The notes under the pieces: generated by a model
What the model saw: the letters and a program-made list of their open reading frames with translations, nothing else
Database searches by the model: none
Told to the model about the DNA's origin: nothing
Virus record (IMG/VR): IMGVR_UViG_3300046314_000658
Source of the DNA: a virus
DNA length: 64,000 nt
Reading direction: 5' to 3' (one strand)
Position numbers and translations under genes: made by a program
Shown: piece by piece, positions 1-64,000 of the stretch
How the letters are laid out: each line of letters starts with the position of its first letter
How positions within the stretch are numbered: position 1 is the stretch's first letter

Positions 1-949
1 GGTTGTAACACCGCTTACTGCCACATCAGCATCAGTCTCATTCACTGCACCACTTAGTAACGGTGGTAGTGCAATTACGAGCTATACCGTAACCAGTACG
101 CCCGATAATATTACAGCAACTGGTGCCGTATCACCTATCGTTGTTACTGGGTTGACGACAGGTGCTTCGTACACATTTACTGTGCACGCAACTAATGTAG
201 TAGGAGACGGTCCGGAATCGGCTACTGTAGGCCCGATCGTGCTAATAGCAGGCGAAAGCGATCCAGATTTTGCAAATGTTAGTCTATTGCTTCACGGTCA
301 TGGTACTAATGGAAGTACGCTTATTATCGATAGCGGCCCAGGTCATCGCGCCATGAATGTTTCTGGCAATGTTGCAATTAGCACGACACAAAGCAAATTC
401 GGTGGTTCTTCACTGTATTTTAATAATCAAGGAAATCCAGGTCGTATCGAAGTCCATGGTGTTAGCGATCCTAATTACTTCTATCTGGAATATGGGATTG
501 CCTTAGCGGCCTTTACTATTGAGTTTTTCTATAAACCAATTGATGAAAACAACGATTACTTTGTTATAACCAACAGAGACTATACGTTACCAGTGGATGT
601 AGCGGTAGAGGGTGCATTTGCGATGACAGCAACGCACAACTCGCTAACTATTCACGATAGTGTTCAGCTAGGTGGTGTAGATATAAGCACATCTGGAGTC
701 CCTGCTAATGCAGGTTGGAGACACTACGCCGTATCTAGAGGCGCAGAGATGAAACTGTTTATAGATGGTATAGAGTATTACTCAGGCGCCCCTGATGTAA
801 ATTACAACAACTCATTCCCGTTGGTTATAGGTAGCTGGGATTATGCTAATGGTGCTAGAGGGTATGTTGATGAATTGAGAATAACGCGTGGCGTGTGTCG
901 CTACAACACTAACTTCAATCCACCTACAGCGCCGTTCCCAGATCAGTGA
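1..949 (+). CDS. Virion adhesin/tail-associated protein, FN3 domain + C-terminal LamG/ConA-like domain (5' end lies outside the window)
   Basis: Frame is open from position 2 (VVTPLTATSASVSFTAPLSNGGSAITSYTVTS...), an FN3 signature. C-terminal LamG motifs: FTIEFF, WRHYAV, YVDELRITRG. Confidence 0.8.
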   Translation, partial: VVTPLTATSASVSFTAPLSNGGSAITSYTVTSTPDNITATGAVSPIVVTGLTTGASYTFTVHATNVVGDGPESATVGPIVLIAGESDPDFANVSLLLHGHGTNGSTLIIDSGPGHRAMNVSGNVAISTTQSKFGGSSLYFNNQGNPGRIEVHGVSDPNYFYLEYGIALAAFTIEFFYKPIDENNDYFVITNRDYTLPVDVAVEGAFAMTATHNSLTIHDSVQLGGVDISTSGVPANAGWRHYAVSRGAEMKLFIDGIEYYSGAPDVNYNNSFPLVIGSWDYANGARGYVDELRITRGVCRYNTNFNPPTAPFPDQ

Positions 950-1550
950 TCGACTGTCTGTGTGAGTAAGCTATTTTACACTCCTGTTACAACCCGTCAG
1001 CATAAATACTTACGGAACTAAATGGTTCTCTTTTAACACTAAGGAAATAATATGGCATCAACATCAGCATCAGTATCGTTTACGGCACCAGTAAACGACG
1101 GCGGCAGTGCAATTACTGGCTATACAGTAACTAGTACGCCCGATAATATTACAGCAACTGGCACCGCGTCCCCTATTGTGGTGACTGGACTAACCAATGG
1201 AACTTCGTATACATTTACGGTGCATGCGACCAATGCAGCAGGAGATGGACCAGAATCCGTCGCTTCCAATGCTGTAACACCATCTGACGTACCAGGAGCG
1301 CCAACTGACATTGTTGCAGTTTAATCTGTAATTAGGTAAGTTATGGCGACGGCATCGGTATCGTTCACAGCCCCTGCAAGCAATGGTGGGAGTCCGATAC
1401 TAAGTTATACAGTAACCAGTACGCCCGGTAATATTACGGCTACTGGTACTGTATCCCCTATTGTAGTGACTGGACTAACAGGTGGCAATTCATACAACTT
1501 TACCGTACATGCAACTAACGCGAACGGGAACGGACTCGAGTCCGTTCCCT
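20..1550 (+). repeat. Three diverged copies of an FN3-coding unit (about 20-220, 1055-1270, 1346-1550)
   Basis: For example, gtaaccagtacgcccgataatattacagcaactgg recurs near 90, 1127 and 1411 with few substitutions. Confidence 0.8.
1052..1324 (+). CDS. Stand-alone fibronectin type III domain protein
   Basis: SVSFTAP..DGGSAITGYTV..VTGLTNGTSYTFTVHATN FN3 motif; AGGA RBS; TAAATA at 1003. Confidence 0.8.
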   Translation: MASTSASVSFTAPVNDGGSAITGYTVTSTPDNITATGTASPIVVTGLTNGTSYTFTVHATNAAGDGPESVASNAVTPSDVPGAPTDIVAV

Positions 1551-1660
1551 CAAATTCTGTAATTACATCCAGTTCACAGTCATACTCGAGTGTTGAATTA
1601 ATTCTAAATTCAGTGCAACTAGCAGTTGATATCAATAACATCTCATTAACATTAGGATAA
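1343..1660 (+). CDS. Stand-alone FN3 domain protein (paralog)
   Basis: Same FN3 motif as the two preceding genes. Confidence 0.8.
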   Translation: MATASVSFTAPASNGGSPILSYTVTSTPGNITATGTVSPIVVTGLTGGNSYNFTVHATNANGNGLESVPSNSVITSSSQSYSSVELILNSVQLAVDINNISLTLG

Positions 1661-1663
1661 GCT

Positions 1664-4600
1664 ATGGCATTAGTTCCAACAACATTTAGTACCGTCGATA
1701 AAAGTAATACAACTTTAAGTAACGGTAATTTAACAGCCGCGCTCCTCGGAAGCTCGTCTGGTGTTAGGACAGAATTTGGAGTTAATAGCGGGAAGTGGTA
1801 TTGGGAAATTACCTATACGTCTGGAACTGGCCCACTGTGCGCAGGTGTTGGATCCGACATCTCTAGTATAACACAGTACCTTGGCGGGGAAGCATCGAGT
1901 TGGGCATTCCAAAACCTTGACGCAAGTTTTCTAATTCACGAAGGCGCGACATCAGATATTCCTGGGATGTCTGCACTTGCAATTGGGCAGAAAATAGGCA
2001 TTGCTTTAAACATGGACGCCGGTACATTATCGTTTGTTAGAAATAATGTAGTTTACCCTATTGCGAGTGGATTGACTGGTTATATGTATGCTATGGTAAG
2101 CTCATCGCCAACCCAATCATCAGTTACGGTGACTGCTAACTTCGGCGCAACCGCGTTCACAAATACTGTACCTAGCGGATATACGTCGGGTTTTGGGTAC
2201 GATACGGCTCAAGATATTTCTGGATTGCAAGTCGACTATAGCCCTCTAAACAATACTGAAATCGTTCAATCGCTAACTCCCGTCGGCTTTCCGACATTAC
2301 CACCATACACAGACTATCTTGGTGGTGATGGGCGATATTGCTTCAACGATAGAAGCGTAAAATTTGATAGTTTAAATCTTAGGAATTTTATCCCCGGAGC
2401 TTCTGATTTCTATGTTGATTTTGTTTACCTCCCGTATCTAACTGACGCTATAAATGTTGGTAATGGAATTGTACCATTGTTAATCGGCGCACTTAATGAT
2501 ACTGACATTTATACAAGAAATTCCATCTATCTTAAATTATATTCGACAGACCCTGCTAGCACATCACTAGCGCTTACTTTAGTATATTCCGACTCGACTA
2601 ATACGGAAACAAATCTCGTAACTTACAATACAACAAAAAGTGTAATTTTAAATAAAGAGACTCATTTTAGAATAGCTCGTATCAGCAATGTTATGCGACT
2701 ATTTGTTAATGGTGTTTCTGTTGGAACTAGCACAACTAAAATTATTATCAGACCTTATTCAAAAACGCTGATTGGCGGATACACTTCTCCATACTTCAGC
2801 CCATTCGGGTTGTATGGGTGCAACGGGATTCTAACACAGTTTAGTTTTTATAAAGCGACCAGCGGGACAACAACATTCACTCCTGTTTATAAAACTCCTA
2901 GATACTCGGCAGTTGCAAAGTTCAGTAACTACTTGAGCAACACCAACGTAACCTGCAGCCCTGATGGTAAGAAAATTAAATTAAATTACCCGAATGAAAC
3001 TATATCCGCTAACAGTATAGCCATCAATACTGGTAGATACTATTTTGAGTTGACCACAAGTAATGCAAATAAAATTGTTATAGGTTTTGTTAACAATAGC
3101 TACACTGGAAATTATACATCGCCGCTATTAACCCCAGCTACAACAAATAGATGGATTTCAACTGTAATAAATGGATCTTTGCTCCCAACTGGCTACAACC
3201 CTGCTTCAGTTACATTAGGTACTGTGAGTGATACAATTGGGGTTTACTTAGATACGGCAACGAAATCTTGGGGTTATATTGTTAACGGCGTTGACTACGG
3301 ATACAAGCACGTTGGGATGACTGGGACTTCATTTAGAATGGTAATAGGAACAGTTTCAGGTGTTCAATCTCAATCTATTGATACGATGCCGGAAGTAGTT
3401 GTGAATTTTGGAGATTCTGCTTTTGTAAATTCACCACCTTACAAATACGCGGCAGGATTTTATTCTTCAGTTACACAACCAACATTAACGACACCTGCTC
3501 TGGATTCTTCGTTAAAATCCCCAGGTTCCGTGATTACTAGCAACGGGTTGGGTATTAGCCCGTCCGGTACGGGTCAATATTCAGTTGTGCCAACAATCGT
3601 AAAATCAAATTTCTTTAAAAATACGGGCAAATATTATTTTGAAGTTACCCCAATTTTAAATTCACCTCTTTATGTTGGTATCAGTAGCCACACAATGCTT
3701 AATACCGATTTATCGAGGGCTTGGTCTGGGTCCGGTAGACAGAGTTTAGAAGTTTCTCACGTTTATAATGCTGGAACTGCTTGGCTCAAAAAGAACGGAA
3801 CTGCTCTTACAAATTTGGCGACACAAACAACCGCAATAAACGGCGCAGATACTTCAGCTTCAGCACTTATAGATCAACCTTTTAATACAACAGATTCTTC
3901 AAAACCAACTACGATAGGATTTGCGGTAGATTATGATTTGGGAACTATTTCGGTATATTTTAAAGAAATAACACCCCCGTATTTAATAAAGGGTTACAAA
4001 GTTCCTGGGTTTACGCCAAACTTGAATTATTTTGTTTATGCTGAAATTGATACGTCAACTCAGAATTCAGCTATATTTAATTTTGGAGCATCCTCGTTTC
4101 AACTCGCGGTTCCCCCTGGATATGCGCCAGGTTTTGATTTGACCGGGTATTTTGGCTATAAAGGGTATGTGTACGATGCTCAGGGTGCAGGGGTTTCTAG
4201 AAAAGTTATGGCTCTTGACATAGCAACCGGGGAAAAATTAGCAGAGGTTCAATCCGCAACCGATGGGTCTTTTGTAATATCTCAATTACCTACGAATAAC
4301 CCTAACTGCATTTTATTAGCGCTCCCTAATGTAGGTGAAACTGTAAATGCCGCAAGATTGTTCAATTTAGCACCAGGCGTGTTGACTGTTCCAGGGGTAG
4401 TTCTAGACCCATATTACTCTAATGTAGTTTTACTATTACATGGGGACGGTACTAATGGAACAAACCAGTTCACCGATCACAGCTTATTTCCTGGAACACT
4501 AACAACTACAGGTAATATAACCCACACAACAACCGCTAAGAGAATGGGAACTAGCTCTATTAACGTGCCTGATAAAAATTCAAAAATTGAAGTTGTGAAA

Positions 4601-5074
4601 AGTTCAGCAGTTGATTTGACTGGTACATACACAATCGAATTTTGGGCAAGAACATCTACCTCTGTAGTCGGTGATGCTAATGCAGTTATTTCTACCAATG
4701 ATACTGTTTATCCTAGTAGATTCGTGGTTGATTTCTATGCACCGAATTCGACTACTATTTTGGGTCGAATTGCAACTTCATCTAATGCGATAATATACAC
4801 GTCACCTACCCGACCTTATGTGCTAGGTGATTGGGTTCATTTTGCTTTTGTAAACAACTCTACTGCTAATACTCACACAGTGTTTATAAACGGAGTAGTA
4901 GCAGGTAGTCGAGCAGCAGTCCCATTATTCAACGCAACTACATTTCAGGTTGGTAAAAATAGTACAGCTTGGGCTGAAGGGCCGTACCAGATTGATGATT
5001 TGAGAATAACAAAGGGTATTGCTCGATATACATCTAACTTCGCCGTTCCTACTGCACCATTTCCGGATGCTTAA
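1664..5074 (+). CDS. Large tail/adhesin protein with multiple SPRY/B30.2 and LamG domains
   Basis: Three SPRY-like units (SGKWYWEI, TGRYYFEL, TGKYYFEV ... NFG..F...P.GY). The C-terminal LamG domain is similar to that of the 1-949 protein. Confidence 0.8.
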   Translation: MALVPTTFSTVDKSNTTLSNGNLTAALLGSSSGVRTEFGVNSGKWYWEITYTSGTGPLCAGVGSDISSITQYLGGEASSWAFQNLDASFLIHEGATSDIPGMSALAIGQKIGIALNMDAGTLSFVRNNVVYPIASGLTGYMYAMVSSSPTQSSVTVTANFGATAFTNTVPSGYTSGFGYDTAQDISGLQVDYSPLNNTEIVQSLTPVGFPTLPPYTDYLGGDGRYCFNDRSVKFDSLNLRNFIPGASDFYVDFVYLPYLTDAINVGNGIVPLLIGALNDTDIYTRNSIYLKLYSTDPASTSLALTLVYSDSTNTETNLVTYNTTKSVILNKETHFRIARISNVMRLFVNGVSVGTSTTKIIIRPYSKTLIGGYTSPYFSPFGLYGCNGILTQFSFYKATSGTTTFTPVYKTPRYSAVAKFSNYLSNTNVTCSPDGKKIKLNYPNETISANSIAINTGRYYFELTTSNANKIVIGFVNNSYTGNYTSPLLTPATTNRWISTVINGSLLPTGYNPASVTLGTVSDTIGVYLDTATKSWGYIVNGVDYGYKHVGMTGTSFRMVIGTVSGVQSQSIDTMPEVVVNFGDSAFVNSPPYKYAAGFYSSVTQPTLTTPALDSSLKSPGSVITSNGLGISPSGTGQYSVVPTIVKSNFFKNTGKYYFEVTPILNSPLYVGISSHTMLNTDLSRAWSGSGRQSLEVSHVYNAGTAWLKKNGTALTNLATQTTAINGADTSASALIDQPFNTTDSSKPTTIGFAVDYDLGTISVYFKEITPPYLIKGYKVPGFTPNLNYFVYAEIDTSTQNSAIFNFGASSFQLAVPPGYAPGFDLTGYFGYKGYVYDAQGAGVSRKVMALDIATGEKLAEVQSATDGSFVISQLPTNNPNCILLALPNVGETVNAARLFNLAPGVLTVPGVVLDPYYSNVVLLLHGDGTNGTNQFTDHSLFPGTLTTTGNITHTTTAKRMGTSSINVPDKNSKIEVVKSSAVDLTGTYTIEFWARTSTSVVGDANAVISTNDTVYPSRFVVDFYAPNSTTILGRIATSSNAIIYTSPTRPYVLGDWVHFAFVNNSTANTHTVFINGVVAGSRAAVPLFNATTFQVGKNSTAWAEGPYQIDDLRITKGIARYTSNFAVPTAPFPDA

Positions 5075-5075
5075 A

Positions 5076-5354
5076 TTACCGTCGGTTGAATATTTCTTCG
5101 ACATCACCTTTAGATAATTGAGCAAAGGTGATTTCCGAACGGCGGCGCTGGCACTGCTTGATTTCCTCAACAGACATCCGTTTAAAATCAATCGACGGAT
5201 GGGACTTACCACAAGAAAATTCACCATCATCTGTGTACAGTCTATCGGAATATGCAAGTGCAAGCATAATGCGCAGTTGCTTATTTTCAGCACGCAACTC
5301 ATCAACTGACACTAGTGTATCTCCGTACCACTCATTTTCACGTAAGTCAACCAT
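5076..5354 (-). CDS. Hypothetical protein
   Basis: ORF tightly packed in the - strand operon. Confidence 0.6.
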   Translation of the reverse strand: MVDLRENEWYGDTLVSVDELRAENKQLRIMLALAYSDRLYTDDGEFSCGKSHPSIDFKRMSVEEIKQCQRRRSEITFAQLSKGDVEEIFNRR

Positions 5355-5355
5355 T

Positions 5356-5871
5356 TTAATCGAAACCTTTCACGTGATCTTTCAGGAACGCAATACAATC
5401 ATCAGGATTGCGGTACATATGAGCAATACCACCCGCTGCCTCCCACTCCTCGCAATTGGACTGGCGGTCGTCGATTAGAATATCACCAATCTCACAGTGC
5501 TTGTGTTTATCGTACGCATACGGTCCGAAAAATACTGGAATATTAGCTTTGCCACTCAATTCCCGTAGAATGTAATTATCCACCCAACGCATTTTGAGTA
5601 ACGGAGCATACGGCCAGGTAGACTTATCGTCACACGGTAGTGCAGTGAGGAATGCAATTTCCCCACGCGGTACAACATCAACCAATTTTCTAAGAATCGG
5701 AGTAAATGCAGCATTGGGCTCAAGATCGATAAACATCTGCTGATGGTCTTGTCGCAAATCTGCCCAGTCACTATCAGTCATCAGTTCACCGACACTGTAG
5801 TTGGTGCCGAGAGCGTGATTAACATATCCAGTAAAATCTGCAGTTACATCATCGAGGTCAATATAAATCAT
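5356..5871 (-). CDS. HAD-family 5'(3')-deoxyribonucleotidase
   Basis: MIYIDLDDVTADF (DxDxV), FLTA, ILIDDR..NCEEW..AGG. Start moved to ATG 5871. Confidence 0.85.
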   Translation of the reverse strand: MIYIDLDDVTADFTGYVNHALGTNYSVGELMTDSDWADLRQDHQQMFIDLEPNAAFTPILRKLVDVVPRGEIAFLTALPCDDKSTWPYAPLLKMRWVDNYILRELSGKANIPVFFGPYAYDKHKHCEIGDILIDDRQSNCEEWEAAGGIAHMYRNPDDCIAFLKDHVKGFD

Positions 5872-5923
5872 AAAAGTCCAAATGTTTGGTATACAGTATC
5901 TGAAATGTGAGAAGTGGTGCCAA

Positions 5924-5952
5924 CAAAAAAGGGTCTGTAATGGACCCTTTTT
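5924..5952. terminator. Rho-independent terminator, possibly bidirectional
   Basis: aaaaagggtc-tgtaatg-gacccttttt. Confidence 0.75.
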
Positions 5953-5968
5953 ACCGCAAGGTGTGTGA

Positions 5969-6523
5969 TTAGAATGAATACTTAACGGTTGCAGCGGCAC
6001 CGTTTTGAAACTCAACATTGCTTACGTTAGCATGCTTCAGTGCAACGCGAACTGATACAGCTTTGGTAACAGGGAAGTCTGCACCAACTTGGTAAGTCTT
6101 CTGGTTAATTGCTGCATTAGCTGCATTCAATCGATATTCAGCGACTGCAAATGTGTTCAAACCAAACATTGGGTACTTGACTTCAGCACCAACGCCAGTA
6201 AAGTGACCGTCAGCAGCTAGTGTACCAACATCGCCAATCACAACTCGAGGAGTCACTGATAGTCCTGCCACAGAGACTGGGTACGAATAGCCGATTTCGT
6301 AGCCATTTTGATTACCTTGAGTACCGTTGGTTCGATCGTATGTGAACGCACCGTCAATAGTACCATAATTGGTAACTTGAGATAGACCTACGGTTTGTTT
6401 TTCTTGTTGCGTCTTACCGACTTGGCTGGCAACGCCCATGTATTCGTAGCCCACACCAACTGTGGTAGCAAAAGCAGAAGCAGCAGAGATAGCCAAAACG
6501 AAAGTAGCGAGAAGTTTCTTCAT
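5969..6523 (-). CDS. Outer-membrane beta-barrel protein
   Basis: Signal peptide MKKLLATFVLAISAASAFA, alternating amphipathic strands, and a C-terminal VKYSF beta-signal. Confidence 0.8.
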   Translation of the reverse strand: MKKLLATFVLAISAASAFATTVGVGYEYMGVASQVGKTQQEKQTVGLSQVTNYGTIDGAFTYDRTNGTQGNQNGYEIGYSYPVSVAGLSVTPRVVIGDVGTLAADGHFTGVGAEVKYPMFGLNTFAVAEYRLNAANAAINQKTYQVGADFPVTKAVSVRVALKHANVSNVEFQNGAAATVKYSF

Positions 6524-6604
6524 TGTGTGTTTTCCTTAAAAGTAATGAAAATGGTGGGCAGTTACACCCACCTGTTTAAATATCACAGGATGTGATAAAT
6601 GTGG

Positions 6605-7237
6605 TCAACCGATAGCGTCGCCGTGGTGGTCGTATACTGGTTTTGGAATCAGTTTTAGTGACTCAATAACTTCTTCGAAATCATAAGGGTACAAATCGTT
6701 AGTATCAATTCCAACATCCTTGATACGGCCTTTAACTATGCATGGAGCACCATGCAGGTGCCCGTGCGCAAAACACGTTCCGTGCCCAATTCCATCCCAA
6801 CTTGCAAATGGGTAGTGGCTCATCGCCACACCAACGCCACGAGCACTAACGAAAGCGTAATCCTTAACGTCAATGAATAAGTCAGCGAATTGCGGTAACT
6901 TGACTAATGAGTGATCGTGATTACCACGAATCAAAGTTTTATCGCCGTTCAGACGAGCAATCAACGCAGGAGCCTTGTCGATTCGACCCATTGCTACATC
7001 ACCCAGGATGAATACGTGATCGCCAGGTTGAACTCTACTGTTCCACTTTGCGATTATCTCTTCGTTCATCTCATCGATGTAGTGCTCGTAGACAGGTTTA
7101 CCAGCAGCGTCAACGTCAATCTGGTTGACAAACTTCCCACGAGATTCAGGGCAATACAGTGCAATCATCTTGTGGTTGAAATGTATATCCGAACAGATGT
7201 GGTGCTTTCTATACGAATTGTATTTTTCTTTTTTCAT
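6605..7237 (-). CDS. Calcineurin-like metallophosphoesterase
   Basis: SDIHF, LGD, GNHD, HGHLH motifs. Confidence 0.9.
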   Translation of the reverse strand: MKKEKYNSYRKHHICSDIHFNHKMIALYCPESRGKFVNQIDVDAAGKPVYEHYIDEMNEEIIAKWNSRVQPGDHVFILGDVAMGRIDKAPALIARLNGDKTLIRGNHDHSLVKLPQFADLFIDVKDYAFVSARGVGVAMSHYPFASWDGIGHGTCFAHGHLHGAPCIVKGRIKDVGIDTNDLYPYDFEEVIESLKLIPKPVYDHHGDAIG

Positions 7238-7434
7238 GTTTCTTCTAGTAGTTTAATCGCTTTGTTTGCCATGTCCGTGTACGACTTGCGAGCGGACAGA
7301 AAGTAATTCTGCCACCACTCGTCTGTCTCTGCCGCCACGTTATTGTCAATGTGTATGCGACGTGTTGGCGTTGGGTCATGCGTACCGCGACTAATTTGAG
7401 TCAAAAGCTCAAGCAATTGTTGTTTATTACTCAC
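7234..7434 (-). CDS. Hypothetical protein (probable GTG start at 7434)
   Basis: This start removes the 160-nt overlap with the upstream gene. Confidence 0.5.
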   Translation of the reverse strand: MSNKQQLLELLTQISRGTHDPTPTRRIHIDNNVAAETDEWWQNYFLSARKSYTDMANKAIKLLEET

Positions 7435-7435
7435 A

Positions 7436-8023
7436 TTAAAAGTACCAGTATTTTTCTGTGCGAGGACGGGTTCCATCAGCCCACATCCACGTCGGTCCAC
7501 TGAACTTCGTTGGATCGTTTGATGAAATTTGGCCAAGCAATACTGAGCTAGAACGATATCGGATACCCTGCTTGGATAGTATATCTCGTGCATCAACTTG
7601 TCGATTATACATCATCCAACCCTGCATATTCGTAGGCAGATCTGGCGCATCAATCGCTACACAATGTGCCCATGCAAACTCATTTGGTGAGATTGGTTGG
7701 CCCGGCATAATTGCATTGAATGTTTGCAGTATGCATTTTCGTTGCATCATTGCACGCTGTTCAGCTGGAGGAGCATTTACAATCGAGTGATAATTTGGCA
7801 TCCAAAACACTGCATTGAGCACCATTAGTGTAGAAACTAACAATCCAAGCGCTACAACAATCAGTGCTACACCATTTGGTTGTCCGTTTTCATCCTTCGG
7901 GAGGAAGCATGCCGCAAGCATTACAAATCCCTTTAGAATAATCAAGAAGATTGCGCCAATGATCGCAGCCTCAGCAATGCTTCGCAGCCACTCGCCAAAT
8001 GTTTGATTAGAATTTTGTGTCAT
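7436..8023 (-). CDS. Membrane protein with two N-terminal TM helices
   Basis: Two hydrophobic stretches. Confidence 0.65.
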   Translation of the reverse strand: MTQNSNQTFGEWLRSIAEAAIIGAIFLIILKGFVMLAACFLPKDENGQPNGVALIVVALGLLVSTLMVLNAVFWMPNYHSIVNAPPAEQRAMMQRKCILQTFNAIMPGQPISPNEFAWAHCVAIDAPDLPTNMQGWMMYNRQVDARDILSKQGIRYRSSSVLLGQISSNDPTKFSGPTWMWADGTRPRTEKYWYF

Positions 8024-8032
8024 GATGATACT

Positions 8033-8635
8033 TTACATAAAAAGATTTTTGTCGACAATCGAATGCTTCACTTTGTCAACTTGTTTGATTGAAATAGGAT
8101 ATTGGATGTTCACAGACCCCTCTGATTCTGCCCCGCGTGTCATCACAGCGAGCCCGAATTTACGTGCAATATGACGTATTGCTTTGTTTTGCGTGAGACA
8201 GCAAAGATAGATTCGATTGATTGAGTATTCTGTAACCAGTTGATACCCACGCGCGAATAGGAGTTGACCAAGTTTGCGACCACGATGGGCTTCTGCCGTA
8301 GAAAAAGCAAACTCTGCAGTATCATCGAGGATAGCAACGTGGAGTGTTGCAACGAGCTCGCTTCCTCGGTTTATGCCAAACCAGAAGTCAGCACGAGTTC
8401 GTGTATTCACAGTAGCTAAAGTAGTCTCAATGTACGACTTCAACAGGGGTGGTGTGATCAGGTACCCAAACCTGAGATATAAATCTTCATCGCTCAGTGA
8501 TGAGATGTGTTGTACAACAGCGTCAGACGAATCGTCGAATAGCCGCACTAGTGAGTAATCATCAATATTTACCATAGATCTCATTCTTACATTGCTGCTG
8601 CTTGGTGTTGTTACCGCTTCAATAGTCCATGTCAT
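8033..8635 (-). CDS. GNAT-family N-acetyltransferase (start may be further downstream)
   Basis: LYLRF, AEFAFS..HRGRKLGQLL (acetyl-CoA motif A), N.AIRHIARKFG. Confidence 0.85.
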   Translation of the reverse strand: MTWTIEAVTTPSSSNVRMRSMVNIDDYSLVRLFDDSSDAVVQHISSLSDEDLYLRFGYLITPPLLKSYIETTLATVNTRTRADFWFGINRGSELVATLHVAILDDTAEFAFSTAEAHRGRKLGQLLFARGYQLVTEYSINRIYLCCLTQNKAIRHIARKFGLAVMTRGAESEGSVNIQYPISIKQVDKVKHSIVDKNLFM

Positions 8636-8858
8636 CCATTGTGGTCAGACTCAAGTGATTAGTTGCCACCCATGATGCGAGGTCAAATCCATCTGGAAAC
8701 ACCAGTTCCTGTGATTGCAAACCATCGCCAGATGCATAGCTCTCATCACCATCGTCTGCAAGTTCTTCCATTTTGGCTAGTACAGCTTCATCAGTTACCC
8801 ACCTAATACTGTTTGAGCCGTCGCCACTATTTGTAATGATCATGTAAAGTTTATTCAT
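8619..8858 (-). CDS. Hypothetical protein
   Basis: AGGA RBS; acidic ORF. Confidence 0.65.
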   Translation of the reverse strand: MNKLYMIITNSGDGSNSIRWVTDEAVLAKMEELADDGDESYASGDGLQSQELVFPDGFDLASWVATNHLSLTTMDDMDY

Positions 8859-8893
8859 TTAGTTTCCTTGAAAATATCAATTTATTGTATGTT

Positions 8894-9301
8894 TTAACGC
8901 CCACCACGAGTAAACCACTTAACTGCAGCATCGTACGTACTGAACGGTCCTGTACCACCAGTGCTGGTAACAGTCGCGTCATTCTCATCACCGTACACTA
9001 GCAGAAATCGCTTTTCACCAGTCGGCGACTCAACTACTCGAACTGTTGAATAATATTCTCGCTCGCGCTCGATCCAGTTGTCAACCATGGTAGTAACACT
9101 TTGTGCATCTTGCGGTTTACGGTGCCAATCTTTATATGCAGTGCCATTGGCAACTGACTGTTCGTATTTGGCAAGGAGAGCAATCGATTCGCCAATTAGT
9201 CGGACACGAATGTCTTCATAGTGCGCAATTTTACTCGCGACAGCAGTTTGAACCAATATTAGGTCGATATCATGTCGAATGTTAGTAACGAGGGTTGTCA
9301 T
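8894..9301 (-). CDS. Hypothetical protein
   Basis: ATG at 9301 after the structured intergenic region. Confidence 0.6.
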   Translation of the reverse strand: MTTLVTNIRHDIDLILVQTAVASKIAHYEDIRVRLIGESIALLAKYEQSVANGTAYKDWHRKPQDAQSVTTMVDNWIEREREYYSTVRVVESPTGEKRFLLVYGDENDATVTSTGGTGPFSTYDAAVKWFTRGGR

Positions 9302-9334
9302 TTTGTAACTGTAGTATAAATTGTTGTTTTTCCA

Positions 9335-9470
9335 ACTCCCGTTCAGGAGTGATTCTGCGCTCGTGAGTATCAAGTCGGCGAAGATGCTGTAAACGATCCT
9401 CCAACGAGGAGAACCTGGTTGGAGAAATCGTACTGGAGTTAGATGGTAGCAGTGGAATCACGACTTGATA
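9335..9470 (-). ncRNA. Candidate structured RNA downstream of nadV
   Basis: Perfect 10-bp closing stem (9368-9377/9461-9470), internal hairpins and a possible pseudoknot; G-U pairs favour the - strand. Confidence 0.45.
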
Positions 9471-10934
9471 TTAAGCAACCCGAGCTCGAATCTCAGCAAG
9501 CGTTGTTTCGTTGAATAATTTCCCAGTGTGGTACACCAATTGCATAACATCCTCGAATTCTTCATTCAATGGACCTCGATCCAATCGAGCAGTCATTAGT
9601 TCATTATTCATTGTGCTACGAACAAGAGTAAGTACACCCTCGAGTGATTTTTTACCCTGATCAGTGATTGGATCTTTTGCAATTCCCTTCCAGGTACCGT
9701 CTTCCATCAGGATCGCACAAGCCTTTTGCGCAAACTTAAATGTATCTCGATTTACTTTTTGCAACAATGCACCACCACTTCCAAAAATAACATTGTCGGC
9801 GCTGAATCCCAAAGTTGCTGTGATCTTGCCCAACAGTGATCGAATCGCAGAGTGATCAACGCCATCCCCTTGGATAATTCCAACGTTATTGATTTTTCGA
9901 TATCCTTTATCATTTTTTACTGACCCAAACGCCAGTTCTTGCAAGTGTAAAATGCGAGGGACAACTTCCTGCATGTCGCCACTGTCAGGACGAAACACAA
10001 CTTTTGCTTTTGTAGCAATAATTTCATCTTTCAAAACAGTACACAACAATTCGGTCTCGCGATATACATCATATCCATCGATAACAATCGAGATGATACC
10101 ACCCTCCACTGCGTTGGAGAGTTGTTTACGAAGGTACTGGATAGCATCATCTCTACCACCACCAAACGAGCACTCGATGCTATGTTCTGTGGCATATACA
10201 GAATATGCTGACATCGGCTCATTGTAATAAAAATTAGCAGTTAGAATACCTTCTACTGTGTCAGATCCCATAAAGTTGACCAAGTGAGCGAATCCACCAA
10301 TCTCTGCTGTTTCTGCAGACGACACGCCACGACCACCAAAGTCATGCAACGAAAAGGGCAATAATCCCATGTCACCACCAGTGATCTCATAGTAGTGCTT
10401 GATTTCTCGCTTGATATTGTAATCATTAGTCGCAATTGTGGTTGGGTACCACACACCACGTTGGATCATCGTCTCAAAACCAGCTGACATCCAAAACAAA
10501 TCTGCATCCAACACAGTAACAGTGTAAATTGGTTGACCACCTTTAATTGGCAACCCTTCTGGTACCGAACGGATGATAAGTGGTAAAGCTCCACCATATT
10601 CTGTTACCACTTTTTCCCAAGCTGCTCGTGCAAACAATTTACGGCCGAAGTGAGCTTCGGCAAACTGCTCTGCTGCATCGACATCTTTCATCGAAATTCG
10701 TTGAGTAAGATATCGCTTAAGCAATAACTGCATTCCAACTGGAATGACAGTCGTTTTTGGATCAACACGAGCAGTTCCGTATGAAGTCATGCCCTGGATA
10801 CCATCAGGATAAGCAAATGGGTGTGAGAATTTATATGAATCAATTCGACAGATCAAGCTAATTTTTAATTGATCTGGTTGAACGTACTGCACATCTGTGG
10901 AAGATGGTGCAAACAATTGTTGAAATTTTGACAT
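9471..10934 (-). CDS. nadV: Nicotinamide phosphoribosyltransferase (Nampt)
   Basis: DSYKFSH, LHDFGGRG, ATEHS, VFRPDSGD, IIQGDG, FGSGGALLQKVNRDT, KDPITDQGKKS. Confidence 0.95.
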   Translation of the reverse strand: MSKFQQLFAPSSTDVQYVQPDQLKISLICRIDSYKFSHPFAYPDGIQGMTSYGTARVDPKTTVIPVGMQLLLKRYLTQRISMKDVDAAEQFAEAHFGRKLFARAAWEKVVTEYGGALPLIIRSVPEGLPIKGGQPIYTVTVLDADLFWMSAGFETMIQRGVWYPTTIATNDYNIKREIKHYYEITGGDMGLLPFSLHDFGGRGVSSAETAEIGGFAHLVNFMGSDTVEGILTANFYYNEPMSAYSVYATEHSIECSFGGGRDDAIQYLRKQLSNAVEGGIISIVIDGYDVYRETELLCTVLKDEIIATKAKVVFRPDSGDMQEVVPRILHLQELAFGSVKNDKGYRKINNVGIIQGDGVDHSAIRSLLGKITATLGFSADNVIFGSGGALLQKVNRDTFKFAQKACAILMEDGTWKGIAKDPITDQGKKSLEGVLTLVRSTMNNELMTARLDRGPLNEEFEDVMQLVYHTGKLFNETTLAEIRARVA

Positions 10935-10979
10935 TTTAAAGTTCCTTTAAAGTTTTGATGCCTAGAGTCTATCTCCAGG
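10935..10979 (-). promoter_or_regulatory. Two-hairpin 5' leader of nadV (GAUAGAC-loop hairpin + SD-occluding hairpin)
   Basis: CCUGGAG-AUAGA-CUCUAGG followed by UUUAAAG-GAA-CUUUAAA before the AUG. Confidence 0.65.
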
Positions 10980-11013
10980 ACTTGCCTCTATATTAACACA
11001 AAACCATTTTGTG

Positions 11014-11475
11014 TTAAACCAAACGCTCGATAACAGTTGCAATCAACTTATCGAGCGTATCTACCTGTGTGAGACCGTACTTCTTGCATACGATGTCGAC
11101 ATTTCCTTTACGCCAGTACCCATCGGGGCAACAGACGATCGTTTCAACTCCACTTGCTGCACACAACCCAAGTTCCAGTAGTGTAATCGGAGACTTCGTG
11201 GCAGGGTCAAAATAGAACACAACAAAATCCACCAGATCGATTGCATCCAATTCCCAGTTCACTTGCTCGACAAACTTTCGATTAGATGTTGATTGCTCCC
11301 AAGTTGGATCCCAGTTATTACGCCGTGGATTGAGTACCGCAACATCACTATCATCAAGTGCGTCAACGACCTTTTGTTGCCAGTCGTCTGCTTTACCCAT
11401 TTCAATCGAGCCAGCTAAAAATACCGATGCGGGGTTGTCCCAAAATAGGGGTGCAGGCGATTTAATTTCAATCAT
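11014..11475 (-). CDS. Nucleoside 2-deoxyribosyltransferase-like protein
   Basis: VFLAGSI..DWQ..LNPRR..QVNWEL..SPITLLELG. Confidence 0.85.
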   Translation of the reverse strand: MIEIKSPAPLFWDNPASVFLAGSIEMGKADDWQQKVVDALDDSDVAVLNPRRNNWDPTWEQSTSNRKFVEQVNWELDAIDLVDFVVFYFDPATKSPITLLELGLCAASGVETIVCCPDGYWRKGNVDIVCKKYGLTQVDTLDKLIATVIERLV

Positions 11476-11620
11476 AATATGTACTTTAAAATAATGGTAA
11501 GATTTACCGAACTACCAATTAGGTTGAGCCACCCACGCAGCATCGCTTTTTGTTTGAACGCTTGTACAGCATCGTACCCACATAACAACATTACAATAAC
11601 AGTAATTGCATGCCACAGTG

Positions 11621-11887
11621 TCATGTTGCCACTCCAATAACTTCATGTACTGATTTAGGAACTGCTTTCAGTGACCCCAAATACTCCATTGTGTACTTCC
11701 GGCGTTCACCTTTGTGACTAACTGGATAACCAGGTTGGATGGTAACATGACCAAAGCTACCGCCGCGATTGAACCTAATGGGTTTCAACTCACCAGTCAC
11801 CTTGATTGAGTACAACTTCTTTTCTACAACATTCCAGAAGTATCCTGGATATCGGGTTGCGACAAACTCCGTTGGAAGAACTACCAT
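11621..11887 (-). CDS. Hypothetical protein
   Basis: GAGGAG RBS; operon packing. Confidence 0.65.
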   Translation of the reverse strand: MVVLPTEFVATRYPGYFWNVVEKKLYSIKVTGELKPIRFNRGGSFGHVTIQPGYPVSHKGERRKYTMEYLGSLKAVPKSVHEVIGVAT

Positions 11888-11888
11888 G

Positions 11889-12053
11889 TCACTCCTCTGC
11901 TTCCCATGTTATTACCACAGTGAATTTTCCTTTGTGGAACCCACATTCATCAATTGGAATTTCTTCGAATTGACGACTATCGTACATCTCAACCACATCT
12001 TGCTCCAAGTCGAGCAGTGTGTCAGCCCAGTATTCTTTTTTCAAGACTATCAT
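11889..12053 (-). CDS. Small hypothetical protein not in the ORF track (MIVLKKEYWADTLLDLEQDVVE...)
   Basis: 54-aa ORF with an ATGA overlap with the upstream gene, filling the gap. Confidence 0.55.
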   Translation of the reverse strand: MIVLKKEYWADTLLDLEQDVVEMYDSRQFEEIPIDECGFHKGKFTVVITWEAEE

Positions 12054-12241
12054 TTTACATGCACTCTTTTACCACAAGGTGGGCACTTGATGAACTTGTA
12101 GTAGTCCTTGCCGCCAGTGTAGTCAGTCGAATAGTCTTCTTTAATGTCACTTGGCGTATACTGCAGGGTTGCACCACAATTGCGACAGATTGTTTCCTTG
12201 ACTACACTTGCGTGTGGAGTAGTTGAAATTACTGTTACCAT
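12050..12241 (-). CDS. Small zinc-ribbon protein
   Basis: CRNC...CPPC. Confidence 0.65.
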   Translation of the reverse strand: MVTVISTTPHASVVKETICRNCGATLQYTPSDIKEDYSTDYTGGKDYYKFIKCPPCGKRVHVK

Positions 12242-12242
12242 C

Positions 12243-12587
12243 TTATGCTCCAAATGATACCGTGACATCAGTTTTTACGGTAAGCGCTTCGATTGCAAAC
12301 ACTTTGAATGGTTTGGGACGGCTGAATTTATTTTCATTCTCTTGCTTGATCCATGTAGCAACTTCTTCTTTGGTCTTAAACCCGTGAATACCAATATAGG
12401 TAGAAGTTTCCATCGATGGAGGGGGATCTGGTGGACCGTAGTCAGCCCCCATATGACTTTCGGAGTACTCGTATACCACGATAAAGTTAGGCGAATGCTT
12501 GGTAAAAGCAGCCAAGCTGCTCATGCTATTTCCTGGGGTTCCAATATACATAAAACACTTTCGAATGTTGTGGGAGTATTGTAGCAA
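12243..12587 (-). CDS. Hypothetical protein (start uncertain)
   Basis: Operon packing. Confidence 0.5.
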   Translation of the reverse strand: MLQYSHNIRKCFMYIGTPGNSMSSLAAFTKHSPNFIVVYEYSESHMGADYGPPDPPPSMETSTYIGIHGFKTKEEVATWIKQENENKFSRPKPFKVFAIEALTVKTDVTVSFGA

Positions 12588-12601
12588 AAGGGGGTAACTG
12601 G

Positions 12602-13015
12602 TTACAACCCATTGCGGTTATTCATCACTGTTACCCACTTTTTTGATTTCTTATCAATTTGTGCGGACAACATTTCCGACAATTCGCCAGCACTCAACTC
12701 AGGGTAGGCAGCAGCTAACGTATCAATGATGGTTAAAATAACATCAGCTGCTTCACCCTCAATCGGCTCTTTCGGGGTTTTGTGCGGCAGGTATCCAAAT
12801 TTGTGGAGTAGTGCTTCACTGAACTCACCCACCTCTTCCATCACTTTAGAGTTGCGTGCAAATACAGGGAACGCGTTATTTTGAGGGCGTTGGCTGATGG
12901 TGAAAAGTCTATTGAACATATTTGTGTTAGTAATATTAGTGGTAAGTTGAGGTATTGCAGCAGAATTGACGGATGAGACGTACGCTGCGTATTTTTCGTA
13001 ATCTGGATGGATCAT
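12602..13015 (-). CDS. MazG-like NTP pyrophosphohydrolase
   Basis: KVMEEVGEFSEA...GEAADV. Confidence 0.8.
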   Translation of the reverse strand: MIHPDYEKYAAYVSSVNSAAIPQLTTNITNTNMFNRLFTISQRPQNNAFPVFARNSKVMEEVGEFSEALLHKFGYLPHKTPKEPIEGEAADVILTIIDTLAAAYPELSAGELSEMLSAQIDKKSKKWVTVMNNRNGL

Positions 13016-13016
13016 A

Positions 13017-14063
13017 TTACGCTCCTATTGCCCACTGCACCATTTCGTAATGATCATCGAAGCATTGTTCACTCCGAACATCATTAATTGGAACCCACAT
13101 TGCTTTTTCAGCATCGTCGCTACCTTTTATTTTCGGTAACTCACCATCAGGTAATACAAATTTAAATGCGTGCGTAATCGTACGGCCACGCGCACTGCGA
13201 TCAATTGCATCGAATACCCGTCGATCCTGGATACTACCAATTAGTACTGGTACCGGCACCTTAATCTTCGTTTCTTCACGCAGTTCGCGAATTGCAGCAT
13301 CTTGCACACTTTTATCAGTGGTAGCATTCACGAATCCCCCTGGAACCGCGAACAACCCCCGCCCTGGTTCGGCGCGGCGTTTGATCATCAATACATGACC
13401 GGAACAAATTACAACTGCATCAGCTGTCACAAAAATAGGAGGGTACGGCAGACTTGCAAATTGACTCTTATACTTGTCAATGAATTCACGCTCACGAATA
13501 ATTTGTTGATAGTCTGGACTACCCTTCCAACCTTCCAACCAACGTACAGTAGGTTGTGGCAGCACAGAGCGAATGAAATTCATATTTGCATCTTCTCGGA
13601 AATACAAATCGCGAATATCAGTTGCGTGTAGTGATTCGATCAACTCAACTTCTTCAACTTCCCACTGAGGGAACATTTTGAGGTAGAATGAGCTGCCATC
13701 TTTATCGTGACCAATAATGCCTGTCTTGCCACCAAGCACACGATACTTAGACACAATTCCTTGCACACGCTGCATCCATGCAGTATCGTTGTATATTGTG
13801 TCAATATTAGATTCAATGTGAACACGGGTAGTGTTATCAAAGTCCCCACTGTCATACAGCTGATCCAGTACGTTGTTAAGCATCATTTTGCGCTCAGCAT
13901 ATGTAAAAGGATTCTTGTAGGTGCGAGGTTGGTCTGCTGAACCGATGATGATGATCAGTTCTTTTGTAAGAGTTAGTGCGCGCCGCAAAATCTCAACGTG
14001 AGCATTGTGGGTAGGTTGGAACCGGCCAATAAATACTAACGTGTCGTATTTTTTTGTAGTCAT
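13017..14063 (-). CDS. nadM: Bifunctional NMN adenylyltransferase / Nudix (ADP-ribose) hydrolase, NadM-Nudix/NatV type
   Basis: FIGRFQPTHNAH (HxxH), KNPF; Nudix box PGGFV...AAIRELREET; GSDDA. Confidence 0.95.
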   Translation of the reverse strand: MTTKKYDTLVFIGRFQPTHNAHVEILRRALTLTKELIIIIGSADQPRTYKNPFTYAERKMMLNNVLDQLYDSGDFDNTTRVHIESNIDTIYNDTAWMQRVQGIVSKYRVLGGKTGIIGHDKDGSSFYLKMFPQWEVEEVELIESLHATDIRDLYFREDANMNFIRSVLPQPTVRWLEGWKGSPDYQQIIREREFIDKYKSQFASLPYPPIFVTADAVVICSGHVLMIKRRAEPGRGLFAVPGGFVNATTDKSVQDAAIRELREETKIKVPVPVLIGSIQDRRVFDAIDRSARGRTITHAFKFVLPDGELPKIKGSDDAEKAMWVPINDVRSEQCFDDHYEMVQWAIGA

Positions 14064-14108
14064 TTCAAAATCCTTGAAAAGTAAAAGTGTGAAAGTCTAT
14101 CTCTCACA
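14064..14108 (-). promoter_or_regulatory. Two-hairpin 5' leader of nadM-Nudix (same motif as the nadV leader)
   Basis: UGUGAGAG-AUAGA-CUUUCACA followed by UUCAAG-GAU-UUUGAA over the SD. Confidence 0.65.
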
Positions 14109-14154
14109 TCTGTATATATGATAACTCAACTCAGCGGTTGGGGTCAATTGAATA

Positions 14155-15015
14155 TCAGTATGCAGCGATGCATTCCAAAATGGTGTTGCGGTGCAGTGTG
14201 AGGACTGGTTCAATCCCACCAGTTTTATCACGCTGGTATCCACCTGCGAGATTCCACACGATTGGAGTACCAACACCTGCACACGATTGGAAGATACCAC
14301 GATCGCGTTCAATCATCTGTTCAGTAGTCATCAATCCACCGTACGGATCATTGCGGTGAATGTCAGCGCCAGCCTGATAGATTACCAAGTCGTAACGCTG
14401 GGTATCTAACATCTCCATCAAATTACGAGGATCGCAGATTGCCATTGCTTGGTCAACAGTGCGATAGCCGTTCCCATTCGTGATGTGATGCACACGTGCA
14501 GTGAGGCCAAGGCGCTTGATAATATCATCAGTACCGTTGCCGTAGTGCATGTCAAAGTCGAGGATCAGGATACGCGAATCATTTGGTAGACGTTTGAGTA
14601 CTTCCACCGCTGTAATCATTAGTCCATTGAACGTACAGAACCCCATCGCGCGATTGTACTCAGCGTGGTGGAAACCAGACGTTGGAGAGACGGCAACACC
14701 ACCACGCTGCAGTACTTCATGAGCAGCAGCTAATAGTGAGCCGGATGTGTACGGAAGACTAGTGGCCACGTCAGGATTGAAATTTTCAAATCCATTTGCA
14801 ATAGTACAGCTGAGCACACCGTCTACGAACGCTGGATCGTGCACTGCCTTGATCATGTCGGTAGTGACTGGCTCGAATGAGCGGATTGTTAAGCGCTGGG
14901 CAATGGATCGATTCGACATCCAGTCCTCCACAACTTGTTGAGGTTTACCTGCAGATGGGCTAGCACTCACATTACTGGCTGCGACCATCTCGGGGCGGTA
15001 GAAAACTGGAATCAT
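14155..15015 (-). CDS. Zn-dependent histone deacetylase / AcuC-family deacetylase
   Basis: SGFHHA, GFCTFN, LDFDMHYGNGT, QAGAD...DP.G, LAGGY. Confidence 0.92.
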   Translation of the reverse strand: MIPVFYRPEMVAASNVSASPSAGKPQQVVEDWMSNRSIAQRLTIRSFEPVTTDMIKAVHDPAFVDGVLSCTIANGFENFNPDVATSLPYTSGSLLAAAHEVLQRGGVAVSPTSGFHHAEYNRAMGFCTFNGLMITAVEVLKRLPNDSRILILDFDMHYGNGTDDIIKRLGLTARVHHITNGNGYRTVDQAMAICDPRNLMEMLDTQRYDLVIYQAGADIHRNDPYGGLMTTEQMIERDRGIFQSCAGVGTPIVWNLAGGYQRDKTGGIEPVLTLHRNTILECIAAY

Positions 15016-15017
15016 TT

Positions 15018-16287
15018 TTAGTCCTTACTTTTTAATTTTGGCGAATCGCTAGCGATCGTGCGGGGATACGTTTCTGGATTATCCCAGAAGTCTTTGAATG
15101 ATAAAATAAAGTCTGCCATCTTCTGAGTCTTCTCGATAAATGCCCACCACGGTTCACGAGCTCTGTATCGGAAATCAACCTCTTGTTCAAATGTCAGTGC
15201 TTCAAGGTTGCGACACACTGCGCGACCAGCTGCGAGAAACTCTTTATAGGTTTCTGGTGTACCATCATTGGTCATTATTTACTCCTCCTGTATTGTGCAG
15301 TTGCAGTGCAATCCACTTGTAGTCGTTCAAATCCACTGAAGTACTTGGTAGCCACGATGATTACCAGGAGACATCGAGGTACTGTGGATCACGTTGATCA
15401 CCTGGCACGTGGACCACTTTGAAACCAAGTGTGATAAGACGTTGACGAATCACTTGGTCTGTATGACGCGTGCAGATCGTTGACTTGCCAGTAGCAGATG
15501 CTGTTTTGATTGCTGCAATTACTTCATCCGTTTCTTTTCGGAGATACCGGCCATCAATGCTTTGCGCAAACTGAGTTTGCTTACGAGCAGCTGCCGCGTC
15601 GAATGAGGTAGTGTTGACAAAATTAGGCATAGTGTTAGTTTAGAGACGGAATTTGGACAGGTAAGTAGCAGCTAGTGACTGATCTTCTTCAGCCTCACTA
15701 TCAATAAAATCAATCGACATCATCTCAACTTCAGTTTGAGCACGAGTCAACAGCTCTGTTGCATAAGTGATGTCATCGGATTCAGCTTGTTTAAACCAAT
15801 CGGCTAATGTAGCAGGGGAAACGGACAATAGAAAATCTAGATTGCTTGCATCGTTTGGGTTCATGGGATTACACTCCATTAGGTCGGTTAGTCAGTTGGA
15901 TCGGGGTTAGCAACAGTGGTTAGTCGAGCAGATTCAAACGCTGCACGTAGCCATACTTCAACATTGACCAGTTTACCAGCATCGCTAAACTGAGTTATGC
16001 TTTCGTGGAAACGCTCACTGCGCAAACTGAAGCTTTCTACTTCATTCCACCAATCTTCGAATGTTGGGTATTGGTTACTGGAGTGCAATTTGACGAACAA
16101 TCAAGGTATTCAGAACTTGCAGAATTTCTTTCTGTTTGTTCCGAGGCATATCAACCATCGCATTTGTCAGAAGTGTTGTCAACACTCCACACGCAAAATC
16201 ATTCGTTTTATGTTCACGTGCTGCTTCACGTACAAACAATGTTCGGGATTGATCGATAGCTTCTTTAGCGTATTTCGCTTGTGGCAT
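15018..16287 (-). other. Run of short hypothetical early ORFs (15018-15275, 15361-15630, 15640-15879, 15888-16100, 16075-16287)
   Basis: Co-oriented, tightly packed ORFs downstream of the sigma70-like promoter at 16321-16348. Confidence 0.6.
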
Positions 16288-16320
16288 GTTGCGTATCCTT
16301 AATTACTTGCGATGCAGTTT

Positions 16321-16348
16321 ATTATACCCTATTTTAACAAACGGTCAA
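16321..16348 (-). promoter_or_regulatory. Sigma70-like early promoter
   Basis: TTGACC-16-TATAAT. Confidence 0.6.
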
Positions 16349-16608
16349 CGTCGTTTTGTCGCACCAATACGACTATTTTTGTTCCAATCGTACGAAGTAC
16401 CATCTGGTAGTTTGCCATCTGCAACAGTGTCTACCCCACTTTTGCCGACGCTGTTGACATTCTCACTAACCATGGTGACAAATAACATCCCTAGCTGTCG
16501 AAACGATTCTGTGTACCGCAGAGCTTCTTTTAACTCCGCCACTTGATGTGAGTGGGGGAATCTTGTAATAGGATCGGTGTAATACACTACATATTCTGTT
16601 TTTGTCAT
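16345..16608 (-). CDS. Conserved phage hypothetical protein
   Basis: FVTMVSEN.NSVGK.GVD.V.DGKLPDG..YDW.K pattern typical of large-phage small proteins. Confidence 0.65.
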   Translation of the reverse strand: MTKTEYVVYYTDPITRFPHSHQVAELKEALRYTESFRQLGMLFVTMVSENVNSVGKSGVDTVADGKLPDGTSYDWNKNSRIGATKRR

Positions 16609-16635
16609 AGTTTTTTCAACACCAGCGAACCGTCT

Positions 16636-16971
16636 TTATACAAAGCGTTCCCCATTCTCTCTCATTACTGCTTGATAGTGAGGGTCCAAGTCGCCCACTT
16701 TGTACACACCATACCAATCACCTGGTGCGTCGAATAGTTTATCCATCAGCGAATCATTGACTTGGACGAACTTTGCAAACGTATAACGCTTACCACCGTA
16801 CCGGCTGGGACGAGCACGACGGGGGAACCAAGTTTCAACTGTTTCGTTATCCAGCCAAGTATTGAACCGCACACGAATGTGAGTATTTTGCTTGGTGCCA
16901 GTCACCACACCTTCCACCGCGCGGCTTACTTTTCCATCGTAGCACACTGCTACACGATCACCGAGTTTCAT
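16636..16971 (-). CDS. Hypothetical protein (SH3/KOW-like N-terminus)
   Basis: MKLGDRVAV...EGVVT. Confidence 0.6.
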   Translation of the reverse strand: MKLGDRVAVCYDGKVSRAVEGVVTGTKQNTHIRVRFNTWLDNETVETWFPRRARPSRYGGKRYTFAKFVQVNDSLMDKLFDAPGDWYGVYKVGDLDPHYQAVMRENGERFV

Positions 16972-17018
16972 ATCGCGTTCTCATTTTGTTTGATATATGG
17001 GTAGCATCCGTAAACGAA

Positions 17019-17044
17019 GAAAAGGGGTCAACTGACCCCTTTTT
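17019..17044. terminator. Rho-independent terminator
   Basis: aaaaggggtca-ac-tgaccccttttt. Confidence 0.75.
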
Positions 17045-17059
17045 GATTATCTCGATTGC

Positions 17060-18130
17060 TTACTTCACAGGAATGATCAACTTTTGACCGACTGCAATGA
17101 AGTTGGGGTTAGCCAAGTTGTTGCGAGATTGGATATCACCGTACTTCATCTTGTCGCCCAGTTGAGTTTGAGCGATTGTCGACAGTGTATCACCTTTGGT
17201 CACAACGTAACTAACTTCACCAGAACTTGCGCGGCGCACAGCAGCAGTTTTGTCGGACATGAAGTACTTTTTCAACATTTCAGTGTATTCAGGCGTATCA
17301 GTAACTTTGCGGATGGCGCTGTTCAATGCGTTGAGCAAGTCTTTGTCTCCCTTACGTACACCAATACGGTACTGAATGTCCGAGCCTTTGATCTTAGTCA
17401 TTGCGAACTGCAAGTCTGTACCGTTTACTTCCGCCACAGCGAATGGGTAGTCATACATCACAGCATCGACTTTTTTGGATTTCAGGTGACCAACGATCCA
17501 CCTACCGTCAGCATCAGCTTTGTCGGACAATTCAACGATTGTTGCACTAGGGAATGCAAATTCAGCGAATGCGCGTGCATCGGGGTCACCTTGTAGTACG
17601 CCAAGTTTGGTCACATCAGCGGCATTAGCAATCGAGGTACCTTTTGTAACGATCAGGCTGTAACCGAAATCTTTCACGTATGGGGTGGTATACACAACAC
17701 CAGGCAAGTCTTCATCATTGAATGTCAAGCCGTCGATAGCGATGTCGACCTTATTACGTTCCAATAACTGTTTCGGTACGTCAGCGTATGTTTCAACAGC
17801 GTGGTTGGTATCGAGTTTCACCTTACCACCGAACTCACTTTGAGCAAGCACAGCATTCAGAAAGTCAACGTTGAAACCTTTTGCACGACCGCTTTCGGAA
17901 AAGTAGAACGGCTTGGATGGGTCTTGCACGCTAACGCGAATCACGCCTTTGCCGATGACACTTTGCAAAGCGCCGCTGGTTACAGTGGGCGCACCTGCTT
18001 TGATTGCTTCAACGGTTGCAGCAGGAGCGATTGTGTTGACTTTGTTGCGGAAATCCTTGTCGTAAAACACACCAACTACAGCCAACACAATAAGAAACAG
18101 GATAGATACGATAGTTTTTGAATTCAACAT
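17060..18130 (-). CDS. Membrane-anchored amino-acid-type solute-binding protein (SBP family 3) with C-terminal LysM domain
   Basis: N-terminal TM; G.IRV..PF..GFNVD..KVDIAI..YTTPY..LNSAI; LysM YVVTKGDTLSTIA..NNLANPNFIAVGQKLIIP. Confidence 0.88.
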   Translation of the reverse strand: MLNSKTIVSILFLIVLAVVGVFYDKDFRNKVNTIAPAATVEAIKAGAPTVTSGALQSVIGKGVIRVSVQDPSKPFYFSESGRAKGFNVDFLNAVLAQSEFGGKVKLDTNHAVETYADVPKQLLERNKVDIAIDGLTFNDEDLPGVVYTTPYVKDFGYSLIVTKGTSIANAADVTKLGVLQGDPDARAFAEFAFPSATIVELSDKADADGRWIVGHLKSKKVDAVMYDYPFAVAEVNGTDLQFAMTKIKGSDIQYRIGVRKGDKDLLNALNSAIRKVTDTPEYTEMLKKYFMSDKTAAVRRASSGEVSYVVTKGDTLSTIAQTQLGDKMKYGDIQSRNNLANPNFIAVGQKLIIPVK

Positions 18131-18132
18131 TT

Positions 18133-18366
18133 TTACTTCTCCTGAGATTTAGACTGGGTCTGTGCTGCCGCTGTTTGGCACACACTTTGGTTATTTGTAG
18201 AAACACCATTCGTTGCACAGTGTGCAGCAATAGGATTGGCACCTTTAGCGACCATTTCTACAATGGCTTGGCGAGTTGTAGCACGGTCGTATGTAACACA
18301 CATAATTACTGCAATGAATACGAGTGAAATACAAGCGATTATAGATACGTCAAATCGGGTCATCAT
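18133..18366 (-). CDS. Small membrane protein
   Basis: N-terminal TM; GANPIAAHCA. Confidence 0.65.
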   Translation of the reverse strand: MMTRFDVSIIACISLVFIAVIMCVTYDRATTRQAIVEMVAKGANPIAAHCATNGVSTNNQSVCQTAAAQTQSKSQEK

Positions 18367-19184
18367 GCAGTTACCTTTGCTGAAGTTGGGATAGATGTGA
18401 AGGCTACCACTTGCGAAGGGCTGTTTTCCAACTGTAGTCCTGGAGTATCGTTGACCATTGTGGCACGGCTTGTGATAGGGCCTTTGCCTGCACTTGCAGC
18501 ATCAGCTAGTACAGCAGAATCCATTTCCGCAAAAGCCCGATTTATCGAGTTGACCACTGAGTCAATAGCTGCATCTGTCTTCAATTGTGCCATTGGATCT
18601 TCACTACCCATACCAGCTAGCGCATTTGCTTTTTGTAGCGCTTGGCTCATCTTCCAGTTAGCGCGAAGGAATTCAATTTGTTCATCCATTAGTTTGATAT
18701 TACTCTGCAATTCAGAGTACTTGTCTTGCTTGAATTTCAGTGCTTGCTTCATAACATCAAGCTGTGCTTTGTATCGAGGAGCTGCATCTGGATATTTTTT
18801 AGCGAACCCTTGCGTCATAGTTTCGAAATTATTCACTTCCGTACCATATGCAGTTATTGCTTCTAGTTGCTGCTTGCCACGGTTCTTAAATGCTTCTGAT
18901 TGTGTCACAGCAGTTTCGATGGGATTATCTGCTGCTGCTTGTTGGACCTTTTCGAGGTGTTGAACTTTCTCGGCATCAATTGCACGATACTTCATGTTTG
19001 AAGCTTTTAATGCAAGCACTGGTGCTACATTAATACCGATGATACCGATGATGCCCGCAATTGCGATACCGACCATGCCCGATACTGCAAGCCATGCGAC
19101 TGGAGCAGCCACTGCAACTGCAAAAATTGTGATGCCCCATTTGATCAGATTGATCTTACGTTGCTTTTGAATACTATCTTCCAT
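18363..19184 (-). CDS. Membrane-anchored coiled-coil protein (possibly PspA-like)
   Basis: Two TM helices followed by a long heptad-rich helical region; ATG 19184 with AGGA RBS. Confidence 0.65.
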   Translation of the reverse strand: MEDSIQKQRKINLIKWGITIFAVAVAAPVAWLAVSGMVGIAIAGIIGIIGINVAPVLALKASNMKYRAIDAEKVQHLEKVQQAAADNPIETAVTQSEAFKNRGKQQLEAITAYGTEVNNFETMTQGFAKKYPDAAPRYKAQLDVMKQALKFKQDKYSELQSNIKLMDEQIEFLRANWKMSQALQKANALAGMGSEDPMAQLKTDAAIDSVVNSINRAFAEMDSAVLADAASAGKGPITSRATMVNDTPGLQLENSPSQVVAFTSIPTSAKVTA

Positions 19185-19246
19185 TTTATATCCTATAAGT
19201 TGAGAAAGGGACTGAAACAATCCCATAAAAGAAACATGGGGGCTAC

Positions 19247-19444
19247 TTAGCAACCAAAATACTTGATAATGACTTCTAGTGCTGGGAGAAGTGTTGTTTG
19301 GTTGAAGGCTAAATCTTCCGGATGCATGTACTCGCCTTTTTTCAAGTGTGCTTTTATTTCTTTTTTGATCAGCGAGCGCTGATCTTTCAGTACGAGCACG
19401 GTGATCGCATCTGCTGCTTTGTGATCGAGTTCGATTTTACTCAC
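19247..19444 (-). CDS. Hypothetical protein
   Basis: GTGA overlap with the upstream ORF. Confidence 0.6.
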   Translation of the reverse strand: MSKIELDHKAADAITVLVLKDQRSLIKKEIKAHLKKGEYMHPEDLAFNQTTLLPALEVIIKYFGC

Positions 19445-19614
19445 ATCACCTCCACTTCGTTCATGAATTCCTGGAACAAAAATTGATCACTCATTGCTTC
19501 AGTCAGACCGTGTTTGGTGGCTACGTTATACCCCATTAATTTAGCATACGCGGCGTTTTCACGAATGAAATCGGCATACTCTTGAGAAGTCAACAACATG
19601 GAATATTGGTTCAT
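19441..19614 (-). CDS. Hypothetical protein
   Basis: ATG at 19614. Confidence 0.5.
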   Translation of the reverse strand: MNQYSMLLTSQEYADFIRENAAYAKLMGYNVATKHGLTEAMSDQFLFQEFMNEVEVM

Positions 19615-19985
19615 TTTAGTCTTTCGTGTGGAAAAAGATAGTATACCCTGAAGTGGTGGCATTGGCAACGGGTATTCTTATAAAGTTAATTTATTTTAAC
19701 AATCGGTTGGTGTCTATCGATCGACGAGTTGATGCAACGTCTTTGGGTTTTCACCAAGGTTGAGTCAATATAAAGTTATGCAGTCGCAAACCAACATACA
19801 ACATTTAGACTTTGGCATCTATGTGCGAACAGATGCTTAACTATTAATAACAACTGTATAACAGAATTAGGTATTGGCGACTGTACACCAATGTCGACTA
19901 GCGCATTGTAGCTACTGTCGACTTTCGATGATAAGAGATAAGGATAGGTAGCGGTAAGTATTTTTACCACCGGGAGGAAACAAGA

Positions 19986-20702
19986 ATGATTATTAACAAC
20001 AACGCAAAACACCACGTACTGTACGTGTGTCAAGAATCTATAATCCCACCAGGAATTGACTCGCTTATGGAGCAGTTGAGTGAACAACTTGATATCCAAT
20101 TTGAACGGGTATCGTCCGTTCGTGCAGTGTTGGAAGCAGCTGGGAATTTTGCGGTTAGCATCGATGCTATTGTGCTAGACATCGATTCGCTAAACGATGG
20201 TGAGGGGGCTACGATATTTGATATTGTTAATACCATCACAACGCTACTACGCTATCACAAATTGGCTTCAAATCCTCAATGCACAACCGAAAACTTACCT
20301 GCCATCGTTGTAGGAGTAAATGCTACAACAGATCCGAAGCGTATCCGCGAGTTGCTGGCGATTGCAAATATTTCTGGAGTATACCCAGGTGGATACGATT
20401 TCTCACTCAATGAAAAAATCACAGCAATGCGTGAATTCATCAACAGACGGTACCACGTCCCGAAGTCGATAAAGCAACTGCTATCTACCAAAAGCAAGGT
20501 GATAGGTCAAGAGGTTCCCAATGCGCTCACCACTAGACAATCCCAGATTTTGGATTTGGTCATTACAAGAGGAGCAAGCAACAAAGCGATTGCAAATATC
20601 CTCCACATTACAGATAGTACAGTGAAGTTGCACATGACATCAATCCTGAAAAAGTGTGGTGTACGGTCACGGACACAACTGGTCGCATTTCACACAAAGT
20701 AG
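19986..20702 (+). CDS. LuxR/NarL-family regulator (degenerate receiver-like N-domain + LuxR HTH)
   Basis: IDAIVLDI receiver-like strand; LTTRQSQIL..GASNKAIA..LHITDSTVKLHMTSILKK.GVRSRTQ; GGAGG RBS. Confidence 0.9.
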   Translation: MIINNNAKHHVLYVCQESIIPPGIDSLMEQLSEQLDIQFERVSSVRAVLEAAGNFAVSIDAIVLDIDSLNDGEGATIFDIVNTITTLLRYHKLASNPQCTTENLPAIVVGVNATTDPKRIRELLAIANISGVYPGGYDFSLNEKITAMREFINRRYHVPKSIKQLLSTKSKVIGQEVPNALTTRQSQILDLVITRGASNKAIANILHITDSTVKLHMTSILKKCGVRSRTQLVAFHTK

Positions 20703-20817
20703 TACGTAGCACTTTATAGACTGGTAGCAGAAATGCTTAGATCATCCACAAAATCTGCGGTTAAATAATTATGAGAGATGACTGATTTAAGCGTCTCTAT
20801 TCTTAGGAGAAATAATT

Positions 20818-21372
20818 ATGGCAGATATGACAATGGATCCATTCTACGCACTTGCACGTGAGATTGAAGCGACTAAAACTAAAGTATCGGATGGTATTTT
20901 CGAGAACTACAAACTTCAAGTTGCTCAAACAAACGACATTAACAACCGTGCGATGCAAGTTGCACTACACGACGCGACTGCACTAGCAGATCTAAAACAG
21001 GCTGTAGCTGACGGCACACTACAGACGATGCTTGCAGCTTCTCGTACAGACGCTGCTATCGGTGCTACCAGCGCTGCTGCACAACGGTTGACAATGGAGC
21101 AAGCAGAAGCAACTCGTCGCCTAATGGTCGACTTGAACACCCAAAACTTGAATACAGCATTGATCAACACCAATACCGCGCTAAATGGACTAAACGGACA
21201 GTATGCTGGTCTAGGTCTCGCTTACGGTGGTGCAGTTTCTGCTTACCAAAGCGCAAACCAAGCCAGTGCATTAAACGCTCTAAACAGCGCTATTGCTAGC
21301 CAAAGTTCTAACGTCATCGGCGCAGGCGCTGTTGGTGGTACTCAAACAGCAACACCAACTACAGTTGTTTAA
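20818..21372 (+). CDS. Ala/Gln/Asn-rich helical protein with a conserved C-terminal tag
   Basis: AGGAGA RBS; TAAATA at 20762. Confidence 0.8.
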   Translation: MADMTMDPFYALAREIEATKTKVSDGIFENYKLQVAQTNDINNRAMQVALHDATALADLKQAVADGTLQTMLAASRTDAAIGATSAAAQRLTMEQAEATRRLMVDLNTQNLNTALINTNTALNGLNGQYAGLGLAYGGAVSAYQSANQASALNALNSAIASQSSNVIGAGAVGGTQTATPTTVV

Positions 21373-21392
21373 TCAACTAAAGGAGGTTCATT

Positions 21393-21578
21393 ATGTATGG
21401 GTCACGATGGGGTTGGGGTAGTTACCCTCGCGGATATCTCGGAGCTGGCATTGGTTATCCATATAGCCCTCTGATATATCCTGGGTACTACCCTGGATAT
21501 GGCTACCCTGGATATGGATACGGCGGATACGGCGGATACAGTGGATACGGTTACTCATATCCATACGGACCGTACTGA
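21393..21578 (+). CDS. Gly/Tyr/Pro-rich low-complexity protein
   Basis: AAGGAGG RBS; YPGY/GYG repeats. Confidence 0.75.
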   Translation: MYGSRWGWGSYPRGYLGAGIGYPYSPLIYPGYYPGYGYPGYGYGGYGGYSGYGYSYPYGPY

Positions 21579-21591
21579 AGTAGGCAGCACA

Positions 21592-21622
21592 GTGAACCAG
21601 CTCACAAGGTTGGTTCATTTTT
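21592..21622 (+). terminator. Hairpin/terminator within the cassette
   Basis: gtgaaccagc-tcacaag-gttggttcat followed by tttt. Confidence 0.6.
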
Positions 21623-21639
21623 AGTTTAAGGAGAAAGAT

Positions 21640-21855
21640 ATGTTTGGTAATTATATGTACCCAGTTTATAGAAGTCCATACTACGCACAAGCGTGGGGGT
21701 TCCCTGTGTGGAATATGGGTGGTTATTCTGGTGGTTATGGTGGATCGTATGGAACTAATATTTTTGGTAGCGCAATTGCTAACCAAAACATGAATGTGAT
21801 TGGTGCTGGTGCGATTGGTGGATCGCAAGTAGCTACTCCAACAGCGATTTGGTAA
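21640..21855 (+). CDS. Gly/Tyr-rich small protein with the same C-terminal tag as 20818
   Basis: AAGGAG RBS; C-terminus NVIGAGAIGGSQVATPT. Confidence 0.75.
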   Translation: MFGNYMYPVYRSPYYAQAWGFPVWNMGGYSGGYGGSYGTNIFGSAIANQNMNVIGAGAIGGSQVATPTAIW

Positions 21856-21864
21856 GGAGTTAAT

Positions 21865-22548
21865 ATGTACAAAAAAATCACACACAATGTAGTGGAGGAA
21901 CACTTCGCTCACCCACTCGCAGCGCAATTGAAAAAGCAAATTGATAAGACGAAACCAGCCCCACCAAAAAACAAAGAAACGCTCACAGGACCGTTGGACC
22001 TCGATGCACACAAATTGTTTAATAAACTGCACTGGGGTGTGCGGAACTACGTAGTTAGTGCGCTCGGTCCAAACGATGATAGCACGATACTAATCAAAAC
22101 GACACTACTAAAAGATGTTTTAGAATTTGCACCATTTTTTAATGCATATTATCCAACTACAATTGGATCATCGGTTGTAACCCACCTAACTGGATTTGTC
22201 AATTCAGTTACGGACGTGGTGCAAGCAGCTCGATCCGGAAAAGATTTTACATCACCACTTACTGCTACACGAGGACATCTCGATGCACTAGCGGGAGTTA
22301 TCAGTGCTGCTAATCAAACGAGCTGGCCCGCACCAACAGTTAAGGCATACCTTCATGAATATTTAATGAAGGTGGTCGATCAGATAATTGCGCGCACTAA
22401 AAAGGATTGGAAAGCTGATCTAGAAGCTGCGACACTAGCACACAATGTTTTAACTACAGGACCAATTTCCTTCGGAACACTCAAAAGCAGTCCTGATTTT
22501 GCGTGCGTAGTAGTTAACGGAATTCGTAATCAATTCCCGATAAAGTAA
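21865..22548 (+). CDS. Helical-bundle protein, paralog A (resembles an uncharacterised family of spore-forming Firmicutes)
   Basis: F..YY...HL...V.AA.SG...W....L.EYL...AR..DW..D...GI..QFP pattern. Confidence 0.7.
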   Translation: MYKKITHNVVEEHFAHPLAAQLKKQIDKTKPAPPKNKETLTGPLDLDAHKLFNKLHWGVRNYVVSALGPNDDSTILIKTTLLKDVLEFAPFFNAYYPTTIGSSVVTHLTGFVNSVTDVVQAARSGKDFTSPLTATRGHLDALAGVISAANQTSWPAPTVKAYLHEYLMKVVDQIIARTKKDWKADLEAATLAHNVLTTGPISFGTLKSSPDFACVVVNGIRNQFPIK

Positions 22549-22557
22549 GGAACCAAT

Positions 22558-23256
22558 ATGTACAAAACCATCACACACAACATCGTTGAAGAGCATTACG
22601 GTCAAGATCAAGGAGAACGGCTGAAATATGTCAATCCTCAAACGGGATTAACAGACTATCTCCCTCAATTTGTAATGAACGAAAACACAATGACTTTTAG
22701 AATGGACTCGAGGTCAATTTGGGCCAAATATGCTTGGGGATTGTTAAATTACGGCATCAGTATGAATGCTGGCCTACCAGTGATGGAGCAAGTAGAGGCA
22801 AGGGTGTTTAAAAATGCACGCGCTTTAGGAGATTTCATTACTCCATACTACGGTATTACTGCTGGATTGCGATTTGGTGATTTGCTGTCTAGTATTGGCC
22901 AAGTAGGCATTGATGTAGTCAAAGCTACAAAAGAAAAAGAGTCGCTCGACAAGTATAAAGTAATGTGGGCTGACCACATTGCAACACTTGCCGAATTTCT
23001 AAACGAGCTCAACCCCAACAATTGGCCTGAAGTTACTACAACTGAGTATCTTACAAATATGGTAAGTTTTTGGGTCGATGAGATTCAAGCGCGGGCGGCA
23101 AACAATCAGAGTGCAGATGAAGCAGCAATCGAAAGCTTAAACAAGTTGATAGTGATGGGTATACCAAATAGTGTGCCGAGTCACAAAGCCTCGAGTTTGA
23201 GTGATTTGTTCAGTCGCGGAATAATTGCACAGTACCCAGCGCTGTTTGCTGCATAA
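22558..23256 (+). CDS. Helical-bundle protein, paralog B
   Basis: R.IW..Y...NA..LG..ITPYYG...F..LL...LA.FL..LNP.NW...GII.QYP pattern. Confidence 0.7.
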   Translation: MYKTITHNIVEEHYGQDQGERLKYVNPQTGLTDYLPQFVMNENTMTFRMDSRSIWAKYAWGLLNYGISMNAGLPVMEQVEARVFKNARALGDFITPYYGITAGLRFGDLLSSIGQVGIDVVKATKEKESLDKYKVMWADHIATLAEFLNELNPNNWPEVTTTEYLTNMVSFWVDEIQARAANNQSADEAAIESLNKLIVMGIPNSVPSHKASSLSDLFSRGIIAQYPALFAA

Positions 23257-23276
23257 TCATAGTTAAGGGGGTAATT

Positions 23277-23858
23277 GTGAACGATACAGAACACAAAAAA
23301 CGGATGCAAGTGCTTCGAATGGCTGAAATTATTCTGAAGGAAGAAAATACCAAGCAATTCAACGCAGAGTACAGAGGTTGGATTGCATCCAACGATGTAT
23401 CATGGCGGACGCGGGGAATCAAATTAGCAGTTCCAGTTGCACCTTCTCCTCCAACGGAGGAGGCGATTGTAGCAAGAGCACTTGAGTTCTACAAAGCTGC
23501 TGTAGTTGATACAGCATCTCCATTAGCAACTGCGGCGCCTGCAGCAATCATATCTAGCGATAATGAGGGAAGTACTGATACTGTACCAACAATTACTGAG
23601 CAGCACTCAGTAACTACTGAATCGACCGAGGTCGGTGACGAGGCACCTCTTCCCGTTGTAGACTTGGTATTGGACCCAGTGCGAAAAATATTCGAAGCGC
23701 CTGCTTCTGTTGATATCGAACTTAATAGTCCTACTGAACAAGCGTCTGTTACTGATGTGCCTACTCTCACTGTACCCACATCTGGGGTGCGAGATATGTT
23801 AGCAAGTTTGTTTCAGCAAAAAAGCCAATCCAATAAGACGAGGTCACTAAATGTTTAA
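23277..23858 (+). CDS. Hypothetical protein with disordered acidic C-terminus
   Basis: AAGGGGG RBS, GTG start; PPTEEAIVARA motif. Confidence 0.65.
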   Translation: MNDTEHKKRMQVLRMAEIILKEENTKQFNAEYRGWIASNDVSWRTRGIKLAVPVAPSPPTEEAIVARALEFYKAAVVDTASPLATAAPAAIISSDNEGSTDTVPTITEQHSVTTESTEVGDEAPLPVVDLVLDPVRKIFEAPASVDIELNSPTEQASVTDVPTLTVPTSGVRDMLASLFQQKSQSNKTRSLNV

Positions 23859-24345
23859 TGCACTGGGGATATATTCGAGTCACAGCACTCTGTTGCCAAT
23901 CATGGGGCGGCGAGTGACATACACCCAGTTGCGTTCACCAAATCGACTACTAGCAACACCTGGAATACAACTAGGTGGTAATGGAAACGATGTTATCAAC
24001 ATTGGTGGAGGAGAGGTTGGTCCACCAGGACCTCTTGGTCCACCAGGACCTCCCGGTACTCCCAGTTTGGTGCCTGTAACTATAGTTACTGATACACCTT
24101 TCACTGTGACATTGACTGATTATCTACTGGATATTAATGTAGCAGCACCAAGCTCTGTTATATTACCAATCAGTCCAACAGGAACAGTATTTGTCGTTAA
24201 AGATATATCAGGTAGCGCATCGACTAATGTAATTATTGTTACGGGATTGGGCGCAGCAGTTGACGGTAACGCAACTGCTACTATCAACACAGATTACGGC
24301 AGCATAACGCTGATATTTAACGGCACTGAATGGAACATCATATAA
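23851..24345 (+). CDS. Short collagen-like protein with C-terminal beta domain
   Basis: GPPGPLGPPGPPG; V.LP..TG.VFVVKD..G...VDG...INT.YGSITL.FNGTEW. Confidence 0.75.
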   Translation: MFNALGIYSSHSTLLPIMGRRVTYTQLRSPNRLLATPGIQLGGNGNDVINIGGGEVGPPGPLGPPGPPGTPSLVPVTIVTDTPFTVTLTDYLLDINVAAPSSVILPISPTGTVFVVKDISGSASTNVIIVTGLGAAVDGNATATINTDYGSITLIFNGTEWNII

Positions 24346-24896
24346 TGTCACACAACACACCACTAGCATCTACAACCAATTTTGGTCTTATAAAGGTAGG
24401 TACCGGCTTGAGCGTTACTGATGGTTTAGTAACAGCCACACCAGGGTTACTAAATTACGGGTTCTTTACAGACGGTACGCAAACTAACCCAGTGGCTAGC
24501 GCCGTAAACATCACAAGTTTTACCAACTCGGGGCCTGCAAACGGAATTAGCGTTGTAGGAGGAACTAACATTACCGTGGTAAATGCGGGTGTTTACACTA
24601 AAATGTTTACAGTGATGGTATCAAAAACATCAGGTGGCACAAGCTCTGTAAGTTTTTGGTTGAGATATAACGGCATAGACGTAGCTGGCTCTAGACAGGA
24701 TTTGGAGTTGATTAACACACTAGTGCTCGTTTTCGCGTCAGGTAATTACACTATTGCAATGACTGCTGGAAGCTACATTCAATTATGTTGGAGCAGCGCA
24801 GATACAACTGTAGCATTAACTGCTTTGCCAACGGCAATAGCACCAACTAGACCAGCTGGCGACAGTGTTAAAGTCACACTTACGAGGATTTCATAA
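24345..24896 (+). CDS. C1q/TNF/BclA-C-terminal-like beta-sandwich protein
   Basis: NGISV..TNITV.NAGVY..F.V..FWLR.NG.DV.GS..AGSYIQL.W; TAATG coupling. Confidence 0.65.
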   Translation: MSHNTPLASTTNFGLIKVGTGLSVTDGLVTATPGLLNYGFFTDGTQTNPVASAVNITSFTNSGPANGISVVGGTNITVVNAGVYTKMFTVMVSKTSGGTSSVSFWLRYNGIDVAGSRQDLELINTLVLVFASGNYTIAMTAGSYIQLCWSSADTTVALTALPTAIAPTRPAGDSVKVTLTRIS

Positions 24897-25195
24897 TGGC
24901 TATCAACCTAGACATAACTGTAGTAACAACTACTCCGTACACAATATCTGTTGATGATTCTGTATTGCTAGTAAACGTCCCCGGCCCTGCGATTGTCAAA
25001 TTACCTAGCGGCAGCGGCGGCAATGAAAAGCGTTCGTATATTATCAAAGATACGTCTGGAAACTCAACTACAAATCCTATCACCATTACAGCCAACGGCG
25101 GGAGACTAATTGACGGAGTCGCATTTGCCATGCTTAATGGTGGATACAGCCACATACAAGTCGTATCCAATGGTTCAACCTGGTTTACTATTTAA
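24896..25195 (+). CDS. Small beta-domain protein (paralog of the 23851 C-domain)
   Basis: V.LP...YIIKD.SG...NPITI...IDG...NG.TW; TAATG coupling. Confidence 0.75.
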   Translation: MAINLDITVVTTTPYTISVDDSVLLVNVPGPAIVKLPSGSGGNEKRSYIIKDTSGNSTTNPITITANGGRLIDGVAFAMLNGGYSHIQVVSNGSTWFTI

Positions 25196-25228
25196 GTAAC
25201 CAACTCTTTTTAAATAAGGAAAATAAAA

Positions 25229-25630
25229 ATGTCATATACAAACAACTCGCTGTCAATAGTTGGTGGCGCTGGTATCACAGTAACACCAACAACCAACACT
25301 GGTGCTACAACAATCACACTAGATGCGATAGCGGGTCCAGATATTCTAACAGTGCGAATTGCGACCACCACACCAGACGCCGTGTTAATAACGGACGAGA
25401 TGGTAAGTTATGAAGTATCTGGCCCAGTTGCCGTAGCAGTAACACTACCTACTGGCGTAACAGGTCAGGTATTCTATCTCAAAGATGGTCTAGGTCTCGC
25501 AACGACTGCTAATCCCATCACGATCACACCAACAGCCAGTACAATTGATGGTGCAGCAACTGCTACTATCAATGTTCCGTATGGTGCACTGACGTTAGTG
25601 TACAGCGGCACGGAGTGGAAAATTCTATAA
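25229..25630 (+). CDS. Small beta-domain protein (paralog)
   Basis: VTLPTG.TGQVFYLKD..G...NPITI..IDG..INVPYGALTL..SGTEW; TAAATA at 25211. Confidence 0.75.
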   Translation: MSYTNNSLSIVGGAGITVTPTTNTGATTITLDAIAGPDILTVRIATTTPDAVLITDEMVSYEVSGPVAVAVTLPTGVTGQVFYLKDGLGLATTANPITITPTASTIDGAATATINVPYGALTLVYSGTEWKIL

Positions 25631-25639
25631 CATTGTAAC

Positions 25640-26374
25640 ATGCACGAACTCAGAGCAGACCCCGTTGATTTCAGAGACTTTGCGTATCAAGTAATTGGCA
25701 CTCCACTCAAACGTGTCATAGATTTGCGTCCGTGGGCAAGTCGAGTTGAGAATCAAGCAGATCTAGGTAGTTGTACTAGTGCCGCTGTAATTGGTGCGTA
25801 TGAATTGTTACTAAAAAAGACAACTCCCGGTAAATTCGACGAACTTAGTAGCCTATTTGTGTACTACAACGCTCGTGTTTTAGAGGGGTTTCCGAACGAT
25901 GATGTTGGTGCATATCTCCGAACAGCAATAAAAGCGGTTCACAAATATGGGGTATGTATGGAAGAATTGTGGCCATATCACATACAAACTTTTACACTAC
26001 TTCCACCAGTAGAATGCTACGAAGATGGCAGCAAGCGAAAGATTAAAAACTACAATCGACTATCAGGCATTGTAGATATTCTGGATGCTATTAACCAAGA
26101 GCGGCCAGTGGTAATTGGAGTGGATCTATATGATGAGTTCGAACAACTGGATGCGTGCAATGCTACACTACAAAGTCCAGCGAAAGATCAATCGCCAAGT
26201 GGTGCCCATGCGCTTTGTTTAATTGGGTACGATTTGGATCGTCGGGTATTGTTGTGTAGAAATAGCTTTGGAGAGGAGTGGGGTCTAGGTGGATATTTCT
26301 GGATGACGTTCGAATATGCCGAGCGAGAAATGATTGACGCTTGGGTATTTGACATTGATTTATTTGAGCACTAA
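25640..26374 (+). CDS. Papain-like cysteine peptidase (family C1)
   Basis: DLR..VENQADLGSC (Gln/Cys), GAHAL (His), RNSFG..WG..GY (Asn). Confidence 0.92.
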   Translation: MHELRADPVDFRDFAYQVIGTPLKRVIDLRPWASRVENQADLGSCTSAAVIGAYELLLKKTTPGKFDELSSLFVYYNARVLEGFPNDDVGAYLRTAIKAVHKYGVCMEELWPYHIQTFTLLPPVECYEDGSKRKIKNYNRLSGIVDILDAINQERPVVIGVDLYDEFEQLDACNATLQSPAKDQSPSGAHALCLIGYDLDRRVLLCRNSFGEEWGLGGYFWMTFEYAEREMIDAWVFDIDLFEH

Positions 26375-26384
26375 GGAGAATCCT

Positions 26385-26900
26385 GTGGCATATTCAGGGC
26401 AATCATCTATCAATTTAGGAAAACAACATGACACAAATCGACAAAATACAAATTCGGACGTGCTCTACTTACCGAGAGATTGCATCGAGCGAGATGTACA
26501 AGACGCACTTAGAATTGGTAATACTGAGGGCGCAAGTGGAGTGTCTATCATCACGGGTCCGCCGGGGCCAAAAGGAGATCGAGGGCCTCCAGGATTGCCA
26601 GGCTTTCACAGCTGTGAGTGTAAAACAACAACGATTGATAGTGATTACGTCACTTCTATTGACGATTATTACATTGGGTGTATCAATAATACCCCGATTA
26701 CTGTAATTCTCCCGATGCAACCAGATAGAGCTGTTGAGTTGGTGATTAAACGGCAGACTGGAGTAGCTACTGCAGATGGAACAGTCTCGGTCAAGACTGC
26801 AGATGGTGCATTAATCGATGGGCAACAAAGCCACACGATTCGTAACCCGTTTGGTGTTTTACGAATCGTGTGGAACTCAAATAACTGGTTTAAAACTTGA
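26385..26900 (+). CDS. Collagen-like protein with C-terminal beta domain (paralog)
   Basis: AAGGAG RBS + GTG; GPPGPKGDRGPPGLPG; DYYIG..V.LP..IDG..NNW. Confidence 0.75.
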   Translation: MAYSGQSSINLGKQHDTNRQNTNSDVLYLPRDCIERDVQDALRIGNTEGASGVSIITGPPGPKGDRGPPGLPGFHSCECKTTTIDSDYVTSIDDYYIGCINNTPITVILPMQPDRAVELVIKRQTGVATADGTVSVKTADGALIDGQQSHTIRNPFGVLRIVWNSNNWFKT

Positions 26901-27333
26901 TAAACATATCATCAATATTGAACAGAAAGCGGCGGCGCATGTTTTCCAACACACTATCAGGCACCCCGTGAATTGAACCGAAGTTAGACTGAGCCAAGTA
27001 GACAGTAGGGTTTTGTCCATACTGCTGGATCATATCGAAATAGACTTGCAGTTCTTTCTTCGTCGTGAAAGTGTTGGACACAATTACAGTTGCGCCTTGT
27101 GCAAGACCATTAGCGCACTGCTCTTGGCACCAAGCATGAGCTTCGCCGATTCGCATTCCATCCCAGTTGTAGTTCCCATCAGCATCAGTAAAGAACTGGT
27201 CTGCTTCGTAGTGGTACGCAGGCACATCATTCAACACGTATGAATGTAACAATCGACGTGCAAGGGTACTTTTACCACTCCCAGGCAGGCCGCGAATCAG
27301 TGCAAGAGTTGGAGTTGAGTGTTTAGCTTGCAT
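26890..27333 (-). CDS. P-loop kinase (AAA_33 / polynucleotide-kinase-like)
   Basis: IRGLPGSGKST, EADQFF, VIVSNT, SIHGVP. Confidence 0.85.
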   Translation of the reverse strand: MQAKHSTPTLALIRGLPGSGKSTLARRLLHSYVLNDVPAYHYEADQFFTDADGNYNWDGMRIGEAHAWCQEQCANGLAQGATVIVSNTFTTKKELQVYFDMIQQYGQNPTVYLAQSNFGSIHGVPDSVLENMRRRFLFNIDDMFIKF

Positions 27334-28297
27334 TTTGTGTCTCCAATCGATTGTGGTGCTCTAAGATAACTTTACTGATGTCAGCATCTGTCATTGCATT
27401 GACGACAGCTGGAGTCAAAACAACTTTCAATACTTTCATCAGCTCCCCAAGGCGAGCGTTCTCGCGGCTAGTGAGTTCTTTAACAATATCTCCATTGAAT
27501 TTTAATGCTGCAGCTTCAATTTCAAACTTGCGTCTCCACAATTCGTCAAATTCTGCTTTTGCATGAGGAAATGCTTTGAAGATTTTGTGGTGGTACACAG
27601 TCTTGTCAGCATCAAACTGATAGAACTCTGTCTTCACAGTCTGTGTCTTGCACCATTCTAGGAATGCGGTGTAAGTAGCGCGCTTGCGATCGCGAACACG
27701 TGCTGTATGGTTACGGTTCTCCAACAAGAAGATATCAGGATTGAAGTATTTGCTTGCTGCTACAGCTTCGAAGATTTCCTCGAGAGTATCCAGTTCACCG
27801 TATGTAAAGTCTCCAAATTTATCAATCTCTGCTGGGTCAGTGGATAACAAGATTTCACCAAGCGTATGATCCTTGCTACGAACAGGAAACCACAAACCGT
27901 CGTGACCAAATTTTAATCCCAACTTATGGTGAATTCTCCCTCTCAAATTACCGAAATCATTCGACCCAAAATAATTAGATGCTACTGCAAATTCAGTGAT
28001 TGTTGTAGTAATCAAATCAATCTGTAATTCACGAAATACCAATGACCACACCCCACCATTGTGACTAACTTCATCGCTTGTGCACCCGAAAGCGTTTTGT
28101 AGCAACTTTGTGGACAGTTCTCGAGCTGGGATGAACAGTACATCCATATCACCAAAAGAAGGTTTGGTGCTAAAGGCTTTGATGGCTTCAGCTTTGGCAG
28201 CGAATGTATTGACAATATTCAATACAGTTGGCACCAACGTATGGTACTCGTCAGCATTGTATCGTCGAGTTTTACCTGGAAACACATTACCACCCAT
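27323..28297 (-). CDS. Nucleotidyltransferase-fold (Pol beta/PolX-like) protein
   Basis: MGGNVF, K.SFGDMDVL (GDxD), QIDLI. Confidence 0.75.
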   Translation of the reverse strand: MGGNVFPGKTRRYNADEYHTLVPTVLNIVNTFAAKAEAIKAFSTKPSFGDMDVLFIPARELSTKLLQNAFGCTSDEVSHNGGVWSLVFRELQIDLITTTITEFAVASNYFGSNDFGNLRGRIHHKLGLKFGHDGLWFPVRSKDHTLGEILLSTDPAEIDKFGDFTYGELDTLEEIFEAVAASKYFNPDIFLLENRNHTARVRDRKRATYTAFLEWCKTQTVKTEFYQFDADKTVYHHKIFKAFPHAKAEFDELWRRKFEIEAAALKFNGDIVKELTSRENARLGELMKVLKVVLTPAVVNAMTDADISKVILEHHNRLETQNAS

Positions 28298-28329
28298 TGA
28301 GAACCTCAGCTTTCTGTTGCATTAAGTGT

Positions 28330-28358
28330 ATTATACATTATACGGACGCGTATGTCAA
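28330..28358 (-). promoter_or_regulatory. Consensus sigma70 promoter
   Basis: TTGACA-17-TATAAT. Confidence 0.75.
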
Positions 28359-28454
28359 CTGATAATCAAGGGAGCTACTAACGAGCCATACAACTATCAC
28401 GCGACAAGCGGAGGGCGTACATCCTCGCCGAAGTCGTCAACAAACTAATTATTG

Positions 28455-28532
28455 TGGAGCGCCTGACAGGATTTGAACCTGCACTATCTACGGAGTAGAA
28501 ATCCGCTGCTTGTCCAGTTAAGCTTCAGGCGC
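28455..28532 (-). tRNA. tRNA-Arg(UCU) with encoded CCA
   Basis: GCGCCTG acceptor stem, anticodon arm gcgga-TTTCTAC-tccgt, T arm GGTTCAAATCC, ends in CCA. Confidence 0.9.
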
Positions 28533-28576
28533 AAAATTAATTGATATAGCGATTATACACTATAACAAAAAGGGAG

Positions 28577-28684
28577 CTACCGTTTTGTTATCACACCGCC
28601 AAGTAAACTCTGATACAATTCAGCACACGCTTGAACTTTGAATTCCATTTTACGACCCGACTTTGTGGTAAGAGTGTAGCTCAT
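28577..28684 (-). CDS. Small hypothetical protein MSYTLTTKSGRKMEFKVQACAELYQSLLGGVITKR
   Basis: 35-aa ORF downstream of TAAATA (28712-28717, - strand). Confidence 0.5.
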   Translation of the reverse strand: MSYTLTTKSGRKMEFKVQACAELYQSLLGGVITKR

Positions 28685-28729
28685 AGTGGTATAGTGGTAA
28701 GTGAGGAACCGTATTTAGTACAATAGTGG

Positions 28730-29255
28730 TTATATTTTTATGAGTTCCAATTTGGTGCATATTAGATCACGCATGTCTCGAGTGATCGTGTTTTTCACGA
28801 GTAGTGTCAACAAGTCACCTTTTTGGGTCTTCACCATCTCCATAGTCGTGCCACCAAATCCTGGAACAACTTGCCGGATTTCTGAGGCAGCTATCGAGTA
28901 TATTGGCGATCTCCGTAATGAATGTTCATCAGTCGCAGCCAGACATATCACATCAGCTGTTTTTATCAACGCGTTCGCGATACAAGCGGCGCCGACAGTT
29001 GAGAGTACATATCTTGGTTTACCAGCACCACTTAGTGTTAGATCCAACTCATCCGGACCACTGAACTGGTTGCTACTTATTCTACCAAACGATATATTTA
29101 TTACGTTGCGAGATGGATTAGTATCAAGAATCAACTCCTCGACATAGATGCCGTACCACTGACCCTCAACTAAAAAAAACACAACGAGTGTCGTCTAACC
29201 ACTCAAACGGCGAAGGCGGTATTCCGAGGATTTCTTTTATAAATTTAAAACTCAT
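28730..29255 (-). CDS. Hypothetical protein apparently frameshifted in a T8 run (29172-29179)
   Basis: ATG 29255 overlaps the upstream stop (ATGA); removing one T joins it to the 28730-29182 ORF. Confidence 0.55.
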
Positions 29256-29920
29256 CGCAAAATATTGCTTTGATTTTTGATAAGCGTGCGCCAATCTGGT
29301 TTTGAATATGGCACGACAGTTGCAGTAGATTTGTTATCCGCGAAGTAAAACGCATCTGTCGTACCATTGATAGACATCTTCCACATTCCGGCAGGGATGG
29401 GAATTCGATCTGCCAGTAAAGTTGGGTTAACATTATACACCGGCACAGTAACGATCCAAGTAATAGTCGGTGATTTGATTGCTGCTGCACGAACGCGAGC
29501 TTCTATTTGCTTCCACTTTCCTCGGTTGAGAATTGGAACTTGTGGAACAACATTCGTCAGATAAAACGTGTCGTACATCTGTTGATCTGTTGCTGCATCC
29601 TCAGCAGCAACCATATGGCCACGATCGAACCCTGTCGTTTCGTATAGAGCTGTGCGTGGACTGTTTTTTACGCGGCTGTCGGGACGGAATCCACTAATTC
29701 GCGTAGGTGCACCAATTGCTGTACCTGGCTCAAGGCGAGCGCTAGTAAAAACAACACGGGAGTGAGCTTGGTCGTAATGAGCCACATAAAAACTATTACA
29801 CAACTCAATCACATCACGGTTCGCAGGAGCAATAGCTACACCATTCGGATATAGTTGTGGACACGTAGCAACTGCTGCAGTTGCTACGAATGCAATTAGT
29901 AGACTAACAATTGTCTTCAT
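29252..29920 (-). CDS. Secreted DNA/RNA non-specific endonuclease (NucA/Serratia type)
   Basis: Signal peptide; FDRGHM, TFYLTNVVPQ..LNRGKW..IE. Confidence 0.92.
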   Translation of the reverse strand: MKTIVSLLIAFVATAAVATCPQLYPNGVAIAPANRDVIELCNSFYVAHYDQAHSRVVFTSARLEPGTAIGAPTRISGFRPDSRVKNSPRTALYETTGFDRGHMVAAEDAATDQQMYDTFYLTNVVPQVPILNRGKWKQIEARVRAAAIKSPTITWIVTVPVYNVNPTLLADRIPIPAGMWKMSINGTTDAFYFADNKSTATVVPYSKPDWRTLIKNQSNILR

Positions 29921-30081
29921 TGTGAATCTTTACGTAGGTCAATGTTTGGAGACTCGCCCCACTGTGGTGCTTGTGGTGGTAATGTATCCTCTTTCACATC
30001 TTTCTGAAAGATTGCTTCCCAACGAGAATCCCACTCATCCTGACTTACGCTACGAGGACGTACTGCGCTTCCTTTACTCAT
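29917..30081 (-). CDS. Small hypothetical protein (MSKGSAVRPRSVSQDEWDSRWEAIF...)
   Basis: 54-aa ORF filling the gap, with an ATGA overlap. Confidence 0.55.
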   Translation of the reverse strand: MSKGSAVRPRSVSQDEWDSRWEAIFQKDVKEDTLPPQAPQWGESPNIDLRKDSQ

Positions 30082-30343
30082 GCTCCAACTCCTTATTTTT
30101 TTCAGTTGTTTTATTTAGTTCATCAGGACGAATTTTACGAAGCCACTTTGCAGGAGAGTGAACTACTGTACCAATTCCACCATACTCAGTAACCAGATCC
30201 TTTTTAGATCGAATCTCCCAAATTGTGCCATATAGCGAGTGCTCACCAACCGTTTTGATACACTGCACGACGACACCAACTTGCGCTCCAGTTACTGTCT
30301 CTATTACAACTGCCAAGCAACCTGGCTCGAGATCACTACTCAT
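30074..30343 (-). CDS. Hypothetical protein
   Basis: GGAGG RBS. Confidence 0.6.
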   Translation of the reverse strand: MSSDLEPGCLAVVIETVTGAQVGVVVQCIKTVGEHSLYGTIWEIRSKKDLVTEYGGIGTVVHSPAKWLRKIRPDELNKTTEKNKELEHE

Positions 30344-30527
30344 GGTCAACACCTCCATTTGGTTTACTTTGAACGGCAGGCTCTACCTTAGTTAGCGAGA
30401 AAGTGCCGTCGTTATTGTCCGTCCACATAACCGTATCTCCATCTTTCCAATTGAGATCTTCACACATCGAATCTGGTAGTGGTAAGACTAGGTCATCACC
30501 ATCAGCAATGAGAGATACAGTTGTCAT
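30336..30527 (-). CDS. AbrB/MazE-like DNA-binding domain protein
   Basis: DLVLPLP..CEDLNWK.GDTV.W. Confidence 0.7.
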   Translation of the reverse strand: MTTVSLIADGDDLVLPLPDSMCEDLNWKDGDTVMWTDNNDGTFSLTKVEPAVQSKPNGGVDHE

Positions 30528-30974
30528 TTAGTACAAACCTTCTAAGTCTGGCTTTGCGTATGACGAGCCCTTCGTAATTTTACCGTTTGCATCAAATACG
30601 GGCTTACCATCAACAAACTTCGACCAGTTACTATCGTTCACCCGTGCAAGAGCGGTAGTAATATCCATACCAAGCATGTGTGCAACGCCTGTTGCCGTGA
30701 CGATCTGATCGCACAGAGCATCCAGCATCTCCTTACGGTCAATCGTTAGATCCTCAAATACAACTCGTTCACCAGGTTGGATGAACCCAGTTTTAAAGGC
30801 AGTTGCCAAATTGCTCAATGCTGTTGCTACAGGCTCAGCACCTAATGCTGTAAACATTTCGCTTATCTCTTCAAAATGTACTCCCAGCGCTACCAATCGA
30901 CCCTTATCATCAGGCACAGGTCGAGCAAGTTGTTGCCACTCTAACACGGAACTTAATATATCTGTTGTCTTCAT
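30528..30974 (-). CDS. MazG-like / all-alpha NTP pyrophosphatase
   Basis: EEISE, DALCDQIV, V..SNWSK..GKI.KG..Y..PDL. Confidence 0.85.
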   Translation of the reverse strand: MKTTDILSSVLEWQQLARPVPDDKGRLVALGVHFEEISEMFTALGAEPVATALSNLATAFKTGFIQPGERVVFEDLTIDRKEMLDALCDQIVTATGVAHMLGMDITTALARVNDSNWSKFVDGKPVFDANGKITKGSSYAKPDLEGLY

Positions 30975-31015
30975 AATACTCCTGTTAATGATTTAATAAA
31001 TATCTAACTTAATTC

Positions 31016-31051
31016 GTAAGCCGCGATGTTATCAGCATCCGCTTACTCTAA
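31016..31051 (+). promoter_or_regulatory. Conserved RNA leader motif upstream of an endonuclease gene (copy 1)
   Basis: GUAAGC-CGCGAUG-loop-CAUCC-GCUUAC-UCUAA, after TAAATA at 30997. Confidence 0.6.
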
Positions 31052-31070
31052 CCAACCTGGTAGGCATTAT

Positions 31071-32099
31071 ATGGTCAGCACAACTACACACGGAGATGGA
31101 CGGGTTCCATATTTCTACATAATTCGTCACATATCATCTAATAGATGGTATGCTGGAAGTAAGTTTGGTGTCAATGCAAATCCTGCAACATTCATGGTTC
31201 CTGGAGGATATCGCACCTCATCAAATACGGTTCGTCGATTAATTGATATTGACGGACTCGAATCATTCGAACTTATATGTATATTAACCGAGGCAGAGTG
31301 TATGATGTCAGTGTACGACTTTGAAACTAGATTTTTGCAAGAATATTGTATAGCACAAAATCCACATTGGTTGAACCTACACAATAATACAAACTGGACG
31401 GAGAACTCCACTTTCGGTACAGACGGCTTCAAGCAGAAAATGCAAGCAAAGTATGGGGTGTCACACAACTCTCACATTCCGGCAGTGATAGAAAAACGAA
31501 AAACAACTCAACTCGCAAATTTCGGAGAAACTTGTTGGAAAAAGAACCCAGCGCTGCAAAGAGCGTTTGAGGATTCGATGATGTTGCGGTATGGAGTGAA
31601 AAATGTTCGATCATTGGACAGTACGAAGGCGGCAATTCGTGCTACCATGTTAACCAGATATGGAGTGGAGAATTATAACCTATCAGCTGAACTTCGCGCA
31701 AAATCTAGTGCTACGTTGATGCGTCGCACGGGATACGATCACAATACGAAGGATCCGGCAGTTATAGCCCGTAGAACAGCACGATACCTTGAAAAGACAG
31801 GATACTCTAGTCCTATGGAAAATCCAGTCATTCTTGCAAAAAAGCTACAGACGCTCGAGAGTAAGTACGGTAATAGCAACCTGAGTGCTATTCCAGAAGT
31901 AATCGCAAAGAAAGTGGCTATTCAAAAAGCGAAAAGAGAGCGCCCCATGACGAAAGCGATCCACAAATACCTAACGGAACACAAGTTGACACCAAAAATA
32001 CTTGGAATATCGGTAGGGTATTTGCGGTTTAACGATCTCAAACTAACAAACCTATATAATGAACTAACAGAAGCTGGACATCACATTCCACTAATTTGA
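31071..32099 (+). CDS. Free-standing GIY-YIG-like homing endonuclease with YG repeat DNA-binding region
   Basis: YFYIIR...WYAGS..YRTSS..E..FL..LN; repeated (K/R)YGV units; opposite strand to its neighbours. Confidence 0.75.
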   Translation: MVSTTTHGDGRVPYFYIIRHISSNRWYAGSKFGVNANPATFMVPGGYRTSSNTVRRLIDIDGLESFELICILTEAECMMSVYDFETRFLQEYCIAQNPHWLNLHNNTNWTENSTFGTDGFKQKMQAKYGVSHNSHIPAVIEKRKTTQLANFGETCWKKNPALQRAFEDSMMLRYGVKNVRSLDSTKAAIRATMLTRYGVENYNLSAELRAKSSATLMRRTGYDHNTKDPAVIARRTARYLEKTGYSSPMENPVILAKKLQTLESKYGNSNLSAIPEVIAKKVAIQKAKRERPMTKAIHKYLTEHKLTPKILGISVGYLRFNDLKLTNLYNELTEAGHHIPLI

Positions 32100-32234
32100 A
32101 CAGCAAGTTCAAACCATTCTTTGGTTCGGGCGATTTCATTTGTCATTTTTTAGTTCCTTAATTACGTTAATTAGTGTGGCTAGGATTGTAGTAGATGCAA
32201 CAACTGTTATCACAATTTCGAGTGTCATGTGCGG

Positions 32235-32486
32235 TTAAATTGATAGTTCAGCAAGGGTAGCAAATTGAGCTTCAGTTAGTTGTGCACCAACGATTCGTGG
32301 GGCGCATTCGGCGCCTGCATCATCTAAGAATAGAATCGTTGGTACACCGCGAATACCATACTTGACAGCAATTTCCGTGTTGTCGTCGATATCATTTGCT
32401 TCAATATTGATGCCACGTTGTTCAAGTTGTTTTTTCAAACCGGAACATGGGGCACACCAACTTGCTGTCATACGAACTGCTTTCAT
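32235..32486 (-). CDS. Thioredoxin/glutaredoxin-like protein
   Basis: WCAPC, YGIRGVPT. Confidence 0.9.
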   Translation of the reverse strand: MKAVRMTASWCAPCSGLKKQLEQRGINIEANDIDDNTEIAVKYGIRGVPTILFLDDAGAECAPRIVGAQLTEAQFATLAELSI

Positions 32487-32508
32487 ATATTTCTCCAAAA
32501 ATTCTATA

Positions 32509-33438
32509 TTACCACTTTGCTTCATTTGCAATCAACTGGCGAGCTTGGATCCAACCACGGAAATTTGCAGACCACAGTGAACCGTCGCGTCGCATGTGGG
32601 TTACACCTGGCTCCCATTCATCTGTAGACCCCGATGACAATTCATTTAACATTACTTTACCTTGATGCTCAACAGGGCTAGCATGGGCCGGTTCACTCTC
32701 AATTAAACGAGAGAAAATCCGCTTTGCGGCGGCGCGCGTGTCATCCAGACGACGGTAACTAACCTGAGCACAACATGCAGCAGAGATTTTTAATGCTTCA
32801 TCTTCCGATAACATATCACCATCTCCTGTCGTATACGCAACAGAACCATCTGAATTAATATTAGTGTTTACATACGGTAGGTGCCACTGACCTGGTTGGA
32901 GAATTTGTGGTTGACTCTGGTCATATGCGAGTTGCATAACACGAGCGAGTTCATGGAATTCCGGTTGTGCATCAGGATGGTTACGGAGGTGGAAAAAGTT
33001 TGCCCACTCAGTACCTGACATGACAGTTTTCATTCGCTGCCAGGGTTCGCAAATTCGGTTTGAAATTTGCTTATGTAACCCCAGTCCCAATAGCACTTTG
33101 GTGAAACTTACAGCATCTTTCATTGCGGCAATCCACGATGCTTTGACTCCCTCCAACGTAGACCCAGTAAGTTCTTCACGAGCTGACATCCCTGACTGGT
33201 TCTTACCCCAATGCACTGGCATCGCAGGGTTATTGAGAATCAAATCAAGCATCTTTTCAACAGGAATGGCACGAGACGATGCGCTATTCTTACTCAACAT
33301 TTTATGAGTCAGCACCTCGCCGTGTATGAACCTCGGATACTCCAATTCATATGTGAGAAGGCGGGTACCACACGTGCTAGCAACACTATCTGCAATTACG
33401 CGGGCTGTAATTCCTTCACTACCAATAATTTCAATCAT
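32509..33438 (-). CDS. thyX: Flavin-dependent thymidylate synthase
   Basis: EVLTHKMLSKNSASSRA (ThyX-like motif), NFFHLR..AQPE, HASPVEH. Confidence 0.85.
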   Translation of the reverse strand: MIEIIGSEGITARVIADSVASTCGTRLLTYELEYPRFIHGEVLTHKMLSKNSASSRAIPVEKMLDLILNNPAMPVHWGKNQSGMSAREELTGSTLEGVKASWIAAMKDAVSFTKVLLGLGLHKQISNRICEPWQRMKTVMSGTEWANFFHLRNHPDAQPEFHELARVMQLAYDQSQPQILQPGQWHLPYVNTNINSDGSVAYTTGDGDMLSEDEALKISAACCAQVSYRRLDDTRAAAKRIFSRLIESEPAHASPVEHQGKVMLNELSSGSTDEWEPGVTHMRRDGSLWSANFRGWIQARQLIANEAKW

Positions 33439-33456
33439 TCAATTTTTTCCTTTATA

Positions 33457-33654
33457 TTAAAATGGACGGCGTTTACGCGACATCATCGATCGAAATTGGA
33501 TTTTTTCACTATATTTCCAAGATCCGTACACTAGTACAACAAATAGAAATATCAGTGTATATACCGGAATTCCAATTGCCCACCAAGGCCACGTCACATA
33601 TCCCATTACTTTCGCAATAATCAAAAGTAGTGTCAACGCTAATAATGTTTTCAT
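33457..33654 (-). CDS. Small membrane protein
   Basis: LTLLLIIAK..G..TWPWW..P TM pattern. Confidence 0.6.
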   Translation of the reverse strand: MKTLLALTLLLIIAKVMGYVTWPWWAIGIPVYTLIFLFVVLVYGSWKYSEKIQFRSMMSRKRRPF

Positions 33655-33714
33655 GTTTGTCTCATCATAAAAATAGCCCACAACGTGAGCTACTGTGCAG
33701 GTGTTATTTACTGC

Positions 33715-34655
33715 TTACTTTTTGGTGGCTTTGAAGGGGGTCATACCACCCGTCGCTGCGTTAACATTAACTTCGTTCCACCCTGGCTGATATTGGCCTT
33801 CTTTCAACTCGCTCATATTTTGCATGATGCAAGTTTGTAGTGCACTAATGTTTGCTGCGCGCTGACCAGAGAATTGTCGAGTGACGAATACGTTTTGCAC
33901 AGCCAGGCTGTTGTTGTTATATACCGCAATGTTTTTGTAGTTCAGTGCTTTCACTTTATACGGCTCGCTGATTGGGGCGTCAAACGGAACCATTGTTAGG
34001 CCAGATGATTGAGTGAGTGTTTTCACTGTACCAGAAGGCCATCCACTTACCGTAAATGCGGCTGCAACCTGACCTTTTTTAACCATTTCAAATGCTGCGC
34101 CATCATCCTTGGCATCAACGAACTGCATACCATAACCAAACTGTTTGTCAAGACGTCGACCAAGCAACTGTGCAGAACCTACTAGAGCAACTGGTTTACC
34201 ACGTAGTTCAGAGAAGCGGTTAATTACAACTGTTTGTGCTTTGCCTTCCATAAAGCCACCAAACTTCTTTTCACCTTGAATGATAAAGCCTGCAGATGAC
34301 GTGATGACGTGCAGATAGTTGTTATTGACCGGAAGGATCGATTGCAGCGCAGCGATATTGTCATCACCAGTCTTCATATCTGTCCACGTATCCACTTGGA
34401 CAAACCCTACATCAGCTTCCTTAGTGGAAAGTGAGGTGAGATTGTCTAGACCACCTGCTGTGGTTACCTCACATAGATTTACTTTAGCGCCACAGACTTT
34501 GGCAACATCGGCAAACAGCAGTGAAAATCCCTTGCCTTTAGGGCCAGTAGCTACCTTGATGCCTTCACATTCAGCAGCAGGTGCACCATCAGCTGGAGCA
34601 GCCGATGCATTAACAGCAAACGCTACTAGGGCGGCAAGTACGATTGATTTTTCAT
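33715..34655 (-). CDS. TAXI-type TRAP solute receptor-like periplasmic protein; signal peptide out of frame by one missing A at 34648-34652
   Basis: Frame is open upstream of 34395: IKVATGPKGKGF..TAGGLDNL..L..KEADVGFVQ. Adding one A gives MKKSIVLAALVAFAVNASA. Confidence 0.7.
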
Positions 34656-34865
34656 ATAGATTCTTTCTTAGAGATTAAACTTGGTTTGATGTTGATTGGG
34701 AATAGGTTGAATAATAGGACCATCATCCTTCGCGAATACAGCATATAGAATGACTGCAACAAACATTGCAGATGCTACATATTTGAATAGTTTGTAAAAA
34801 TCCATTTGGATCCTGGTGTTGTTAAGGTAAGTTGATTATGACTGAAGTTGAAATTGGGTTCAACC

Positions 34866-35291
34866 CTAACAGAGAGCGAAGTCATTTCGAGCGAGGTCTT
34901 TCAACCTCCAATCAATCGCGTTCCACAGAACATTATCACCCCAGTTGTAGTTGTCCTCGATGTTCCACACAATTTGCTTTCGCACGATATCATCTTTATA
35001 ACCAACTGCTTCAAACTCTCTATGCGCTTGGAGTGCATTTTCAGCATTCATAAAAATAATGTGATCAGCCCAATTGATTAAGTTGCAACTCAATGGGATC
35101 AACGCAATGTTAACTGCACTCCCACAAGCACGTGCATTGTATCCGTGACTAGATGCAACCATTTGTGCAGTTGGGCTACGAAGCATTCCGACTGAGCAGA
35201 CAAACAGGAGCCTCTTAGCTGATGTTTGACTGCTGTTATCGTACGGACACCGATCACTAAAGATCTGCTGTGTTTTGGTTTGCTTCACCAT
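34866..35291 (-). CDS. Low-molecular-weight protein tyrosine phosphatase-like protein
   Basis: LLFVCSVGMLRSPTA (CX5RS), WADHIIFM. Confidence 0.85.
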   Translation of the reverse strand: MVKQTKTQQIFSDRCPYDNSSQTSAKRLLFVCSVGMLRSPTAQMVASSHGYNARACGSAVNIALIPLSCNLINWADHIIFMNAENALQAHREFEAVGYKDDIVRKQIVWNIEDNYNWGDNVLWNAIDWRLKDLARNDFALC

Positions 35292-35295
35292 CAGA

Positions 35296-36426
35296 CTAGT
35301 CTTTCATTTTCGACAAATATAAATTTGAGATTGCTTTCCAGGTGAACCGCTTGCGAGAGTTGGCCTTGAATACAAGTCCTTCACGGTTTACGGTTGGGTT
35401 GATCAGAGACTTGCCATCAGCCATTTTGATAACATCGTCGATCGTCTTGTCACCAAACGTCCAGTTAGCATCGACGAGCGGAGCTTGTGTGAAACCATAC
35501 TTTGCTGCAAATTCTGCACGCTCAGTGGGATCCATATAGCGCCCCCCTTCATTAGGCAACTGCACATCAAATAGACGGAACTCGTGCTTATTCAACTTAT
35601 AATGATTTTGCTGGACGCCTGGCCCAATTAATTCAAATTGTACAGCGATGTCTTGACCAAATTCACGTAGTTTTTGCTCTACGCCCAAAGCACGAGCAGT
35701 ATCCCAAAAGGTATTTCCTTCTGTTTCCTTTAGATCAAGATTTCGCGAGCACGTACCAAATTCTCCATCCAAAATATAACAGGTAGTGGACGACCCTTCA
35801 CACTTCTCTTGCACTTCGTATGTTTCCGCTTGAAGCACGCCGTTGGCAAACGCACGGGTCAGATTTTGGATGCGTTCCTGATCAGTTTTCACAATTCGAG
35901 ACGGAAAGTTACCACGAGCCATACCAGCGAGTTGGGCGGAGACTGGTGCTTCCCACTTTTGAATGCCAAGCACGTCTGTCACGTCATCACCTTCAATAAC
36001 AAATCCACCCATAGGGTTGCCACAAAGTTCAACCATCTTGTCAGTTACCACTTTTACAGGAAGCAGCAAACCCTGGGAGATTTGCCCCTTCAACCTGATA
36101 GTTCGCAGCTTTTCACCATCAACACCGTTGTACGTCTTCGGAAAGTGACCGGGCTTCGTCAAGAACGGAGCAAGAGTATTTGGGATGAAGCTGTCAATTT
36201 CAAAATATGCCGCAAGCGAGCCGACAGAAAATTCCCCTTTTTTCACCACTACGTCCCAGTTGAGAACCCGTGCAACCTCGATGTTATCTGCACCTTCAAT
36301 AGGTGAGATGGAGACGATTTTTTGAATTGTGGCGAGCTTGCGGAAGCGCACTGCTTCGGCGATCGTTTGGCCTTCTGCATTGAGCAGTTCTGCAGCGGGG
36401 GTAGATGTAATATTGATTTCTGTCAT
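35296..36426 (-). CDS. RNA ligase (DRB0094/Rnl2-like, with N-terminal OB fold)
   Basis: RKLA..PIEGAD.IE, LKGQISQGL, KTDQERIQN, EKCEGSS, ELIG, FD, REGLV, KAIS. Confidence 0.9.
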   Translation of the reverse strand: MTEINITSTPAAELLNAEGQTIAEAVRFRKLATIQKIVSISPIEGADNIEVARVLNWDVVVKKGEFSVGSLAAYFEIDSFIPNTLAPFLTKPGHFPKTYNGVDGEKLRTIRLKGQISQGLLLPVKVVTDKMVELCGNPMGGFVIEGDDVTDVLGIQKWEAPVSAQLAGMARGNFPSRIVKTDQERIQNLTRAFANGVLQAETYEVQEKCEGSSTTCYILDGEFGTCSRNLDLKETEGNTFWDTARALGVEQKLREFGQDIAVQFELIGPGVQQNHYKLNKHEFRLFDVQLPNEGGRYMDPTERAEFAAKYGFTQAPLVDANWTFGDKTIDDVIKMADGKSLINPTVNREGLVFKANSRKRFTWKAISNLYLSKMKD

Positions 36427-36540
36427 ATAAAACCTTATTGATAATTGTTGTGGTGATATAATATAGCCACTATTGGATTTTGATATAGTAAGTAATTATT
36501 ATCAATGTTAGTAATGTTGGGTTCAAGCGCGTTGGGGGTT

Positions 36541-37128
36541 CTACTCAACAACCCATTCTTGATATTCACGCCACTCGAAGGCAGTAGATTTAAATTCGTC
36601 CTTCCAAACAAGTGCTTCTACCTCATCCGCAAAAACTTTCCATACTTCCTTAAAAATGTCGCAGGAGTCGTAGTAACAAGTATACCCAATATAGACTATC
36701 ATTTAAAATATCCCTCTGTTGGATGAGCTTTTACAATACCAGGGTTCGGAAACCCGCCAAAACCTTCACACGGACTGTCAACGTTGACACTCTTGGGAGT
36801 AAATCCATAGTTTACTTCAACGTATTTGACAATTTCAACTAACGTAGGATCAACACCATCGAATACGAGCGTGACCCAACCATCGAGGTAATTTTTACTA
36901 CTATCGTAAATCATGGTGTTATCCTTTGATTCCAAATTCGATCATAATATCGTCAGCAATGTCTTCATAGTCATCTTCACTAACACCAGGGTTGCTACTG
37001 AAATAGCTGTACCCCTCCATCTCCCGCGTGTGCTTTGCAATCACTGCAACAATACGCTGGCGAACAGCAAACTCTTCTGGTGTCATCTGAGCACTTTCAG
37101 GGCACCCTGGGTTAAACCATCTTGCCAT
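36541..37128 (-). other. Three short hypothetical ORFs (36541-36702, 36699-36914, 36919-37128)
   Basis: Packed ORFs downstream of the promoter at 37160-37188. Confidence 0.55.
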
Positions 37129-37159
37129 TTCTCACTCCTGTAATCGTGTTGGTGAGGTA

Positions 37160-37188
37160 ATTATATACCCCTTTTCTCGCAATGTCAA
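37160..37188 (-). promoter_or_regulatory. Consensus sigma70 promoter
   Basis: TTGACA-17-TATAAT. Confidence 0.8.
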
Positions 37189-37192
37189 CCTA

Positions 37193-37603
37193 TTAATTCT
37201 TGTACAAAATAGCTTGCTGAGGATACGTTTGACCGAGTTGAGTGGGAAGCAAAATTCGCTGACCGCTAACTTCATACTCAACGTACGTATTGTGGACGTC
37301 TACAACGGTTGTTGTTTTACCACTTGAACGCGACTCCCGATGACCTTCAGCAACAAACCCGGCAAGTGTACCAACTACCTGTGTATTCGAATATACCTTT
37401 GGTTCTTGATTCGTCCACACATACGAAACACAATAAACAAACCCAAGGATAGCTGCAAGGATCAGTGTAATTCCGAACACACTCAATTCTTCCTCTTTCG
37501 CACGATATAGTGCAGATAACCAAACTAACACAGCAGGAATCGCTATCAAAAAGAAACCGAGGTGGTTAATTTGTTCTGTAGGGATCGGTGCAAAAGTATA
37601 CAT
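37193..37603 (-). CDS. Membrane protein
   Basis: Two TM helices; promoter TTGACC-16-TATAAT at 37636-37663. Confidence 0.65.
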   Translation of the reverse strand: MYTFAPIPTEQINHLGFFLIAIPAVLVWLSALYRAKEEELSVFGITLILAAILGFVYCVSYVWTNQEPKVYSNTQVVGTLAGFVAEGHRESRSSGKTTTVVDVHNTYVEYEVSGQRILLPTQLGQTYPQQAILYKN

Positions 37604-37659
37604 TTCTCGTGTCCTATTTGTTTGTCAATAGGATTATTATACCCCACTAACTCAAAAGG

Positions 37660-37950
37660 TCAACGACGCATCTTTGCTGTATCAGTTGCTGCTTCTTTGC
37701 TAAAGACAGGCACAAGATTGCTTTTATGCATTGTTGCAATGCCTACGATAGCAGACCCGCTGTATTGTGGCGATGGTTTCAGTGCAGTCGAGCCACCTGG
37801 CGTGGATACACTCCGGTAAGTCTGCGTGACACGCACACCTGTACTGGTATCAACTGTTGTCCACGGCTTTATTCCAGACGGAACAGGCCCCTTTCCATAG
37901 CGCTGGACTTTTACTGGCTTGACTTTTGGTGTGTAGTCAATCTTTTTCAT
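37660..37950 (-). CDS. Conserved large-phage hypothetical protein
   Basis: YSG..IVGIATMHKSNLVPVFS...A...AKMRR motif. Confidence 0.7.
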   Translation of the reverse strand: MKKIDYTPKVKPVKVQRYGKGPVPSGIKPWTTVDTSTGVRVTQTYRSVSTPGGSTALKPSPQYSGSAIVGIATMHKSNLVPVFSKEAATDTAKMRR

Positions 37951-37971
37951 GTAAACAATTCTAATAGCAAA

Positions 37972-38601
37972 TTACAGTAAAATATTATCAGTGCGGCTGG
38001 GGAACGGATCTCTGGATGGAGGGCGATACACAGGATTAAAATTAGATTGCAATTGATATCCTTTACGCGTCCAATTAGACAAGTAGAAGGTGTTGGGCGT
38101 AGTAGTGGAAGCTATGTCACCTAACCAGATGTGTTGCTTACCCATACCTTCCCAAGGGTTGATGGTGAAGCTATTTGCATCACTGCCACCAGCATCTTTG
38201 TAATGTTGATACATTGTTAACAATACAGACCGTTTGAACGCTCGCACCTTACCAATGGCACCACCAGTTGCATTGGAGAATTCGTTACTAACAAATATCC
38301 AATAGTCTGCTGTTGATAGTTCGATGCCAGATGGACGATGTACGCCTGCACGATCCGCTTTGCTTTGGCGATACTCAACCTGTAGTAACTTACGGAACTG
38401 GCATTTAACTTCGAAAGTCAACCCAGCATCCAAGTCTTTGAAGTCATATTCTGGGTGGTACCCATTACGTCCAATAGGTTGATCAATATTTGTCATACCC
38501 AGCAGCCCAGCCAAGGCAGCCTCAACTTGATTACTATACCGATAGTGGGCAAGTGGATCTGCAGGATTTTCCGTATACAAGAGAGAGTGTTCGACAATCA
38601 T
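37972..38601 (-). CDS. PD-(D/E)xK nuclease-fold protein
   Basis: YDF..TFEVK, VEY, SGI..STADYW. Confidence 0.65.
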   Translation of the reverse strand: MIVEHSLLYTENPADPLAHYRYSNQVEAALAGLLGMTNIDQPIGRNGYHPEYDFKDLDAGLTFEVKCQFRKLLQVEYRQSKADRAGVHRPSGIELSTADYWIFVSNEFSNATGGAIGKVRAFKRSVLLTMYQHYKDAGGSDANSFTINPWEGMGKQHIWLGDIASTTTPNTFYLSNWTRKGYQLQSNFNPVYRPPSRDPFPSRTDNILL

Positions 38602-38619
38602 ATTATGACAATAAACAAA

Positions 38620-39150
38620 TTAAAAACGCTGTGATGGATGGTCAGGACCTTGATACTGCTGACGGCTTCCACTTTGTTGTTGAGTATCAGGAGATACGGA
38701 AATTACGACAGGAATTGTGGGACCAGGTTGGTAATTCAATACAGTCGAACTGGTGTAACCTTGAAATGTGTATGTAACCCGATATCCCCTAATCCGCTCG
38801 GCAACGCTATCTGGCTCGCACTGCTGTTGGTACTGGTTGCTGGTCGTTGGCTGACCCGAACCCCACACTGCTCCAATTCCTGCACCTAGAGCAGTTGCGG
38901 CAAGTTTACCATCACCTTGACCAACTTGACTCCCAACTGCACCACCTACGATACCACCAAGAATCGACATTCCGGTATTATTCTGCGGTTGCGGCTGACC
39001 AGGTACTTGATAGCAACGACCAGGCTGGCGAATTTGCTCCATCATTGGTTGAACATTCATAACCTGTGCAACATCGCGAGTGACGATCTGTTGAGCAAGT
39101 GCTGATGTAGCTAACACACTAACAACTAAGGCGGTGGCAATTCGTTTCAT
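38620..39150 (-). CDS. Glycine-zipper 2TM (YcfJ-like) envelope protein
   Basis: Signal peptide; ILGGIVGGAVGSQVGQGDGK.AAT..GA; GYRVTY...PG.TIPV. Confidence 0.85.
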   Translation of the reverse strand: MKRIATALVVSVLATSALAQQIVTRDVAQVMNVQPMMEQIRQPGRCYQVPGQPQPQNNTGMSILGGIVGGAVGSQVGQGDGKLAATALGAGIGAVWGSGQPTTSNQYQQQCEPDSVAERIRGYRVTYTFQGYTSSTVLNYQPGPTIPVVISVSPDTQQQSGSRQQYQGPDHPSQRF

Positions 39151-39221
39151 TCAAACTCCAGTTTGTAAAGTAATGTGGTAATTGTAACCCCATTTTAACA
39201 TAAAGACAACAGTAAGCATAC

Positions 39222-39246
39222 GAAAAAAGCCCACAAAGGGCTTTTT
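39222..39246. terminator. Rho-independent terminator
   Basis: aaaaaagccc-acaaa-gggcttttt. Confidence 0.7.
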
Positions 39247-39264
39247 CACGTCGCACAGATGTTG

Positions 39265-39573
39265 TTAGTTAGATCGAGTGGGAATGCCAAGTGCAGCCAT
39301 GCGACGAGCAACGGTAGAGGGGGATACTCCCACGCGTGCACTAATTTGTCGAAGAGATTCATTGCGTGCCCAATAGGCGGTTACCAATTTAGGTGCAGAT
39401 AACTGTTCACTCGGGCGACCCGGTGCTTGCACCGATTTACCAGCAGATTTTAGTACACGAATTACAGTAGATCCTGAAATTCCAAGCATTTTACCGGTGA
39501 TTTCACGAGAGCCAGTTACTCGATAAACAGCGTTGATTGCATTAATAGCAATAGATGATTTAGAAATAGACAT
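39265..39573 (-). CDS. Tandem HTH DNA-binding protein
   Basis: SREITGKMLGIS.STV.R.L and SLRQISARVGVSPSTVARR. Confidence 0.75.
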   Translation of the reverse strand: MSISKSSIAINAINAVYRVTGSREITGKMLGISGSTVIRVLKSAGKSVQAPGRPSEQLSAPKLVTAYWARNESLRQISARVGVSPSTVARRMAALGIPTRSN

Positions 39574-39667
39574 TGAGTTTCCTTTGAAGATAAATGTAGA
39601 AATGCAGATGCAAGTCATACTGCAAGGTTGACTATCACACATTCGATAAATGTGCTCAACCGCAGTT

Positions 39668-40174
39668 TTACGCAGTTAATGCGAATGCTGCAAACTGAGC
39701 AGGAGACAAAGCTGCTAGTTTATCGAGTACCAATGCTTTACCTAATTTCTTGACCAGAGCTGTAATTTCTTGATATGAAAACGCACCATTCTGATACGCT
39801 TCCAATGCGGTTTCGTATTGGCGCACACGTCCCCATTTTTCCACACGTTGCGGCGCTTCTCGTTTAGCGCGAGTGAATGCTGTTGTGGGAAACATAGTAG
39901 GACCGGTGATTGAGCGAAGGTCTGTTGCACGCAAATCATTGCGAGTACACCACGCATCAAACTCATCACCAAACTCGTCAACAATTTCACACACAATCGA
40001 ATCAATATCATGCTTGTTATCAACGAGCAACCTGTAGTCACCTCGATTGGTGTCTTCTGCATCTGTGCGCTGCGTACCTGCGAGGAAGCTGGATTTTACA
40101 TCAGTAGTAGCTGCATAACCGTAATACACTTGGACAGTGTGTGCACCAGAAACGCGATACAGGAATGTAGTCAT
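39668..40174 (-). CDS. Hypothetical protein
   Basis: Promoter TTGACT-17-TAAAAT at 40206-40234. Confidence 0.6.
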   Translation of the reverse strand: MTTFLYRVSGAHTVQVYYGYAATTDVKSSFLAGTQRTDAEDTNRGDYRLLVDNKHDIDSIVCEIVDEFGDEFDAWCTRNDLRATDLRSITGPTMFPTTAFTRAKREAPQRVEKWGRVRQYETALEAYQNGAFSYQEITALVKKLGKALVLDKLAALSPAQFAAFALTA

Positions 40175-40238
40175 AAAAAGGACCCTTCTCAATTAAGATA
40201 GGGTCATTTTATACAAACACGAAACAAAAGTCAACAGG

Positions 40239-41351
40239 TTAACTAGTTTGTTGAACAACAACTGTAATTTTGTAAGTAATTTTCCAAGAACGTGATGCAT
40301 CCTTTTGAAGTGGTGAGAATACTAAATGAGTAAGCATTCGTTCACGCTCGTTCTGTGGGTAGGTAGGATTATCTTCTTCACCCTGTGGTTGGCCAGTGAC
40401 CGAGGAACTAAGACCAAGGTATGCGGTAGCACCTGCTGGTACAGATGTAGATAGCCCAAGGTGGTTGAACAACCAGGGACGCCCATTAGTCAGTCCAGTT
40501 CCATTAGACATATCGCTAATTGCAACAGATGATCCAGTTCCAGCAATTATCGAACGCAATCTTAAATTACCAAGCGTGTTCACACCAGGTTGAGTGACTT
40601 GAGCAACAACACCAAGTTGCAATGCATCTATTGCTTGTTTTAAATCTGTATATGTTACCACCCCACCTGTGCCTGTACCAATTGGAGTGACGCTAGCACT
40701 CTTGAATGTTCCATCAACTGTCAAGTCAAATTGATACGTCAGCCCAGATACCAAAAACGTATTATCAAGATATGTTTTACCAGCAACTAATACAACATCT
40801 TGGTATCCTTGTGTTGCAACAGGTGGAAGACCTGCAGTGAATAATCCCAATTCATCAAACGTATATACCCCATTCGTCGAGCTAATCAAACTATTCGACA
40901 ACTGGGCAGTGGGTTCCTGACTGTTGATAACACAAGTAACAATAACCTGACTCTCACCTGTTGGTAGTTTGACACTGCGTACGCCCGCAATGCCCAATCC
41001 ATCACCGCCTGGGAATGCGCCAACACCTTGACCAAGCTGAGATGAACCCTCATCAACAACCTCATTATAAGTCTCGTTGTATAGCCGACTCTGCCAGCCT
41101 GCTAGATCTGGTGATACCCCATCATTTGGGCGGCGGAATGATGTAGCACCTGTTGCATCAATATACGTTCCACCGTTACCCAATGCAAGTTTAAATATGG
41201 TACTATTGAGCTCACCAGCAAGAGCACGGGCGATAATACGAGAGAGATTTTGTGGATGAACGCTGTTTTGCTTTGATAGAATAACTTGTCCCAAATCATC
41301 CTCAATCATCACATCACCTCGGACGCCAATATTAAATAACTCATTGCTCAT
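40239..41351 (-). CDS. Putative virion structural (baseplate/tail) protein
   Basis: LALGNGGT, FDELGLF, THLVFSP.QK...ITYKITV motifs typical of jumbo-phage baseplate-region proteins. Confidence 0.6.
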   Translation of the reverse strand: MSNELFNIGVRGDVMIEDDLGQVILSKQNSVHPQNLSRIIARALAGELNSTIFKLALGNGGTYIDATGATSFRRPNDGVSPDLAGWQSRLYNETYNEVVDEGSSQLGQGVGAFPGGDGLGIAGVRSVKLPTGESQVIVTCVINSQEPTAQLSNSLISSTNGVYTFDELGLFTAGLPPVATQGYQDVVLVAGKTYLDNTFLVSGLTYQFDLTVDGTFKSASVTPIGTGTGGVVTYTDLKQAIDALQLGVVAQVTQPGVNTLGNLRLRSIIAGTGSSVAISDMSNGTGLTNGRPWLFNHLGLSTSVPAGATAYLGLSSSVTGQPQGEEDNPTYPQNERERMLTHLVFSPLQKDASRSWKITYKITVVVQQTS

Positions 41352-41447
41352 ATTTTTCCTTGTCTAGTAGAGTTTATTTATGCGATATTTTACGGACCAA
41401 CAAAAAAGCCACCGCAACGGGTGGCTTATACTCACAGCAGATTAGGA

Positions 41448-41837
41448 TTAACCAGCTTGTTGAGCCATCGGAGCAGGAGCAGCAGCAGAGCCGCCAATTT
41501 GACCTGTGCGCGGTGTCAAGATTTGGAATGTTGGAGTCAACACTTTCACGAGTTGTTGGAAGTATGTAAGAGCATTGACGCCATTACCAAGTGTAGTCTG
41601 CGAGCACAGCTCAAACAATGGGAACTGGCCTGCATTGCGGTTGCTAATAATGTTAAAGAAACGCTGGCGATCAATGCGATCGAGGGCGGTTAGTGGAAAG
41701 AAGTGGACGTTGCCGTTATTATCAACGGTCATAATAGCAACTTCAGTCCAGACGCCTTTACCAGAAAGGTCGATCCAACCAGTGTGTGGAAACTTACCAG
41801 GACGGATTTCGATAGGGGTTGCGTTATACTTAATCAT
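41448..41837 (-). CDS. Conserved jumbo-phage hypothetical protein
   Basis: TAAATA at 41877-41882 (-); downstream terminator at 41402-41428. Confidence 0.7.
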   Translation of the reverse strand: MIKYNATPIEIRPGKFPHTGWIDLSGKGVWTEVAIMTVDNNGNVHFFPLTALDRIDRQRFFNIISNRNAGQFPLFELCSQTTLGNGVNALTYFQQLVKVLTPTFQILTPRTGQIGGSAAAPAPMAQQAG

Positions 41838-41913
41838 GTGAAAAACCTTTGTGCAGCAGTCTGCAGTGTTCGGTGTTATTTAGACTGCAAAAAATGCGGG
41901 TATTTTAGGGAAC

Positions 41914-41937
41914 AAAAAAGGGCCCTTGCGGGCCCTA
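41914..41937 (-). terminator. Terminator after the tmRNA coding piece
   Basis: agggccc-gcaa-gggccctttttt on the - strand. Confidence 0.8.
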
Positions 41938-41939
41938 AT

Positions 41940-42225
41940 TTAGCGGTTATTGGGAGATAAGGTCACCGTGACCTCATCATCACGCTACCAAAAGGAAGCG
42001 ATCAGAGTTCGAAGCGTTAGCTGCGTTTAGTTTTTCGCTGGTTTTACGAGGACTGCATCTCGATTCCTAATCGTATCTACTCATTGCGCAGGCAATCTCC
42101 ACGTCGGGCCCATCAAAAACAGTCTTGTATACGAATGCACTATGGACTTACAACATATGACCCAAACTGTTTATGGTGGACCCGGGGGTTTCGAAACCCC
42201 TTCTTGCACACCTTTTGATACAACT
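41940..42225 (-). ncRNA. ssrA: Circularly permuted (two-piece) tmRNA: acceptor piece 42225-42174, intervening segment 42173-42112, coding piece from 42111
   Basis: T-arm + CGGGUCC-A-CCA pairs with the downstream GGGCCCG, giving G3.U70. P2 pairing GAUACGAUU/AGUUGUAUC. Tag frame after UAAAC reads AANASNSDRFLLVA-stop (42024-41980). Confidence 0.88.
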
Positions 42226-42846
42226 TCAAACAGAATTTTTTACGACCCGTCCTTTGCGCCAACCTTCTGGCACAGTCGAGTCTTTACTAATCTTTATATT
42301 ATTTATACCATTTGTTATCCACATCGTTCCATATTGAGAATTTTTAGATCCTTGAGCGTGAGCTGATGCTTGAAAACTGGCAATTCTATTAGCTCTAGCT
42401 TCTGTTGTCAATGCGGCCACTCGACCCAATGCTTGTATTTCAGGGTTGGTAAATAATGATACATAACTAGCACTATAAATCCACATACTTCGCTGTTTTT
42501 GAGCAGCAATTGCCGCTTTACCGCCTCGTACACGCGATTCCACTGTGGTTGGCATGCTGTTAATATAATCAAAACCACCTGTACCACCGCGGCGCAAGTT
42601 ATACACATCATCGCGGGCCAAAAACTGCTCATTTACAACTTCTGCTTCTCGAGCAAACATCTGCTCTGCATCTTCAAATTTTTCTAATATAGTTTTGGTA
42701 AAATTTTCAAGACTATATTTTGCAATGGCTGCCTTGATAACCTTTCCGCTTCCCATGTAACCATCATCAATATCAGCGGTTTTGTGGACACCCACATATA
42801 TTTTACCATTGACTAGGTTCTTAATCTCATACAAGTAATAGTGCAT
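42226..42846 (-). CDS. GIY-YIG (Seg-like) homing endonuclease
   Basis: YLYEI.N..NGKIYVGVH..DDGYMGSG..E..YNL..GG.GG; C-terminal MWITNG...GWRKGR; TATAAATA at 42863-42870. Confidence 0.9.
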   Translation of the reverse strand: MHYYLYEIKNLVNGKIYVGVHKTADIDDGYMGSGKVIKAAIAKYSLENFTKTILEKFEDAEQMFAREAEVVNEQFLARDDVYNLRRGGTGGFDYINSMPTTVESRVRGGKAAIAAQKQRSMWIYSASYVSLFTNPEIQALGRVAALTTEARANRIASFQASAHAQGSKNSQYGTMWITNGINNIKISKDSTVPEGWRKGRVVKNSV

Positions 42847-42876
42847 ATCTGCCTCCTACTTGTATTTATAAGAAAA

Positions 42877-42910
42877 TGTGAGGCGGGCGGATTTGAACCC
42901 CCTTGTTGCC
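42877..42910 (-). pseudogene. Degenerate tmRNA/tRNA 3'-end relic
   Basis: gcaacaagggggTTCAAATccgcccgcctcaca resembles the acceptor piece at 42174-42208 but has a broken T stem and no CCA. Confidence 0.5.
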
Positions 42911-43108
42911 AGCTTTACTGAAATGAAACGTGCAAGATAACTCTTGCTACAACCATTCTTTAATTATTTATGCTTTCGTCTTTGTTCTCAACATCAACTA
43001 ACCATTTGGGAATGTATGGGCAGTAAAACATACCAGTTACATTCCCATCTACATCGAGCGTGGCGATTGGTTTACAATCCTCAATCTCGTAGTACGTACC
43101 TCTATCAA

Positions 43109-43699
43109 TCAATCCGGTAGCCATAATGGATTGTGTGAAGTTAAGATTGCCATACGATCGTCAAAATTTGGTGTATCGATTACACACTGCTTTGTGGGTT
43201 GCGTCATTTGGCTAAAATAATCAATCATCGTCAAATCAACCATTCGACTATAATGACGATTGCTACCACGCGTGCCGTCGTGTTCAGGTTTGAAGTGTCC
43301 GGCACGGAGGTAATATACCTTGTCGTAAATCTGTTGCGCAGCCATACACTTGCGGTAATACTCATCCAACCAGTCACTGTATGAATTGTTATGCCCCATT
43401 GCTACTAAAGCATAGGTCCACAAATCAGAAAAGCTTCTTTCTGTAAAGATAACTTGCTTAGCGCCACTAGGAGTAGTCGCAAGGATAAATTGATCATCTG
43501 CCAACTTTCGCTTCAAAATTTCATCTTGGAACTTGCAAGTGAGTGCGTTATTCTCATTCACTTCATCAAGAGTATACCCCCAGTCAGCCAAAATGGATCG
43601 CGACGTCTTGCGGGCGATGACTTGATATCCTATTTTGGAAAGTTCCGCAAGAATGCTCGACTTGCCAGCACCTTGCGATCCTGAGACTGATATTAGCAT
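43109..43699 (-). CDS. P-loop nucleotide kinase (AAA_28/NadR- or dNMP-kinase-like)
   Basis: ISVSGSQGAGKS, FTERSF.D. Confidence 0.8.
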   Translation of the reverse strand: MLISVSGSQGAGKSSILAELSKIGYQVIARKTSRSILADWGYTLDEVNENNALTCKFQDEILKRKLADDQFILATTPSGAKQVIFTERSFSDLWTYALVAMGHNNSYSDWLDEYYRKCMAAQQIYDKVYYLRAGHFKPEHDGTRGSNRHYSRMVDLTMIDYFSQMTQPTKQCVIDTPNFDDRMAILTSHNPLWLPD

Positions 43700-43711
43700 A
43701 GGTTGGTTTCC

Positions 43712-43924
43712 TTATTTAACGGAAGTATCAGTTGCCGCTGCTTTTGCTGTTGCAGTATCCATCGAAGTGCGATTCAATGTCATAATTTGCTCATTGTGTG
43801 CACTCAACTTCGATGCCATCTTTGCGGCAAGAATGCTCGATAGAACAGCTTTTGCTTGCTCCGTGCTGTCTGTGACAACATTATTAATCATAGCACTATA
43901 TTGTTGACGTAGTTCTGGTTCCAT
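43712..43924 (-). CDS. Small helical protein
   Basis: Operon packing. Confidence 0.55.
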   Translation of the reverse strand: MEPELRQQYSAMINNVVTDSTEQAKAVLSSILAAKMASKLSAHNEQIMTLNRTSMDTATAKAAATDTSVK

Positions 43925-43928
43925 TTGG

Positions 43929-44189
43929 TTACCCTATAAAGTAAAGTTTGTACGGCTTATTACGAAAGTCTGGTAGGGTGCCGATTTGATAACCCATTAC
44001 CTTCTGCTCAACTATTATTGATGATCTGCTAGTTGCAAGTAAGTTGGCAACTTCAATCGCCAACTGCTCATCAATTGGATCACCAACAGCTTCCACGATG
44101 CAGATGTTTGACCCAACCGGTGCAAGTCGGATCAACTGCGAGTTTACATTTTGCAGAGTCGCGCCTTGACGGAGGTGAAATACGTTCAC
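43929..44189 (-). CDS. Hypothetical protein
   Basis: GTGA overlap with dsbA. Confidence 0.55.
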   Translation of the reverse strand: MNVFHLRQGATLQNVNSQLIRLAPVGSNICIVEAVGDPIDEQLAIEVANLLATSRSSIIVEQKVMGYQIGTLPDFRNKPYKLYFIG

Positions 44190-44488
44190 GACTTATCCTC
44201 TGCATCACCAGATTGATCACCGTATAACGTCGTATACAACTCATTCGTAGCTTCTAGCTTTGCATTAGCAGTACCGAATGATTGCTTGTGACGCATTGCA
44301 ATTACCTTATTCAAAATAGATGCGTCAATCTTGAATTGTTCACGAATTGCTGCAATGATCTCTTTCTTGTGGTCCTTTTCACCATCTGCTCGTATTAAGC
44401 AACCGCAAGCTTCCTCTATCATAATTTTCAACTGTTTTCGCTCGACATCACTAGATGGAGGGACGAAATCAAATCCTTCTACTGCCAT
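44186..44488 (-). CDS. dsbA: T4 DsbA-like double-stranded DNA-binding protein
   Basis: L...IEEA...KEI...EQF.ID..ILNK....HKQ.F...E..ELY.TL pattern matches T4 DsbA. Confidence 0.75.
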   Translation of the reverse strand: MAVEGFDFVPPSSDVERKQLKIMIEEACGCLIRADGEKDHKKEIIAAIREQFKIDASILNKVIAMRHKQSFGTANAKLEATNELYTTLYGDQSGDAEDKS

Positions 44489-44500
44489 AATAATTCCTTT

Positions 44501-45124
44501 TTATATAACTTGCTCTAACCATTGTGTCCATGTACCCGGAAAGTTCTTCGGTGAATATATCAACGGAGATTCGAGTTGAATAAATGTCTTTGATATGAAC
44601 AACTCACCCATTCCAATTTTCGAAAATACGTGCGTAAAATGTGGATCGCTCGGATAGATGATCATCGTTCCGCGCACTGGATTGAATCCAAATCCGTGGG
44701 ATGGTAACTCAAACTTGCCACCGTACACTTCAAACTCAGTATCAAACGGTGGCTTATCATTATAATCACTCAAAAACACAAGTGCTGTCAAGTCTCTATT
44801 ATGTACCCGCAACCACTTGTCTTTAATTCGAGTCGAATTGTCGCAAGTTGCAACAGGGTTGACAGTACTATCCGCCCATTGGACACGAGTTGGCTCCAGA
44901 TTGGTGATTTTTCCTTGGTAGTGCTCTTCTATCGATTCTCTATTTGCAGCAATTGCACCAGCAACCATCTCATGAGCCAACTCAGTGTGCTTGATTGTCA
45001 TTACTGGCTGACCAGATTTGTTTACATCAAGTGATATGAACTCAGCACTGTCGGCGATTTGCTCACACTGCATTGGTGATACAGCTTCGTGGATAATGAA
45101 AAATGGGGAGTGAACTTGGGTCAT
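44501..45124 (-). CDS. 2OG-Fe(II) oxygenase-fold protein
   Basis: RDLTALVFL.D..YGGKF.L...P.RGTMII.PS...H. The first His of HxD is replaced (CD). Confidence 0.7.
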   Translation of the reverse strand: MTQVHSPFFIIHEAVSPMQCEQIADSAEFISLDVNKSGQPVMTIKHTELAHEMVAGAIAANRESIEEHYQGKITNLEPTRVQWADSTVNPVATCDNSTRIKDKWLRVHNRDLTALVFLSDYNDKPPFDTEFEVYGGKFELPSHGFGFNPVRGTMIIYPSDPHFTHVFSKIGMGELFISKTFIQLESPLIYSPKNFPGTWTQWLEQVI

Positions 45125-45810
45125 TTTTTTAATTTTGATGTGTGATAATCTGTGAAGACTTTATTTACTTGTCCAACATACGGATAAATCGACTTTTCAA
45201 ATACTTGAGGTTTAAAAAGCGTCTCGTTCCCGATGATTGTTACAATGTTCTCAATAAGGATGCCGGTCATTTCATAAAACATCAGGGCGTACGTCGTTTC
45301 TTGTAGAAAATAGTCCTTGATGTAGTCTTCTGTTTTCTTCTTGCTTGCAGTCTTGAAATCGATGATAGCAGGTTTACCCTTCCACACACCAATCAAGTCT
45401 ACACGACCAGCTGTTTTAAGTTCGTGGGATACCAAGCACTGCTCATTGACCCATATTTCCGTTAGGTTGGTGACCAATTGTTTTTTAATCTGTCTGTACG
45501 GAACTGCAATCTCTTTAGGGGAATCTTCTGCCAATGTTTTAGTTTGATCATTGAGCCAATCGTCAAGTGGATTGTGTACACCCGTACCACGATCGGTTGC
45601 AGCTTTTGTTTTAGCTGCTGCTTTATCGAAGCCAATGTTCTTGCGCCAAGCGTTTAGTGCTTCTTGTTTTTCTGGATCGGCTTGTCCGATAACAGTCGTT
45701 ACACTTGGGTACCACAAGTCGTCTGCAACTTTGTACATTCGCTTGCCATAGACGTTAGTTTTCGATTCGAGCTCGATGGCCCATTCAGGATGAGAGTTGC
45801 GTGGTATCAA
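45121..45810 (-). CDS. PD-(D/E)xK (RecB/Cas4-like) exonuclease
   Basis: YPSVTT, RGT.VH, AGRVDLI, IIDFKT, YFLQ...YA. Confidence 0.88.
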   Translation of the reverse strand: MIPRNSHPEWAIELESKTNVYGKRMYKVADDLWYPSVTTVIGQADPEKQEALNAWRKNIGFDKAAAKTKAATDRGTGVHNPLDDWLNDQTKTLAEDSPKEIAVPYRQIKKQLVTNLTEIWVNEQCLVSHELKTAGRVDLIGVWKGKPAIIDFKTASKKKTEDYIKDYFLQETTYALMFYEMTGILIENIVTIIGNETLFKPQVFEKSIYPYVGQVNKVFTDYHTSKLKK

Positions 45811-45868
45811 AATAGGTAAAGGGAACTAATGCTCCCTTATCTATGTTTGGTAAAAAGGGGGCAACTAC

Positions 45869-46138
45869 TCACCACCCCTTGTCTATGATTACCCTAGGCA
45901 TTGCATCCTCTTCGACACCATCTTTCATTAGTTTAGCAAGACGAGGTTTAAATAGAGATTGATTTCCTTTTGTGGTATACAGGATTGGCTGGCCGTGTGT
46001 GTCTTTACCAAATCCTGTCACAGTTGCTTTACGATTCTTGAATTTTCCAATTCGGATTTCGTCTCCTACTTCAATAGCAGGTAGTTCTAGCCGTGGTTGT
46101 TCAGCAGCTTCACATAGATAATCCAAGAATTTGCCCAC
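45869..46138 (-). CDS. Small SH3/KOW-like late protein
   Basis: IEVGDEI.IGKFKNRKA.V; GTG start, KFLDYLCE N-terminus. Confidence 0.6.
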   Translation of the reverse strand: MGKFLDYLCEAAEQPRLELPAIEVGDEIRIGKFKNRKATVTGFGKDTHGQPILYTTKGNQSLFKPRLAKLMKDGVEEDAMPRVIIDKGW

Positions 46139-46139
46139 T

Positions 46140-47390
46140 CTACAACCTCTTATCAATGTAGTTTTTAGCAGCTAGTAGTGTACCAAAACGATTAACAGTT
46201 GCGCCCACGATGGCCCATTGTTTTGGGCCTTCTTGGCGTACAGTGTACTGCTTGTATTTGATAGATTTGTACTCAGGCGATGTTGATTGTTCGTTGACAG
46301 CTTTACTGAAATTTCTCCAGTCGGATCTGATATGAGAACCTGGGAATTTAATCATTGTAACTTCCAACATTTCAAACCCACGGTCAACACTTAGGACTTT
46401 ACATTTCTCACCCTTGTACTTACTATCAGCAGTAATAGTAACAGTATCACCTTTTCTGAACGGAGAAGCTGCTTCTGTTACACCTCGTAAATCTTTTGCG
46501 CACATCCCACGCATTAGTACATTACCGTTTGGCAGCTTAATCGGTTGACCGAGCATTGTTGGACGATAGTCCGCGTGGCCACCAGCGTGACGAAGTACCG
46601 TGTTAGTTTTTGGATCGACTTCATACCAGTCATCATCATTGAAGTGACCGGTGTATGCTTCGTTAACTGCTTTAGACGCATATTTTACATTCTGCGCTGC
46701 GCGTGCTCGTTTATTAGCAGTGTCAGCAATGCTTTTCATCTGATCCAAGATTGGATCCTTAACTGGTGCGGTCAGCTTTTTAACACTACGCTTGATTGTA
46801 TCACTAAGACCTTCCACCACAGTTGGTTCATTGAATGATTCAGATACTGCTGAACGCGATTGTGCAGCTTCCCAACCCAAGTTCCATTCGCGATTGTCGT
46901 CACTACCAGCTGGGTGTGGATTTTTAACAACATCAGCGAGAAATGCATCGTACCCGGCAGCGTAAGCAGTGCTGTTTTTACTTTCTTTGACGCTTGCGTG
47001 CTTCTTTTTGATTTCGAAGTGATTCACGAACTTGCCATTCACAGTGTAATGATCGCCTGCTTTTGAGACGCTTGTGATTTTACCTTTGCCTCGGCCACCT
47101 TCTTGTGGCGGATCCATTTCGTACGACACGTCGTCACCAACTTTATATTTGTGCGTTAGTGCTTGTCCCATTACTTTACCAGCAATTTTGTTGAGTATAC
47201 CTTCTGTCAACGAGCCTTTGCTAGTTGGAGCATTGAAACGACCTTTGTGAGACGTTTTATCCCAAGCGTGGTACGTACCAGTCTTGTTATCTTTTGTAAC
47301 AGTGTAGCCAAGTTTTTTAGCAGCGGTTTCCCATTCGGCAAGTTTGGAGTAAGCGCTTTCATTGAGTGCGATGATAGATGTTAGTTTCAC
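46140..47390 (-). CDS. Putative internal head polyprotein
   Basis: MKLTSIIALNE leader and recurrent (L/V)xE motifs separating small modules. Confidence 0.6.
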   Translation of the reverse strand: MKLTSIIALNESAYSKLAEWETAAKKLGYTVTKDNKTGTYHAWDKTSHKGRFNAPTSKGSLTEGILNKIAGKVMGQALTHKYKVGDDVSYEMDPPQEGGRGKGKITSVSKAGDHYTVNGKFVNHFEIKKKHASVKESKNSTAYAAGYDAFLADVVKNPHPAGSDDNREWNLGWEAAQSRSAVSESFNEPTVVEGLSDTIKRSVKKLTAPVKDPILDQMKSIADTANKRARAAQNVKYASKAVNEAYTGHFNDDDWYEVDPKTNTVLRHAGGHADYRPTMLGQPIKLPNGNVLMRGMCAKDLRGVTEAASPFRKGDTVTITADSKYKGEKCKVLSVDRGFEMLEVTMIKFPGSHIRSDWRNFSKAVNEQSTSPEYKSIKYKQYTVRQEGPKQWAIVGATVNRFGTLLAAKNYIDKRL

Positions 47391-48316
47391 TGTGCGTGTC
47401 CTTTTGATGTACGATATTTAGCCAAGCGTTGAACAAGTCGTTCATTTTTCTTGCGCTCTTTTTCTTCTTCTTCAAATTCTTCCATGTCTGCAACTTCTTG
47501 CTCGCGACTGATCTCAGCATCTTGTTTTTGAGTTTCAATGTCTTGTAACTCGGTTTCAGCTTTTGCTTTTGCAACATCAGCATTCGCAGTACGAACGCCA
47601 GTTTCAGATTTTAGTAGGTCGATCACCTGTTGCAATAACTGAACTGTGCTTTGCTGCATATCTGGAGATGTCTCATCTTCACTACCAAGTTCACCACCTT
47701 CTTCGCCATCAAGGTCCAGTTCATTATCACCAGCATCTTCCTCACCGTCAAGCGCGAGATCGTCTTCACCACCTTCTTCACTCTCTGGTTCCTCATCCTC
47801 TGTAATTGCTTCATCCCATTCAACGTCGACGATATCGTAGTCCTGCTTTAGCATGTACAGCACTTCTGCGATTTCTTTTGGATTGTCTGCATCACTCAAG
47901 ATAGCATTGAGACGAGTTTCAAAATCTTCCGCTTGATCGCGCTTAACGGTGACCTTGATCACTTTACCGTCACCATCTTGCAAACCAAAAGTAGATGTTT
48001 GTGTTTTATCATCAACCTGTGCACGCTTGGTAGCGTTTGACACCTTATCATTTACATCAGCAACGATCTTCGCATTTTTATCTGCACTGAGGCCATTCCC
48101 TCCGTTAGAGCCCACTGCTCCATCGAATTCAAATAGGATGGCTGTACTCACATCAAAAGTTGAGATTACACTTTCGCTAATCTTCAACTTTTGCACTTTA
48201 TTCTTTAGTATCGGACGTCGTTTAATAGAACCAGAGTGCGTAAATGGGTTACCAGCAATCGATGCTGCCCCTATCGAGCCAGCGGCTGCGTCTTCTAAAA
48301 TGGTAGAGAGTTTCAT
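47387..48316 (-). CDS. Acidic putative internal head/scaffold-like protein
   Basis: MKLSTILE leader, D/E-rich linker, TAAATA at 48339-48344 (-). Confidence 0.6.
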   Translation of the reverse strand: MKLSTILEDAAAGSIGAASIAGNPFTHSGSIKRRPILKNKVQKLKISESVISTFDVSTAILFEFDGAVGSNGGNGLSADKNAKIVADVNDKVSNATKRAQVDDKTQTSTFGLQDGDGKVIKVTVKRDQAEDFETRLNAILSDADNPKEIAEVLYMLKQDYDIVDVEWDEAITEDEEPESEEGGEDDLALDGEEDAGDNELDLDGEEGGELGSEDETSPDMQQSTVQLLQQVIDLLKSETGVRTANADVAKAKAETELQDIETQKQDAEISREQEVADMEEFEEEEKERKKNERLVQRLAKYRTSKGHAQ

Positions 48317-48337
48317 AATATGTTGTGGCAGTATTGA

Positions 48338-49747
48338 TTATTTATCACCGAGGTAGCTCTTGTATAAGATTTCTACAGCTTGTTGAGTAGTTCTCGTGGA
48401 TTGTATTGCTTTTTCATTGCTACGAATGTCTGTAATGATATCAGCAAACAGCGACAACGTACGGCGAGTAATCTCAGGAGAGTACTTAAATTTGCGCCCC
48501 GTTGCTGAATCCATTTCAATTTTGTCGACCCGCTGCATAAATGTATCTTTTGCTTGGATCAGCGATTGTTCAGCAGTTTTTAGTGCTTGAATGAGTTGCG
48601 GACGAACTTTATTAATATCAACAGACCAGTCACCTTCACGAGAAGCAAGGAATGCACGGATTGTGCGAGGCGTTTTCAATTTCGGCTCTTGCAGGATTAC
48701 AGACAAATCCTCTAGCAAATCACCGTAGATAGAGCCACTACGTGTTTCAGCAACTTTTAACATTCCCTCAACGGGACGAGGTACAGTAGCTTTGATTTGA
48801 TTGCGAATAGCAAAGTTGAATTGATTGAAAGCGGAGAACACATCCTTATCAACAATCTTGATTTGACGGTTTGTTTTTGGATCGAACATAACGACGCCCT
48901 CGATACCCGGATCATGCTCAGCATCAACATCACTCACGTCACGCAAACTCGGTACCAGCGTACGGACAAACTGTTTGAGCAATTTCTCTTTAATTGGTAG
49001 TTTGAAATCGGTTAATAACTTCTCTGCAACTTGCTTGCGAAGTGCAACCATCTCCCGAGTCTTGGAGGTTGAACGAGTAATATCAGCAATTGACATCGCC
49101 CCCTGCGACGTCTCCACCTGCTGACTGATGTACAGCTTCAATTGCTCCAACTCATCCTCAAAATCAATCTGTTTTAACTTCTGTGCATCTATTTGTTGTG
49201 GAGTGGTGAAACGCCAAGTAATCATTGTTGGCTTCTTGATCAAATCTACCCCATTTTCAGTTGTAATCTCGACCGTCTCTACCTGTACTGGTGCTAGTTT
49301 CAATGATTGAAGTTTTTTGATGATTTGTGGAGATTGTTCGCTGATAGCGCGAAGAAATGCGATTGCTGAACTACCATAAATGATAGCATTTGGTTGTCGA
49401 CCATAAAGAACCTCACACTCAACTAATATATTAGCAGGAACCACTCTTGCTAGACTAGCCTCAACCTGTTGTAGTGCTTGATGAGCAGATTTAAACCCAA
49501 CATACGCAGGGGAGTCTCCCCACTGAGCTGGATCGTATACAGGCGTATCATTCCCTTTTTGCTGTCGGTTGGTATACAACTTACCGTGCTCGTCAATTCC
49601 GAAAGTTAGTGCAGATCCATCTAATTTTTCTGTTGCTGCATACCGAGTAAGGTTGGTAATTGTATCGACGAACTCATCTATCGACAGATCTTCGATGTGT
49701 TCAATCCCTTCTTTTAGGGATTGTTTTAAATATTCACTAAATCGCAT
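48338..49747 (-). CDS. Ligase-superfamily (KxDG) nucleotidyltransferase-like virion protein
   Basis: HIEDL, TEKLDG, EVLY, EGVV, IKIV motifs; MRFSEYL..LKE leader. Confidence 0.6.
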   Translation of the reverse strand: MRFSEYLKQSLKEGIEHIEDLSIDEFVDTITNLTRYAATEKLDGSALTFGIDEHGKLYTNRQQKGNDTPVYDPAQWGDSPAYVGFKSAHQALQQVEASLARVVPANILVECEVLYGRQPNAIIYGSSAIAFLRAISEQSPQIIKKLQSLKLAPVQVETVEITTENGVDLIKKPTMITWRFTTPQQIDAQKLKQIDFEDELEQLKLYISQQVETSQGAMSIADITRSTSKTREMVALRKQVAEKLLTDFKLPIKEKLLKQFVRTLVPSLRDVSDVDAEHDPGIEGVVMFDPKTNRQIKIVDKDVFSAFNQFNFAIRNQIKATVPRPVEGMLKVAETRSGSIYGDLLEDLSVILQEPKLKTPRTIRAFLASREGDWSVDINKVRPQLIQALKTAEQSLIQAKDTFMQRVDKIEMDSATGRKFKYSPEITRRTLSLFADIITDIRSNEKAIQSTRTTQQAVEILYKSYLGDK

Positions 49748-49770
49748 ACGCACCTTCAACAAAAGTGTAT

Positions 49771-51081
49771 TTAGGTTAAACCAAGTAGATCCATCATCGA
49801 TGCTTTCACAGGTGTGGCATCTCTTTGTGGTCTATCAAATGCGCCTTTTTCTTGTGGATTGAAAATCCTCAAGGATTTCGCATCCCAGCCAACATTGACG
49901 ATACTACCAACACCACCCGAACTTCGGGTTTTCAGAAACTGAAAACCGATTTGACCAGCAGCACGCATCGCATCTGTTAAGTGAATGGCAAGTGTCCAGT
50001 CACTAGAACGAATCTTTTCTGCACCACCAGCTTGGTGACTTTGATCATACACTTCAACAGATGCAGCTGCTTTCGTCAGCTGGCTTGCAGTCAGTCCAAT
50101 CATATCATATTCACCAAGCAAGTCGTAAAACTCTTCTGTAATGAACTTGTCGCGTGTACCGATGTTCTCCGAAGACACTTTTTGGATTGGATACAGTTTG
50201 TCGAGATAGTCGAGGACGATGATGTCTGGTATCCAACCTTTTTGAATTTCAATTTCCTTGATTAGTGCACGGATATCATTTGCAGTAGAACCAAGCCGAA
50301 TCTTCTTGATGACCATTTCTCCAGAGACGCCAACCAATCCATTGACAGCGGCTTGACCGAGTTCAGGATGACGACTAAGTTCTACTGAACTTTTCTTCGA
50401 TACAATCATCTGCGCGCGCTTATCAATCATTGGCTCATTCAATTCCAGTGACACATACAGGCAGTTGAGAAACTTACCGTTTAACCCCCGTTGTTTCATC
50501 ATATTGAGAGCGAAGTTGAGAATCGATACGGATTTACCACCACCAGAAATAGCGAGCACAAGCAGCATTTCACCACGTGCCACACCACCATCCATTTTTT
50601 TATCAATCTCCGGATAACCGAGTGAATAACGGATAGCATTTTCCTGCACCTCTTGACGAGATTCGATGTCTTGCAAGAATGAGATGCCGATGTTGCTATC
50701 TACCTTAATCGAGATCGCACTTCGAACCAAGTGTTCCAACTGGTCATACTGCTCCGACATAATCAATGTTGGAGATTGCTCTAAAATTATGTTGCGTAAA
50801 GCACTCTGACGACAAAAAGTTTGGATTTGGTCTTGTGTGTACTTAACCTCATCCCCTAGCAGTGCTTTCACTTTTTTGAGTTTAAGCTTTGTATCAGATT
50901 CAATGATATCAATCGACGGGATTCCGTTATATTTCTCGTGATACTCTTTGATGAAGGTAACAGCTTTGCGAAATTCTGGATCAAAGTATTCTGGTTGAAT
51001 GATTGGCAAAGTTTTGGTGAATAGCTTAGCATCTGCTACCCACAATGAGATTAGCATTTCTTGTTGTTTATTGTCAAGCAT
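49771..51081 (-). CDS. DnaB-like replicative helicase (T4 gp41-like)
   Basis: AISGGGKS, VSLEL, IVLDYLD, TASQL, FLKTR. Confidence 0.9.
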   Translation of the reverse strand: MLDNKQQEMLISLWVADAKLFTKTLPIIQPEYFDPEFRKAVTFIKEYHEKYNGIPSIDIIESDTKLKLKKVKALLGDEVKYTQDQIQTFCRQSALRNIILEQSPTLIMSEQYDQLEHLVRSAISIKVDSNIGISFLQDIESRQEVQENAIRYSLGYPEIDKKMDGGVARGEMLLVLAISGGGKSVSILNFALNMMKQRGLNGKFLNCLYVSLELNEPMIDKRAQMIVSKKSSVELSRHPELGQAAVNGLVGVSGEMVIKKIRLGSTANDIRALIKEIEIQKGWIPDIIVLDYLDKLYPIQKVSSENIGTRDKFITEEFYDLLGEYDMIGLTASQLTKAAASVEVYDQSHQAGGAEKIRSSDWTLAIHLTDAMRAAGQIGFQFLKTRSSGGVGSIVNVGWDAKSLRIFNPQEKGAFDRPQRDATPVKASMMDLLGLT

Positions 51082-52026
51082 TTAGTATATTACGAATGGT
51101 TTTCGAAGTTCTTCTACAATAGTAGAGTTTGCAACAACCAGTTGGTTGTTGTCAACAACGAGGTCCCCTAAACGAATAGTCGAATTGCGAATAATGCGAT
51201 CTTGCACAACGTCTGCTGCAGCTGACTTGTCTGAGGTAGCTAGCGGCAACACAACCGTTGGTAGCGTCGACCCTGTTAATAACAGCGAATTGCCTTTTTG
51301 CAATAGGTACGTCGGAATCACAGCTGAGTACAGGAAATATGGTTTCTCCAGTGCAATCACCTTATAGTGTGTCCACAGTGTACCCCCAATCGGCACATTA
51401 GATGTAGTCCATCCTGTGGATTGAAAGTGGTTAATGAAGTCTAATTGTGTATACAACGTATCAAGCGATGTTAGTGATTTATAAGACAATGTTGCTGTAA
51501 AGGACGATGCTTCAATGTCAGCAGCAATTGTCAAAATATTTGACGTTAGTAAGCTCGGTGCTGTCCACGACGTAGACGGTACCACAAGTGTGGGTGGATT
51601 AAACTGATTATCAGTAACAACTGCAACACCTGTTTGTGGAGTTAGAAGATCGATTATAACAGTATCAGCTGTTTGAGATACAACGGTAAAAGCAGTGGTT
51701 TTAACACGACTGATTCCACCGCTTGTGTTGGCCTCTACAAAAATCTCAACAATCAGCGAACCAATGTGGCCAAAATTGTGAGTAAGCACAATTGTTCGAA
51801 CAGAAGTGAATGAGGTTTTATAGACCTTAGGTGTTTGTCGCCAGGTGATATGACTGCGTGCCGTAACATCAGCATTCGGATCAACAGACAGTACTCCAAC
51901 GCACCCTGGTGTAAGCGTGCAACGATTGAAGAATGTAATAGCTCCAGGAACAACGGATCTGTAATCCGCCTTTGCACATATACTACACTTAAAAATCTTT
52001 TTTATGTTTGCGCGCTTGTTACTCAT
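51082..52026 (-). CDS. Hypothetical protein with N-terminal Zn-finger, probably structural
   Basis: CSIC..C...GC.G.L; beta-rich body. Confidence 0.6.
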   Translation of the reverse strand: MSNKRANIKKIFKCSICAKADYRSVVPGAITFFNRCTLTPGCVGVLSVDPNADVTARSHITWRQTPKVYKTSFTSVRTIVLTHNFGHIGSLIVEIFVEANTSGGISRVKTTAFTVVSQTADTVIIDLLTPQTGVAVVTDNQFNPPTLVVPSTSWTAPSLLTSNILTIAADIEASSFTATLSYKSLTSLDTLYTQLDFINHFQSTGWTTSNVPIGGTLWTHYKVIALEKPYFLYSAVIPTYLLQKGNSLLLTGSTLPTVVLPLATSDKSAAADVVQDRIIRNSTIRLGDLVVDNNQLVVANSTIVEELRKPFVIY

Positions 52027-52508
52027 TGCAGTTCTTTCAATAGGTCACCAAATCGAGGGTATGCGGCGGTGCGTATCGCAACATACTTCTGCACCCCAAA
52101 TATGTGAACTGGAATCTTTTTCTCCGCCACATATTTTATATCAACCACTTGACTAAATCGATCTGTAATAATTTGCTCAAGTAGTAGTGGTTGAAGTGCG
52201 TTTGCAACAACATCACCACGCTCAAATACCATAGGTCGCCAATCAAACTTATTGAATGGTAGAACATATACACTAGATTGTGACTGCACCCAATCAATCT
52301 CAATTGATCGAGCCAGAACATCCTTTATTCCAACAATTTTCTCGATGATAACCTCTGTCGGAGAATGAATGTAATCACGATGACGGACCTTGACTACTGA
52401 CATTACTTTTGCACAAGGTGGACGGCTTTTGATTAAGCAAGTGCCTTCGCCAATTACTTGGCTACAGTGTTGTTTGATGAATTCGCGCTGAGTAGTAGTT
52501 AGATACAC
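52023..52508 (-). CDS. Hypothetical protein
   Basis: GTG start; TAAATA at 52533-52538 (-). Confidence 0.55.
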   Translation of the reverse strand: MYLTTTQREFIKQHCSQVIGEGTCLIKSRPPCAKVMSVVKVRHRDYIHSPTEVIIEKIVGIKDVLARSIEIDWVQSQSSVYVLPFNKFDWRPMVFERGDVVANALQPLLLEQIITDRFSQVVDIKYVAEKKIPVHIFGVQKYVAIRTAAYPRFGDLLKELQ

Positions 52509-52574
52509 TATGTGTTAACGTGATGCGTGAACTATTTAGTCACATAAATAACGCATACACTATTTTATGACACT

Positions 52575-53528
52575 ATGAAATTCTCACAATATTTATCTGA
52601 AGGCATTCGAGCAGCAGATTTCGAAAAGGCTGTTGGCACGATTGTTCAATATCTGCAAAAACAACTGGGTACAATGTATCGGTATCCACAGATTGAGCAC
52701 TACAGTGGTTCACAGGGTCAAGGGATTGGGTTGCGATATTTTCTGCAAGATGGCACTAGCTTGCGTTTCAATTGGACTTCAACGTCTGCATCTTCCAAGC
52801 TAGATTCGATCTCAATTTGGGATGGTTCGTCTCGTCACCCTAATTTCCAGATTCGTGGTATTGGGGATGTGCCACTTGGTCAACTGTCACTCGCAAAGAT
52901 CCTCCCAACACTTGCTCAAACTATCAAAAATCCAAAAGTTGGTGAAGTTGAGTTGTCTACACAAGAGTCAATCAGCGTACTGGCTGATTTGGATACCCAA
53001 CTATCCGAGAGCGTGTTGAACGAAGATGCATTCGATGATGTCGTCGGGGCGCTTGAACAAGGTGCTGTATCTGGCTACACATTCTCAAAGATGGGCCGTA
53101 ACCAAGAGCGTATCTTCAAAGAGATTCTAGCTGCTCATAAAGACGAGTTTGAAACCAAGGTCGATGGTGCTGGACGTCAACGGTACACATTCACAGGCGA
53201 GCTCGGCGAAATTAGCCGGGATGATATCGTGGGCAATGTAGTTGGCAACCAACAAAAGAGTGGTCGTCTTGGACTATCCGTTTCAGTCGGCGGTAACGAG
53301 AGCACAACAACAGATGGTGAAGATGCTGCAGCAAAGCAGTTCCCAGGTGCGCCAGCTCGGGTACCGTACGAAGAGCAGTTGGATGATATGAAGTCAATCA
53401 TCAATGCTGTTGTGAAAGGTGCGAGTAACTTCTCTGTGATATTAGGAGCTGGTGGACTTGGTAAATGTGCAAGTTCTGCGGTGTTATTGAATGGATCATT
53501 TAAAAACTGGGAAAAATCCCTCGCCTAA
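52575..53528 (+). CDS. AAA ATPase N-extein + 20-aa N-terminal split-intein fragment
   Basis: Ends ILGAGGLGK|CASSAVLLNGSFKNWEKSLA; the Walker A is cut at GK, followed by Cys1 (53466). Confidence 0.85.
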   Translation: MKFSQYLSEGIRAADFEKAVGTIVQYLQKQLGTMYRYPQIEHYSGSQGQGIGLRYFLQDGTSLRFNWTSTSASSKLDSISIWDGSSRHPNFQIRGIGDVPLGQLSLAKILPTLAQTIKNPKVGEVELSTQESISVLADLDTQLSESVLNEDAFDDVVGALEQGAVSGYTFSKMGRNQERIFKEILAAHKDEFETKVDGAGRQRYTFTGELGEISRDDIVGNVVGNQQKSGRLGLSVSVGGNESTTTDGEDAAAKQFPGAPARVPYEEQLDDMKSIINAVVKGASNFSVILGAGGLGKCASSAVLLNGSFKNWEKSLA

Positions 53529-53608
53529 AATACTTGCAGCCATTATCCATAAATAGTACTATTAATATACAGCAGCTAGTTCGCTGCATATATTTTTAGG
53601 GACTAACA

Positions 53609-54925
53609 ATGAATGTTACCAACACCAAGCGCAAGAGCAAACACGAGCAACACACTACCGTCATACAGACGATCAACACTCCCGATCAGTTACTCGAATA
53701 CGCATTTGCAAAAGAGTTTCTCAATAGGGGAGATTGGAAGGGTTGGCACCCAGATGTAAAACAGCGTGCATTGCAGCTACTTGAGCTACCAGAGTGTAGT
53801 ATTACGAATTTTAATCTCAAAGTTCGGTTTGATGTACTAAATCCGAATCGCACTGCAAAACCAAATAACGTCGAACATTGGATCAATCGAGGTTGGACCG
53901 AAGCAGATGCAATGCTGCACATCAAAGCTATGCAAAAAGCTCGCAACAATAAAAAACAAGAAATGTTAACCCCCGAATACTGGGTACGAACTGGGTTGAC
54001 TCTACAGGAGGCGCAACAGAAAGCTGATGATTGTAGATTCGGTAATACAGCCAGGCGACCAGAATATTGGATTAAACAAGGTATGTCTGTAGACGAAGCA
54101 AAGACGAAAGTATCTCAACACCAAAGCGCACACTCTCCTAAAACAGTTGGATATTGGACTGCGCAAGGGTTAACAGATGAACAAGCTACTAATAAAGTGT
54201 CAGAAGTGCAAACCAGTGCAGCAGCAATTGCAAAGCAGAAATGGAAGGATGGATTAATCGACAAAGCCACTCGTAACACCAATCTTGAATATTGGATCAA
54301 GAAAGCAAATGGTGATAAATTGCGAGCAAGAAAGTTGCTACGAGAGCGGCAGAGTACGTTTTCATTAGAAAAGTGTATAGCTACGCATGGAGAATTGAGG
54401 GGGACCCAAATGTGGGAACAACGACAAGAGAAATGGCAGACTACGATGCAGTCAAAGCCCCCCGAGGAGTTGTTGCGGATATCTAGAGCAAAGCAGGTGC
54501 GTGGGAATGGGTTGCGATATGGTGTGGTATCACAACAGCTGTTCTGGGAGGTATTTAATATCACCCAACCTCTGGGGTATGCTATTTATTTTGCTGAACT
54601 TGATCAAAAAACGAAAGTAAAAGCCATTCAAGGTAATCATGAATTTGTAATGTTCTGCGATGATGTGGTATATCGTCCGGATTTTTACATACCAGACATT
54701 GGCGTGTGGGTAGAGTTTGATGAGAAACATCACTGGGGGTGTACAGCAGCAAAAGCAAGCGACGTAATTAGAGAGACTAATATTAAACGAGTATTGAAAG
54801 ATGTCACATTCATTCGCATCAAAGAAACAGAATTTGCAGACAATCCAGAAGATTGTGTGACGAAAATAGTTGATGTGATCTTAGCAAAACATCTCCAATA
54901 CGAAGCAGCTCTCCAACAAGACTAA
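53609..54925 (+). CDS. Free-standing endonuclease (Vsr-like/PD-(D/E)xK C-terminal domain, EYW repeats)
   Basis: Repeated (E/G)YW...G.T..EA..KV units; S..LF, YRPDFY, VEFDE.HHW, D..RE, IRIKE. Confidence 0.8.
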   Translation: MNVTNTKRKSKHEQHTTVIQTINTPDQLLEYAFAKEFLNRGDWKGWHPDVKQRALQLLELPECSITNFNLKVRFDVLNPNRTAKPNNVEHWINRGWTEADAMLHIKAMQKARNNKKQEMLTPEYWVRTGLTLQEAQQKADDCRFGNTARRPEYWIKQGMSVDEAKTKVSQHQSAHSPKTVGYWTAQGLTDEQATNKVSEVQTSAAAIAKQKWKDGLIDKATRNTNLEYWIKKANGDKLRARKLLRERQSTFSLEKCIATHGELRGTQMWEQRQEKWQTTMQSKPPEELLRISRAKQVRGNGLRYGVVSQQLFWEVFNITQPLGYAIYFAELDQKTKVKAIQGNHEFVMFCDDVVYRPDFYIPDIGVWVEFDEKHHWGCTAAKASDVIRETNIKRVLKDVTFIRIKETEFADNPEDCVTKIVDVILAKHLQYEAALQQD

Positions 54926-54954
54926 ATACACGATACTACACTTCTACTACCACT

Positions 54955-56037
54955 ATGGATACTACTGCATTGAAACTTGAGACCAAATCGTTTGGTGAAC
55001 TGGCCGACCTAATTAAGCAACATCTCAATATTACAGAGTTAGAACTGAATAGACTATACGACATTCGCAAGTTCGAGTGGACTGTTCAGGATCATAACGA
55101 TACTCCTATTCCAATTATTGGACTAATTCGCAAGCATAGTAAAGCAATTGCTTTTGAATTCAGCGATGGTAGTGAAATTATTACTTCCACCCACCACCTA
55201 TTTGCCACTGACGATAGGTGCGATGTTACATTTGCTGCAGAGCTAGCGGTTGGTGATAGTATTACCAAAATTAGTGGTGAAAAAGTTACAGTAGTATCAG
55301 CAACTGCGCTACCAGAGCAAGATGTGTACGACATCCAAGTTAAGTCTCACAAGATGTTGTATCGCGATGCAGCTGGTTTTGTGCACCACAATACTCATAC
55401 TGTTGAAGAAACACTTGGAGAACTTGGCTTAGAAGACGGGAATGGATACTTCAAAAACACATCGAGCGGCTCTGCAGCTGGATTGTACAAGACTCTATTC
55501 ATGAACCGTACTGGCATTGTGGTGTTAGATGACTGTGATACGATTGTTGCCACACAAGAAGGTCGCAATCTATTGAAGGCTGCACTAGACACCAAAAAGA
55601 AACGGAAACTCGTCTGGGCAAAAATGGGTTCTTGGTTGTTTGACCCAGCTGATGAAGAGGAGATGGCAAAGGCACAAGACTCCATCGCGGTTGGTGAAGA
55701 ACCAGAGATGTTCCCACGATACTTCGACTTTGAAGGTCGTGTGATTATGATTAGCAACTTACCAGCAGAAACACTTGATCCAGATGGTGCACTAGCCACG
55801 CGCGGATTCATCATCACATTAAATCCAACGAAGGATGAAGTGTTTGCATTCATGCGTAAAATTGCACCGAAAATCCCCGTTGAAGGTCGTCAACTAACTG
55901 ATGCTGAGCGTAATGAAGTTGTTGATATGCTTGAGAAGCAATCTGGTACCGCCAATATTCGAAAATTAGTTCGAGGTCTCAATATGTGTGCCAGTGGGAC
56001 CCCTAATTGGCAAAGAATTGTCGAGCGTTATTGCTAA
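54955..56037 (+). CDS. C-terminal split-intein fragment (146 aa) + AAA ATPase C-extein
   Basis: Intein block B ITSTHHLF, block F VYDIQV, block G HHN|T (55393). Extein THTV..IVVLDDCD (Walker B), LKAALD, F.FEGRVIMISN, R finger. Confidence 0.9.
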   Translation: MDTTALKLETKSFGELADLIKQHLNITELELNRLYDIRKFEWTVQDHNDTPIPIIGLIRKHSKAIAFEFSDGSEIITSTHHLFATDDRCDVTFAAELAVGDSITKISGEKVTVVSATALPEQDVYDIQVKSHKMLYRDAAGFVHHNTHTVEETLGELGLEDGNGYFKNTSSGSAAGLYKTLFMNRTGIVVLDDCDTIVATQEGRNLLKAALDTKKKRKLVWAKMGSWLFDPADEEEMAKAQDSIAVGEEPEMFPRYFDFEGRVIMISNLPAETLDPDGALATRGFIITLNPTKDEVFAFMRKIAPKIPVEGRQLTDAERNEVVDMLEKQSGTANIRKLVRGLNMCASGTPNWQRIVERYC

Positions 56038-56040
56038 AAT

Positions 56041-56066
56041 AAAGGACCAAATGCTGGTCCTTTTTT
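56041..56066 (+). terminator. Rho-independent terminator
   Basis: aaaggacca-aatgc-tggtcctttttt. Confidence 0.8.
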
Positions 56067-56100
56067 GTTGCACTAGTATGCAACTATCATAAATAGAAGT

Positions 56101-56135
56101 GCGAGCCACGATGTACCACCATCCGCTCGCTCTAA
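56101..56135 (+). promoter_or_regulatory. Conserved RNA leader motif (copy 2)
   Basis: GCGAGC-CACGAUG-loop-CAUCC-GCUCGC-UCUAA, after TAAATA at 56090. Confidence 0.6.
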
Positions 56136-56156
56136 TGCTAACAAGGAGCAATCAGC

Positions 56157-56392
56157 ATGACTATTTATACAATATATTTGGTGATGAATGTTGTTATGTA
56201 GATAGCTCAACAATTGCTACCGACAACATAGTTAAGGGTTCTCGCGCAATTATTACACCGTTAGGAAGAGTTGGCAGTGTTGCTATTGCGTCAAAGGCTG
56301 CTAGCTTAAATCCATCAACAATCAACAGGCGTCTTAACAGTCCTAATTATCCCGATTGGTGTTTTGCTAATGAAGAGTTGATACACACCTAA
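56157..56392 (+). pseudogene. Internally deleted homing endonuclease remnant
   Basis: AAGGAG + MTIYTIY.. stops after 14 codons; another frame encodes a NUMOD1-like tail IITPLG..S...A...TI.RRL.S..YPDW. Confidence 0.55.
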
Positions 56393-56417
56393 ATATGTCA
56401 ACACATACGCTCAATAT

Positions 56418-57023
56418 ATGAAAGTCACCACTGTTTTATCACTACTAGAAGCAAAGGTAGCACCACTGTATCACGGTACAACTGCTGACAGTGCTGAAAA
56501 AATACTAGCAACCAACAACCTTACAGCTAGGGCTGAGATTGAACCAAATGCACTCAGGTACATGCGCGGTGCTCGAACTGGTGATAAGTCAGTTAGTTTT
56601 AGCAGAAGCATTAGTGCTGCGCGAGCATTCGCATCAGGAGCGCCACGCAGAACCGGAATTTCCGGTGTTGTATTTGTGATTGATCAAGCTCTACTAAGCA
56701 GAGACATTGGAAGACGACTCAACCCATATAATGACCTAACTGCATCTAGTAGTACTGCATCCAGAGGAGCAGGTTCGACAGAATATGAGGAGACTGTGGT
56801 TGGCGATGTGCGGAATTTTAACAAATATGTTAGTAAAATTATCGTGTTTGTGCACCCGCAATATAAAGATATGTTAGATCCTGAAATGTTCCCAACACTA
56901 CTGAATAACCCAAAAACAATCCTAACAACAAATACTACCATCAAAGACTTGCCAAATGTGTATGATAGATTCGCATCAGCAAAGGAATTGGAATTCCAAC
57001 AGCAGCATGACACTGCTAAATAA
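56418..57023 (+). CDS. Putative ADP-ribosyltransferase-fold head protein
   Basis: LYHGT, SVSFSR, EYEE motifs; MKVTTVLSLLE leader; TAAATA at 56390. Confidence 0.55.
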   Translation: MKVTTVLSLLEAKVAPLYHGTTADSAEKILATNNLTARAEIEPNALRYMRGARTGDKSVSFSRSISAARAFASGAPRRTGISGVVFVIDQALLSRDIGRRLNPYNDLTASSSTASRGAGSTEYEETVVGDVRNFNKYVSKIIVFVHPQYKDMLDPEMFPTLLNNPKTILTTNTTIKDLPNVYDRFASAKELEFQQQHDTAK

Positions 57024-57041
57024 ATCATCAATGGACTTTAT

Positions 57042-58667
57042 ATGCTAGTAAATTTTAGGCACGGTATAGTATCTGCCACGCAAAATGCAACACAACAACC
57101 TCGATTCTTGCAAATGCAAGGTCAGGTGGTTAAAATAATTGCAACCAACACTCCAGTTGTATTGACAATTGCACACAGGCAATCAAACTACCTAGTTACA
57201 ATCGAGCAAGATGTTGATACAGCTTGGGTGGGTGTTAGTGCAGCACTAACTTATCTATATGTAGATATTAACCTAAAGACGGGTGTAGTATCGTACGGGC
57301 ACACAACAACTCCACCTTTGATACAATCAACACTACCAACTAATGCAATTAACGGTCAACACTGGTTTGATCCGAGTATCGACACAATGCGCATCAGAGG
57401 GATTGGTGCATGGCAAGAGTGTGCTAGATTGTTCGTTGGGACAGTCGTGGGTGGAATTGCAACCTGCTCTCCATTTGGTTCTCAAATCGGAAAAACCGGT
57501 AACTTTCCAACTGGGAAACTTGCGTTTGATGGTAGTGGAAAGCCAATTTCAAAAAGCACGGGAGAGTTTTGGACAACGGATGATGTGTTTTATGTAAACG
57601 GCACAATATCTGCACCATATGCATTTGGCACGCAACTACAAGTCGCGTCAACAGCAGAAGTAGTAACTCCAATGTCAGTGGTAGCGTATAGTGGCAATAC
57701 ATTCAACACAGTGCGACTAGCACAACCTAGCGATACTGGATACGCAACACTTGCTATAGCAATGGCCGGCGTTAGCGCAGGTGAAAAAGTTAGTGTCGTG
57801 TGCAACGGAGTCATTGTTAACCCAGCGTGGGCGTTTGTAAATCCGAATAGCTTAGTTTGGGTAGGCCAAAATGGAGTAATATCAACCACTCCCGACCCTG
57901 TTAACACATCTCAGCCGATTGGGCGTGTAATAGATGCAAACACTATCGTATTTAACCCTCCGATTAGTGTTAGTGCTGGTACAGGTAGCGGTAGTGGACA
58001 GATGGGACCAAGAGGACCAGAAGGTGCACAAGGGCCTGCCGGAGCTACTGGATTACCAGGGGCGCAAGGTCCTGCCGGTCCTGCAGGAGCAGATTCTACA
58101 GTAGCAGGTCCTGTGGGACCAACCGGCGCCAATGGTACTGGTGGAGTACGGCGGCAAATCATGTATGTAACGTCAGGGTTGGTCGGGTTCGGATCGATAA
58201 CAACTAGTTGGCCAGAAGTTGATGAATTGTATACTCCTGCTGATAGATTAGTTACATACGACGCATATAGTGGTATGTTTACCTTTTTAAAGGCAGGGTC
58301 GTGGAAAATTACTATGGCAGTTAACTACGGATTTCCGGTTGGTGGAAATCTTCCAATGGGAGCATCTACGTATATTAGCAGGATTGACTACGTTAGTGGC
58401 GGCGCTTACTGGCGGCGCAATGAACATCGGTGTCGATTGATGCTCGACAACACTGCATATTTAAGTAGTGACGTATTAATTGGAGGAATAGATGGGTATG
58501 CAGACTTCTTTGTCAAAGAGGTTGGGGAAAATTCTCAGTTCCTAATCGAGATGAGGTCTGAAACTGACGTCAATTCAACCACATACAGTAGCAATCCAGT
58601 TGGGTTAACATACTCTGCGCTTGTTGCTTTCGAACTCGTCGATGAATACGCCCCAAACAACGTATAA
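57042..58667 (+). CDS. Tail fibre/structural protein with collagen-like segment
   Basis: [28 protein letters not shown] repeat; TAAATA at 57017. Confidence 0.7.
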
Positions 58668-59328
58668 TTTAACAGTTGTTACTCACACTAGACTGCATAA
58701 TCCGTATCCTAATTTATTGGAGCGGTGTAAGCAGTCTGTTGCAATAGCATTACCACCAAACTCACAGCATCTAATATTAGTCAACAACCCAACAGATGGT
58801 GTGAAGTTTTCAGAGTTCTTTGCGCACTTACGGTATAGTGCCCTACAATACAGTCGGTATATCGCGTTTGTAGATGATGATGATTACATTCATCCCGACT
58901 CATTAACACTGTGTATGGATGCACTATCACAAACTGGAGCAGGTGCTGCCGTGACAAACGAAGTTATGGTAGATGTTGACGGAAAGCATCTGTCAGCAAA
59001 CCGATATCCTCGGTACTACTGTGGCGTGGGGATGCACCCACGGAACATCCACCACTTAACGGTGTTCAAAAGAGACTTTGTGCAACCAGTTGCGTTAGAG
59101 TTAGCGCTACAGTTTGGCGCTGGTATTGAATGGACGATGAAGGCGTCAGCTTGTCTGACTGGTGGGGCTGTTCACGTTCCGATTGATGGATATTACTGGA
59201 CACAACACGAGAGCAGACCAGGAGCACAACCAAACCTTCGTCAGCAACACGCAAATAAAATTTTACCACTCGGAAACGCTATTAAAAATGCATTCCCGAG
59301 TAGATTTGGACGAATTCCAACTGTTTAA
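58642..59328 (+). CDS. Glycosyltransferase family 2-like protein
   Basis: LTVV..C.QSV..YIAFVDDDD.I..L. Confidence 0.75.
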   Translation: MNTPQTTYNLTVVTHTRLHNPYPNLLERCKQSVAIALPPNSQHLILVNNPTDGVKFSEFFAHLRYSALQYSRYIAFVDDDDYIHPDSLTLCMDALSQTGAGAAVTNEVMVDVDGKHLSANRYPRYYCGVGMHPRNIHHLTVFKRDFVQPVALELALQFGAGIEWTMKASACLTGGAVHVPIDGYYWTQHESRPGAQPNLRQQHANKILPLGNAIKNAFPSRFGRIPTV

Positions 59329-59840
59329 ATCGGCTTGGTAAAATAGGCGTGCGCTTCTAGATCACTATTTGGTACACCAAATATCCTCAGTGCTTCGCAC
59401 AAATTTACCAATGTAAACCCCGTTGCACCCGACGTATTCACAAAGTGTGGTAACTGATGGGGAAGCATGTCACTATCATCATCGATAATAACATAGTTAG
59501 AAACCTCAGGATGAGCATTCAGCCAGTCCTCAATTTCATCACCACGTACAGTACCAATTCCACCTCGTCCAGTTTTTCCAGTAAATGGAGCATCTACCCA
59601 ACCATATGATGTGAAGATATCTACGAACTCTTGCAGCGAGTAGTTCATTCTCCAAGTGCTTGATACGACGATTTTTGCATCAGTTGCATCAATGAGGTAC
59701 TTTAGCAATCCAATGGCGACAGGGTCAAGACGGTCGGCCTCGCTGTAAATCGTTTTTGATGGACCACGTAGGTGGTGGTACGCAACCATCGATGAGACGG
59801 AGTTTAGTACACCGTCTATGTCCAACACAACGCAGTTCAT
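59325..59840 (-). CDS. HAD-family phosphatase (Swiss-army-knife RNA-repair-type HAD)
   Basis: LDIDGVLN, IVVSSTWR, RGDEI..WL, YVIIDD. Confidence 0.85.
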   Translation of the reverse strand: MNCVVLDIDGVLNSVSSMVAYHHLRGPSKTIYSEADRLDPVAIGLLKYLIDATDAKIVVSSTWRMNYSLQEFVDIFTSYGWVDAPFTGKTGRGGIGTVRGDEIEDWLNAHPEVSNYVIIDDDSDMLPHQLPHFVNTSGATGFTLVNLCEALRIFGVPNSDLEAHAYFTKPI

Positions 59841-60418
59841 TTTCCTGCTTTCAACATGCGCTTCACATTATAAAGGTATGTGGCGGCACCGTTTGGAGTC
59901 AGTTTCAACTGCTCAATAAACATTGCTTGAAGCTCGCGCGAGGTTGCAGTTGGGTTAGCTTTCACGATATCAATAGCACGAGCTTGCTTTGACACTGGAC
60001 GTGTATACTCTTCTTTGTGCTTCGCAACCATCGCTTTAACTTCATCACGACTCCCCATTTTCCACTCAATGCGTTTACCCACTGGTACGCGAGATGAGAA
60101 CACGTCGAAATAACTTTCAGTACCCTTTTGAGCAGTACGAATTGCTTGTTGCAATGCAATGTCGTCAGTTTTTGCGTACTGAGTTACAGCATCCCGCACG
60201 AAGTTGATAAAATACATTTTTGCTTGTAGCTCGAATCCTGTGCGAGTAAGGTCACCAGTGATTTCAAACAACGCGCGTTCGTAACCAGCTTGGTCTGTTT
60301 CAAAATCTTCAGCAGCAGTTACAGCACGTGTCACGTTATTGACGTCAATACCTTTATCACGCATTTTCTGAATTACGTTGAACAAATTAGCGTTGGTTTG
60401 AGTTGCTGCTGTAGTCAT
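59837..60418 (-). CDS. Hypothetical early protein
   Basis: Promoter TTGTCA-16-GATAAT at 60453-60480. Confidence 0.65.
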   Translation of the reverse strand: MTTAATQTNANLFNVIQKMRDKGIDVNNVTRAVTAAEDFETDQAGYERALFEITGDLTRTGFELQAKMYFINFVRDAVTQYAKTDDIALQQAIRTAQKGTESYFDVFSSRVPVGKRIEWKMGSRDEVKAMVAKHKEEYTRPVSKQARAIDIVKANPTATSRELQAMFIEQLKLTPNGAATYLYNVKRMLKAGK

Positions 60419-60504
60419 ATTTTCCTTAATTATCTCAGTTGCGATAGGGTCTATTATCCTCTGTTTTTACAGATTGACAACAGTTTTTAGATTTATTTTC
60501 AAAT

Positions 60505-61323
60505 TTACTTAAACGCAACGCGTTGCACTACAGTTTGCTTCGTACCATTGTAACTGGTGTGGTCTTTCACAGTGAAAGCAGCAGTAGCAAACTCTTCGAA
60601 TGGAGTTTCGTGACGACTTGTCCACCAGGTTAGTTGATTACCAGTAGAATCTTCCAGTGTAACCAACACGCGTGGGGTATTGGGATACGCAAAAGTGTTC
60701 CAACCCACCTGCAAGCTACGCAGCACGCGCACTTTAGCAGCTTTCACACGCTCACCCACAGTACCGATATGTTTGCTATTAGCAGCAGCTTCAACTTGAC
60801 GGCGTTGCACAACGAGTGCATTTTCAGTCGACTCGACTTGGCGAGCAGTGAGTGAACCCCACTGATTTAATTGCTGCTGCATAGACGACAGAAAACTATT
60901 CACACCAGCGTAGTCAGTTAGTGCTGCGACCAGTGCAGCGTGCTCATTCTTCCAAGCGGCGGCAAATTCTGCACGCTCCGCTTGACGAGCTTGGCGTTCA
61001 GCTTCCCACGCAGCTTGGCGAGTTGCACGACGTTCTGTTGCTTTTACAGCACGACGATCGCGAGCGTGTTGTAGACGAACTTTACGAAAGTCTTCAACCT
61101 GTTGACCAGTTTTCTCAACACAGTCGCATCCGACCACAAATGTCTTGTCGTTCTTGTCTTTAATTACATACTCATACAAAATACCCGTACCGCAGTAGTT
61201 GCAAGAACCACCAGGCTTGCGACCAAAACCTGGCATCTCAAACCAGTTTTCGCGGCAACCAACACACCGAAAGGGAGCATAACCGAGACCAGCTTTTTCA
61301 AATGGGTGTGTGAATGTAGTCAT
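60505..61323 (-). CDS. Zn-binding + OB-fold-like early protein
   Basis: CNYCGT.I..VGCDC; HIGTVGER..TVKDH..YNG.KQT..R; promoter TTGACA-17-GATAAT at 61349-61377. Confidence 0.65.
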   Translation of the reverse strand: MTTFTHPFEKAGLGYAPFRCVGCRENWFEMPGFGRKPGGSCNYCGTGILYEYVIKDKNDKTFVVGCDCVEKTGQQVEDFRKVRLQHARDRRAVKATERRATRQAAWEAERQARQAERAEFAAAWKNEHAALVAALTDYAGVNSFLSSMQQQLNQWGSLTARQVESTENALVVQRRQVEAAANSKHIGTVGERVKAAKVRVLRSLQVGWNTFAYPNTPRVLVTLEDSTGNQLTWWTSRHETPFEEFATAAFTVKDHTSYNGTKQTVVQRVAFK

Positions 61324-61381
61324 TTCGGTTCCTTTGGTTGTTGAGATAATTATCTACCCTAATTAAATAAATGTCAACAGG

Positions 61382-61954
61382 TTAACGCTTACCAGTGAAG
61401 ATGCTCACGTAATATTGCGCATTTGCAACTGTAATGTTCCATTCTTCTGCAATTCTCTTCGCAATTTGGTAGGGAGTGTGGGTACCATATGCATTCAATC
61501 GATCGAAAGTCGCGCGAGCATTAGCACGCTTGGTTGCAGCAGATGTAGTGTTTACAGGCTTCTCATCGATTGGAGTAGGAGCAGATGCAACAGAATCAGT
61601 CCAGTAGAACGTGATCCGCGATTTCCCACCAACTTTCCAAGAATCATGCAGGACTCCATTGATGATAGCAAATGCGTGACCACGCTTCAGACCATACACC
61701 TTTCCAGTGGGATTGGCAGCAATTAATTGGTTCAGCGTCATCCCGGCACCGTCTTTACGAGAATTGCGACCAATTAGATCATAGATTATGTGATTCTTAG
61801 TCCCGCGACCGTCGCGTCGACCAAGCTTCTTGAAAATGCAATGAGCTTCGTTATATGGGATGTCTTTGAACAGTGCATATGCACGCACTGCACAGTCGTT
61901 ATGCTCTGCAAAACCTGAACTACGCATTCCACCATCAGTCTTAACGAATTGCAT
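61382..61954 (-). CDS. Hypothetical protein (DC.VRA..H..DSW papain-like pattern)
   Basis: NDCAVRA, GHAFAI.NG..HDSW; promoter TTGACT-16-TATAAT at 61989-62016. Confidence 0.6.
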   Translation of the reverse strand: MQFVKTDGGMRSSGFAEHNDCAVRAYALFKDIPYNEAHCIFKKLGRRDGRGTKNHIIYDLIGRNSRKDGAGMTLNQLIAANPTGKVYGLKRGHAFAIINGVLHDSWKVGGKSRITFYWTDSVASAPTPIDEKPVNTTSAATKRANARATFDRLNAYGTHTPYQIAKRIAEEWNITVANAQYYVSIFTGKR

Positions 61955-62054
61955 ATTAACTCCGTCTGTACAATTAAACAATGTGTGTATTATACAATCG
62001 TTTATAGAAAAGTCAACGGACAAATAAAAACCCGGACTATGCCGGGTGATTGTG

Positions 62055-62339
62055 TTAGGTGATTAGCCTGATGTAAGCTACTGTATCAATGCTGACCAGT
62101 AGCGCGTAGTTACCGACCATCCCAAAGCTACGTCGCGTCCATGCTGCCCAACCAAACACAACACACTGAGATATGAACAGTGGATACAGGATGATGAACG
62201 GTGGATTAGGAATCGTTAGTGCCATTGTGACAGCGCACCCAATACTAGTGGCCCAAGCCAACACTTCCATGATAAACCGAGTGGGTCGATCCTGAAAGTC
62301 TTGCCTCGCCCAAGCAAATATGCCAAGGACTATGTCCAT
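62055..62339 (-). CDS. Small multi-pass membrane protein
   Basis: Three hydrophobic segments; terminator at 62026-62046. Confidence 0.65.
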   Translation of the reverse strand: MDIVLGIFAWARQDFQDRPTRFIMEVLAWATSIGCAVTMALTIPNPPFIILYPLFISQCVVFGWAAWTRRSFGMVGNYALLVSIDTVAYIRLIT

Positions 62340-62344
62340 CTGTA

Positions 62345-63577
62345 TTATAGTCCAGCCAGACGTTCTAATGTCGCACGGTCAGTCAGGTCAGTCAATGCTA
62401 ACAAACGCTTGATGCCAGTAGCCTTATCACGGAAGTGGTCAATCTGGTGGATACCCATTTGGTTCCAGATCGCAGTAAGTTGTGCGTTCGAGAGTGAAGC
62501 AAGGTGAGCAGTCAATACCGAGACAGATAGTTTACCAATTGTAGGCACCATGTCAACTAAGTCGTTAGTAATCGAGACTGGTGTAGGTGCAATTGGAACA
62601 GGTTGAGTTATTGATTGAGATCCTGGACCAGTGACAACTGGATAAGGCCACACAGCACTGGGGATCACGGGAGTACGAGCGGCAGCAGCGTCGACAGCAG
62701 TGTATGGTTGTGTATGCATAGACGGTGTCAGCACCGATTTGACCGAGTCGTTGACTTCGATAGTGCGGTAGGCACTTGCAGCCACAATAGACGGACCTTG
62801 TGACAGTATCGGACCAGTCTTTGCTTCTAACGTGATCTCGCTCAACACTTCATACTTACAGGTGCGACCCTTTGTGTCGTTGTAGTCAGTGGGGATTGAT
62901 ACGACATCCGCTGGGTTAATTTTCAACACAACCACGCGGTCGGTACTGCTATCTTTTGACCTGAATTGGTCCAAATACGCATATGAACAAAAGTGTAAGC
63001 CAGTGGAGCATGTTTCTGTGTCTTTGTCGTTGACCAGTACACGAGGCATTTCCAGGATCTTGCCAACACTATTATCCATTGTACCAGAATGGATATCCTT
63101 CCAGTCGCCACGGACCTTTTTATAGGCAAGAAAGTAACCATCGTCAGTCAAAGGCATATTACCAACCTCGAGGAAGCGGTACAGACGCTCTGCAATCGAG
63201 CTGCGAGGATTCTGGTACAGATTTTCCAAAAATGCGAGGAACTTCAACAAAGGCTTTGGTGCACCAGTGCGGTGAAGTTCAAGAGCTTTTGTAGCGACGT
63301 ATCCACTCAGCGGATACCCACGATACTTCAACGTACCTGAGGCTACATCAAACGTGACGTCATGCTTACCACGAGAGGTGACCTCAGGTTCAGTGCGCTG
63401 GGCACCCAAACTTTTAACAAGATCGATGAGATTCATAAATTCATCTGGATTATCGTCGCCGTTTTCCAACTTGGAGATAATTTTCTTGAAATTGATGTGG
63501 TCAGAGGCAACAGTGATACCACGACCTTTGATAAACAGTGTTACCGAATCTGACTTGGCAATGTACGGAATAGACAT
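62345..63577 (-). CDS. rIIB: RIIB lysis-inhibition/anti-exclusion protein
   Basis: FLENLYQNP, LY.FL, DG.FLAYKKV, DNSVG...MPR..V, CSTGLH, INP.DVVSIP.DYN..KGR.CKYEV. Confidence 0.93.
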   Translation of the reverse strand: MSIPYIAKSDSVTLFIKGRGITVASDHINFKKIISKLENGDDNPDEFMNLIDLVKSLGAQRTEPEVTSRGKHDVTFDVASGTLKYRGYPLSGYVATKALELHRTGAPKPLLKFLAFLENLYQNPRSSIAERLYRFLEVGNMPLTDDGYFLAYKKVRGDWKDIHSGTMDNSVGKILEMPRVLVNDKDTETCSTGLHFCSYAYLDQFRSKDSSTDRVVVLKINPADVVSIPTDYNDTKGRTCKYEVLSEITLEAKTGPILSQGPSIVAASAYRTIEVNDSVKSVLTPSMHTQPYTAVDAAAARTPVIPSAVWPYPVVTGPGSQSITQPVPIAPTPVSITNDLVDMVPTIGKLSVSVLTAHLASLSNAQLTAIWNQMGIHQIDHFRDKATGIKRLLALTDLTDRATLERLAGL

Positions 63578-63598
63578 GAGGGTTCCTTTTAAAAGATT

Positions 63599-64000
63599 TT
63601 AGACTGAAGTTAGTTTAATGTAATTTTGAATTTGTTCACAAGCTGCCACATAATCTCGTGTACCATATGAGCTGTGGCGAAGTGCTGTATTAACATATGG
63701 CAATAGTGGAAATTCCAATACCAGCTGTTTATTAAGGTCTGCAACTTCACGATACGCTGTTGCTGCTACAACACTCGCTTCATTGACCTGCTTTGCAATA
63801 TCGTGAAGTTGAGCATCAAGAGGAGCGTGAGAAGAGCGGTCAATTGCATTGAGGGTGTTCACCATCAATTTAATCGCGCTATGGTTAGCGGTCGCGTTAG
63901 ACTGTGCGGTCGCGTTACAGACGAATGAGCTTACCAAGCGCTTTAACTCATTAACTGTCTTACTCTTCACAGTATCAATTGTTGAGACGGCACATAGTGC
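63599..64000 (-). CDS. rIIA: C-terminal end of a probable RIIA protein (continues beyond the window)
   Basis: Frame is open to the window edge and lies immediately upstream of rIIB; the call rests on synteny only. Confidence 0.55.
   Translation of the reverse strand, partial: ALCAVSTIDTVKSKTVNELKRLVSSFVCNATAQSNATANHSAIKLMVNTLNAIDRSSHAPLDAQLHDIAKQVNEASVVAATAYREVADLNKQLVLEFPLLPYVNTALRHSSYGTRDYVAACEQIQNYIKLTSV

Follow-up and report, generated by a model that had tools for sequence, protein, structure and literature searches.

The nadV and nadM-Nudix genes of this virus are each preceded by a leader of two hairpins, H1 and H2, and comparison with relatives supports the view that these leaders represent a conserved cis element, specific to NAD genes, which acts on the mRNA strand. 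This element is probably a functional RNA acting on translation, and we lean slightly towards its being read by a protein. Our model, which we advance tentatively and at somewhat less than even chances, holds that both leaders are copies of one conserved RNA element in two parts, which governs how translation of the NAD-salvage regulon is initiated and is read by a protein. Depleting NAD+ is one of the main ways in which bacterial immunity works, and nadV and nadM-Nudix together form the phage NAD+-rebuilding pathway NARP2. Next to the two riboswitch classes already known, a conserved leader RNA would make a third means of controlling NAD metabolism through RNA, and if an enzyme reads the element this would be a clear case of a metabolic enzyme serving as an RNA-binding regulator.

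Two leaders with a common design

The window is a stretch of 64,000 nt from the viral record IMGVR_UViG_3300046314_000658. The two genes and their upstream features are as follows.

9471..10934, minus strand: nadV (nicotinamide phosphoribosyltransferase, 487 aa; Pfam NAPRTase, 6e-39, and NAMPT_N, 1e-17)
10935..10951, minus strand: H2 of the nadV leader, UUUAAAG-GAA-CUUUAAA; covers the AAGGA ribosome-binding site, the end of the 3' arm lying at the AUG
10952..10960, minus strand: linker of the nadV leader, CAUCAAAAC, with zero G
10961..10979, minus strand: H1 of the nadV leader, CCUGGAG-AUAGA-CUCUAGG; 7 bp stem with one G-U, loop closed by G-C
10990..11017, minus strand: promoter-like site of nadV, TTAACA-16-(TG)TAATAT (consensus scan only)
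13017..14063, minus strand: nadM-Nudix (bifunctional NMN adenylyltransferase and ADP-ribose pyrophosphatase, 348 aa; Pfam CTP_transf_like and NUDIX)
14064..14078, minus strand: H2 of the nadM leader, UUCAAG-GAU-UUUGAA; covers the AAGGA site, terminating at the AUG
14079..14087, minus strand: linker of the nadM leader, CUUUUACUU, with zero G
14088..14108, minus strand: H1 of the nadM leader, UGUGAGAG-AUAGA-CUUUCACA; 8 bp stem with one G-U, loop closed by G-C
14118..14147, minus strand: promoter-like site of nadM, TTGACC-18-TATCAT (10/12 consensus positions)

Both leaders run in the order H1, short G-poor linker, H2. The core GAGAUAGACU is identical in the two H1 hairpins and the 7-8 bp stems differ between the genes, with folding energies of -8.4 kcal/mol (nadV) and -7.7 kcal/mol (nadM). 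The original prediction of a shared two-hairpin leader was reproduced in all its coordinates and sequences for both genes when these were re-read, and its spacing of 33-34 nt between loop and AUG was exact, the A of the AUG lying 34 (nadV) and 33 (nadM) positions after the last H1 loop base. The same prediction had H2 burying the Shine-Dalgarno sequence; H2 does span AAGGA and end at the AUG in both genes, but the word was too strong for a hairpin whose energy alone is -1.2 kcal/mol (nadV) or -0.7 kcal/mol (nadM). H2 of nadV is present in the minimum-energy structure of the whole nadV leader. Because H2 is so marginally stable in the window, repression by sequestration alone is doubtful.

We defined the two-hairpin leader by two covariance models, R1 and R2, and by four features: an H1 stem of 5-10 bp and free sequence carrying an A-N-N-G-A pentaloop; an H2 over the ribosome-binding site with a loop of 3-5 nt and a 3' arm ending 0-4 nt short of the start codon; a loop-to-AUG distance of about 36-43 nt with a G-poor linker; and placement before genes of NAD synthesis or salvage and nowhere else in the genome. 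Both window leaders have all of these features. The H1 model R1 gives them 26.4 bits (nadV) and 23.9 bits (nadM), the next best site in the window scoring 15.4 bits, and the exact 10-mer of the shared core occurs only twice in the 139 kb record. Among 246 rough gene starts, an H2-type hairpin with a three-base loop that ends at the start codon was found at both NAD genes and, in less typical form, at one other.

By consensus scan, transcripts are predicted to start ~4 nt (nadV) and ~3 nt (nadM) ahead of H1, and homologous leaders have strong TTGACA-17-TATAAT sites at the position equivalent to the promoter-like sites of the window. One metatranscriptome contig of 243 nt, identical to the window at 13893-14135, includes the nadM leader; such contigs carry no strand or start information and may reflect DNA carry-over, so that this one is not evidence for a transcript end. 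The nadM-Nudix product matches the solved Synechocystis enzyme 2QJO over its full length (E 4.5e-78). The source is a freshwater jumbo phage, and megablast of positions 9400-14300 against cultured phages returned zero matches.

Conservation and specificity for NAD genes

The motif recurs in the leaders of homologous genes: a strict H1 test was passed by 38 of 67 distinct phage nadM leaders and 9 of 18 phage nadV leaders, against a background of 1.65% of random 130-nt windows. Both-side changes occur at all nine H1 stem pairs, indicating covariation, and the fourth and fifth pairs from the outside are paired at 85-94% though selection of the sequences did not demand pairing there. Across 108 H1 loops the family has the form A-N-N-G-A, with three invariant bases and A, U or C in third place; the stem columns hold no conserved sequence, conservation being confined to this asymmetric centre. 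The loop-to-AUG distance has a median of 39 nt (10-90% range 36-43), within which the window leaders fall at 38 nt (nadV) and 37 nt (nadM). Stem length and linker length compensate each other across the family, the linkers being G-poor (10% G), A-rich and variable in both length and sequence. This fixed position by the ribosome-binding site and AUG is consistent with a translational operator.

The targets are NAD genes. There were 153 H1 sites with a ribosome-binding site and start codon downstream, of which 60 lie before nadV and 55 before nadM, and 151 are in gene-strand orientation; the element also stands ahead of pnuC, nadA and small unknown genes in the NAD cluster. R2 gave 14 matches at E<=1 across five jumbo-phage genomes totalling 1.57 Mb, and 13 of these fell inside the NAD cluster. 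Some H1 copies are intercistronic: they follow a stop codon immediately and lack a promoter. Phages RB43 and phiM12 and a KVP40-type phage encode NadM-Nudix and have only an H2-like hairpin, while Yersinia phage fHe-Yen9-04 has an analogous hairpin with another loop, GU(U)GUA, found in its 354 kb only before nadM and nadV.

The mismatches tolerated in the hairpins bear on the strand that is read. The original argument for the mRNA strand relied on two G-U pairs in the window, and it was strengthened by the wider set, in which internal single mismatches in H1 were G-U in 51 cases, A-C in 15 and other in 21. The excess of G-U over A-C therefore favours RNA over a DNA operator. Extension of the H2 stem gave the same direction (G-U beating A-C in 72 cases versus 9), and extension of the H1 stem, our first strand test and a less clean one than the count of internal mismatches, gave no asymmetry (22 to 23).

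Rfam searches at permissive thresholds returned nothing relevant in the window region or in five relatives. The models of the NAD+-I riboswitch (nadA motif; positions 9000-16000) and the NAD+-II riboswitch (pnuC motif) had zero matches at E<=10, which agrees with the earlier judgement that the leaders resemble neither. These riboswitches, too, stand upstream of NAD genes, nadA and pnuC among them, and probably act at the level of translation, but the present element lacks an internal bulge or pseudoknot architecture, and far fewer of its bases are conserved. In the literature on nadV or nadM we found no leader stem-loop, riboswitch or cis-regulatory RNA. The element is thus absent from the catalogues and literature searched, and control of these genes is described nowhere that we found. 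Covarying, specific to NAD genes and without an Rfam family, it stands as the candidate new cis-regulatory RNA that was proposed.

Occurrence in bacteria

The element is not a phage invention. It is common to jumbo phages and to Burkholderia, Psychrobacter, Methylomonas, Sulfurovum and other bacteria of several phyla, with hosts spanning cyanobacteria to Campylobacterota. The original prediction had envisaged a phage switch coupling NAD+ reconstitution to NAD+ depletion; the cis element on NAD genes stands, but the phage setting was too narrow, since bacterial nadM-nadV operons also carry it. The element therefore looks like a homeostatic control travelling with the gene module rather than a special counter-defence switch.

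In bacteria, H1 tends to co-occur with NadM-Nudix. Among 401 sampled Gammaproteobacteria, 16 of which bear nadV, H1 preceded nadV in 4/4 genomes with an adjacent NadM-Nudix gene and 0/11 nadV genes in genomes without a full-length NadM-Nudix; two sampled genomes with a distant NadM-Nudix (35% identity) had no H1. Unlinked nadV genes bear H1 where nadM does, and when five H1-nadM genomes were checked for a missing nadV, four had it elsewhere and the fifth was a small assembly, which leaves NadV a possible reader. The 25-nt model R1 is underpowered in bacterial genomes of 5-9 Mb: of five such genomes it picked up the NAD leaders in a single one, together with an A/U-only hairpin at another place. 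With R2, all three matches at E<0.01 were NAD leaders; a match at E 0.07 before psaD is probably due to chance.

A proposed mechanism and a candidate reader

In the element as observed, H1 carries its invariant A..GA pentaloop ~39 nt before the start codon, on a stem whose sequence is free; a G-poor single-stranded linker follows, and in H2 the spacer leading to the AUG is paired with part of the ribosome-binding site. In the mechanism we propose, a protein may recognize the H1 loop at the edge of the ribosome landing site and, once bound, would hinder (or conceivably help) 30S binding at the weakly closed H2. As reader, our best guess is one of the module's own proteins, with NadM-Nudix the likeliest; it would exert feedback on its own pathway, and its binding could be modulated by one of its ligands (ADP-ribose, NMN, NAD+ or ATP).

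Two observations argue for a co-evolving protein reader. Of 58 pairs of H1 copies from the same genome, 36 agree in the loop and its closing pair, where 17.2 would be expected (0/5000 shuffles as high), a concert that derives from only three or four lineage-level switches, and fHe-Yen9-04 has a different loop at both of its genes. These concerted loops could also have arisen by shared descent or gene conversion. NadM-Nudix as the protein that reads the element is a doubtful proposal, judged from gene co-occurrence, and this association is confounded: nadV and nadM serve a single pathway, and their leaders may simply have been passed on along with the module. The protein has no known RNA-binding domain and no extra domain relative to the solved enzymes. 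The more specific version, in which NadM-Nudix recognizes the A..GA loop and lets go of it once its Nudix or adenylyltransferase site is filled (e.g. by ADP-ribose), is unlikely. If that version is right, the element would be the RNA operator of a new kind of NAD regulator and translation of the salvage regulon would be raised exactly during NAD+ breakdown, in phages and bacteria alike. It would then match, at the level of RNA, the Nudix-based DNA repressor NrtR, and would act as a built-in sensor of immunity that depletes NAD+.

Autogenous translational operators include those of T4 gene 43 polymerase and E. coli thrS, and the MS2 coat protein/replicase hairpin. They share with H1 the small hairpin with few invariant loop bases and a free stem, at or just upstream of the ribosome-binding site. 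The present element differs in that its reader is only putative, in being repeated before several genes of one pathway and common to phages and bacteria, and in having a second hairpin over the ribosome-binding site.

Alternative explanations

A minimal riboswitch would dispense with the protein: the bare leader would bind NAD+, NMN, ADP-ribose or nicotinamide and change access to the ribosome-binding site. The regulon (nadV, nadM, pnuC and nadA) is of the type that riboswitches control, the spread over phages and several bacterial phyla would suit such a device, and hairpins covering the ribosome-binding site often serve as expression platforms. We nevertheless consider it improbable. The loop has only three invariant bases and there is no internal loop or junction, no alternative pairing or H1-H2 pseudoknot was seen on inspection, the linker varies in length and sequence, and no NAD+-I, NAD+-II or other Rfam family matches. 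Concerted loop variants, and a quite different loop in one phage lineage, would moreover be unexpected for the pocket of a universal ligand.

About as improbable is some other protein as reader, which might be a conserved host RNA-binding protein, a small protein of the NAD cluster or an activator opening H2 in the manner of Mu Com. In Mu com/mom a protein-binding hairpin adjoins a hairpin that closes the start site, and Com opens mom. The two-part layout described here, with a putative reader hairpin directly upstream of a start-site-closing hairpin, may be analogous; it differs in that there is no Com-like protein and no sequence likeness, and control may be hindering or helping. In several phages the same leader also precedes small genes that belong to no known family, and autoregulation is frequent among regulators, but none of these small protein families is encoded in the 139 kb record. 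A host range from cyanobacteria to Campylobacterota makes a single host factor unlikely. CsrA/RsmA, whose consensus is GGA in a hairpin loop, was rejected, with GGA in 0/108 H1 loops. PyrR sites have the core UCCAGAGAGG, and a subset of relatives has a similar C-AGAGA-G on a stem; PyrR is likewise an enzyme-like protein that reads a nucleotide signal. The window loop, however, is AUAGA and the regulon is that of NAD, not pyrimidine. The PyrR binding loop (RF00515) gave zero matches, even on AGAGA-type leaders, and a PyrR-type reader was rejected, its phosphoribosyltransferase family (PF00156) being absent from the 139 kb record and one complete relative.

Slightly less probable again is a leader with no trans-acting reader, H1 serving as a 5'-terminal stabilizer and H2 as a fixed brake that keeps enzyme levels low and constitutive. 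Where a promoter is seen, H1 does begin within a few bases of the predicted transcript start, and H2 may be likened to the fourU-type hairpins, which cover the ribosome-binding site. A stabilizer, however, needs neither invariant loop bases nor a fixed distance to the AUG and is not expected to be limited to NAD genes, and the intercistronic copies are not at a 5' end.

Two further candidates were tried and rejected. The lambda-type boxB of N antitermination has a G-N-R-N-A pentaloop on a 5 bp stem, whereas the first H1 loop base is invariably A. Attenuation was considered for the nadM H1, which is followed by a U-rich run flagged as terminator-like, but the linkers of the family are not U-rich.

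Finally, a double-stranded DNA operator overlapping the transcription start and bound by a repressor such as NrtR is very improbable: H1 forms an inverted repeat of 19-21 bp that closely follows the promoter-like sites, and 21-bp NrtR palindromes precede nadM-nadV in some bacteria (PMC2330246), but the half-sites here hold no conserved sequence, G-U mismatches exceed A-C, certain copies lie between cistrons and the position of H2 is bound to the AUG. NrtR boxes are 21-bp palindromes whose half-sites are conserved and whose core is GT-N7-AC (Rodionov et al. 2008; PMC2330246), a core present in 1/108 H1 copies, and identity with an NrtR operator, the alternative that the original prediction had named, was rejected. 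The two systems have in common the target genes nadM-nadV, an inverted repeat of the same size by the promoter and a Nudix domain as the suspected sensor; the half-sites of NrtR are conserved, whereas the arms of H1 vary freely and their mismatches favour the RNA strand.

The leader in the phage record

We found the same two-hairpin leader on nadV and nadM-Nudix, as the original prediction had claimed. It consists of an upstream hairpin (H1) with an A-N-N-G-A pentaloop, a G-poor linker, and a second hairpin (H2) over the ribosome-binding site that ends at the AUG. The 139 kb virus record that contains the window is estimated to cover roughly half the genome of a jumbo phage, and this phage was found repeatedly across many freshwater metagenomes. 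The relevant features are as follows.

9471-10934, minus: NadV (Pfam NAPRTase and NAMPT_N)
10979-10961, minus: nadV H1, CCUGGAG-AUAGA-CUCUAGG; then a 9 nt linker without G and H2, UUUAAAG-GAA-CUUUAAA, ending at the AUG
Minus: nadV promoter-like site TTAACA-16-TG-TAATAT (consensus scan only)
13017-14063, minus: bifunctional NadM-Nudix, aligning from end to end with 2QJO, a Synechocystis enzyme of solved structure
14108-14088, minus: nadM-Nudix H1, UGUGAGAG-AUAGA-CUUUCACA; then a 9 nt linker without G and H2, UUCAAG-GAU-UUUGAA, ending at the AUG
Minus: nadM promoter-like site TTGACC-18-TATCAT (consensus scan only)
8033-8635: GNAT acetyltransferase
11014-11475: nucleoside 2-deoxyribosyltransferase-like protein
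14155-15015: histone-deacetylase-family protein

The leader is absent from the last three genes, which flank the NAD pair in the window. Going by the promoter-like sites, the predicted transcripts would start 3-4 nt before H1 in both genes. H1 is stable (-8.4 kcal/mol in nadV, -7.7 in nadM). Burial of the Shine-Dalgarno sequence by H2, also part of the original prediction, is a weak claim for this phage because H2 alone is not stable (-1.2 and -0.7 kcal/mol, respectively), although it is present in the minimum-energy fold of either whole leader. A further hairpin, AACACAAAA-UGG-UUUUGUGUU (10996-11018, minus), overlaps the -35 of nadV's promoter-like site as well as the stop codon with which the upstream gene (11014-11475) ends; it may act as a terminator or separate two transcription units.

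The exact core GAGAUAGACU occurs twice in the 139 kb, both times at the NAD leaders, and a strict hairpin descriptor detected no further copy there that is followed by a ribosome-binding site and AUG. With R1, our 25-nt covariance model of H1, run with filters off, the nadV leader scored 26.4 bits, the nadM leader 23.9 and the next best site 15.4; for R2, the full two-hairpin model, whose training set included both window leaders, the next best site reached 13 bits. Of 246 rough gene starts, no more than 10 had a hairpin of at least 6 bp ending near the start codon, the two NAD genes being the typical cases.

Conservation among phages

Among phage loci fetched with NadV (20) or NadM-Nudix (80), most leaders share the design of H1, G-poor linker and H2. 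Of the 67 distinct nadM leaders 38 satisfied a strict H1 test, as did 9 of the 18 nadV leaders, compared with 1.65% of random 130-nt windows. The stems of these relatives are 5-10 bp long and unrelated in sequence, while the loop remains A-N-N-G-A; with its closing pair the commonest form is G-AUAGA-C, and C-AGAGA-G, C-AGUGA-G, G-AACGA-C and A/C-AGA variants were seen as well. Their H2 (...AAG-GAG-CUU...) ends 0-4 nt before the AUG. All nine stem pairs vary on both sides in a 108-sequence alignment; the inner five were demanded by selection of the sequences, and the next two outward, free of selection, pair in 94% and 85% of them.

The element is also specific to NAD genes. Across five genomes of jumbo phages, which measure 235-425 kb and of which four are at least 90% complete, all R1 matches at E<=1 and 13 of 14 R2 matches lay in the NAD cluster. 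H1 sites with a ribosome-binding site and start codon behind them were on the gene strand in 151 of 153 cases; 60 preceded nadV and 55 nadM, and among the others were sites before a PnuC transporter, a NadA quinolinate synthase and small Pfam-less proteins within the NAD cluster. One family of the latter (117-137 aa, shared motif around GLW..KGEDPNCD, no Pfam match) lies under the same two-hairpin leader in the NAD cluster of several phages (loci L018:4483-4890, L027, L039, L040, L095 and L099), and was not found in the window's record.

Variants also occur. In a relative, Yersinia phage fHe-Yen9-04 (L114, LR596615.1 49976-49991 and 51673-51687), the H1 of an analogous leader carries another loop (AAAGC-GU(U)GUA-GCUUU), whereas its H2 is identical (CUAAGGGAGUCUUAG); this leader precedes only nadM and nadV in 354 kb. 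The corresponding neighbourhood of this phage also holds a SIR2 deacetylase. In the cultured phages RB43 (L116), a KVP40-type phage (L115) and phiM12 (L117), nadM has no H1; all that is left is a short H2-like hairpin, G-GAG-C, which covers the ribosome-binding site and lies 0-3 nt from the AUG.

Distribution among bacteria

Among 80 bacterial NadM-Nudix loci the element, where present, stands before nadM, before a subsequent nadV, or both, and it occurs in Burkholderia, Paraburkholderia, Ralstonia, Psychrobacter, Pseudoalteromonas, Hahella, Methylomonas, Thiothrix, Caulobacter, Sulfurovum-like Campylobacterota and one cyanobacterium. On whole bacterial genomes, at which size the short R1 is underpowered, R2 gave three matches at E<0.01, all NAD leaders; a match at E 0.07 before psaD is probably due to chance.

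Of 401 Gammaproteobacteria sampled, 16 carried nadV. H1 preceded nadV in 4/4 genomes with an adjacent nadM-Nudix, in 0/2 whose NadM-Nudix is distant (35% identity) and encoded at another locus, and before 0/11 nadV genes in genomes without a full-length NadM-Nudix. An unlinked nadV has the leader in three of four tested genomes whose nadM has it, so that what the element defines is a regulon and more than a single operon. It is NAD-gene-specific but no switch peculiar to phages: it belongs to the nadM-nadV module at large.

Level of action and candidate reader

A DNA operator of the NrtR kind fits poorly, as the NrtR core, GT-N7-AC (PMC2330246), appears in 1 of 108 copies. The H1 arms have no conserved sequence, conservation being limited to the asymmetric centre; single mismatches inside the stem, with a Watson-Crick pair on either side, are G-U in 51 cases versus A-C in 15; and some copies sit directly after an upstream cistron's stop codon, without a promoter. 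Together these observations favour a structure acting on the mRNA strand. A cruder extension test gave no G-U versus A-C bias on H1 and a strong one on H2 (72 versus 9), which may come partly from base composition.

Loop and AUG are a nearly constant distance apart (median 39 nt, 10-90% range 36-43; 38 and 37 in the window), the linker being shorter where the stem is longer. At this distance the H1 loop borders the ribosome's landing site on its upstream side. Loop and closing pair are identical within a genome in 36 of 58 pairs (17.2 expected), far more commonly than across genomes. Such lineage-specific concerted loops, although representing few independent switches, agree better with a protein reader that co-evolves with them than with a binding pocket for some universal metabolite. 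The only proteins consistently seen alongside the element are NadM-Nudix and NadV, and the bacterial sample ties it to NadM-Nudix; we therefore favour, by inference, NadM-Nudix as the protein that would read it as an operator.

The element is real, conserved, NAD-gene-specific and uncatalogued. Rfam 15 returned no match, including to NAD+-I and NAD+-II, which the original prediction had set apart from it, and PyrR; it is a member of none of the families tested, and our literature search found no paper describing it. The candidate operator would most resemble small translational operators read by an enzyme or phage protein (T4 gene 43, thrS, MS2) or Mu com/mom, and the translational operator originally proposed is the best current reading, as yet unproven.

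Two minor observations concern other features of the window. In run X24, one metatranscriptome contig of depth 5.8 connects 13311 back to 12936 inside nadM, a single contig and possibly an assembly artefact. A 356 aa protein (17060-18130, minus) combines an SBP_bac_3 solute-binding domain with a LysM domain, an uncommon combination among phage genes.

Follow-up and report, generated by a model that had tools for sequence, protein, structure and literature searches.

Within the genome of an uncultured T4-like jumbo myovirus from a lake (IMGVR_UViG_3300046314_000658), a compact block of plus-strand genes lies inside a minus-strand region, which raises the question of what this block builds and whether its product belongs to the virion. 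To address this, we analyzed a 64,000-nucleotide stretch of this genome (hereafter, the window) by profile searches, structure prediction and comparison with related loci. An earlier note on the same sequence had read the block as one regulated assembly kit resembling a spore coat or exosporium, with a LuxR-HTH regulator, a helical Ala/Gln protein, two small Gly/Tyr-rich proteins, two helical-bundle paralogs, two collagen-like proteins, a C1q/BclA-like domain, four copies of one small beta domain and a papain-like protease of its own for maturation.

A conserved operon of thirteen genes

All 13 plus-strand ORFs were found, with minus-strand genes on both sides (Table 1). The cassette spans ~7 kb, its ribosome-binding sites are strong Shine-Dalgarno sequences and neighboring genes overlap by 1-8 nt (8 nt between g07 and g08), as expected from the translational coupling described before. 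No product has a transmembrane or signal-like segment (Kyte-Doolittle 19-residue mean peaking at 1.5), which agrees with the lack of obvious signal peptides noted earlier. The 13 genes form a self-contained, autonomous operon.

Table 1. Features of the cassette, with coordinates counted from the first nucleotide of the window (HB, helical bundle).
Feature	Coordinates	Strand	Description	Evidence
g01	19986..20702	+	LuxR/FixJ-family regulator; degenerate receiver-like N-terminal half, CsgD-like architecture	Pfam, NCBIfam
g02	20818..21372	+	Helical Ala/Thr/Leu/Asn-rich protein, 184 aa; 26-aa uncharged C-terminal tail	Homologue set
g03	21393..21578	+	Gly/Tyr micro-protein, 61 aa; 31% Tyr, 31% Gly	Composition
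Hairpin	21591..21627	+	Terminator-like hairpin and T-run between g03 and g04	12-bp stem, then TTTTAGTTT
g04	21640..21855	+	Tyr/Gly/Pro-rich protein, 71 aa; C-terminal tail as in g02	Family pattern
g05	21865..22548	+	HB protein, type 2; N-terminal tag MYKKITHNVVEEHF	AlphaFold2
g06	22558..23256	+	HB paralogue, type 1; N-terminal tag common to g05	Identity to g05
g07	23277..23858	+	Tether-like; conserved 75-aa N-domain, variable acidic Pro/Glu/Thr/Val linker, short basic amphipathic C-terminal peptide	Orthologue set
g08	23851..24345	+	N-module MFNxLG, short collagen tract (6 GXY), C-terminal gp9/gp10-type beta domain	Orthologues, alignment
g09	24345..24896	+	N-module MSxxxPLAS..G..KVGxGL, TNF/C1q jelly-roll head of BclA/ExsF type	AlphaFold2, Foldseek
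g10	24896..25195	+	Stand-alone beta domain, 99 aa	Pfam, family profile
g11	25229..25630	+	N-module MSYTNN and beta domain	Orthologues 60-83% identical
g12	25640..26374	+	Papain-family (C1A) cysteine protease; no signal peptide or long propeptide	Pfam, PHROG, PDB profile
g13	26385..26900	+	N-module MAYS, 5-6 GXY triplets, Cys-containing beta domain	Start site, Pfam

The rIIA, baseplate wedge and hub, tail tube and tail fibre genes of the phage were all located outside the cassette, at a distance of ~45 kb in the case of the baseplate and tail-fibre genes. The cassette itself adjoins replication and auxiliary genes, an unusual setting for virion parts. The closest cultured phages, all distant, are XacN1, PA5oct and Rak2-like jumbo myoviruses; the hosts of the nearest cultured phages are Xanthomonas, Stenotrophomonas, Ralstonia and Pseudomonas, and the host of the carrier is probably proteobacterial.

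The earlier note had proposed a search for the same gene order elsewhere. This order was found again at 5 + 42 IMG/VR loci (~45 uncultured freshwater jumbo-phage contigs), so the arrangement is more than chance. The surroundings differ every time and no flanking genes are common to the loci; the cassette is a block that moves as a unit through many phages while its neighborhood changes. Over the 28 loci with enough sequence, an HB protein and a collagen/beta protein are each present in 27, the g11 type in 25, g07 in 23, a LuxR-type gene heading the cassette in 21 and the C1 peptidase gene in 20; the front and back halves occur together in 27. These counts agree with a single regulated multi-gene kit. 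Among 50,697 cultured phage records, neither g02 nor the HB protein gave a match, and we found no publication describing the cassette.

Regulator, bulk proteins and helical bundles

The C-terminal HTH of g01 passes the Pfam GerE model (PF00196; E = 8e-15, 54.6 bits against a cut-off of 23.5). Its top NCBIfam match is CsgD (residues 56-235, E = 5e-14), at 52 bits against a family cut-off of 250. Pfam Response_reg gave no match to a canonical receiver; by eye, the acidic pair, Thr/Ser and Lys are replaced and a single Asp (VLDID) fits.

The earlier note had also placed TAAATA late promoters at 20762 and 25211. An [A/C]TAAATA motif is real phage-wide, ~28-31 nt upstream of many start codons, including those of tail-fibre and baseplate genes, but neither of the two canonical promoter classes of the phage is present in the cassette. 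The site at 20762 reads TTAAATA, at 56 nt and within a stretch that partly repeats the start of g02, while that at 25211 belongs to the ribosome-binding context TAAATAAGGAAA; in relatives the motif lies upstream of 5 of 362 cassette genes, the background rate only. Neither site looks functional, and the late-promoter reading is not supported.

The first gene after the regulator, g02, probably encodes the bulk subunit. It is present in one or two copies per locus and has at least 758 metagenomic homologues that are 60-99% identical, the longest of their contigs reaching 367 kb; its core KVSDSIFENYKLQVAQTNDINNRAMQ is invariant even where copies share 40% identity, and no match was found in Pfam, PHROG or the PDB. 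The g03 gene has a strong Shine-Dalgarno sequence (AAAGGAGG), and its product keeps the N-terminus GxYPRGYLGAGIGYPY in relatives. The hairpin recurs ahead of g04 in many relatives, with co-varying stems and a conserved loop (CUCACAAGG). Members of the g04 family run from MFxGYxYPxYRS through a variable G/Y/P tract to NIIGSAIANQ..G..Q.ATPTVIW, and their tail type agrees with that of g02 in 28/28 loci; on at least three independent occasions the two tails changed together. Shared clade ancestry could explain part of this co-variation.

This arrangement may be analogous to csgBAC under CsgD, or to Bacillus spore-coat genes under GerE: the cassette likewise has a LuxR-HTH activator whose receiver is degenerate, this regulator adjoins an operon with a putative major and minor self-assembling subunit, and the tail common to g02 and g04 is Gln/Asn/Gly-rich. 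Unlike curli, the cassette has neither secretion machinery nor curlin repeats, and its CsgD similarity is well under the family cut-off; for g02-g04, a search for curli-type amyloid subunits gave no Pfam or NCBIfam match and no signal peptides.

The HB proteins g05 and g06 are 28% identical (E = 6.5e-17). The g05 model is a seven-helix up-down bundle (AlphaFold2 pLDDT 88) with no convincing match in the PDB. Their family, which belongs to no Pfam family, comprises 2421 representative clusters, among them secreted tandem forms of bacteria and archaea. The shared tag, MYKKITHxIVEEHFDHP, is a portable module of 17-20 residues that is 90-100% kept on paralogues with otherwise 25% identity and is also present on unrelated small proteins. 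Genes bearing it adjoin the C1 peptidase gene and not head genes, and HB type 2 in relatives is usually immediately upstream of the peptidase gene. For g07, no family match was found in Pfam, PHROG or NCBIfam.

Fibre-like proteins and protease

The back half of the cassette consists of four to five short proteins assembled from exchangeable parts: an N-module, in some a collagen stalk, and a C-terminal head. Of the two collagen-like proteins claimed before, the family assignment stood: g08 orthologues carry 5-69 GXY triplets and score 35-123 bits against the Pfam Collagen cut-off of 27.2. The copies in the window, with ~6 triplets each, are under that cut-off (E = 0.006 for g13). The start of g13 is most likely GTG 26385, behind AAGGAG, rather than TTG 26334, and its orthologues are limited to the divergent loci L134-L136.

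The C1q/BclA-like head was borne out by the g09 model (pLDDT 80; start most likely at 24345, per orthologue starts), a ten-stranded jelly roll whose top Foldseek matches were the F-BclA C-terminal domain (1.3e-8), BclA (6e-8) and BxpB and ExsFA (both 1.2e-7), at probability 1.0 and target-normalized TM-scores of 0.6-0.7. A g09 profile matched ExsFA marginally (E = 0.022) and ExsF at E = 0.11 in the PDB, and the single sequence found nothing in Pfam, BclA_C included, at E < 0.1. Relatives of g09 form the C-terminus of a phage phiAC-1 protein adjoining the major head protein and of a 478-aa protein in phage DC31, and the fold also matches a chain of the cyanophage A4 portal-tail complex (Foldseek).

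The beta domain was indeed seen four times, in g08, g10, g11 and g13. Its single sequences gave sub-threshold Pfam and PHROG matches to gp9/10, tail fibre and baseplate families (g10 against T4_gp9_10_N, PF07880: E = 0.0015, below cut-off), and the family profile matched T4 gp10 residues 66-138 (5hx2, 2fl8; E = 1e-4) and a second gp10 (8e-4). By this profile evidence, the domain is a homologue of the T4 gp9/gp10 N-terminal domain (XD1). In one relative (L115), the g08 N-module and GXY tract are fused to a g09 head, giving a BclA-like architecture, and an MSYKxPLAS module is carried by both head types, which indicates that fibre heads are exchanged between stalks.

The protease g12 passes Pfam Peptidase_C1 (PF00112; E = 1.8e-13, 51.5 bits against 20.7) and matches PHROG 16701 (E = 4e-18); Gln/Cys/His/Asn motifs (NQADLGSC, GAHAL, NSFGEEWG) were recognized by eye. 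It aligns over 230 residues with xylellain of Xylella fastidiosa (PDB 3ois; E = 5.7e-34), and the catalytic motifs are conserved. Unlike xylellain, g12 has no counterpart of the ~37 residues that open the 3ois chain (aligned from chain residue 38 onward) and is encoded within a phage fibre operon. The papain-like enzyme is real, but its gene is missing from 8/28 loci, hence maturation by it is not obligatory.

What the cassette may build

Read from the genes alone, the cassette may, with a chance a little short of even, build a hair or nap on the virion that is optional and under its own regulation, with short lectin-like fibres standing on a helical and Gly/Tyr-rich matrix. Here g02, g03 and g04 would be the bulk material, with g02 and g04 co-polymerizing via their tails, and the tagged HB proteins and the tether g07 would organize or anchor the resulting matrix. 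Short trimeric fibres would dock on it through their N-terminal modules and expose lectin-like heads; where present, the protease would trim at least one partner, the tag being a candidate target. The LuxR/CsgD-like regulator would switch the operon on instead of the usual early or late promoters of the phage, and under such a regulator the decoration would be conditional. Since g02, g03, g04, g07 and the HB proteins have no known structural relatives, their roles are purely inferred.

In favor of this reading we count the T4-like nature of the phage, the gp10-type domain, the virion-module relatives of g09, head swapping, the variable stalk length (5-69 triplets), synteny, the tail co-variation, the conserved hairpin and the lack of canonical promoters in the cassette. 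The fibre parts are of virion type, combining a T4 gp9/gp10 N-terminal domain with a C1q head that ends virion-module proteins in cultured phages. Against it we count the absence of the [A/C]TAAATA motif from the cassette, the location among replication and auxiliary genes, the lack of a cultured phage with g02 or HB, and the absence of protease and regulator from some loci. Proteases secreted by bacteria also use XD1-type domains to bind glycans (PMC8825819), so the XD1 fold alone is no proof of a virion location. The g02/g04 tail co-variation, the terminator-like hairpin after g02-g03, the head swapping and the non-functional look of the TAAATA sites are new here.

The cassette could instead build an assembly outside the virion (a matrix, coat or inclusion, formed inside the cell or after lysis), which we regard as unlikely; the earlier note had proposed such a system for virion occlusion or protection of the infected cell. 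It might consist of keratin-like helical filaments and a high-Gly/Tyr matrix that embed or bundle progeny or coat the infected cell, and the fibres would then form an outer nap as on the exosporium. The private regulator, without the promoter motif of virion genes, would suit it, as would the position outside the structural module, the matrix regulator CsgD as best full-length match of g01, and the Gly/Tyr proteins, which we take to resemble spore-coat and keratin-associated matrix proteins in composition alone. Its exosporium-type parts are real as well. In the Bacillus cereus group, the exosporium nap and endospore appendage tips carry collagen-like BclA or F-BclA; these proteins have a C1q-type head, and the TNF-like trimer ExsFA/BxpB anchors them (PMC10470788; PMC12357932). 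The cassette shares the jelly roll (g09), stalks of variable length, the L115 fusion of N-module, GXY tract and C1q head, and a small stand-alone head protein adjoining a collagen protein; its N-terminal peptides are probably docking pieces, and the protease may process cassette parts, comparable to the removal of the first 19 residues from BclA. The exosporium resemblance proposed earlier therefore holds for fold and for the L115 architecture, but not for the leader peptide (TIGR03720 gave no match in g08, g13 and orthologues in an NCBIfam scan) or the F-ENA subunit DUF4183 (PF13799, no match at E <= 10 anywhere in the 139-kb record). Unlike the exosporium, the cassette has no ExsY/CotY-type basal-layer proteins, most of its heads are of gp9/gp10 and not C1q type, and its carrier infects a probable proteobacterium and not a sporulating Firmicute. 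Further against a non-virion assembly, none of the cassette parts is of a shell-forming or membrane-targeting kind, signal peptides are absent, Pfam and NCBIfam revealed no cross-linking enzyme, and its heads and beta domain are of types known in phages from virion fibres only.

More doubtful still is an ordinary adsorption apparatus, with the small gp10-domain proteins as branches or adaptors of a baseplate/tail-fibre network of Ackermannviridae or RaK2 type and the front-half proteins as assembly chaperones. The cassette beta domain is homologous to that of T4 gp9/gp10, likely trimeric, and modular with varied partners; gp10-like domains also underlie the branched receptor-binding complexes of the T4 baseplate, CBA120 TSP4 (PMC8825819) and RaK2 (PMC10253068). 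Head swapping is typical of receptor-binding proteins, and of the nearest cultured relatives (XacN1, PA5oct, Rak2-like) the Rak2-like phages have complex fibres (PMC10253068, PMC9700779). Here, however, the domain is C-terminal, on proteins of 89-190 aa, and in many cases a collagen stalk precedes it. The proteins are tiny (99-190 aa), and neither enzymatic domains nor long fibre domains are present in them. The profile match spans gp10 residues 66-138 only, and neither XD2/XD3 branching domains nor tailspike bodies were detected in the cassette; XD1 has no trimer-to-trimer branching role in T4 or CBA120 (PMC8825819). The g02 protein is too conserved and, from the operon layout, too abundant for a chaperone, the baseplate genes are 45 kb away and the cassette promoters differ.

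Least probable, in our view, is the joint transmission of two distinct functions, with the tagged HB proteins and perhaps g02-g04 as head proteins packaged by means of the tag and the back half as a separate fibre set. In T4-type capsid targeting, an N-terminal peptide of ~10 residues directs a protein inside the head, and the prohead protease cuts after (L/I)-x-E. The phage is T4-like, the tag is portable, and we take it to resemble the T4 capsid-targeting sequence MKTYQEFIAE, its Ile-Val-Glu end presumably matching the protease site. Its conservation, however, extends past this putative site through EEHFDHP, and its four His and two Glu residues are more suggestive of a helix for metal binding or docking. 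The adjoining peptidase genes, and the joint presence of both halves in 27/28 loci, also speak against this separation.

Returning to the virion-attached hair or nap, possible counterparts, and a further point in its favor, are the hair-like appendages known from jumbo phages: the capsid fibres of PTm1 and the tail hairs of Erwinia phage Y3 and Pectobacterium phage CBB, extra filamentous decorations of large myoviruses (PMC13282480, PMC5259590). No sequence link between these hairs and the cassette was found, g02 and the HB protein being without a match in the 50,697 cultured phage records. Phages of the CBB type (Rak2-like) count among the carrier's distant cultured relatives.

Conservation and composition of the block

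Searches of IMG/VR recovered five loci with the helical-bundle protein g05 as query and 42 with the helical protein g02, and tblastn with all cassette proteins revealed a recurring gene order: a LuxR gene, one or two copies of g02, Gly/Tyr micro-proteins, a helical bundle and g07, followed by collagen/beta, C1q-head and further beta-domain proteins, a second tagged protein and a C1 peptidase. Presence was counted in the 28 loci whose sequence continues for at least 8.5 kb beyond g02. The helical bundle and the g08 type (beta domain with collagen tract) each occur in 27 of these, the g11 type (beta domain) in 25, g07 in 23, the LuxR gene in 21, the peptidase in 20 and the C1q head g09 in 19. 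The immediate neighbours of the window's cassette adjoin the cassette in no other locus, so the block is a self-contained module.

The earlier note had proposed a LuxR-headed, exosporium-like kit. Its genes clearly do co-occur in other genomes. Nor do they look like ordinary tail-fibre subunits without a tie to the regulator, since most relatives have the LuxR gene at the head of the block. Its gene calls were likewise borne out: 13 plus-strand ORFs flanked by minus-strand genes, with strong ribosome-binding sites and overlaps of 1-8 nt between several genes, encoding a LuxR/GerE HTH protein (family scan E = 8e-15), a papain-family protease (E = 1.8e-13), Gly/Tyr-rich small proteins (g03 is 31% Tyr and 31% Gly) and the helical-bundle paralogues g05 and g06. 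As that note had stated for signal peptides, none of the cassette proteins has a transmembrane or signal-like stretch. The starts of g09 and the beta-domain gene g13 were corrected to their most likely positions (see table).

Literature searches found no publication on the cassette. Bacterial loci with helical-bundle homologues lack the other cassette genes, and the search thus revealed no counterpart of the system in bacteria. In relatives, an extra coiled-coil protein of 76-89 amino acids with a hydrophobic end is encoded between the helical-bundle gene and g07; it is absent from the window.

Features of the cassette, its surroundings and related loci (window coordinates unless a related locus, L, is named)
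Feature	Position	Strand	Remark
g09 start, corrected	24345	+	orthologues begin there
g13 start, corrected	26385	+	GTG; AAGGAG site precedes; N-terminus MAYS, typical of these proteins
Stretch with partial copy of g02 start region	20754-20826		
g03-g04 hairpin	21591-21619		
g03-g04 hairpin counterparts	L095, L101, L103, L113, L115, L116, L118, L120, L125, L127, L129		
Example sites, two promoter classes	16349, 37189, 37664, 61378 (-); 30997, 41380, 47420, 52545		record G000
Helical-bundle family examples	P0157, P0162, P0173, P0199, P0231; loci L010-L089		
Unrelated tag carriers	L105:3333-3521, L123:15356-15886, L129:9670-9960, L007:9082-9360		
Extra coiled-coil gene	L003:11461-11691, L005:10711-10962, L006:6007-6276, L007:6357-6596		
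Sugar-modification-like genes	L005:354-6446, L006:1162-2160		by eye; L005 contig shared with L119
296-aa protein (PHROG 27316)	18363-19253	-	directly upstream of cassette
Kinase and 324-aa protein	26890-28297	-	
RNA ligase	35296-36426	-	

Predicted proteins of the cassette

The g02 protein has at least 758 distinct homologues (60-99% identity) in lake and other metagenomes, on contigs of up to 367 kb, and its core KVSDSIFENYKLQVAQTNDINNRAMQ is unchanged even at 40% identity. Pfam, PHROGs, NCBIfam and the PDB contain no relative of g02, PDB sequence searches with g02 and g05 as single sequences and as profiles gave no match, and a search for longer fused g02 forms found none; an ESM Atlas search returned unnamed viral clusters only. 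An uncharged 26-residue C-terminal tail of identical type is present on g02 and on the Gly/Tyr-rich protein g04. There are two tail types (..IGAGAxGGxQ.. and ..VNTGxxxGxxQ..), and g02 and g04 of one locus carry the matching type in 28/28 loci; the two also share smaller changes (Gln to Asn in L103/L133 and in L116; TPTN in L117). Because the tails change jointly in both proteins, their co-variation points to direct tail pairing or to a single common partner, and the pair offers a compact, testable protein-joining motif. In g07, a variable acidic linker rich in Pro and Glu connects the conserved N-domain to a short C-terminal peptide that is basic and amphipathic, a tether-like layout.

The helical bundle is modelled with seven helices (pLDDT 88) and has no convincing match among PDB folds (Foldseek E > 0.2). 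Since fold-search matches were generic helical proteins (rhodopsins and designed bundles, VIA Z of at most 9.4), we assign the bundle to no known fold. Its BFVD matches are uncharacterised proteins from uncultured phages, a protein of Bodo saltans virus (TM 0.7) and, less strongly, one of Tupanvirus (TM 0.55, E = 0.08). A profile search gathered 2,421 representative clusters, a large domain family that is itself uncharacterised and without a Pfam model. Its bacterial and archaeal members (Chloroflexota, Acidobacteriota, Bacteroidota, Actinomycetota, Verrucomicrobiota and Bathyarchaeota) have signal peptides and a tandem duplication, in some cases with a fused CBM6/35, T9SS sorting or cupredoxin domain, and they retain many His/Asp/Arg positions lost from the phage copies. 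Together, g02, g03, g04, g07 and the helical bundle are five families without a described function or fold relative, in a cassette that is common.

Where bacterial and archaeal members have signal peptides, the phage forms carry the N-terminal tag MYKKITHxIVEEHFDHP, conserved at 90-100% on paralogues that are elsewhere 25% identical. Tag-bearing genes usually lie directly 5' of the peptidase gene. The tag is also found on unrelated small proteins and, on this sequence evidence, is a portable module, perhaps a metal-binding one; a scan of genome contigs with the phage-type tag gave no match. The unrelated carriers are a His-rich 62-aa peptide, Cys-rich proteins with a PxSYQPA...CxNC motif and a 96-aa helical protein.

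In the back half, the beta-domain profile matches the N-terminal domain of T4 gp10 (residues 66-138, E = 1e-4), in agreement with sub-threshold Pfam T4_gp9_10_N matches and PHROG matches to tail-fibre and baseplate families. These residues form the XD1 domain, which is common to gp9 and is also present as a glycan-binding domain in two secreted bacterial proteases (PMC8825819). The predicted structure of g09 is a TNF/C1q jelly roll (pLDDT 80) whose best fold matches are the F-BclA CTD, BclA, BxpB and ExsFA of Bacillus exosporia (E of about 1e-8 to 1e-7), followed by 4-1BBL and a chain of the cyanophage A4 portal-tail complex; by sequence, the g09 profile reaches ExsFA weakly (E = 0.02). In cultured phages, two proteins end in a g09-type head: one of 349 aa in phage phiAC-1, whose gene directly follows that of the major head protein, and one of 478 aa in Limnohabitans phage DC31.

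Across relatives the collagen tract of g08 ranges between 5 and 69 GXY triplets, and orthologues exceed the Pfam Collagen cut-off. Locus L115 encodes a fusion of the g08 N-module and a GXY tract with the g09 head, a true BclA-like architecture, and an MSYKxPLAS module occurs with both head types. The variable tract, this fusion and the shared module indicate that the fibre proteins are built from interchangeable N-terminal modules, optional stalks and C-terminal heads, a construction usual for phage fibres. Unlike the Bacillus exosporium nap, the cassette fibre proteins lack the exosporium leader peptide. A link to F-ENA endospore appendages via DUF4183 was tested and rejected, the subunit domain being absent. 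The protease g12 is closest to xylellain (3ois, E = 5.7e-34), with catalytic motifs apparently retained. In two relatives, genes resembling NAD-dependent sugar epimerases/dehydratases, methyltransferases and glycosyltransferases (judged by eye) lie just upstream of the cassette, which could mean that the fibres are glycosylated, as BclA is.

Genomic setting and expression

The source is a 139-kb IMG/VR viral record (estimated completeness 52%), of which the window is part, and its gene content identifies the phage as a T4-like myovirus. Genes for rIIA, a baseplate wedge (PHROG E = 5e-207), a baseplate hub, a tail tube and a tail fibre lie 45-80 kb downstream of the cassette, and its surroundings encode a DnaB-type helicase, an RNA ligase, a homing endonuclease and an endolysin-like protein. 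Among cultured phages, the closest are the jumbo myoviruses XacN1, Xoo-sp13, CM1, RsoM2USA and PA5oct, with a baseplate-wedge identity of only 31-34%, and the signature cassette proteins are absent from all five. Searches of cultured phages gave no DNA match to the cassette and no protein match to g05 or g02.

Our analysis identified two sharply defined promoter-like classes in this phage. The early class (GTTGACCTTTTG-N-GGGTATAATA, also given as TGTTGACCTTTTG-N9-GGGTATAATA) concentrates in the record's first 32 kb. The T4-late-like class, [A/C]TAAATA, sits some 28-31 nt ahead of start codons; it shows a 9-11-fold enrichment upstream of genes and precedes tail-fibre and baseplate genes as well as split ribonucleotide-reductase and ATPase genes. 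TATAAATA was rejected as a late promoter (3 sites vs 2.8 expected).

The TAAATA late promoters that the earlier note had placed in the cassette did not survive this comparison. The one at 20762 reads TTAAATA, an atypical form, at 56 nt and falls within a partial copy (26 nt) of the g02 start region, and that at 25211 belongs to a ribosome-binding context; in relatives, [A/C]TAAATA precedes 5/362 cassette genes, the background rate. Because the cassette has neither promoter class, the operon probably depends on another activator, the most obvious candidate being the LuxR-type protein that it encodes itself. This protein, g01, has a degenerate receiver, and its best alignment is to CsgD, far below the family cut-off. 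No LuxR-box-like sequence is conserved among six g02 upstream regions, which yielded only locus-specific hairpins. In the window, the 26-nt partial copy (77%) lies 47 nt upstream of the g02 translation start region, carries the mini-ORF ATG AGA GAT GAC TGA (MRDD) and is followed by the inverted repeat AGAGATG..CGTCTCT; at this place, related loci each have a hairpin of their own.

A hairpin with a 12-bp stem and a T-run lies between g03 and g04 and recurs in relatives with co-varying stems and the conserved loop (C)UCACAAGG. Such an element would raise the output of g02 and g03 above that of the downstream genes. Loop conservation is unusual for a plain terminator, and the loop may mark a protein- or RNase-binding site.

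Possible products of the cassette, and neighbouring genes

We propose that g02, g03 and g04 would supply a bulk material joined via their co-evolving tails, that other proteins would organise it through short docking motifs, and that short trimeric fibres would bear lectin-like heads. Hair-like capsid or tail appendages exist in jumbo phages, and the passages describing them in these sources do not name the hair-forming proteins (PMC13282480, PMC5259590). Since the fibre parts are of types known in phages on virions only and jumbo phages have such appendages, we tentatively favour an optional virion hair or nap as the product. This would provide a gene set for the hair-like appendages of jumbo phages, with virion decoration made conditional by the phage's own response-regulator-like switch. 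The separate promoter class and the location among auxiliary genes leave room for a coat or matrix outside the virion, which we consider unlikely and which would represent a novel type of viral structure. An ordinary baseplate branch is improbable, and a split function, with the tagged proteins packaged in the head, is more improbable again.

A more novel reading, which we hold to be doubtful, joins a composite material to an optional, non-standard coat that would protect or aggregate progeny in lake water. Here, helical g02 filaments would lie inside a high-Gly/Tyr matrix with the co-evolving beta tails as joints, and collagen/C1q and lectin-like fibres would cover the composite as an exosporium-like nap. 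Particles, clusters of particles or the infected cell would receive this coat, which would not be a standard virion part, and the LuxR-type pseudo-receiver regulator would respond to host state and switch the coat on. If true, this composite material would have no counterpart in virology.

Directly upstream of the cassette, a gene encodes a 296-aa protein of PHROG 27316 (function unknown) with a hydrophobic N-terminal segment and a long helical region; this gene is not a cassette companion in other phages. Elsewhere in the window, a P-loop kinase gene (AAA_33, PHROG 2071) overlaps that of a 324-aa protein matching PHROG 24943, a family annotated 'DNA polymerase', and an RNA ligase gene lies 7 kb from this pair. 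The three may constitute an RNA-repair set.

Follow-up and report, generated by a model that had tools for sequence, protein, structure and literature searches.

How is a P-loop ATPase to be made from a gene that is broken between the lysine and the threonine of its Walker A motif? The question is raised by a locus in the 64,000-nucleotide stretch analysed here (the window), from IMG/VR virus record IMGVR_UViG_3300046314_000658. On the plus strand, a first reading frame (52575-53528, 317 aa) specifies 297 extein residues ending in GAGGLGK (52575-53465) and then a 20-residue tail, IntN, which is a cysteine and 19 further residues comprising block A and strands β1-β2, followed by its own stop codon (53466-53528). 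After it comes a free-standing frame of 438 aa for a putative homing endonuclease (53609-54925) and then, with its ATG 1.4 kb downstream of IntN, a frame of 360 aa (54955-56037). This begins with the 146 codons of IntC (54955-55392), which has blocks B (TSTHHLF), F (VYDIQV) and G (GFVHHN), and goes on to the 214 codons and stop of the C-extein (55393-56037), where Thr+1 comes first (THTVEETL) and a Walker B-like IVVLDDCD is present. The layout is that of a fractured gene: the ATPase halves are in one locus and one orientation, with an intein part on each and an endonuclease gene between. A preliminary description had given the GAGGLGK|C end with its 20-residue tail, the blocks TSTHHLF, VYDIQV and HHN|T followed by THTV..VLDDCD, and the intervening gene; when frame coordinates and residue counts were rechecked the first proved exact and the others were all present. 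The answer for which we will argue is that the Walker A (GAGGLGK|T) of a P-loop NTPase from an uncultured freshwater giant phage has very probably been fractured by a class 1 intein, itself split at the S1 site by the gene for a putative Vsr-like homing endonuclease, and that the halves would trans-splice to the complete ATPase.

What would joining produce? The preliminary description had reckoned on an ATPase of 511 aa (297+214), and intein-free orthologues are indeed 511 aa with the identical junction, GAGGLGK|THTVEETL. One of them, P0080, has 92% identity to the joined exteins. The intein-free set (P0080-P0086, P0090, P0091, P0094 and P0095; 503-513 aa) reads ...GGLGK|(T/S)H.VE..L at the predicted junction throughout, and when the joined exteins were aligned to uninterrupted homologues, as had been proposed, distant ones were also colinear across it. 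The P0080 locus (L013) is syntenic with the one studied, with DNA identity of 80-82% around the insert; homology to it breaks at 53465/53466 and resumes at ~55390-55393, so the mobile insert consisting of IntN, nuclease gene and IntC (53466-55392, plus strand), which is missing from intein-free alleles, is 1,927 bp. Spliced in silico, the ATPase shows Walker A GxxGxGK[ST] and the Walker B-like motif. Intact P0080 matches Pfam AAA_16 below threshold (21.1 bits against 32.6), the intact ATPase had no match in a PDB sequence search, and the C-extein, whose dN/dS against L010 is 0.022, matches phrog_1250 (function unknown; 2.3e-18) and has relatives annotated as AAA-ATPase or nrdC.10. Neither tblastn of the N-half nor megablast of 46000-58000 found anything among 50,697 phage records, so the window is without a close cultured relative. 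The earlier remark that this class of protein was not recognised as a reported split-intein site stands, in that the ATPase was not found as a host in the searchable literature; the class of split intein is known, and the host protein is new to it.

Is what interrupts the ATPase an intein? By sequence, IntC matches Pfam Intein_splicing only below threshold (17.1 bits against 35.8) and the PDB search with it gave only gp41-1, at E 0.066. The structure model of IntC (pLDDT 90.3, pTM 0.82) is a HINT fold that is without only the first 11-16 residues. Its top Foldseek matches are all inteins (gp41-1, E 1.6e-6), 46 PDB matches are at E <= 0.001 and, among the matches listed, all to rank 50 are inteins or intein-like (BIL) domains. 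With VIA-align, model residues 5-8 to 146 are superposed on residues 11-14 to the end of full inteins (Z 12-14), and the Pyrococcus horikoshii RadA mini-intein is among the best structural matches (4e2t, 4oz6; Z 14.0-14.2, 130-139 aligned). The latter differs in being contiguous and archaeal and has 17-19% identity; its insertion point is GK|T of the RadA P-loop, and its +1 residue is Thr. The residues expected of a splicing element are also in place. Cys1 (C298), directly after GAGGLGK, is invariant in six alleles, and it, H81 (the second and invariant His of TSTHHLF), H144-H145-N146 and T147 are invariant both in the fractured alleles examined and in a 23-row alignment (A3). In wider alignments of 58-67 family members there is no variation at K60, H81, H145 and N146 and almost none at H144, the +1 residue being Thr (50) or Ser (6). 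The position of the block B Thr is occupied here by Ser or Ala, and Ser is there in the gp41-1 alignment too. IntC dN/dS against L010 is 0.068.

Where is the intein itself split? The point at which the IntC structural alignment starts puts the break after β2 and before the β3/α1 'I.IG.LF' element. Contiguous relatives show the order GK|C-β1-β2-linker-I.IG.LF; these (P0013, P0024 and others) may be read-through gene calls. VidaL is a natural atypical split at the S1 site and its IntN is 16 aa long (PMC13014065); the present intein is like it in several respects: a short IntN with the first strands only, a long IntC with blocks B, F and G, cysteine dependence, and an alignment of the IntC model that begins at VidaL residue 17, exactly the start of VidaL IntC (6vgv residues 17..144, Z 13.0, rmsd 2.8, 127 aligned). 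However, identity is only 17-21%, no closer than to the gp41-1, DnaB or RadA inteins, there is no sequence-level match in the PDB, IntN here is 20 aa, and VidaL is biochemically proven whereas this locus is known from sequence and model. PolB16 OarG is likewise a natural S1 split with a very short IntN, its 15 aa being described by its authors as the shortest characterised (PMC10189870), but it is Ser1/Ser+1 and cysteine-less with a dispensable block B His, and it resides in a PolB polymerase, while the intein studied here has Cys1/Thr+1 and a block B His that is invariant. AceL-TerL, GOS-TerL and Cat (PDB 6dsl) likewise occur in P-loop ATPases of phages as natural atypical splits and have a short IntN (25-37 aa), but their split is later, after helix α1, at the S2 site (PMC13014065); that the Cat IntC chain aligned only from model residue 25 is consistent with this.

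Can so short a tail serve? Six alleles retain the pattern C-x4-[STNV]-x-L-x-[GIV]-x-[FL]; ~12 of the 20 IntN residues are conserved and the last eight are not, and conservation is poor outside ~5 positions. Complex prediction with IntC(1-170) and N-half(276-317) gave a score of 0.58, as against 0.01 for the best of three controls, with contact agreement of at least 58% and partner pLDDT of at least 42 in the runs. Of 80 solved complexes 58 pass the mark applied, as do 2 of 110 mismatched pairs, and passing scores of 0.60 or below belong to only seven of those 80 and to both of the mismatches; the prediction supports the pairing weakly. If the partners do meet, the conserved part of IntN would dock as β1-β2 into the otherwise complete 146-residue IntC, Cys1 would form a thioester that Thr+1, less nucleophilic than Cys or Ser, would attack, Asn146 would cyclise with the assistance of His145, and the ATPase would be released with its GAGGLGKT loop intact. 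But might the intein halves no longer splice, with the ATPase either assembling non-covalently, as does the fragmented NrdA of phage Aeh1, or being dead or decaying? For a phage gene fractured by an endonuclease, non-covalent assembly has been documented (PMC3045599), and besides the weakness of the complex prediction there is the loose conservation of IntN and its exchange between near-identical phages: L004 and L005, from phages that are 98-99.6% identical, have different IntN tails and identical IntC, which means that the pairing is promiscuous or else that one of the two copies is impaired. Unless it is removed, however, a domain of 166 residues between the Walker A Lys and Thr would disrupt the nucleotide site, residues whose role is solely chemical (Cys1, H81, H145, N146, Thr+1) are invariant, dN/dS is as low as 0.07 in IntC and 0.02 in the extein, and the reading frames are all intact in more than six divergent alleles, which makes loss of splicing unlikely. 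The 139-kb record has the intein once and the ATPase once; as the record is ~52% complete, an intact ATPase paralogue may be elsewhere. The preliminary description's natural split intein with Thr+1 is supported, all the computational tests being in agreement with it: intein-free alleles of the length and junction foreseen, a HINT-fold IntC under purifying selection, catalytic residues that are conserved, and between the halves a gene for a Vsr-like nuclease; the locus is real and, as far as can be judged from its sequence, the intein is most likely active in the predicted trans-splicing.

What of the gene between the halves? Its product has ~5 conserved helical N-terminal repeats (EYW..G.s.eEA) and a Vsr-like domain at ~aa 345-438, with PDFYIP...EFD, a nearby His, R388 and E406 invariant in the nuclease. 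Pfam matches, to MTES_1575 (E 0.0011) and PvuRts1I-like, are both sub-threshold, no NUMOD match was found at E <= 1, and the PDB sequence search gave no match. The model matches 3r3p, AbaSI/PvuRts1I, 3hrl and Vsr, with Foldseek giving 3r3p (prob 0.93, TMt 0.56), 3hrl (TMt 0.66), 4par and 1cw0, all at E > 0.001. The arrangement of a C-terminal Vsr-like domain after N-terminal DNA-binding-type repeats resembles that of the I-Bth0305I 'EDxHD' family, which is also found between split-intein halves (PMC3239194, 3r3p), but all the matches are weak (E > 0.001) and the nuclease here is ~170 residues longer. Its presumed role is to cleave alleles free of the intein close to the P-loop codons, by which the cassette would spread. 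Among relatives the insert is present or absent, and IntN and nuclease are swapped as a cassette, which speaks indirectly for such cleavage. The same split architecture is in seven other contigs, from different samples, with IntN lengths and spacers that differ: in L004-L006 the spacer has the nuclease and two minus-strand genes, in L015 an inverted nuclease and three more genes, and in L008 the halves are separated without a nuclease. Could the 1.9-kb insert be removed instead as RNA, i.e., as a group I or group II intron carrying the nuclease ORF, with the intein motifs incidental? Vsr-like endonucleases do occur in group I introns as well (PMC2677866, PMC3239194), but no Rfam family matches within 52000-56500 at E <= 1, and spacers with an inverted nuclease, unrelated minus-strand genes or no nuclease argue against RNA splicing. 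Since a HINT fold that is modelled with high confidence and kept by purifying selection is encoded in the flanking codons, RNA removal of 53466-55392 is not needed, and we consider it exceedingly improbable. As for an assembly or sequencing artefact, i.e., an intein that is really contiguous, has its endonuclease domain in frame and merely looks split in what is a metagenome-assembled virus record, there is next to no chance of it, as contigs from other freshwater metagenome runs, which may belong to one campaign, show no differences and no joints (X7, 52000-54285 and 54623-55967; X8, 53178-54339) and by their identity over both junctions show that the stop after IntN did not come from a slip in assembly, the split architecture recurs in the seven contigs, and the nuclease ORF has its own start with AGGGA upstream and stops on both sides.

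Is such an arrangement new? Fractured genes in eight host enzyme types were described by Dassa, London, Stoddard, Schueler-Furman and Pietrokovski in 2009, with an intein part on each half, a free-standing GIY-YIG or Vsr-like endonuclease gene between and TATAAATA late-promoter elements upstream; in their 'Terminase' locus, a 122-residue IntC holds every motif but N1 (PMC2677866). The present locus is like theirs in having the halves in one locus and orientation, the endonuclease between and late-promoter-like elements upstream, but its ATPase host is outside their eight types, and their loci other than the terminase are split at the canonical endonuclease site. The TAAATA that the preliminary description had placed before each of the three genes is there, all on the plus strand: a T4-late-promoter-like ATAAATA (52544-52550) 30 nt upstream of the N-half ATG, another ATAAATA (53549-53555) 59 nt upstream of the nuclease ATG, and a TAAATA (54923-54928) that overlaps the nuclease stop codon and is 32 nt upstream of the C-half ATG. 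Of the 47 occurrences of TAAATA, 17 fall in the 80-nt stretches ahead of the 70 long ORFs, and these stretches make up 4.4% of both strands; the enrichment near gene starts is ~8-fold. Overall, ATAAATA is not in excess (15 found versus 11.8 +/- 3.5 expected), so its over-representation as a whole was rejected; all that stands out is where TAAATA lies with respect to gene starts. N-half, nuclease and C-half may each be expressed from a TAAATA-type late promoter of their own. A hairpin between TAAATA and the nuclease start is no better than shuffles (z -1.46; 18/200, not significant), and the translational hairpin of Dassa et al. is therefore not claimed here.

Atypically split inteins with peptide-sized N-parts are wanted for protein semisynthesis and live-cell labelling and, to our knowledge, very few of them are characterised (AceL-TerL, GOS-TerL/Cat, VidaL and PolB16). 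Their rarity had however been overstated in the preliminary description, given that the P-loop GK|T/S is the classic hot spot for inteins (PMC4760082), that an IntC without N1, accompanied by a free-standing endonuclease, had been described in 2009 (PMC2677866), and that dozens of other P-loop ATPases contain relatives of this IntC. Understanding of how such elements work is unchanged. What the locus offers is a natural Cys1/Thr+1 example of an atypically split intein in a host protein that is new, alleles whose empty site defines where homing occurs, an IntN swap that hints at cross-reactivity, and a natural allele series, with an IntN of 12-20 aa in relatives; the natural examples of 12, 13 and 14 aa are shorter than the 15-aa PolB16 record (PMC10189870). 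The ATPase would be one more in phages that depends on protein trans-splicing through a mobile intein-endonuclease cassette. Related long IntC are carried by ~56 further protein clusters, behind the P-loop of Clp-type, RecA/UvsX, PhoH, DnaB and helicase ATPases. It is conceivable, and we put it forward tentatively, that the locus belongs to a lineage of S1-split Cys1/Thr+1 inteins, large and as yet uncharacterised, that targets GK|T/S in many phage P-loop ATPases, for which an IntN core of ~12 residues suffices and whose IntC accepts different IntN; if so, naturally promiscuous split inteins with ultra-short tags would be ready-made for semisynthesis. One of the relatives, P0011, is of ClpB type.

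The split ATPase gene of the window has exactly the three-ORF layout, coordinates and lengths of the preliminary description. The N-half (52575-53528, plus strand, 317 aa) ends in SVILGAGGLGK, then Cys (Cys1), 19 residues and a stop; the 438-aa nuclease ORF (53609-54925, plus strand) follows, and the C-half (54955-56037, plus strand, 360 aa) starts with the 146 residues of the intein C-part, IntC, ending GFVHHN, and continues with THTVEETL... and a Walker B-like IVVLDDCD. Is the stop after the intein N-part, IntN, an assembly slip? Contigs of other freshwater metagenome runs span the two junctions with zero differences, so it is not. In the 139 kb IMG/VR record that holds the window, estimated to be 52% complete, intein and ATPase are each single-copy.

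Joined in silico, the ATPase parts, or exteins, give 297+214 = 511 aa. Their alignment to uninterrupted phage homologues, the check proposed at the outset, is colinear across the junction (a 642-kb uncultured phage, Rhodobacter phage RcSimone-Hastad, where the protein is named 'AAA-ATPase', and Vibrio phage D479), and by this comparison the exteins are one gene. Close intein-free orthologues in a large protein collection are 503-513 aa, all with the junction GGLGK|(T/S)H.VE..L; one, P0080, has the predicted spliced length of 511 aa and 92% identity to the in-silico product. Its contig is syntenic with the window, with an upstream DnaB-like helicase, a 314-aa gene and a ~130-160-aa gene, and since DNA homology of 80-82% ends at window 53465 and restarts at 55390, the whole insert (IntN, nuclease gene and IntC) is placed at 53466-55392, 1,927 bp. 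The host is a putative P-loop NTPase outside curated families: an intact orthologue has a sub-threshold AAA_16 match in Pfam and nothing else, the C-extein matches phrog_1250, where function is not annotated, and relatives in T4-like phages carry the name nrdC.10. Directly upstream of the intact ATPase gene the P0080 contig has a 139-aa NUMOD4/HNH endonuclease gene (3481-3900 there), at the position of which the window has a 66-nt spacer alone (52509-52574). Missing from that contig is window 56038-59322, ~3.3 kb 3' of the ATPase gene, within which a 541-aa ORF with a collagen-like Gly-X-Y run (57042-58667) is probably a fibre protein.

An atypically split intein had been proposed, and that proposal is supported, in part through the 511-aa intein-free alleles with the predicted junction. 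In sequence searches the Pfam intein match is under threshold, and the best PDB sequence is the gp41-1 intein (E 0.066). IntC, modelled with 58 relatives (pLDDT 90.3, pTM 0.82), has only inteins as its top Foldseek matches, with E down to 1.6e-6. In VIA-align its residues 5-8 to 146 correspond to full-length inteins from residues 11-14 to the end (Z 12-14), and it aligns to VidaL intein residues 17-144 (Z 13.0, rmsd 2.8, 127 aligned), so that IntC, as modelled, is a HINT domain complete but for strands beta1-beta2; these would come from the 20 residues that follow GK. In contiguous relatives GK|C is likewise followed by two short strands, then a linker and then I.IG.LF, the element at the start of IntC. 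The predicted complex of IntC with the N-half tail, at a score of 0.58 against 0.01 for the best control, lends weak and minor support to their pairing. The split position is the earlier one, S1, as in PolB16 and in VidaL, whose natural IntN is 16 aa; AceL-TerL, named together with VidaL at the outset, is like GOS-TerL and Cat split at the later S2 (PMC13014065), and consistently the Cat IntC aligns from model residue 25 onwards only. Natural IntN fragments published are 15-37 aa, the shortest characterised being 15 aa (PMC13014065, PMC10189870). In the window IntN is 20 aa, its last eight residues being unconserved, and in six relatives 12-18 aa (L008 12, L005 13, L004 14, L009 16, L015 17 and L007 18), with the common pattern C-x4-[STNV]-x-L-x-[GIV]-x-[FL].

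Could the insert instead be removed by RNA splicing, or the split gene be decaying? Both are strongly argued against by the varied spacers of relatives, an Rfam search for an intron at the locus without a match, and conservation at the protein level. Between the halves there is the nuclease only (window, L007, L009), the nuclease plus two minus-strand genes (L004-L006), two unrelated minus-strand genes with no nuclease (L008, 2552-6155), or an inverted nuclease and three more small genes (L015, 5001-9902); the last two arrangements resemble later stages in the gene-uncoupling model proposed by Dassa et al. Close relatives of the C-half form five clusters, IntC identity 52-85%, all in fractured loci, and Cys1, the block B His (H81), H144-H145-N146 and Thr+1 do not vary in fractured alleles. 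With the closest allele as reference, dN/dS comes to 0.068 for IntC and 0.022 for the C-extein, at nearly saturated synonymous sites. The split-intein ATPase is real and most likely active. K60 of IntC (LI.K motif) is, like known catalytic residues, invariant across the three IntC family alignments; to our knowledge no role has been assigned to it.

The insert is missing in the closest extein relatives (78-92%) and present in more distant ones (56-63%), a sporadic distribution of the kind seen in mobile elements. In L004 and L005 both flanks are 98-99.6% identical and the encoded C-halves do not differ at all; the differing cassette (L004:2298-3674, L005:2175-3675) runs from inside the Cys1 codon to 31 nt short of the nuclease stop, and so IntN (14 and 13 aa, different in sequence) and a divergent nuclease gene were exchanged together. 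This suggests homing-driven cassette exchange and natural IntN cross-compatibility. Downstream of the C-half, within gene L004:6737-7171, are tandem 75-nt repeats (6892-7149) whose copy number differs among L004, L005 and L006.

The nuclease is modelled with its N-terminal two thirds mostly helical, with about five conserved helical repeats (EYW..G.s.eEA), and a C-terminal alpha/beta domain where PDFYIP...EFD is invariant with a His nearby. Sub-threshold Pfam matches (MTES_1575, PvuRts1I-like) and Foldseek matches to AbaSI/PvuRts1I, I-Bth0305I (3r3p), 3hrl and Vsr, all with E > 0.001, are consistent, if weakly, with a Vsr-like fold, a family present in half of the Dassa et al. fractured genes (PMC2677866; PMC3239194). 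As had been reported, TAAATA precedes the N-half, nuclease and C-half, by 30, 59 and 32 nt; 17 of its 47 occurrences in the window fall in the 80 nt that precede gene starts, which make up 4.4% of both strands. It presumably acts as a promoter, and resembles the T4 late promoter likewise found in fractured loci by Dassa et al. (PMC2677866).

A fractured phage gene with a split intein and intervening endonuclease agrees with the 2009 architecture (PMC2677866), and the IntC of the terminase locus there already lacked motif N1 only (PMC2677866). The rarity first claimed is overstated, and a specialist would find the locus unsurprising. It is a possible source of ultra-short-IntN split inteins.

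An exhaustive phmmer search with IntC gave 72 clusters at E <= 0.001. In 56 it is at the protein N-terminus (125-152 aa, median 138), ending HHN|T (50) or HHN|S (6) and followed by the post-P-loop part of ATPases: Clp-type (AAA_2, ClpB_D2-small, ClpX zinc finger), RecA/UvsX, PhoH, DnaB, SF2-helicase, ABC and nrdC.10-like. The P-loop is a known hot spot of intein insertion (PMC4760082). At the one locus examined, L017:2298-4817, a related intein fractures a RecA gene at SAGK|C: the N-half ends with Cys + 32 residues, a 33-aa IntN, and a 289-aa NUMOD3 nuclease gene precedes a 138-aa IntC with the RecA C-half. An IS605 OrfB/Cas12f-like gene is at the start of that contig. In P0020 and P0067, members of the window's ATPase family, the intein is three residues earlier, G|TGKT. 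These two, with P0038 and P0021 (same or similar ATPase families), have a related long IntC a few residues nearer the start of Walker A, with junctions HHN|TGKT, HHN|TGKS and HHN|TPGIGKS, a second insertion point within that loop.
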